In this document: in pieces, positions 1 through 21,122 of the stretch
How positions within the stretch are numbered: the first letter of the stretch is position 1
Layout of the letters: every line of letters starts with the position of its first letter
Assembly (NCBI GenBank): GCA_044359535.1
Contig: JBIKLZ010000019.1
Location: forward strand, 1 to 21,122
Length of the DNA stretch: 21,122 nucleotides
Source: Chlamydiia bacterium
Lineage (GTDB): Bacteria; Chlamydiota; Chlamydiia; Chlamydiales; 2-12-FULL-49-11
Direction of reading: 5' to 3'
Translations under genes and position numbers: made by a program
Notes under the pieces: generated by a model
What the model saw: the letters and a program-made list of their open reading frames with translations, nothing else
Databases searched by the model: none
What the model was told of the DNA's origin: nothing

Positions 1-665
1 ATTTTTTTTACTTTTTTTCTAATTTCTTCCCGAGAATCTTTTAAATAGATGGCATTTCCTAAAGATTTAGACATTTTATTCCCATCTATTCCTGGGACAT
101 TGATTTCAAACTTTGGGTATAAAGGGGAGGGTTCAATAAAAATCTCTTCTTTGTACTGTCCATTAAACTTTCTCACCACGTCTTTAGCAAGCTCAAGCAT
201 CGGGGCTTGATCCCTTCCAACTGGGACAAGCTCTGCATCAAAGGCAATAATATCTGCAACTTGGTAAATAGGGTAAAGATAAAACCCTGCAGGGACTGAT
301 TCTTCATACCCTTTTTGCTTTGTCTCAGCTTTAACTGTGGGGTTATGCCCTATCCTATTGATAGAAACAAGGTTTAATAGGTATTGGGTGATTTCTGGTA
401 AGGGAGAAATTGCCGATTGCAAAAAAATACTTGCCTCTTCTGGATCAATCCCCACAGCTAAATAGTCAGCAACAACCTCATAGACATTTTGGGTTACCTT
501 CTCTACATTATCAAAATTATCGGTAAGAGCTTGGGCATCAGCTACCATAATATAGGTTTCATGACTTGATTGCATAGCCACACGATTTTTCAATGACCCT
601 GCGTAGTGACCAATATGTAAAGGACCTGTAGGTCTATCCCCAGTAAGTAAAGATTTCTTTTTCAT
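1..665 (-). CDS. trpS: Tryptophan--tRNA ligase (5' part; runs off the left edge of the window)
   Basis: Not in the ORF track. Manual translation from ATG at 665 gives MKKKSLLTGDRPTGPLHIGHYAGSLKNR (HIGH motif), and in the same frame near the edge VPGIDGNKMSKSLGNAIYL (KMSKS motif). This is a typical TrpRS. Confidence 0.97.
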   Translation of the reverse strand, partial: MKKKSLLTGDRPTGPLHIGHYAGSLKNRVAMQSSHETYIMVADAQALTDNFDNVEKVTQNVYEVVADYLAVGIDPEEASIFLQSAISPLPEITQYLLNLVSINRIGHNPTVKAETKQKGYEESVPAGFYLYPIYQVADIIAFDAELVPVGRDQAPMLELAKDVVRKFNGQYKEEIFIEPSPLYPKFEINVPGIDGNKMSKSLGNAIYLKDSREEIRKKVKK

Positions 666-749
666 CGCTCTATCATAAAAAAAGGGGATATTTCCCTACA
701 ATGATTATTTATTCATTTTTTTATCCCCTTTATTGTATAGTCTAATACT
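666..749. promoter_or_regulatory. Compact divergent promoter region for trpS and pknD, with a 10-bp inverted repeat
   Basis: Minus strand: TTGTAG(701-696)-N18-TATGAT(677-672)-N6-ATG. Plus strand: TTCATT(712-717)-N18-TATAGT(736-741)-N8-ATG. Perfect inverted repeat AAAGGGGATA (681-690) / TATCCCCTTT (722-731). Confidence 0.5.
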
Positions 750-3488
750 ATGAGTTCACATGAAGAAATCATTAAAAATGACGAAATAATCCCATCAAAA
801 ATTGGAAATTATGAGGTTTTGCACCTTATTGCCAAGGGGGGGATGGGAGAAACCTACTTAGCTAAAGACCCCCTTCTTAACCGAAACATTGTGATCAAAA
901 GGGCTCGTAAAGATTTAGTTCACCATCAAATTATCAAAGACCGCTTTTCTAAAGAGGTAAAGATCACCTCCAGTTTTTTTCATCCATCTATTATCCCTGT
1001 CTACGCAATTCATCAAGAAAATGACGAGTTATACTACACAATGCCTTTTGTTGAAGGCAAAACGTTAAAACAGATTTTACGTGAAAGTCTTCATGATGAA
1101 AAAAATGGTTCCAATACATGGTCTATAGGGGCTTTATTAAGAATTTTTCAAAATGTGTGCCATGGAATTTCCTACTGCCACACAAAAGGGTATCTTCATA
1201 GGGATTTAAAACCTGAAAATCTCCTTGTTGGAAACTATGGACAGGTTTACATTGTCGATTGGGGCTTATCCACCCATATTGATGATGATGAAACTGGACC
1301 CATCCCCTCCATTTTATCCTTTTCTATCAATAAAAACCTTACAAGACCTGGAAAAGTTTTTGGCACCCTCCCTTATCTACCCCCAGAAAGACTTAAAGGT
1401 CAAAAGGCAACCATTCCGACAGAAATTTATTCATTGGGGGTGATTTTGTATCAACTTCTCACTTTAAGGATGCCCTTTCACAGAAGGACGATGGAGGAAT
1501 ATAAAAAATCCAAACGGGATAAAAGGCCTTTAGATCTTTTAAGTGCCGCCCCCTTTAGAAATATTTCTGAGGAGTTAAGTGACATTGTTAAAAAATGTTT
1601 AGATGATAATCCAGAAAAGCGGTTTCAAAGTGTCAATGATCTGTTAGCGGCAATAGAAGGGTATCAAATAGGAAATCCTTCATGGATTCATAAAAAGACC
1701 CTAAACCTTAACGATAGTGAGGACTGGGAAATTCAAGAAAACATCCTTTCTTCTAACTTATCCTCCTTTGGGTTTGGTCACACCTCCCTTTCATGGAAAT
1801 ACTTATTGATTGCTAAAGAAAAGGTCCCAAGCAATAATAAAATTTCCTGCCTTGTCTCCTTAAAAAGACATTCTGCCGGGGTGAATTTTTGTTTTAATAT
1901 TCCTGATAAAGAGGATAGAGAGGATCTTGAAGATGGCTACAGCCTTCATATTGGTTCATTAGATCACCCTGGAATTTTATTAAAACGCTCAAAAGTAATT
2001 CTCTTTGAAAAACCTGAGATTTTTATTAAAGAGGAGTTTCCCTCTCACATATCTATCGAGCGGCAAGATCAACACATTTCTTTCTTTATCAATGATGAGC
2101 TTATTTTTTCTTATCATGACTTTCTCCCCATTGTTGGTTCCCTAGTTGGGTTTTCTTGTGAGGACATGGACTTTTCCATAGAGCACATCGATATCTTTGT
2201 TACATCAAGTAAAAAAACTGCCGGTTGTCTTGCTATCCCAGATTCCTTTTTTTCGTCTAAACACTATAAAGAGTCCATTGATGAGTATTCAAGAATTGCT
2301 TTAGCATTTAAAGGGCAAAAAGAGGCCCATGAAGCCCTCTTTAGAAGTGGGGTTGCAACCATTTATTTAGCCAAGCAAAAGCGGTGGCATTTAACAAAAC
2401 AGTCACTTTTTGAAAAGGCTATTGCGATTTTTGATGGGCTTCAAAACATTGCTACAGCCCCCCTTGCCCTTCTTGGAAAATCGCTTGTATACAAAGAGAA
2501 AAAAGATTTAATTGAAGAAGGGAAGTGTTTAGAGCTAGCTCTTCACAGGTACAGCTCTCATCCTATGATTCATCTTATTCATAAACAAATTCATTTTAGA
2601 CTCCATGAATGTGCCTTTAACCCCCATGGAAGGCAGGGGGTCTACCTTTTTTCTCTTTTAATTCTTCAACACAAAACCTCTCTCCTTGATTTTAAAGAGA
2701 CCCATAATTTAATCCTTGGGCTTCCCCTTTCTCATGAAACTTTATTTTTTCTAACTTCAAAAGCCTCTAAAAAACATCTTCCGAGCCTTTATAAAGAAAT
2801 GATTATTTCCTTAAGCTTTCACTTAGAAAGAGACGCCTATCTTAAGGAGCTTTTTTGTGACGAAGAATTTTCTCTATTTAAAGACCAAATCATCTTTTCG
2901 TTAATTTACTTAGGAAAAAAAGAGAAAAAATTTCACTCAGCAGGAAAATTATTAAAAGAGCTTTCTCCTCAGACATCAGAAAAGCATCTTTGGCCCCTAT
3001 TTTTAAAAATTGAACAAGGAATTATTCGAAAGGATTACTCCATTCATCACATCATCACTGAGCTTGAGAGAAAACCCTTTTCAAAGGAGGTAAAGGCTCT
3101 TGTAGAAATCTATAAAGTGGAACTTGCCGTAGTTACTGAAAATACCACTTTCCTGAAAAAATTCTTTGAGCATTTCACCCCCCCTCAACCCTCCTCTCCC
3201 TTTTTTTTCCTCTATGGCTGTTTTCTTGCCCTTACTTTAGGGGAAAATGCCGCCTTAGATCACTTTTCCTCTTGTCCAAAAACCCCTTACCCCCCTCTTT
3301 CAGCCCTCTGTCCCCTCTTTATTCAGGGAAAAATTAGCATCAATAAGGAATTTACTCTTGAGGCTCTCCCTTTTGAAAAGATTACCCTCTACAAAAACCT
3401 CTTCATTTACTATACTTGCCTAGGAAAAACAGCTAAAGCTGAGTACTATATTCACAAAACCCTTTCATCATCTCCTTGGAGATCCTAA
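750..3488 (+). CDS. pknD: Hanks-type Ser/Thr protein kinase, chlamydial PknD-like
   Basis: N-terminal kinase domain with AKGGMG loop, VIK lysine, HRDLKPEN, DWG and GTLPYLPPE, followed by a beta-rich domain and a helical TPR-like region. Size (912 aa) and adjacency to valS match chlamydial PknD. Confidence 0.88.
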   Translation: MSSHEEIIKNDEIIPSKIGNYEVLHLIAKGGMGETYLAKDPLLNRNIVIKRARKDLVHHQIIKDRFSKEVKITSSFFHPSIIPVYAIHQENDELYYTMPFVEGKTLKQILRESLHDEKNGSNTWSIGALLRIFQNVCHGISYCHTKGYLHRDLKPENLLVGNYGQVYIVDWGLSTHIDDDETGPIPSILSFSINKNLTRPGKVFGTLPYLPPERLKGQKATIPTEIYSLGVILYQLLTLRMPFHRRTMEEYKKSKRDKRPLDLLSAAPFRNISEELSDIVKKCLDDNPEKRFQSVNDLLAAIEGYQIGNPSWIHKKTLNLNDSEDWEIQENILSSNLSSFGFGHTSLSWKYLLIAKEKVPSNNKISCLVSLKRHSAGVNFCFNIPDKEDREDLEDGYSLHIGSLDHPGILLKRSKVILFEKPEIFIKEEFPSHISIERQDQHISFFINDELIFSYHDFLPIVGSLVGFSCEDMDFSIEHIDIFVTSSKKTAGCLAIPDSFFSSKHYKESIDEYSRIALAFKGQKEAHEALFRSGVATIYLAKQKRWHLTKQSLFEKAIAIFDGLQNIATAPLALLGKSLVYKEKKDLIEEGKCLELALHRYSSHPMIHLIHKQIHFRLHECAFNPHGRQGVYLFSLLILQHKTSLLDFKETHNLILGLPLSHETLFFLTSKASKKHLPSLYKEMIISLSFHLERDAYLKELFCDEEFSLFKDQIIFSLIYLGKKEKKFHSAGKLLKELSPQTSEKHLWPLFLKIEQGIIRKDYSIHHIITELERKPFSKEVKALVEIYKVELAVVTENTTFLKKFFEHFTPPQPSSPFFFLYGCFLALTLGENAALDHFSSCPKTPYPPLSALCPLFIQGKISINKEFTLEALPFEKITLYKNLFIYYTCLGKTAKAEYYIHKTLSSSPWRS

Positions 3489-3492
3489 ATTT

Positions 3493-6273
3493 ATGTCTAA
3501 AAAAGATCTTTTAAAACACCCTTATCAACCCAAAGAAACAGAAAAGACCTATCACTTTGACTATACTTTTGATCCTCTTTCTAAAAAGCCCCCATTTTGT
3601 ATCATCATGCCCCCACCGAATGTAACAGGGGCTTTACATATGGGTCATGCACTTGTTACTACTATTCAAGATCTACTAGTTCGATTTCATCGGATGAACG
3701 GGTATGAAGTGGCCTGGATTCCAGGAACTGATCATGCAGGGATTGCCACTCAATCTGTTGTAGAAAAAAAGCTCCTTAAAGAAACAGGAAAAAGGCGTTT
3801 AGACTTTGAAAGAGAGGAATTTATCAAGCACATCGTTGAGTGGAAAGATCTTCACAAAGAAAAAATCACATCTCAAATCAAAAGGTTAGGCAGTTCAGCA
3901 AACTGGTCTAAAGAACTTTTTACCCTCGATGAAAAAGCAAATAAGGCAGTAAGAACTGTATTTAAAAAACTTTTTGATGAGGGGCTTATCTACAGAGGCT
4001 TTTATTTAGTCAATTGGGACACTCACCTTCAAACAGCCATTGCCGATGATGAAGTTGAGCATGAAGAGGTCCATTCTCATCTATGGTACTTTTCTTATCC
4101 GATTTTTGAATCTGAAGAATCTATTATCATTGCAACATCGCGTCCAGAAACCATGCTTGGGGATACGGCTGTTGCTGTAAATGGAAGCGATGAAAGATAC
4201 CTCCATCTCATTGGAAAAAAAATAAAACTCCCCCTTTCAGATCGACTCGTCCCCATCATTGCTGATTCTTATGTCGATAAAGAGTTTGGAACAGGGGCTG
4301 TTAAAATAACCCCTGTACATGATTTTAATGACTATGAAATTGGACAGCGCCATCACTTAGAGATGATAAATATCATGAATAGCGATGGAACAATCAATGA
4401 ACATGGAGGGGTTTTTAAAGGTCTTTCGATGATCGACTGCCGTCTAGCTGTGGTTGAAAAAATGAGGCAGCTGCATTTATTAGTCAAAATTGAGCCCCAC
4501 ACCCATAGAGTAGGTCTTTCGTATCGCTCTAAATCTGTTGTTGAACCTTTTCTTTCAAAGCAATGGTTTTTAAATATGGAGCCTTTTAAAGAAAAGCTGC
4601 TCTCTGCAGTTTTTGATGAAAAAGTGGAATTGATTCCAAAGGAATGGGAAAAAACCTATAGGCATTGGATTGAAAATATCCGTAATTGGTGTATTTCTAG
4701 GCAACTATGGTGGGGACATCGGATCCCGATTTGGTATGATAAAGAGGATGAGTCAAACATCCTTTGCTATAGTGGTGAAGGGATCCCTGAAGAGGTGATT
4801 AAAGAGCCTTCTCGGTACATTCAAGAAGAGGATGTTTTAGATACATGGTTCTCCTCTGCCCTATGGCCCCTTACTTGTTTAGGGTGGCCAGAAAAGACCC
4901 CCGATATACAAAAATTTTACCCTACATCGATTTTAGTCACAGGTCATGACATCCTCTTTTTTTGGGTGGCAAGGATGATTTTAATGGGTGAGTATGCCTT
5001 AAATAAAGTTCCCTTCAAAAAGGTCTTTTTACACGGTCTTATTTTTGCAAAATCCTATTTTAGACAAGGGGACAAGGGACTTACCTACCTTTCAAAGCAG
5101 GAGTGGATCGGTTATGAAAAGGGAGAGAAAATCCCTAAAGATGTCTCCTATAAATGGGAAAAAATGTCCAAATCTAAAGGTAATGTCATTGACCCTATCG
5201 ACATCATTGATGAATTTGGAACCGATGCACTGCGTCTTGCCCTCTGCTCATCGGTAACCACAGCAAAGCAAATAGACTTGGATTTTAGAAAATTTGAGGA
5301 AGGGAAAAATTTTGCCAATAAAGTATGGAACGCCACCTCTTTTGTAGTTCAAAATATTTTTCCAGATCTTTCAGCAACCCTTTCTGAAGAACATTTTGGA
5401 GTTGAAGATCGCTTCATCCTTTCAAAATTATCCACAGTCATTAAAGAGGCTCATAACTGTATTGAGCAATGTAATTTTTCCTTTCTTCACAACACCTTGC
5501 AATCCTTTTTTTGGGACGATTATTGTGCCTACTATTTAGAGATTTCTAAACCCTTTCTCTATGGAAAGATCGGTTCTCATGAACAGGTTTCTACAAAAAA
5601 ATGGATTTTACTCTACACTTTAACAAGTTTTATCCAATTGCTTCACCCTATAGCCCCCTTTATCACTGAAGAGCTTTTTTCAATACTTAAAGAATTAGTC
5701 AATAAAGTTTATTTTCCTGAGCATCCCCTTTCCAAAGAGCTTAAAGCCACTTTTAATCAGTCGATGTGTGGGCTAACCCAATTGCCATCATGGACATTTT
5801 TTGACCACAACGCCCTTGCTCTGATGGAAGAGTTTAAACAAACCCTTTACGTGATTAGAAACATTCGTGGGGAGTCAAATATTTCTCCTGGAGAAAAACT
5901 CTTCATTGAAATCGAGGAAAAAAATTCACCCCTTAAAGAGCGGGTAGATATTTTACAGGCTCTTACAAAAATTCATTCTATTGAATTTTATCAAACTTTT
6001 GATGAACCCTTATTTCCTGTCTCGATCGTTCAGATGAAATCTAGAAAAATTCGGATAAAAATCCCTCATGAGCTCCTTGCTAGGGAAAAAGTTAGACTTT
6101 CAAAATCTTTAGTAGAGATACAAAAAAATCTTGAAGTCACTTCCAAGCAGCTGTCAAATAAAGAGTTTGTTGAAAGGGCTCCAAAAGAGTTGATTGAAGA
6201 AAAAAGAAATCTATTAGAAGTTTTGGAAAAATCTAAACAAGAGATTGAATCTAAGCTTTTGGCTTTATCTTAA
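3493..6273 (+). CDS. valS: Valine--tRNA ligase
   Basis: PPPNVTGALHMGHA, GTDHAGIATQ, WCISRQLWWGHRIP, DVLDTWFSS, KMSKS and a C-terminal coiled-coil arm. Has an insertion of roughly 35 aa just before KMSKS, as seen in chlamydial ValRS. Confidence 0.99.
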   Translation: MSKKDLLKHPYQPKETEKTYHFDYTFDPLSKKPPFCIIMPPPNVTGALHMGHALVTTIQDLLVRFHRMNGYEVAWIPGTDHAGIATQSVVEKKLLKETGKRRLDFEREEFIKHIVEWKDLHKEKITSQIKRLGSSANWSKELFTLDEKANKAVRTVFKKLFDEGLIYRGFYLVNWDTHLQTAIADDEVEHEEVHSHLWYFSYPIFESEESIIIATSRPETMLGDTAVAVNGSDERYLHLIGKKIKLPLSDRLVPIIADSYVDKEFGTGAVKITPVHDFNDYEIGQRHHLEMINIMNSDGTINEHGGVFKGLSMIDCRLAVVEKMRQLHLLVKIEPHTHRVGLSYRSKSVVEPFLSKQWFLNMEPFKEKLLSAVFDEKVELIPKEWEKTYRHWIENIRNWCISRQLWWGHRIPIWYDKEDESNILCYSGEGIPEEVIKEPSRYIQEEDVLDTWFSSALWPLTCLGWPEKTPDIQKFYPTSILVTGHDILFFWVARMILMGEYALNKVPFKKVFLHGLIFAKSYFRQGDKGLTYLSKQEWIGYEKGEKIPKDVSYKWEKMSKSKGNVIDPIDIIDEFGTDALRLALCSSVTTAKQIDLDFRKFEEGKNFANKVWNATSFVVQNIFPDLSATLSEEHFGVEDRFILSKLSTVIKEAHNCIEQCNFSFLHNTLQSFFWDDYCAYYLEISKPFLYGKIGSHEQVSTKKWILLYTLTSFIQLLHPIAPFITEELFSILKELVNKVYFPEHPLSKELKATFNQSMCGLTQLPSWTFFDHNALALMEEFKQTLYVIRNIRGESNISPGEKLFIEIEEKNSPLKERVDILQALTKIHSIEFYQTFDEPLFPVSIVQMKSRKIRIKIPHELLAREKVRLSKSLVEIQKNLEVTSKQLSNKEFVERAPKELIEEKRNLLEVLEKSKQEIESKLLALS

Positions 6274-7630
6274 GGGCTTTTTCACGCTTTAAAAGGGCTT
6301 CAAAAAGGATCGTTTCATAGGATACCACCCCTGATAAAAAAAGGAGCCCTATCAAATTTGGAAAGGCCATAAGTCCATTCATTATATTTGAAAATCCCCA
6401 CACCACTTGAAGGTTTAAAACACATCCAATAAAAACAGCCGCTAAATAAAAAACCCTATAAGGGAAAATCGACTTTACTCCAAAAAGGTATTCCATTGTC
6501 TTTTCTCCGTAGTAGGCCCATCCAAGGATGGTTGAATAGGCAAAGGGGATAATGGCTAGTGTCACCATCATTCCACCATAAGGGAGTGTTGAAGAAAAGG
6601 CTGCAAGGGCAAGATTTGAACCATCCAATACATTTCCTGCACTATCGAGCTTTCCTAATACCCCTGTTGTAGCTATTGCAAGCCCTGTTAGGGTACAGAC
6701 AACCCCTGTTGTAATAAACACTGAGCACATCGAAACAAGGGCTTGACGTCCTGGAGAGTCTGTTTTAGCTGCTGCTGCAGCAATAGGTGAGCTTCCAAGC
6801 CCTGCTTCAGAAGAAAACACACCCCTTGAAACCCCCAATTGAATGGCAAGCATCATCGTTGATCCAACAAAACCACCGGTTGCTGCTTGACCGGTAAAAG
6901 CGGTTTTAAAAATCATCATAAAAGCCGATGGGACCTCTTTATAGTGAATTAAAACAACACTTAAACTGATAAGTAAATAAAAAAGAGCCATTGTAGGGAC
7001 TAAAACCTCAACAACTTTCCCAATACTTTTAATCCCTCCAAGGAGGGGAAAAGCAGATATTAAGACTAAAAAAAGACCTGTAATAGTTGGAGAGATAGAA
7101 AATGTCTCAAAAAGGGCATTTGCTACAGAATTAGACTGCACCATATTTCCAGTACCAAAAGCTGCGCAAGAAGTTAGGATTGCAAAAATCACCCCAAGCC
7201 ATTTTGCTTTTAACCCCTTTTCAAGGTAGTACATGGGCCCTCCACACATTTGGCCATTGCTATCGATTTCTCGATATTTTATTGCAAGGATCCCTTCGGC
7301 ATACTTTGTTGCCATTCCAAAAAAAGCTGCCACCCACATCCAAAATAGGGATCCTAACCCCCCCACCGCAATAGCGGTAGCTACCCCTGTAATGCTTCCA
7401 ATTCCAATTGTTGCGGCAAGTGCTGTCATGAGCGCTTGAAAATGAGAGATATCCCCTTCTGCCCCCTTATCCTCCCTTGTAAAAGCAAGTTTATGGGCGT
7501 AAAAAAGATGTTTGATTTGAACCCCGCGAAGCCTTACTGTCAAAAGAATCCCTACACATCCCATTAATAGTAAAAGGGGGGGGCCCCATACGATATCATT
7601 TATGGAGTTAAGTATTTTTAGTAGAGACAT
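6251..7630 (-). CDS. alsT: Alanine/glycine:cation symporter (AGCS family, AlsT/DagA-like)
   Basis: Multi-pass membrane protein with ISHFQALMTALAATIG, FWMW, GMATKYAE, GGPMYYLEKGL, VQSNS, RGVFSSEAGLGS and MAFPNLIGL. SD AAGGA upstream. The 3' end overlaps valS by 23 nt. Confidence 0.93.
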   Translation of the reverse strand: MSLLKILNSINDIVWGPPLLLLMGCVGILLTVRLRGVQIKHLFYAHKLAFTREDKGAEGDISHFQALMTALAATIGIGSITGVATAIAVGGLGSLFWMWVAAFFGMATKYAEGILAIKYREIDSNGQMCGGPMYYLEKGLKAKWLGVIFAILTSCAAFGTGNMVQSNSVANALFETFSISPTITGLFLVLISAFPLLGGIKSIGKVVEVLVPTMALFYLLISLSVVLIHYKEVPSAFMMIFKTAFTGQAATGGFVGSTMMLAIQLGVSRGVFSSEAGLGSSPIAAAAAKTDSPGRQALVSMCSVFITTGVVCTLTGLAIATTGVLGKLDSAGNVLDGSNLALAAFSSTLPYGGMMVTLAIIPFAYSTILGWAYYGEKTMEYLFGVKSIFPYRVFYLAAVFIGCVLNLQVVWGFSNIMNGLMAFPNLIGLLFLSGVVSYETILFEALLKREKALKIKPKA

Positions 7631-7687
7631 GGGATATTCCTTATTTATATTTGAACAACTATAAAGGAATAGAAATGAAAAATCTAC

Positions 7688-8797
7688 TTAAAAAATGGTT
7701 TCTTTTAAATGACTTCTACGCACATCCCCATAGGGGTAGGTATAAACGTCCCTAAACTGTGAAATATTTTTATCAATTTCAAGCCACTGTTGATCAACAA
7801 TCTCCCTTCCTCTTAACGAAGCCTCTAGATATTTTTCTTCACTTTTAAGGGTTTCTCGTATTTTTTCTACCATCTCATCCCCTGTTTTAAACCGCAAAGG
7901 GGTTTGTTTGTAGGGGGTGATATCTTGACAGGCGATAGGGATCCCTAAAGCAGCTGCTTCCAAAAATTTAATAGGGCTTTTTGCATGATTATAAGGATTA
8001 TCCGCAAGAGGGGCTATCATCATATTTGGCTCAAGTGAACTTATTATTCTGGGTAGCACCCCTAATTCTACAAAGTGATAATATTCCATTTCTTTTGATT
8101 CGACATACTTTAATAGATAGTAGGGACAACTTCCTATAAAAACCCATTTAAACTCTTTTCGTGTCGCTTCAATGGCTTTAAGGACCCCATAAAAATCATC
8201 TTTATCCCCATTGATCCTTTCACAATCGATATGAGAACTTGACCCAGCATAAACCACCCTTGGCTTAGACCTATGCTTTAGAAAGTTTCTCTGTAAAAGT
8301 TCTATACTATAGAGATTTCCTGCCCAGAAAAAAGGGATTCTATTGGGAAGGACTGTAATTTCAGTAATTCCAGTGGCCTTTTGGTAATAGTTTTTTAAAA
8401 AAGGGGTTGAAACAGTAATCTCATCACAAAGATGCATGATTTCAATAATCGACTCTTTACAGTCTTCTTTGTTTTGAGTTCGGTAATAGTGAAACTCTGA
8501 AACATCCTCTAAAAACAAGATATCATCGACATCATAAATAAGTTTAAAATTTGCTTTTCTTCCAAGTTCAGCAACTTTTTCTATATATTTTAAGGAAATG
8601 TTTCCCCCACTTCTTTGAAGGACCACAACATCTGTGGAAATATAGGATAATGCATCATTAAAATACTTTTTTATTGAGGAGTAGACAACTTCCCCCCTTA
8701 AAGAGAGTTGATAGGCCGGCCATAAACATCTCCAAGCCGCAAGAGCTTGCACTTCAGATCGGTGATACAAAACTCTTATAGGAAACATTTCATTCAT
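7688..8797 (-). CDS. Putative GT-B (GT4-like) glycosyltransferase, paralogue 2
   Basis: YDVDD, CDEITVSTPFLK, PRVVYAGS, APLADNPYNHAKSPIKFLEAAALGIP (donor-binding K..E motif). The start overlaps the stop codon of the upstream paralogue. An alternative ATG lies at 8788. Confidence 0.8.
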   Translation of the reverse strand: MNEMFPIRVLYHRSEVQALAAWRCLWPAYQLSLRGEVVYSSIKKYFNDALSYISTDVVVLQRSGGNISLKYIEKVAELGRKANFKLIYDVDDILFLEDVSEFHYYRTQNKEDCKESIIEIMHLCDEITVSTPFLKNYYQKATGITEITVLPNRIPFFWAGNLYSIELLQRNFLKHRSKPRVVYAGSSSHIDCERINGDKDDFYGVLKAIEATRKEFKWVFIGSCPYYLLKYVESKEMEYYHFVELGVLPRIISSLEPNMMIAPLADNPYNHAKSPIKFLEAAALGIPIACQDITPYKQTPLRFKTGDEMVEKIRETLKSEEKYLEASLRGREIVDQQWLEIDKNISQFRDVYTYPYGDVRRSHLKETIF

Positions 8798-9902
8798 TTA
8801 AACCCTTTAAAATAGTTCTTCTTTCATCTTGATAGGGGGTTGAAAAAAGCTCTGTGTAGAGGGCTATATTTTGATCTAATTCAAGCCATAGGGTTTCAAC
8901 CATTTTTCTCCCCCTTCGACAAGCCTCTGTATATCCTTCTTCCGTTGAAAGGGTTTTTCGAATTTGATAAACCATTTGGTCTCCTGAACTGAAGCGAATG
9001 GGGGCCATTTTATATGGGGTGATATCCTGACAAGCAATGGGTATTCCATGAGCTGATGCTTCTAAAAATTTGCAATTGCTTTTTCCATGATTATTGATAT
9101 TGTCAGCAAGGGGGGCTATCATCATACACACTTCTAAAGAAGCTAATTTTTTATGATACCCATCCATAGTTTCAATTTCATAATATTCAACATCTTTATT
9201 GAGAAGGTTTTCTTTTAGTTCAAAAGGAATGGCCCCTAAAAAGATCCATTTAAACTCAAAAAGGGTGGTTTTAATAGCCTCTATAATGTGAGTAAAATCA
9301 TCATTACCTAAGGCACCAAAAGCATTCATATGAGAGGTTGATCCCGCAAATAAAATTCTAGGCCGATGCAGATGTTTTTTATAGATTTTCCCCCTTATTT
9401 CTTCATTATAAAAATTCCCAGCCCAAGAAAAGGGGATTCTATTAGGTACCACAGTGATCTTATTAGGTCCAAAAGTGTTGAGGTAATACTGTTTTAAAAA
9501 GGGTGTACTCACAGTGATTTCATCACAGAGTGAAAAAATTTTTTTTAAAGCCTCACCGTTATATAAATGAGGTTTTGATTCAATCCCATAATAGGTGGGC
9601 ATATCCTCTCTGATAAGAACATCATCGATATCATGAATGAGTACAAATCGATATTTTTCCCTTAATAGAGCTATAGACTCTATATATTTTAGGTGCTCAA
9701 AACTTGTTGCCCTTTGAATCCACAAGACATCTAACCCCTCATACATGTGGGGATCTTTTAAGTATACAGATGAGGTAATAAGGTCGATCCTCTCTAATTG
9801 TTCAAGGTAAAATGTGGGGAAAAGGATCCTCCAAAATCCCGAAGCGTAGATCCCTGAAGGAAATGTCAATAAAGAAGGTTTTACTTTTTTTTCATGACCC
9901 AT
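8790..9902 (-). CDS. Putative GT-B (GT4-like) glycosyltransferase, paralogue 1
   Basis: HDIDD, CDEITVSTPFLK, PRILFAGS, APLADNINNHGKSNCKFLEASAHGIP. Collinear with the neighbouring paralogue over its full length. G-rich SD upstream. Confidence 0.8.
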   Translation of the reverse strand: MGHEKKVKPSLLTFPSGIYASGFWRILFPTFYLEQLERIDLITSSVYLKDPHMYEGLDVLWIQRATSFEHLKYIESIALLREKYRFVLIHDIDDVLIREDMPTYYGIESKPHLYNGEALKKIFSLCDEITVSTPFLKQYYLNTFGPNKITVVPNRIPFSWAGNFYNEEIRGKIYKKHLHRPRILFAGSTSHMNAFGALGNDDFTHIIEAIKTTLFEFKWIFLGAIPFELKENLLNKDVEYYEIETMDGYHKKLASLEVCMMIAPLADNINNHGKSNCKFLEASAHGIPIACQDITPYKMAPIRFSSGDQMVYQIRKTLSTEEGYTEACRRGRKMVETLWLELDQNIALYTELFSTPYQDERRTILKGLNE

Positions 9903-9949
9903 AACCCCCGTATATAGTATTATAGCTTTTTTACAAGAGGGATTTTTTT

Positions 9950-10909
9950 ATTCATACTCCATTTTTTAGAAAGCTCATAAAAGAGCGTTTACAGGGCAAA
10001 TCAACAACCTTTTTTTCTTTTGTAGGACCTTGCTCCATTTACAATGAAGAAGAAACCCTTTTTTATGAAGATTTACTAAAAGGGCTTCAAAAAGAGCTTG
10101 GTAATACCATGATCCTTATCATGAGAGCCTTTGTCGAAAAATCTCGTACCTGCTTTGGTTGGAGGGGATTTGTTAACCAAAGTGATCTATCACAACCTGA
10201 AGATATTCTCACAGGGATACAAAGGACACAAGATCTATTTAAAAAACTTACCACCCCCCTTGCAATGGAGTGTATCGATCCAATGATCTATCCCCATCTT
10301 GAAAAGTTCCTCTCTTGGGGGTGTATTGGAGCTCGAACTTCAACATCCTCCACACATCGAATCTTAGCCTCCAATGCTTGTATCCCCTTTGGTTTTAAAA
10401 ATAGCTTGGATGGAAATGTTCTTTCAGCAATCCATGGATCCCTTGTAGCCCAACAAAGTCACTGCATTTTAACTTCGCAAGGACAAATTTTTTCACAAGG
10501 GAATAAAGATACCCATATCATTTTAAGAGGGGGGGATAAAGGGGTCAACTACACAAAAAATGAGGTGGAAAAAATCTCTCAACACGCAAAGAGTTTAGGG
10601 CTTTTTTCTCCACTTCTCATCGATTGCTCTCATGGTAATGCCCCTTGTAAACCCGATGATCAAAAAGTGGCCTTCAACTGTAGCCTTGAAAGGGCTTTAC
10701 AATCCCCTGAAAAGGTCTTTGGGATCATGCTAGAAAGTCATATTTACAAAGGATCTAATAAAAAAGAGAAACTATTTGGTCTTTCTTTAACAGACCCCTG
10801 TCTAAGCTTTGAGGAAACCCGAGAACTCCTTTTATATGGTGCCGATAAAATCACTCAACAGAGCAAGGGAGGATTAAATCTACCCACATCCTATGTGTGT
10901 AGTCACTAA
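9950..10909 (+). CDS. aroG: 3-deoxy-7-phosphoheptulonate (DAHP) synthase, type I-alpha (AroF/G/H-like); proposed ATT start upstream of the ORF-track start at 10109
   Basis: The frame is open from 9926 and encodes RKLIKERLQG...VGPCSI (metal-ligand Cys at 10031) ahead of MRAFVEKSRT, IGART, GFKN, LRGG, IDCSHGN, MLESH and TDPC. The product call is firm. The start codon is inferred (SD AGAGGG 9936-9941, ATT 9950) and the isoenzyme symbol is nominal. Confidence 0.88.
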   Translation: MHTPFFRKLIKERLQGKSTTFFSFVGPCSIYNEEETLFYEDLLKGLQKELGNTMILIMRAFVEKSRTCFGWRGFVNQSDLSQPEDILTGIQRTQDLFKKLTTPLAMECIDPMIYPHLEKFLSWGCIGARTSTSSTHRILASNACIPFGFKNSLDGNVLSAIHGSLVAQQSHCILTSQGQIFSQGNKDTHIILRGGDKGVNYTKNEVEKISQHAKSLGLFSPLLIDCSHGNAPCKPDDQKVAFNCSLERALQSPEKVFGIMLESHIYKGSNKKEKLFGLSLTDPCLSFEETRELLLYGADKITQQSKGGLNLPTSYVCSH

Positions 10910-11297
10910 TTACCTCATCATCGACAGAAATAATCTGAAGCTTATACACTAAAAAGCCCTTCTTTTCTTCGAATTCTTTACCTAAAAGCTCAATAATCCT
11001 TGCCCCAGCTCTTCTTTTGATAGGGAAGACTAAGGTCTCTTTTGTTAAGTTTCTGTAAATTATTTCCACTTGCATGCGGTATTTATAAGCCTCAAATTGG
11101 ATGGGTAAAGACCAATTGATGTAGAGCTTTTCCCCTTTAGGGGGGTTTAAAGTTCTAGGATCAGGGGTTTTTGCAAAACGACTGGCATAGGTGAGTTTGT
11201 CTGTTTTGATTTTATCAACCCCAATATAAGTTGTCGAACAGCTACTAAAAATAACAACTAACATCCCTATGGAAAATTTCTTTACTTGGCTAATCAC
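10851..11297 (-). CDS. Conserved chlamydial lipoprotein, CT303-like
   Basis: GTG at 11297 with GAGGA upstream gives MISQVKKFSIGMLVVIFSS-C (basic N-terminus, hydrophobic stretch, lipobox Cys). The motif ASRFAKTPDP...GEKLYINWSLP resembles the CT303 family as I recall it. The ORF-track start at 11357 overlaps the divergent gene and is unlikely. Confidence 0.65.
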   Translation of the reverse strand: MISQVKKFSIGMLVVIFSSCSTTYIGVDKIKTDKLTYASRFAKTPDPRTLNPPKGEKLYINWSLPIQFEAYKYRMQVEIIYRNLTKETLVFPIKRRAGARIIELLGKEFEEKKGFLVYKLQIISVDDEVISDYTHRMWVDLILPCSVE

Positions 11298-11350
11298 AAA
11301 ATCCTCTATACTAAAAATCAATAAAAGAAGTGTACAAGGAGAAACAATAG

Positions 11351-11857
11351 ATGTCAAAAACTATCGTTACGGCTGTGTTGGGTGCTCTTATCATTGATGA
11401 TAAAATAGTCCTTGTTAAACGGTCCGACATCCCTGTTTGGGTCTTGCCGGGTGGGAAAATTGACCCTAATGAAACTGCCGAGGAAGCAATCGTTCGAGAG
11501 ACAAAAGAAGAAACGGGCTATGATGTAAAAATAGAGAGAAAAATAGCTCTTTATAGTTCCTCTTCACCCTTTTTAACCCCTGTCTTTTTATTTGCCCTCT
11601 CTCCCCTCTCTTTAGAGCCCTCAGCTTTTGATACAACCGAGAGTAAAGAGGTAGCCTTATTTTCCCCACAAGATCTACCTTATGACATTGTTCCATTTTA
11701 TCGTGATTGGATTAAAGATACTTTTGAAAATAAACCCTATTTTGAAAAACATATCACCTCCATCACCTTATTTTATATCGTCAAAATGTTGCTTCTTCAC
11801 CCTCTGATTGTAGGAAGATTTTTTCTTATGAAGTTAGGTGTTCATATAAATACCTAA
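11351..11857 (+). CDS. Nudix hydrolase
   Basis: Complete Nudix box GGKIDPNETAEEAIVRETKEETGY preceded by WVLP. SD AGGAGA at 11337-11342. Hydrophobic/basic C-terminal tail. Substrate unknown. Confidence 0.92.
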   Translation: MSKTIVTAVLGALIIDDKIVLVKRSDIPVWVLPGGKIDPNETAEEAIVRETKEETGYDVKIERKIALYSSSSPFLTPVFLFALSPLSLEPSAFDTTESKEVALFSPQDLPYDIVPFYRDWIKDTFENKPYFEKHITSITLFYIVKMLLLHPLIVGRFFLMKLGVHINT

Positions 11858-11903
11858 ACTAAGACAAAAACATTTTATAGCACTTAATTCGTTCCTGACG
11901 CCC

Positions 11904-13658
11904 TCATTTTTTTTGCTTCATTGCCATTTGAATAATTTTTTGAATAATTTCCGGATCTTTTTTCAATTCTTCACTAGCATATTCAAGCCCTTCCGGATCT
12001 TTTTCAATAACTTTAAGAAGGTACTCTTTATTATTTTGAAGGTCAGTCACTGCTGCTAATCTTTGAATGCTTACATCAAATTCACCCTTCAAAAAATTCT
12101 TTAAAGCTTGATCTTTTACATATCTAAGAGATGCATAATTTTGAGCTACAGCAGCTCTTGCAATCTCAACGTCCTCTTGCATCTCTTTGCTTAGCTTTGG
12201 AAGATTCAATCCATTACTCTTTACAAAAGCAAGAGCAATTTCTTTTGATTTTTTTAATCTATTAGATATAGAAGAATAATCAAAATCACCACTTGCAAGT
12301 CCTTTAATTACAAACTCCTCATGATCTAATAATTCATTAGCCCAAGAGCTCACTCCAATAGGCTCATTAGTTTTAGTTGGGTTGTTCACTGTTTGATCTA
12401 AAGAAATTTCACCCCCTTCAGAAAGCTTGGATTCTATCGTTTTTGAATCTTCTTTTTTAGAATCATTTCCTTTTGATTGTACTTTTTCATAAATTAGGAC
12501 AGAAGCGTTTCCAAAACCCCCTTTTGGACCAAGCAATCTTTTATTCATGTCATTGTAATTGATCCACTGGTCTTTGCCTTGATCTTTAACCTTTACCATA
12601 CTTGTATAATGGCCAGGCCAAAAATATTTAATAACCCCTTTCAAAACAAAATCATTTCCTCTGATAGAGAGGGTATCGGATATTTCAGGGTTTTTTCCTT
12701 CTATTGATCCAATAAAAAACTCCTCATTCCCACCTTCTAGGCTGCTCGAAAATTCTTTGCTAAGAAGATAGAATGAGTTAGAAAGGATGTTTTCTAAAGG
12801 AGCAATATTTAACGTTTCCGCAAGAAATGTCATAAATTCAGAAGAATCATTTGTTTTACCCTTTCCAGGGGTAAGTCCACACTTTTTTTCGCTATTTTTC
12901 AATAAGCCTTGCAATTGATTCCAAAAGGCTTCTGATTTATCAACTATAGCCTTTTTACTTGAAGACGGATTATCCATTGTGTTTAAAAGGTCTACAAGAC
13001 TTTTCTTTAAAGGTGTTGCTTCTTCTTTTGGAACAGCGTTTTTAACCAATTCTGTTAGACCAGGAATGTTTTTTATGATTTGGATCGCTGAATTCATGTA
13101 GCACACATTGACCAGTCCCTTTGTCATATTTGGAAGTCCAGGGCCTCCAATAACTTTTTTAGAACTAGGGGGTGGATCGGTCATTTTTGCAAGTTCAGCC
13201 GCTACTTTTTTTAGGATTTGACCCAGTACTTGTTGAGGACTTATCCCAAAAATGTTACTAAAAAATTTTTTTATAACTAAAAAAATTTTAGCTATACCCT
13301 TTACTTCTTCCGCATCTTCTTTTTCCAAATTTCCGTACAATTGTTGAAAAAAAACGATATTTTCATTGAATTCAATCATTTCATTGACTATTTTTTCCTT
13401 TTCTTCCTCTGTTTTATTAGGTCTATTACATTCAGCTTTCAATTCTGCAAATGTTTGGTCTAGACTCTGTTTTAGACTCAGTTCTCTTGTAATGTCCCTT
13501 TCCTTTAAATCTAGGGGAGCTTGGTCACTTTCACCTCTATTACCTACCACTGATTGTGCAACGTGGGTAACATCCCTCTCCATTTGAGAGATGGGTCTTT
13601 CACGTTGATCTTTAATTTCTTCAATACTATCACGGTTATGCGGTTGCAGGGGGTTCAT
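11904..13658 (-). CDS. USP-family (peptidase C19) deubiquitinase-like protein with C-terminal DUF4116-like repeats; candidate secreted effector
   Basis: Cys box GLPN...NVCYMNSAIQ (C186), DSSEF (D271, QDAxEF-like), His box FVLKGVI....GHYTSMVK (H350), WINYND (N369/D370) and ASVLIYEK. C-terminal ~25-aa repeats, e.g. NKEYLLKVIEKDPEGLEYASEELKKDPEII. SD AAAGGA. Confidence 0.8.
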   Translation of the reverse strand: MNPLQPHNRDSIEEIKDQRERPISQMERDVTHVAQSVVGNRGESDQAPLDLKERDITRELSLKQSLDQTFAELKAECNRPNKTEEEKEKIVNEMIEFNENIVFFQQLYGNLEKEDAEEVKGIAKIFLVIKKFFSNIFGISPQQVLGQILKKVAAELAKMTDPPPSSKKVIGGPGLPNMTKGLVNVCYMNSAIQIIKNIPGLTELVKNAVPKEEATPLKKSLVDLLNTMDNPSSSKKAIVDKSEAFWNQLQGLLKNSEKKCGLTPGKGKTNDSSEFMTFLAETLNIAPLENILSNSFYLLSKEFSSSLEGGNEEFFIGSIEGKNPEISDTLSIRGNDFVLKGVIKYFWPGHYTSMVKVKDQGKDQWINYNDMNKRLLGPKGGFGNASVLIYEKVQSKGNDSKKEDSKTIESKLSEGGEISLDQTVNNPTKTNEPIGVSSWANELLDHEEFVIKGLASGDFDYSSISNRLKKSKEIALAFVKSNGLNLPKLSKEMQEDVEIARAAVAQNYASLRYVKDQALKNFLKGEFDVSIQRLAAVTDLQNNKEYLLKVIEKDPEGLEYASEELKKDPEIIQKIIQMAMKQKK

Positions 13659-13714
13659 AAAAACCGTCCTTTATTTTTAAAAAAACTTTTTTCTTATTAA
13701 AAAGAAAGCTTTTT

Positions 13715-15097
13715 TTAAGGAGAGGTCATTTTTTTATGATTAATCCATCTTTCAAATTCTTCTTCAGTCAAAAGATCTAACACCATAGCAGCCTCTTTGA
13801 GAGTGATTCCCTCTTTATGGGCTTTTTTTGCGATAGATGCTGCATTATTATAGCCAATATGAGGGTTTAAAGCAGTCACAAGCATTAAAGAATACTTAAG
13901 ATGCTTTTCAATCATGGCTTGATTTGCCTCAATCCCTTTTAAACACTTATCGACAAAATTCATCGCACCATCAGAGAGTAAATGTATCGCTTCAAGGAGG
14001 TTATAGACAACCACTGGGCGAAAAACATTTAACTGAAGATGACCCATACTTCCAGCAATTCCAATAGCGGCATCATTGCCCATCACTTGACAGGCAACTT
14101 GTGTAAGCATCTCACATTGTGTGGGGTTTACCTTTCCAGGCATAATAGAAGAACCAGGTTCGTTTTCTGGAAGGATAAGCTCACCAATCCCACATCTTGG
14201 CCCTGAGGCTAAAAGGCGGATGTCATTACCAATTTTCATATAGGAAACAGCTAGAGTCCTTAAAGCACTAGAAAGATGAACTAATCCATCCATAGATCCA
14301 AGGGCTTCAAATTTATTCGGCGCCGATAAAAACTTCCTCCCAAGGGCCTTGGATAGTTTTTTTGCCACTTTATCGGCATATTTTGGATGGGTATTTAACC
14401 CTGTTCCAACAGCTGTTCCTCCAAGGGCTAAAAATGAAGCCCCTTCTGCAGCCTCTTTAACCCTCTCAATTCCATTCTGAATTTGCATAGCAAACCCAGA
14501 AAATTCTTGTCCAAGGGTAAGGGGGGTTGCATCCATCAAATGGGTCCGCCCACATTTTACAATATCCTTAAACTGTTCAACTTTAATCAGTAATTCTTTT
14601 AAAAAGGATTCTAAAGAGGGGAGTAATTTATCATAAACAAGGGTAACAGATGCAATCACACATGCTGAGGGGATCACATCGTTTGAAGATTGGCTTTTAT
14701 TGACATCATCATTTGGGTGAATAAAGGAGTATTCCCCTAACTTTCCTCCATGTTTTAGATTTGCCACATTTGCAATAACCTCATTGACATTCATATTGGT
14801 CTGTGTTCCTGAGCCAGTTTGCCAGACAACCAAAGGAAAATGATCTTTATATTTTCCTGCAATCACTTCATCGGCAGCATCTTGAATCAATAAGGACTTT
14901 TCCTTTGGAAGAAGTTTTAATTCTGTGTTTACTATTGCAGAGATTTTTTTTATCAGGGCAAGGGACACAATCACCTCCTCAGGCATTTTTTGCCCCCCGA
15001 CCTTAAAATTTTCAATAGAGCGGGCTGTTTGAGCCCCATAAAACATTTTTTCAGGGACTAAAACCTTCCCTATAGTATCCCTTTCTTCTCTAAACAT
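13715..15097 (-). CDS. fumC: Fumarate hydratase class II
   Basis: YGAQTARS, VWQTGSGTQTNMNVNEV, HPNDDVNKSQSSND, GRTHLMDATPLTLGQEFSG and the signature GSSIMPGKVNPTQCE. Confidence 0.98.
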   Translation of the reverse strand: MFREERDTIGKVLVPEKMFYGAQTARSIENFKVGGQKMPEEVIVSLALIKKISAIVNTELKLLPKEKSLLIQDAADEVIAGKYKDHFPLVVWQTGSGTQTNMNVNEVIANVANLKHGGKLGEYSFIHPNDDVNKSQSSNDVIPSACVIASVTLVYDKLLPSLESFLKELLIKVEQFKDIVKCGRTHLMDATPLTLGQEFSGFAMQIQNGIERVKEAAEGASFLALGGTAVGTGLNTHPKYADKVAKKLSKALGRKFLSAPNKFEALGSMDGLVHLSSALRTLAVSYMKIGNDIRLLASGPRCGIGELILPENEPGSSIMPGKVNPTQCEMLTQVACQVMGNDAAIGIAGSMGHLQLNVFRPVVVYNLLEAIHLLSDGAMNFVDKCLKGIEANQAMIEKHLKYSLMLVTALNPHIGYNNAASIAKKAHKEGITLKEAAMVLDLLTEEEFERWINHKKMTSP

Positions 15098-15100
15098 CGG

Positions 15101-15146
15101 TGACCCCTTAAAACTGCACCATAATTAAAGGGTCATTTCTGGTAAA
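15101..15146 (-). promoter_or_regulatory. Putative sigma70/sigma66-type promoter of fumC overlapped by an 11-bp inverted repeat
   Basis: Minus strand TTTACC(15146-15141)-N17-TATGGT(15123-15118). Inverted-repeat arms TGACCCCTTAA (15101-15111) and TTAAAGGGTCA (15125-15135) differ by one mismatch. One arm contains the fumC SD. Confidence 0.45.
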
Positions 15147-15228
15147 GGGAAAATCCTACCGATTTATTATAAAAAAAGGTGTTGTCAAAAAAAGAGCCAA
15201 AGGGTGAATTCCAATTAAAGAGGTGGTT

Positions 15229-16086
15229 ATGGTAAATAAACTCAATTTTTTTACACCCGTTTATCATCAGGACCCAACACGAAGTCAACGTGCTGAATCT
15301 GTTATTGATAGCTATTTCTATTTAGGGGGAAAAATTGCCACTGTAGAAAAAACTAAAAACAGGGAAGAGGTGGTTTTTTTAAACAATCCAACACACACTG
15401 AAAAATCAAAAACAACTGGACTAAATATACTTAAAGTTTTTTCCTACCTTACTGTAATTACTCCCCTTGCTTTTTTAATTGCAAAGGTAATTATACGCTT
15501 CCCTAAACATTATCGGGTAGATCTTGACTATTCAACCTCTAAAAAACATGAGCTTTCAACCCCTCAAAACATCGTCAACAACTCTCCCTCTTCGAATTCT
15601 ACAACAATGAAATTGCTTAACCAGGATGGTGAAAAAGAGTCTGTGGAAATACAGAAAATCGCAGAATGGTTAGCAGACACTCCTATAAAAGTAAAATATC
15701 AAGACTTTCAGCCTTTATGGAATTCAAAAGAGGAGTATAGATCTTTAATTAATAGACTAATTGAAAATTCAACAGATGAGGTAAAATCAAAATTGGAAAC
15801 CCAATTAGAAGCCTTTAACAACTCTATTTCAGTGGTTCAGCAGTTAGAATCCGATTATAATTTCACTCAAATTTTAAAAGAGTTAATTAGAGACAATAAG
15901 ACCGAAATTCTCAATGAAATAAAAAATGCTTTCGGAGAAGACGAAAGAGCCTTTCTTTTTCCAAAAGGTCACCCTTTACAACAACTGATGCGACTTAAGA
16001 GCTTTTTAACTACCAATGCTAATCTCAACGAAGCTTTTCTTAAAATTCAAACTAGAAAATTACTTGAATATTTAAAAACAATGTGA
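15229..16086 (+). CDS. DUF648-type chlamydial protein, paralogue 1 (candidate effector/membrane-associated protein)
   Basis: N-terminal FFTPV...IDSYFYLGGK...LKVFSYLTVITPLAFLIAKVIIR matches the chlamydial DUF648-like N-terminal module. ATG 15229 is preferred over GTG 15223 because GAGGT lies upstream and it aligns with the paralogue start. Confidence 0.7.
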   Translation: MVNKLNFFTPVYHQDPTRSQRAESVIDSYFYLGGKIATVEKTKNREEVVFLNNPTHTEKSKTTGLNILKVFSYLTVITPLAFLIAKVIIRFPKHYRVDLDYSTSKKHELSTPQNIVNNSPSSNSTTMKLLNQDGEKESVEIQKIAEWLADTPIKVKYQDFQPLWNSKEEYRSLINRLIENSTDEVKSKLETQLEAFNNSISVVQQLESDYNFTQILKELIRDNKTEILNEIKNAFGEDERAFLFPKGHPLQQLMRLKSFLTTNANLNEAFLKIQTRKLLEYLKTM

Positions 16087-16212
16087 GAATGATAAAGGTA
16101 CGATGATCAATAAAGACTCTTTTTTTATTCCCCTTGTTTACGATAAACCATCACCAAAGGAAGCTGCAGAATCTGCTGTTGATAACTATTTCTATTTAGG
16201 GGGAAAAATTGC
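15312..16212 (+). repeat. 27-nt identical direct repeat between the two DUF648-type paralogues
   Basis: CTATTTCTATTTAGGGGGAAAAATTGC at 15312-15338 and 16186-16212, encoding YFYLGGKIA. Confidence 0.9.
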
Positions 16213-17248
16213 ACAAGTAGATGACACAAGAGCTTATGTTACTTTGATTGACCCGCCGCCAGATAAAACAGGTCGTGATAAAGCTAAGACATGGGGACTA
16301 AATCTTATTAAAATCATCTCTTATCTTACTCTCATTATCCCCCTAGGATTTTTAATTGCAAAAGCTGCCATCCGCTCTTCAAAAGAGTTATTCCTTCCTA
16401 CAACTGATCAACCCGAGCCTGAAGATGCTAAAATTGATAAACCTCCTGTAAATACAACTCCTTTAGAAACAACTCCTGACACTCCTTCTCCTTTGCTTGA
16501 GGGTGTTCTAAAAAAAATTCAGACTATGACTATCGATTATAAGAGTAAAAAGATACCTGTAACTGTTTTTTCATTATCCCCAACACTGCCAGACCCCTCT
16601 TCTTTCATTAATTATCAAGACCCTATTGATGAAACTACTTTTGATGAGTGTAAAGATTCCCCTTCCTTGAGTTTTATATCCGATGTAAATCGAGATATCT
16701 TTTTAACTACAACTATTGCAGAATGGTTATCAAATCTCCCCTGTCAAACCACATTAAAAGGACAGTCTAGCCATTTTTGGAAATCTTCAGAAGAATATCA
16801 AGAATTGATTGAATTTTTAATTAATCATTCTGCTGAAGACATTAAAACAAAACTAGAAACTCAGCTAAACACTTTCCTCAAAATAAAAGATCTCCTTCAA
16901 ACTTTAGAAAATGACTATGATATTATCAAAATCCTAGATTCCTTGTTATTTGGACTTAATAACAAACTAAAGGCTGAAGCAGAACCTTTTGGTTGGAAAT
17001 ATCTCGAACTAAAAAATGCTTTTCCTGAGGAGATAGGTAATTTTCTTTTTCCAGAAGAAGCCTTTAGTAAGAAAACTCAGTATTGTGTAAAACACGCACA
17101 TGCTATTATTTACTTCCAATGGATTCGTCTTTGTTCCTTTTTAAAAACAAAGACAGAATTAAGTCTCGATAAAAATAATTTTGACAAAGATTTTGATAAA
17201 AAATTTGAAAATCTTATACAAAAACTAAAAGAAATTTATCCTAAATAA
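16103..17248 (+). CDS. DUF648-type chlamydial protein, paralogue 2
   Basis: FFIPL...VDNYFYLGGK...IKIISYLTLIIPLGFLIAKAAIR, then a Pro/Thr-rich linker and a helical C-terminal domain homologous to that of paralogue 1. Confidence 0.7.
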   Translation: MINKDSFFIPLVYDKPSPKEAAESAVDNYFYLGGKIAQVDDTRAYVTLIDPPPDKTGRDKAKTWGLNLIKIISYLTLIIPLGFLIAKAAIRSSKELFLPTTDQPEPEDAKIDKPPVNTTPLETTPDTPSPLLEGVLKKIQTMTIDYKSKKIPVTVFSLSPTLPDPSSFINYQDPIDETTFDECKDSPSLSFISDVNRDIFLTTTIAEWLSNLPCQTTLKGQSSHFWKSSEEYQELIEFLINHSAEDIKTKLETQLNTFLKIKDLLQTLENDYDIIKILDSLLFGLNNKLKAEAEPFGWKYLELKNAFPEEIGNFLFPEEAFSKKTQYCVKHAHAIIYFQWIRLCSFLKTKTELSLDKNNFDKDFDKKFENLIQKLKEIYPK

Positions 17249-17273
17249 AGACCTACTCATCCCTTTGGTGCTA

Positions 17274-17696
17274 TTAAAGTAAAAGCAAAGCAAAGACAAA
17301 GGCAAATAGGGCAAAAGATTCAATAATTCCAATTGCAACAAATGTTTTACCAAAAAGAGCGGGCTTTTTTGCTACAGCAAGGATTGCTGAAACACAGGCC
17401 TTTCCTTGATAAATAGCTGCAACCATAATAGCTGCCCCAGACCCCCCTCCAATACCTATTGCTGATGCTTGTGACACCCCCCCTGCTTTAACACTTTGAG
17501 AGAGCAACAACATCAACACAAAGCCATAAATCATCTGTGATGCCGGCACAGCAGATAGTCCAAGAAGTTTTGCGTGCCCCTCATCAATTCTACTCATTAC
17601 CCCATGAGAAGCAATCCCTGCCATCCCACAACCAATTGCCGCTCCAATAGCAGAAAAGCCTAATGCCAGTGCTGGCCCAATCATTCCAAAATCCAT
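17274..17696 (-). CDS. atpK: V/A-type ATP synthase subunit K (proteolipid, 4 TM)
   Basis: 140-aa hydrophobic duplicated-hairpin proteolipid with PASQMIYG, YQGKA and GIIESFALF (ion-carrying Glu126). Last gene of the operon. Confidence 0.95.
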   Translation of the reverse strand: MDFGMIGPALALGFSAIGAAIGCGMAGIASHGVMSRIDEGHAKLLGLSAVPASQMIYGFVLMLLLSQSVKAGGVSQASAIGIGGGSGAAIMVAAIYQGKACVSAILAVAKKPALFGKTFVAIGIIESFALFAFVFALLLL

Positions 17697-17714
17697 ATTT
17701 TCTCCTTCTTTTTT

Positions 17715-19637
17715 TTATTCCTTTCTTAATAATCTTAATGGGTCAAATTTCTTTCCCCCCCCTTCATAACTATGATGATACCACTCTAGAAAGTTAAGAC
17801 GCAGTCCGTGGATCACCCCTGCCATAACACCGAGGGAAATATTGACCATATGCCCAAATAATACAATGATCCATCCAAAAAAAGGGCCCCCTATAGCCGG
17901 TCCTATTTCATTAAAGGTTCCAGCTAAAACAACACTTGCAAGTCCTAAGGCATATAACCTTAAGTACGAAAGGACATCTGAAAAGACCTCAATAGCCTTA
18001 AATAGGGATGAAATTCCCCAAAAACTTTTTGCTTGGATCATCGATAAAATCACAGCAACTCCAAGGCCCCCGTAAAGGAGGGTTTCACCGAAAGCGATAG
18101 ATAAATCCCTCTCTATTAACCCTGTGTAAACAACCATAGAACTTGCCCCTAAAATTTTTGGGAAAAAAAGATACCCCCCAAATAACGTCGCTATCCATCC
18201 AACCCCCCCCCAATTTCTATAAAGATTTCTCAAAAAAGAAAAGGTTAAGTGGAAAATTCCTACAATCAACGACATTTCTAAAAGAATTCCATCATAAATC
18301 TCATTCATTAACTGAAATACTTTTGTCTTCTCTTTAACCTTTGTCCCCTTTAACAAAATATCTGAAGGGATCACCACATCTTCAATTTCAGGATACTCCT
18401 GCACCCACTCTTTGTATTCTTTACTATTTTCTTTCTTATGGTATTGAATTTTTTCTAACGCCAAGTGATAGGGGATAGAAATTCTATTTAAAAAATGGGT
18501 GGGGGTCATTTTAATACTAAAATAGGAAGCCACAAGGACCCCCCAAATGATTGTAGAACAAGAAATCAGGGTAAAAAGTGTAAGCATCCTTTTTTTTACC
18601 CCTTTTAACCTTTTTCCATATTTCATCCATCCACACAATGCTGCTGTTAAAAATATCGCCCCGTAACCTGCATCAGAAATAATCATCCCAAAAAAAAGGG
18701 CAAAAAACCAAATGACCCATGGGGAAGGGTCTTTATCATCCACTGCTGGGGTGTCATAAAGATAGACAAGGTCTTCTCCTAATTCTGAAAAACCCCTATT
18801 CTCCAAATAGGTAGGGGGCTCTTCCCCTTTTGTTATAGCAACTTTTTCCCCGATCACAGATAAATCATCCAAAAGTTCTTGAACATTTTTTTCTTTAGTT
18901 TCTGGAACCCAAGCCTCTATCATAAATAGTTGATCTTCAACAAAGTATTCCACATCTTCTTTTGCAAAATGCAAGTGGATCGAGTTCATCCTTGAAAAAA
19001 TATACTCCTCAATTAATTGGATGTAAGAAGTTAAAGAAATTTCACTTTTTTCTAATTCTTCAATCTCAGTAATAACATTTTGATGGTGAAGAAACACAGT
19101 GTCATAGCAACGCTCTATCACAACCTCACTATAGCCATTTTTTTGAAAACGCTCTTTTCCAATGGCTAAAAAGTAGTCCATTTGTAGATCTGATTGAATA
19201 TAAATAAGCTCTTCAGGGATCGCCTTTTGTTCACTGTCCCTTCTTGCCATAAAAAATTGTACATGATAGGAGGTTTCTTCCTCTAAAGCATGGATTTCCT
19301 CTAAAGAGAACCTACCAAAAGGTTTTAGACGTAAAAGTTCAATTTCAAGGGCTCTTTTCTTTTCATAATTAAGGTGGATCTTTTGTCTTGTAGAAATAAC
19401 CTCTTTAACAATGTCAATGATAGGCTGAAAAGATTCACCCTGTTGCTTCCCTTTTTGATGGACAGAAAGAATTTTTAAAGCTTCTTTTGCTTGAAGAACA
19501 TCGTCAGGAAATATATGAGGCTTTTTTCCAGTGACTGAAATACACTGCATAAAACCAAGAGCTTGGGCTTTTTCAAAAAAACGGTCTTGGATATTTTTTG
19601 TCCCTGCAAAAAGGTACTTATGAACTTTAACTTGCAC
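17715..19637 (-). CDS. atpI: V/A-type ATP synthase subunit I
   Basis: GTG start, soluble N-terminal half, IEAWVP, PPTYLEN, FFGMIISDAGYG, DVLSYLRLYALGLA and HGLRLNFLEW. Confidence 0.96.
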   Translation of the reverse strand: MQVKVHKYLFAGTKNIQDRFFEKAQALGFMQCISVTGKKPHIFPDDVLQAKEALKILSVHQKGKQQGESFQPIIDIVKEVISTRQKIHLNYEKKRALEIELLRLKPFGRFSLEEIHALEEETSYHVQFFMARRDSEQKAIPEELIYIQSDLQMDYFLAIGKERFQKNGYSEVVIERCYDTVFLHHQNVITEIEELEKSEISLTSYIQLIEEYIFSRMNSIHLHFAKEDVEYFVEDQLFMIEAWVPETKEKNVQELLDDLSVIGEKVAITKGEEPPTYLENRGFSELGEDLVYLYDTPAVDDKDPSPWVIWFFALFFGMIISDAGYGAIFLTAALCGWMKYGKRLKGVKKRMLTLFTLISCSTIIWGVLVASYFSIKMTPTHFLNRISIPYHLALEKIQYHKKENSKEYKEWVQEYPEIEDVVIPSDILLKGTKVKEKTKVFQLMNEIYDGILLEMSLIVGIFHLTFSFLRNLYRNWGGVGWIATLFGGYLFFPKILGASSMVVYTGLIERDLSIAFGETLLYGGLGVAVILSMIQAKSFWGISSLFKAIEVFSDVLSYLRLYALGLASVVLAGTFNEIGPAIGGPFFGWIIVLFGHMVNISLGVMAGVIHGLRLNFLEWYHHSYEGGGKKFDPLRLLRKE

Positions 19638-20259
19638 TCTTTGCCTCCGACTCTTTGGACTTTTTCTTTTCTATCTTTTCTTTAGCAAGTTTAGATAAGG
19701 CTACAGCCGCTAAAACCTGATCGCCTAAAAATATTTTTATAACTCCAATTTCTCTTTCTATATCTGGAATCAATCGTTTTTCAAAAAGGTTAACCCGGAT
19801 AGAAACCCCCCTTAACTCTTCCTCTAAAATTCTTTTTTTTTCTTCTGAAATTTCTAAAGCAATGGCCCTATTTTTTGCCGATTGAACCTGCTTTGTCAAA
19901 TCAATATGCCAAAAAGGTTTATATTGAATGGGTTGAGAGGATTGCTTAAATGTCAAAGATTTTAAACTTGGGACTTCAATACCTGCAATATTTTCATAAA
20001 CCACCACCTTCTTTTCAATAAGAAGTTGATCTTTTAAAAGGGTAGTAGATGGATCTGAAAGCAGTTTCATTGAAGGCTCTAAAGTTAAAAGATCCTCTTT
20101 ATACCTTTGCTTTTTATGCTCAATCTCCACTTTTGCTTTATTGACCTCTGCTTGTAATAACATCTTTTTCAACTGCAATGTAGGGAGATATTTTTTCAAC
20201 TGCACAAGTTTTTTCTGCAGACGATGCATTTCATTTTTTGTACATTTTACCGCAGCCAA
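19627..20259 (-). CDS. atpD: V/A-type ATP synthase subunit D
   Basis: TTG start, TKNE...YLPTLQLKK, ENIAGIEVP and RVNLFEKRLIP. Lies between subunits B and I. Confidence 0.96.
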   Translation of the reverse strand: MAAVKCTKNEMHRLQKKLVQLKKYLPTLQLKKMLLQAEVNKAKVEIEHKKQRYKEDLLTLEPSMKLLSDPSTTLLKDQLLIEKKVVVYENIAGIEVPSLKSLTFKQSSQPIQYKPFWHIDLTKQVQSAKNRAIALEISEEKKRILEEELRGVSIRVNLFEKRLIPDIEREIGVIKIFLGDQVLAAVALSKLAKEKIEKKKSKESEAKSAS

Positions 20260-20266
20260 AGTGTCC

Positions 20267-21122
20267 CTACCTTTCTTTATTCCAATATTTATCTGCTAAA
20301 GAATCTTTAATTCCCACTTCTGCTTTTTCAAAGCACTCCCCTAAAATTTTCCACCCTAAATCCAAGGCATTATTAAGGGAAATACTTTTACTTAGATCCA
20401 TCATTTCACTTTCAAAAAGATCCCCATATTTAATGAGCTTTTGATCCCATTTTGAAAGTTTAAAACCCATTGAATAGAGCTCTTTTGATTTTAGCGATTC
20501 AGAATATAAACGGATCATTGTATTCATAATAGCCCCATGATCTTCTCTTGTCACTTCTCCGACAACAAATTGCTTTAATCTTGATAGCGATCCAAAAGGT
20601 TCAATACGGCCATTGCGGAGATAAAACTGCCCTTCGGTGATATACCCTGTGTTATCAGGAATTGGATGAGTGACATCATCTCCTGGCATTGTGACAACTG
20701 GAAGCAAGGTGATAGATCCTGCCCCTTCAATATCAATTGCTTTTTCATATCTAAAAGCAAGATCTGAATATAAAGATCCAGGGTAGCCTCGATTGGATGG
20801 AATTTGATTTAATGAGATGGCAATTTCTTTTAATGCATCGGCATATGCAGTCATATCTGTAAGTAAAACTAAAACCCTTTTCCCCTTTTGAGCAAATTGT
20901 TCAGCAGCAGTTAATGCCATATCTGGAATAAGCAAACACTCGGCAGGATAATCGGTTGCTTTATGAACAAAAATAACGGTCTTATTTAACGCCCCGGTGT
21001 TTTTGGTGTTTTCAATAAATGCATGCATATCATCTAATCGTGCACCCATAATGCCAATAATAACCACATCGGCATCGGTATGGTTCGCAATACGCATTAA
21101 CAATTCATTATAAGGCTCTCCT
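20267..21122 (-). CDS. atpB: V/A-type ATP synthase subunit B (3' part; starts beyond the right edge of the window)
   Basis: The frame stays open to the window edge ([12 protein letters not shown]). Motifs [42 protein letters not shown] and [10 protein letters not shown]. Confidence 0.97.

Follow-up and report, generated by a model that had tools for sequence, protein, structure and literature searches.

A very small, apparently complete USP domain without Fingers in a protein of an uncultured lake-water chlamydia

The protein P0001 of an uncultured lake-water chlamydia carries a very small, apparently complete USP, with a catalytic triad predicted by modelling. The domain has the USP fold and its conserved motifs, lacks the Fingers subdomain, is restricted to one lineage in this short form, and has been evolving rapidly but under constraint. 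We consider P0001 probably to be a modular, secreted and host-directed deubiquitinase or ubiquitin-like modifier (UBL) protease of uncultured Chlamydiota, built on a core of Thumb and Palm only; its secretion, its substrate and its S1 site we infer.

Locus and domain layout of P0001

The gene was analyzed in a window of 21,122 nt (the whole stretch of DNA studied), which belongs to a ~1.2 Mb Chlamydiota MAG of 57 contigs with a completeness of 92.6%. The two closest relatives, P0002 and P0003, begin at the same point as P0001 (MNPLQPH / MDPLQPH), and in P0001 an AAGGA precedes the ATG by 8 nt. Genes for FumC, a V-type ATPase, a DUF648 protein and a Ser/Thr protein kinase make up the neighborhood, and fumC, on the same strand and 56 nt upstream, may be transcribed together with the USP gene. 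Scans around the gene gave 7 promoter sites (shuffled mean 9.4) and 4 terminator sites (shuffled 3.5), in neither case an excess, and no RNA run is listed among the 24 in which the gene occurs. The initial annotation had taken the gene to be bacterial, and it is indeed chlamydial and not a contaminant, as it has chlamydial neighbors and its neighborhood is repeated in two relatives.

Table 1. Features of P0001, with positions in the window
Feature	Residues	Position	Strand	Remarks
Whole ORF, protein P0001	1-584	11904..13658	-	584 aa plus stop; frame open
Polar N-terminus, predicted disordered	1-56	13491..13658	-	pLDDT <50; no Sec-type hydrophobic signal
Helical N-terminal region	57-159	13182..13490	-	helices 56-77, 84-109, 117-137 and 141-159 (model)
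Amphipathic hydrophobic stretch, GIAKIFLVIKKFFSNIFGI	121-139	13242-13298	-	Kyte-Doolittle
USP (C19) catalytic domain	170-393	12480..13151	-	Thumb helices and Palm sheet, without Fingers
Cys box, GLPNMTKGLVNVCYMNSAIQ	174-193	13080..13139	-	C186 codon 13101-13103; N177 invariant
MTKG, family-specific insertion of 4 residues	178-181	13116-13127	-	inside the Cys box
DSSEF	271-275	12834..12848	-	start of Thumb helix 272-283
Segment replacing the Fingers	285-334	12657..12806	-	4-residue helix, loops and two short Palm strands; partly low-confidence
His box to Asn/Asp		12549..12611	-	H350 at 12609-12611; Y351 aromatic gatekeeper; N369/D370 at 12549-12554
Closing Palm strand, ASVLIYEK	385-392	12483..12506	-	strand in model; Y390 nearly invariant
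Lys/Ser/Asp-rich disordered linker	397-435	12354..12470	-	pLDDT <50; indel polymorphism in natural populations
DUF4116 helical repeats	436-583	11910..12353	-	PF13475 in 3 stretches; helices at pLDDT 50-65

P0001 would thus be made up of four parts, namely a disordered N-terminus, a helical amphipathic region, the 224-residue USP core, and a linker with DUF4116 repeats (Table 1). The N-terminus (residues 1-56) is a likely candidate for a type III secretion signal. The amphipathic stretch has a 19-residue Kyte-Doolittle mean of 1.41, whereas 7 relatives have TM-like values above 2.0 at the corresponding site, and it may correspond to what is a true membrane segment in those proteins. The repeats were matched by PF13475, a profile of 49 positions, with 74 bits (cut-off 24.9) and E 6.6e-21, and the genome holds 21 DUF4116 matches over 7 contigs. 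This family has been modeled as an alpha-solenoid (PMC8078820). In the full-length AF2 model (pTM 0.48) neither the N-terminal helices nor the DUF4116 repeats were packed with confidence on the catalytic domain, so the idea of another part of P0001 standing in for the Fingers is neither supported nor contradicted by it.

A catalytic domain of Thumb and Palm

The assignment to the USP (MEROPS C19) fold proved genuine, with the Cys, the His and the Asn/Asp each at its canonical structural element in the profile, the AF2 model and the Foldseek comparison. PF00443 matched P0001 at 39 bits (cut-off 23.9, E 9e-10) and matched 21/21 relatives. All 12 PDB sequence matches of P0001 were USPs, and among the best 60 of 108 matches to the family profile was USP15 (E 1.3e-16), in an alignment spanning both the Cys and the His boxes. 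The AF2 domain model, from a shallow alignment of 25 sequences, reached a pLDDT of 87.4; the training set of AF2 included USP structures. Foldseek against the PDB returned USP-fold chains throughout among the matches listed.

The catalytic motifs were found in the order and at the coordinates first read from the DNA: C186, DSSEF (271-275), H350 within GHY (349-351), N369/D370 at the end of WINYND (365-370), and VLIYEK (387-392). The domain, estimated at about 220 aa, measures 224 residues, and the interval from DSSEF to the His-box strand, put at roughly 65 aa, comes to 60 aa if counted to residue 335, where that strand begins, and to 75 aa if counted as far as H350. In the model, C186 (within NVCYMNSAIQ) opens helix 186-197, H350 opens strand 350-359, N369 closes strand 362-369, and D370 lies in a turn; the spacing from His to Asp is 16-22 across the family. 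C186 is invariant in 25/25 aligned sequences, and N177, C186, Q193, H350 and D370 are invariant across the 21 relatives. N177 is likewise invariant in the 14 short forms (alignments A1 for the short forms and A4 for the relatives).

In canonical USPs, a conserved oxyanion Asn lies 5 residues before the catalytic Cys. N177 stands 9 residues before C186 because of the 4-residue insertion, a displacement in sequence that counts against the proposed activity. The extra Cys-box residues suspected earlier are real, appearing as a 4-residue gap at exactly this place in the USP15 profile alignment. The loop that contains them was modeled at a 10-residue block-mean pLDDT of 88-94 (domain model), and the insertion is present in 11/14 short forms. 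E274 of DSSEF corresponds to a conserved acidic residue with which USPs bind the arginines of the ubiquitin tail (PMC10719079).

The Fingers subdomain is missing, as had been proposed, by the profile gap, the USP15 alignment, the domain model and the structure comparison alike. Positions 104-212 of the PF00443 profile have no match in P0001, and at the place of the Fingers 50 positions of the family profile stand against 157 residues in USP15, leaving about 107 residues missing. The distance from the catalytic Cys to the His is 164 aa, compared with 228-335 in the long relatives. Within the segment that replaces the Fingers, residues 291-310 had ten-residue pLDDT block means of 52-69; the domain model gave 61-76 for the corresponding stretch. 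Judged as a three-part hand of Thumb, Palm and Fingers, P0001 has Thumb and Palm only. It contains three Cys in all, and the zinc-ribbon cysteines are absent.

The same difference appeared on comparison with the eukaryotic enzymes USP46, USP12, USP30, USP21, USP15, USP2 and USP14, of whose 300-340 resolved residues 100-135 are without a partner in the P0001 model; the unmatched part falls at the Fingers position. P0001 further differs from them in its lack of zinc-ribbon cysteines, in the 4 residues inserted between Asn and Cys, and in the shortness of the loop (WPG) that precedes the His. The structural matches included USPL1 (TM 0.59/0.58), which the PDB entry titles give as bound to SUMO2/SUMO3. 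By language model, the nearest clusters (scores 0.92-0.94, all PF00443) were short USPs of 250-280 aa from giant viruses (Nucleocytoviricota). Their models are close in size to the P0001 domain (for example Tetraselmis virus, 252 aa, TM 0.56/0.56; Bodo saltans virus, 261 aa, TM 0.60/0.58), and they have a freshwater or protist-associated ecology in common with it, whereas identity in the structural alignments was 10-17% and phmmer among 1.84 billion representatives detected no sequence relationship to the giant-virus USPs.

A bacterial USP of this type is already known, though its description has so far been limited to Burkholderia, as TssM of Burkholderia pseudomallei has been published as a 'fingerless USP' (PMC10719079; PDB 8ssi). 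As described there, TssM resembles the P0001 domain in being a bacterial USP fold of Thumb and Palm only, in the replacement of the Fingers region by a short helix with flexible or low-confidence loops, in its retention of the acidic Thumb residue and of the aromatic after the catalytic His, and in ending with the last Palm strand of canonical USPs; of solved eukaryotic structures, USP46/USP12 come nearest to both. The distance from Cys to His is 134 aa in TssM against 164 in P0001. In TssM, a Littlefinger loop (473-486) between alpha7 and the last strand binds the Ile44 patch, within a stretch of about 30 residues from D457 to the end at 490 (PMC10719079). The corresponding interval in P0001, from D370 to Y390, is free of helix and, at 20 residues (17-22 in the set of 14 short forms), too short for an equivalent of the Littlefinger. 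Nor does P0001 have the N-terminal Ig-like domain of TssM, since its N-terminal 160 residues are disordered or helical. For their part, the Cys-loop insertion and the DUF4116 tail of P0001 do not figure in the account of TssM in that paper, which gives its secretion as type II, compared with the likely type III route of P0001. A search for specific kinship between the two revealed none: TssM is absent from the 12 sequence matches and from the VIA top 50, and by Foldseek it ranked 43rd (TMq 0.50, 18% identity). It may lie beyond the best 60 of the 108 family-profile matches.

Full-size USPs are likewise known from Simkania negevensis, where SnUSP1-3 are experimentally active deubiquitinases reacting mainly with ubiquitin probes (PMC10643670). 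Like P0001, these proteins come from a Chlamydia-like bacterium and are of USP type with canonical active-site and gatekeeper residues. According to the same source, their hydrophobic regions suggest membrane attachment; hydrophobic regions also occur in 7 relatives of P0001. Their conservation extends over an entire USP domain, with constructs of 336-363 residues (167-529, 187-522), compared with 224 in P0001. No SnUSP was recognizable among the 21 sequence relatives, whose identifiers are without names.

Proposed activity and substrate

On the model, C186 at the N-end of alpha1, H350 (with Y351 as gatekeeper) and N369/D370 would form a papain-type triad, and the D271/E274 helix and Y351 would line a groove holding an ...RGG tail. 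Triad and groove together suggest cleavage of ubiquitin or of a close ubiquitin-like modifier. The targets could be proteins of a protist host, or could lie on the inclusion or the bacterial surface, and in either case cleavage would protect the bacterium against ubiquitin-dependent degradation. As the Fingers are absent and there is no room for a Littlefinger, the distal ubiquitin would presumably be held by surfaces of the Thumb and Palm; the rapidly evolving helices of the Thumb and the family-specific hairpin inserted ahead of the catalytic Cys may help to hold it. Localization or choice of substrate would most likely be set by the DUF4116 tail or, in the relatives, by the N-terminal membrane segment. 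Given that the MAG contains the type III secretion gene SctV/FHIPEP, that neither Peptidase_C48 nor OTU had a match in this 92.6%-complete genome, and that the Simkania USPs are reported as active (PMC10643670), a role for P0001 as an effector is plausible.

An alternative is that the USP fold has been kept and the target differs, so that P0001 would be specific for a UBL (NEDD8, ISG15-like, SUMO-like or a protist-specific UBL), or would prefer ester-linked ubiquitin attached to non-protein substrates, rather than being a general ubiquitin isopeptidase. The loss of the Fingers, which are the main grip on the S1 ubiquitin, would agree with this, as would the Cys-loop insertion in most short forms, the rapid change of the Thumb surface between alleles, the presence of USPL1 among the structural matches, and the preference of TssM for ester-linked ubiquitin given in an October 2026 review (PMC13720258). 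However, P0001 retains the elements for a tail of the Ub/NEDD8 type (D271/E274 and H350-Y351), TssM is ubiquitin-specific (about 116-fold over NEDD8) in spite of being fingerless (PMC10719079), and it is ubiquitin probes that mainly label the Simkania USPs (PMC10643670), which makes an altered target unlikely.

Possible, though doubtful, is a more far-reaching extension of the deubiquitinase reading, in which one freshwater Chlamydiota genus would have produced its own radiation of Fingers-less USPs, independent of TssM, with an S1 site re-invented on the Thumb (from the Cys hairpin and the variable helices) in an arms race with protists. The substrate could then be a non-canonical one, for instance a protist UBL of divergent sequence, or ubiquitin ester-linked at the surface of the bacterium or the inclusion, and the DUF4116 solenoid would be an exchangeable targeting module.

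Evolution and distribution of the gene

The USP gene has diverged about 10-fold faster than its neighbors, with its conserved columns spared. Between P0001 and a sister strain the gene is 89.6% identical in nucleotides, the adjacent fumC 99.2%, and the pairwise dN/dS for the gene as a whole is about 1 (residues 1-396, 1.1; domain, 0.98), a value that, taken alone, fits relaxed constraint. Among the three closest alleles, however, changes had occurred in 2/39 family-conserved columns and in 51/115 variable ones (Mann-Whitney p 2e-9). The Palm/His-box half was almost unchanged between alleles, whereas the Thumb surface changes rapidly. The gene is still under selection. Fast divergence with a spared core is what a gene for host interaction would be expected to show, and it indicates candidate surfaces.

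Length changes were also seen, with an in-frame deletion of 15 nt in the linker (at 12446) in one lake run and a 1-nt length difference in the linker of the sister strain, which splits its USP gene. This frame change, an indel in a third divergent allele, and the differing architecture of the closest relatives, taken with the dN/dS and the low identity, could be read as a decaying or functionless remnant under neutral drift after loss of function. Such decay is nevertheless very unlikely, because the frame of 584 codons is open, the indels observed in populations are in-frame and lie within the linker flanking the domain, the catalytic residues are invariant across the 21 relatives, and the changes avoid the conserved columns and the Palm/His-box half.

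A phmmer search of 1.84 billion representatives gave 21 relatives, mostly of chlamydial type, with the short USP form nearly confined to one genus. Among the copies compared, P0001 alone has C-terminal DUF4116 repeats, and the gene of the sister strain is split at that place. A search of the genome contigs with a 6-sequence alignment turned up no more than 2 loci. The tree of 23 family members, which left out fragments P0013 and P0022 and has an unresolved base and long branches, did not settle a single origin of the short forms; it needs 2 changes, and the starred branches allow 1. With P0001 as query, the USP domain was found in 7/400 genomes of the phylum, so it is not a core gene. The initial annotation's reading is supported in part, and its picture of bacterial USPs is to be revised in two respects: USP domains are common in this chlamydial family, where 13/22 genomes have them, and a fingerless bacterial USP, TssM, was already in print (PMC10719079). 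For both reasons P0001 is less exceptional than earlier implied.

This distribution also bears on the idea that P0001 is a housekeeping or self-processing cysteine protease acting inside the bacterium and unconnected to host ubiquitin, which would accord with a possible co-transcription with fumC and with a secretion that is itself putative. We regard it as highly improbable, in that the USP fold otherwise goes together with tails of ubiquitin or UBLs, 0/14 control bacterial and archaeal genomes had a match to the Pfam family, the domain occurs in so few genomes of the phylum, the position of the gene differs between sister species, and other eukaryote-associated repeat families, including the many DUF4116 matches, accompany it. 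An assembly artefact or eukaryotic or viral contamination, such as a mis-binned USP fragment of a host or giant virus or a chimera with DUF4116, is barely conceivable, even with giant-virus USPs as nearest look-alikes and a MAG as source, as the gene lies mid-contig with chlamydial genes on both sides, the order fumC-USP-DUF4116-NUDIX recurs on a 47-kb contig of another data set, independent lake-water contigs of two further runs match it with 0 differences, jointly covering domain, linker and repeats and bridging the junction of USP, linker and DUF4116, and the GC of 0.33-0.35 is near that of the neighboring lineage-specific genes.

At 224 residues, the domain ranks with the smallest natural USP cores that keep a full set of catalytic elements, and it would offer a natural experiment on what the largest deubiquitinase family minimally requires. 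A compact Fingers-less USP may also serve as a research reagent, if its specificity is unusual. P0001 would represent a second, apparently independent, Fingers-free route to ubiquitin recognition, and in at least one environmental Chlamydiota family enzymes of the USP type are common, not a peculiarity of Simkania.

A USP gene in a chlamydial setting

The initial annotation had placed an ordered set of USP motifs in a bacterial gene, and a script run on the open reading frame of the window's 584-aa USP-DUF4116 protein bore out each motif and codon. Pfam aligned residues 182–284 with PF00443, the USP model of 254 positions, over its positions 6–103 (E 9e-10; 39 bits against a cut-off of 23.9), and the C-terminal part contained three DUF4116 repeats (74 bits against a cut-off of 24.9). 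When PDB sequences were searched with phmmer (E up to 10), all 12 matches were USPs, led by USP15 (E 0.0015). Taken together, these matches exclude a chance hit and confirm the USP domain. The sole cysteines are those at 77, 186, and 260, which makes a zinc ribbon impossible.

Features of the USP-DUF4116 gene and its protein
Feature	Position	Strand	Detail
USP-DUF4116 ORF	11904..13658	-	584 aa, ATG start
Cys box	residues 174-193; C186 codon 13103-13101	-	script check
DSSEF	residues 271-275	-	script check
GHY (His box)	residues 349-351; H350 codon 12611-12609	-	script check
WINYND	residues 365-370	-	script check
VLIYEK	residues 387-392	-	script check
Disordered N-terminus	residues 1-56		full-length model
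Helices	residues 56-159		full-length model
Disordered linker	residues 397-435		full-length model
DUF4116 repeats, helical	C-terminal part		full-length model, modest confidence

The gene lies in a genome of 1.21 Mb (57 contigs, 92.6% complete), near tryptophanyl- and valyl-tRNA synthetases, a 912-aa Ser/Thr kinase, a sodium:alanine symporter, FumC, V-type ATPase subunits and a DUF648 (PF04890) member; DUF648 and this gene set are typical of chlamydiae. It was present in lake-water metagenomes from many studies. Contigs of two further runs, identical to the window with 0 differences, covered 12223–13727 and 11700–12324 and jointly spanned the catalytic domain, linker and repeats, and the order fumC-USP-DUF4116-NUDIX was repeated on a 47-kb metagenome contig. 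These agreements make contamination or chimerism very unlikely.

Elsewhere in the window, two tandem paralogues, each of about 370 aa, overlap one another (7688–8797 and 8790–9902, both on the minus strand), and one of them gave a weak, below-cut-off glycosyltransferase-like Pfam match. A DAHP-synthase-family ORF of 266 aa (10109–10909, plus strand) covers only profile positions 50–257 of 270 and so may lack some of the N-terminus. On the opposite strand, an unannotated 168-aa ORF (10851–11357, minus), listed from a TTG start, shares 59 nt of its 5' part with the 3' end of the DAHP-synthase-family ORF.

Anatomy of the catalytic domain

AlphaFold2 modeled residues 150–400 from a 25-sequence alignment with a mean pLDDT of 87.4 and a pTM of 0.85. 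All matches listed by Foldseek against the PDB were USP-fold chains, with USP15 at the top (E 5.6e-9); TssM (PDB 8ssi), the fingerless USP of Burkholderia pseudomallei, ranked 43rd (TMq 0.50, 18% identity to the domain model). In the full-length model C186 is the first residue of helix 186–197, four further Thumb helices follow (199–207, 212–229, 235–255, and 272–283), and the Palm is built of strands 314–319, 329–332, 335–346, 350–359, 362–369, 372–377, and 385–392, of which the fourth starts at H350 and the fifth finishes at N369. Between Thumb and Palm there is a 4-residue helix and then an ill-defined stretch (10-residue pLDDT block means of 52–69 over 291–310).

The USP fold described by Hu et al. 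2002, as summarized in section 7 of PMC10719079, has the Fingers after the DSSEF helix and before the strand preceding the His box. This interval comprised 50 profile positions, compared with 157 residues in USP15, and positions 104–212 of PF00443 were without a match. Since the deficit falls in the Fingers-encoding interval, the domain consists of Thumb and Palm without Fingers, as had been proposed from the sequence. The Cys-to-His spacing was 162–177 residues in 14 short forms, as against 228–335 in nine longer relatives and 134 in TssM (Cys-308 to His-442; PMC10719079). Residues N177, C186, N189, Q193, H350, D370, and Y390 were invariant among the 14 short forms, and N177, C186, Q193, H350, and D370 were still so in a 21-sequence alignment.

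The extra residues reported within the Cys box were also found: the conserved Asn stands 5 residues before the Cys in 3/14 short and 6/9 long forms and 9–18 residues before it in the remainder (9 in the window's protein), and the USP15 profile alignment has a 4-residue gap exactly between the two. As the insertion occurs in short and long forms, it is a family trait, untied to the loss of the Fingers. From D370 to Y390 of the last strand there are 20 helix-free residues (17–22 in the 14 short forms), whereas in TssM the equivalent place is occupied by alpha7 and a loop of 14 residues (473–486; PMC10719079); a loop of the TssM Littlefinger type is therefore unlikely.

The full-length model (pLDDT 66, pTM 0.48) gave no confident contacts of the N-terminal parts, linker or repeats with the catalytic domain. 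In seven relatives a strongly hydrophobic, TM-like segment precedes the domain (Kyte-Doolittle mean over 19 residues > 2.0). Only an amphipathic stretch is present in the window's protein (121–139, mean 1.41), strong N-terminal hydrophobicity having been lost in its lineage. In the relatives P0009, P0014, P0015, P0017, P0019, P0020, and P0023 we observed a conserved module at the N-terminus, in which a (Q/P)W-x-hydrophobic-A-A..AP..D..W motif precedes the TM-like segment. Most family members have this module, which suggests membrane anchoring. DUF4116 is modeled as an alpha-solenoid in PMC8078820, in a passage that gives no function. The genome itself invests heavily in this repeat family, with 21 matches on seven contigs (C8, C31, C36, C42, C43, C53, and C54) in 1.2 Mb, and the family is expanded likewise in related genera.

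Divergence at the locus

We compared the gene with its counterpart on the 47-kb contig, from a near-identical sister strain (L034:4001-5744 against window 11904–13658). Nucleotide identity was 99.2% for fumC (dS 0.033, dN/dS 0.03) and 98.4% for the NUDIX gene, and only 89.6% for the USP gene (dS 0.10, dN 0.114, dN/dS 1.1), which is thus a divergence hot spot relative to its flanks (11351–11857 and 13715–15097). Its dS is about three times that of the flanks, possibly through allele exchange by recombination.

Such values could mean that the gene is decaying: dN/dS is close to 1 in the DUF4116 tail also (0.9), and the linker of the sister strain differs in length by 1 nt, so that the USP ORF stops at 413 aa and a 157-aa DUF4116 part continues in another frame. 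However, among the three closest alleles, changes fell in 2/39 conserved columns vs. 51/115 variable ones (Mann-Whitney p 2e-9; conserved columns defined on 11 other family members). Substitutions concentrate in the Thumb helices and the Fingers-replacement loop, and the Palm/His-box half is almost unchanged. This is fast evolution under constraint, the pattern expected for a host-interaction protein. Besides those of the window and the sister strain, a third allele was present in another lake run; it shows 23 differences over 245 nt and has lost 15 nt of the linker in frame, at 12446.

In a sister species, the short USP is found across fumC from this position, adjoining V-ATPase genes and a DUF648-like gene, so the region is a variable islet. 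Two tandem paralogues (15223–16086 and 16103–17248, both on the plus strand), the first matching DUF648 (PF04890), have a common hydrophobic segment near residues 65–95, and a 643-aa homolog (L032:4777-6705) adjoins the short USP of a sister species. These genes and the USP gene make up the islet, which is bounded by fumC and the V-ATPase operon.

Relatives and proposed role

Among 5.8 billion proteins searched by word index there were two relatives, P0002 (413 aa, 79% identity) and P0003 (388 aa, 75%). An exhaustive phmmer search of 1.84 billion representatives, with residues 160–400 as query, gave 21 proteins with E of 0.001 or below, 6 of them with E of 1e-10 or below. Of 400 genomes sampled across the phylum, 7 had a match to the domain query: its own, 4/5 others of its genus and two distant ones. 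The Pfam USP model matched 13/22 genomes of the same family-level group, in 5/7 genera, so this chlamydial family often carries USP genes, with the very short form largely restricted to one genus. All 21 members of the aligned set matched PF00443, and the window's protein alone carried DUF4116. A second copy, on another contig of the same genome (L002:775-2154, plus strand, contig C4; 459 aa, 40% identity), has a 6-residue Cys-loop insertion and no DUF4116. It lies tail-to-tail with a leucine-rich-repeat-like protein (L002:2151-2942, minus strand) without a Pfam match at E 0.001.

Computation supports a real, Fingers-less USP of chlamydial origin in a bacterium, catalytically complete by its residues. 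That much of the fingerless effector originally proposed stood; for its effector role and a Thumb/Palm S1 (distal-ubiquitin) site we offer a conditional scheme. The protein would be exported from the bacterium, whose genome encodes the type III export gate SctV, and C186/H350/N369 would cleave ubiquitin or a close UBL off host or inclusion-surface targets. The modifier tail would be held in the conserved groove (D271/E274, Y351) and its body by Thumb and Palm surfaces rather than Fingers. Profile searches of the 92.6%-complete genome found neither Peptidase_C48 nor OTU, the latter being weak evidence as the OTU search matched no control genome either.

TssM is described in PMC10719079 as a fingerless USP and was there called the only described bacterial USP-type enzyme; PMC10643670 reports three active, full-size USPs from Simkania. 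The relevant text of an October 2026 review (PMC13720258) names only TssM and the Simkania USPs as bacterial USPs, and neither a fingerless USP from chlamydiae nor a USP-DUF4116 fusion turned up in our literature searches. Giant viruses widely encode short USP proteins (250–280 aa), which come closest in language-model features and in predicted structure; no sequence kinship with them was detected. The chlamydial proteins are apparently a fingerless USP lineage independent of TssM, marked by a Cys-loop insertion of its own and, in the strain studied here, by a DUF4116 tail.
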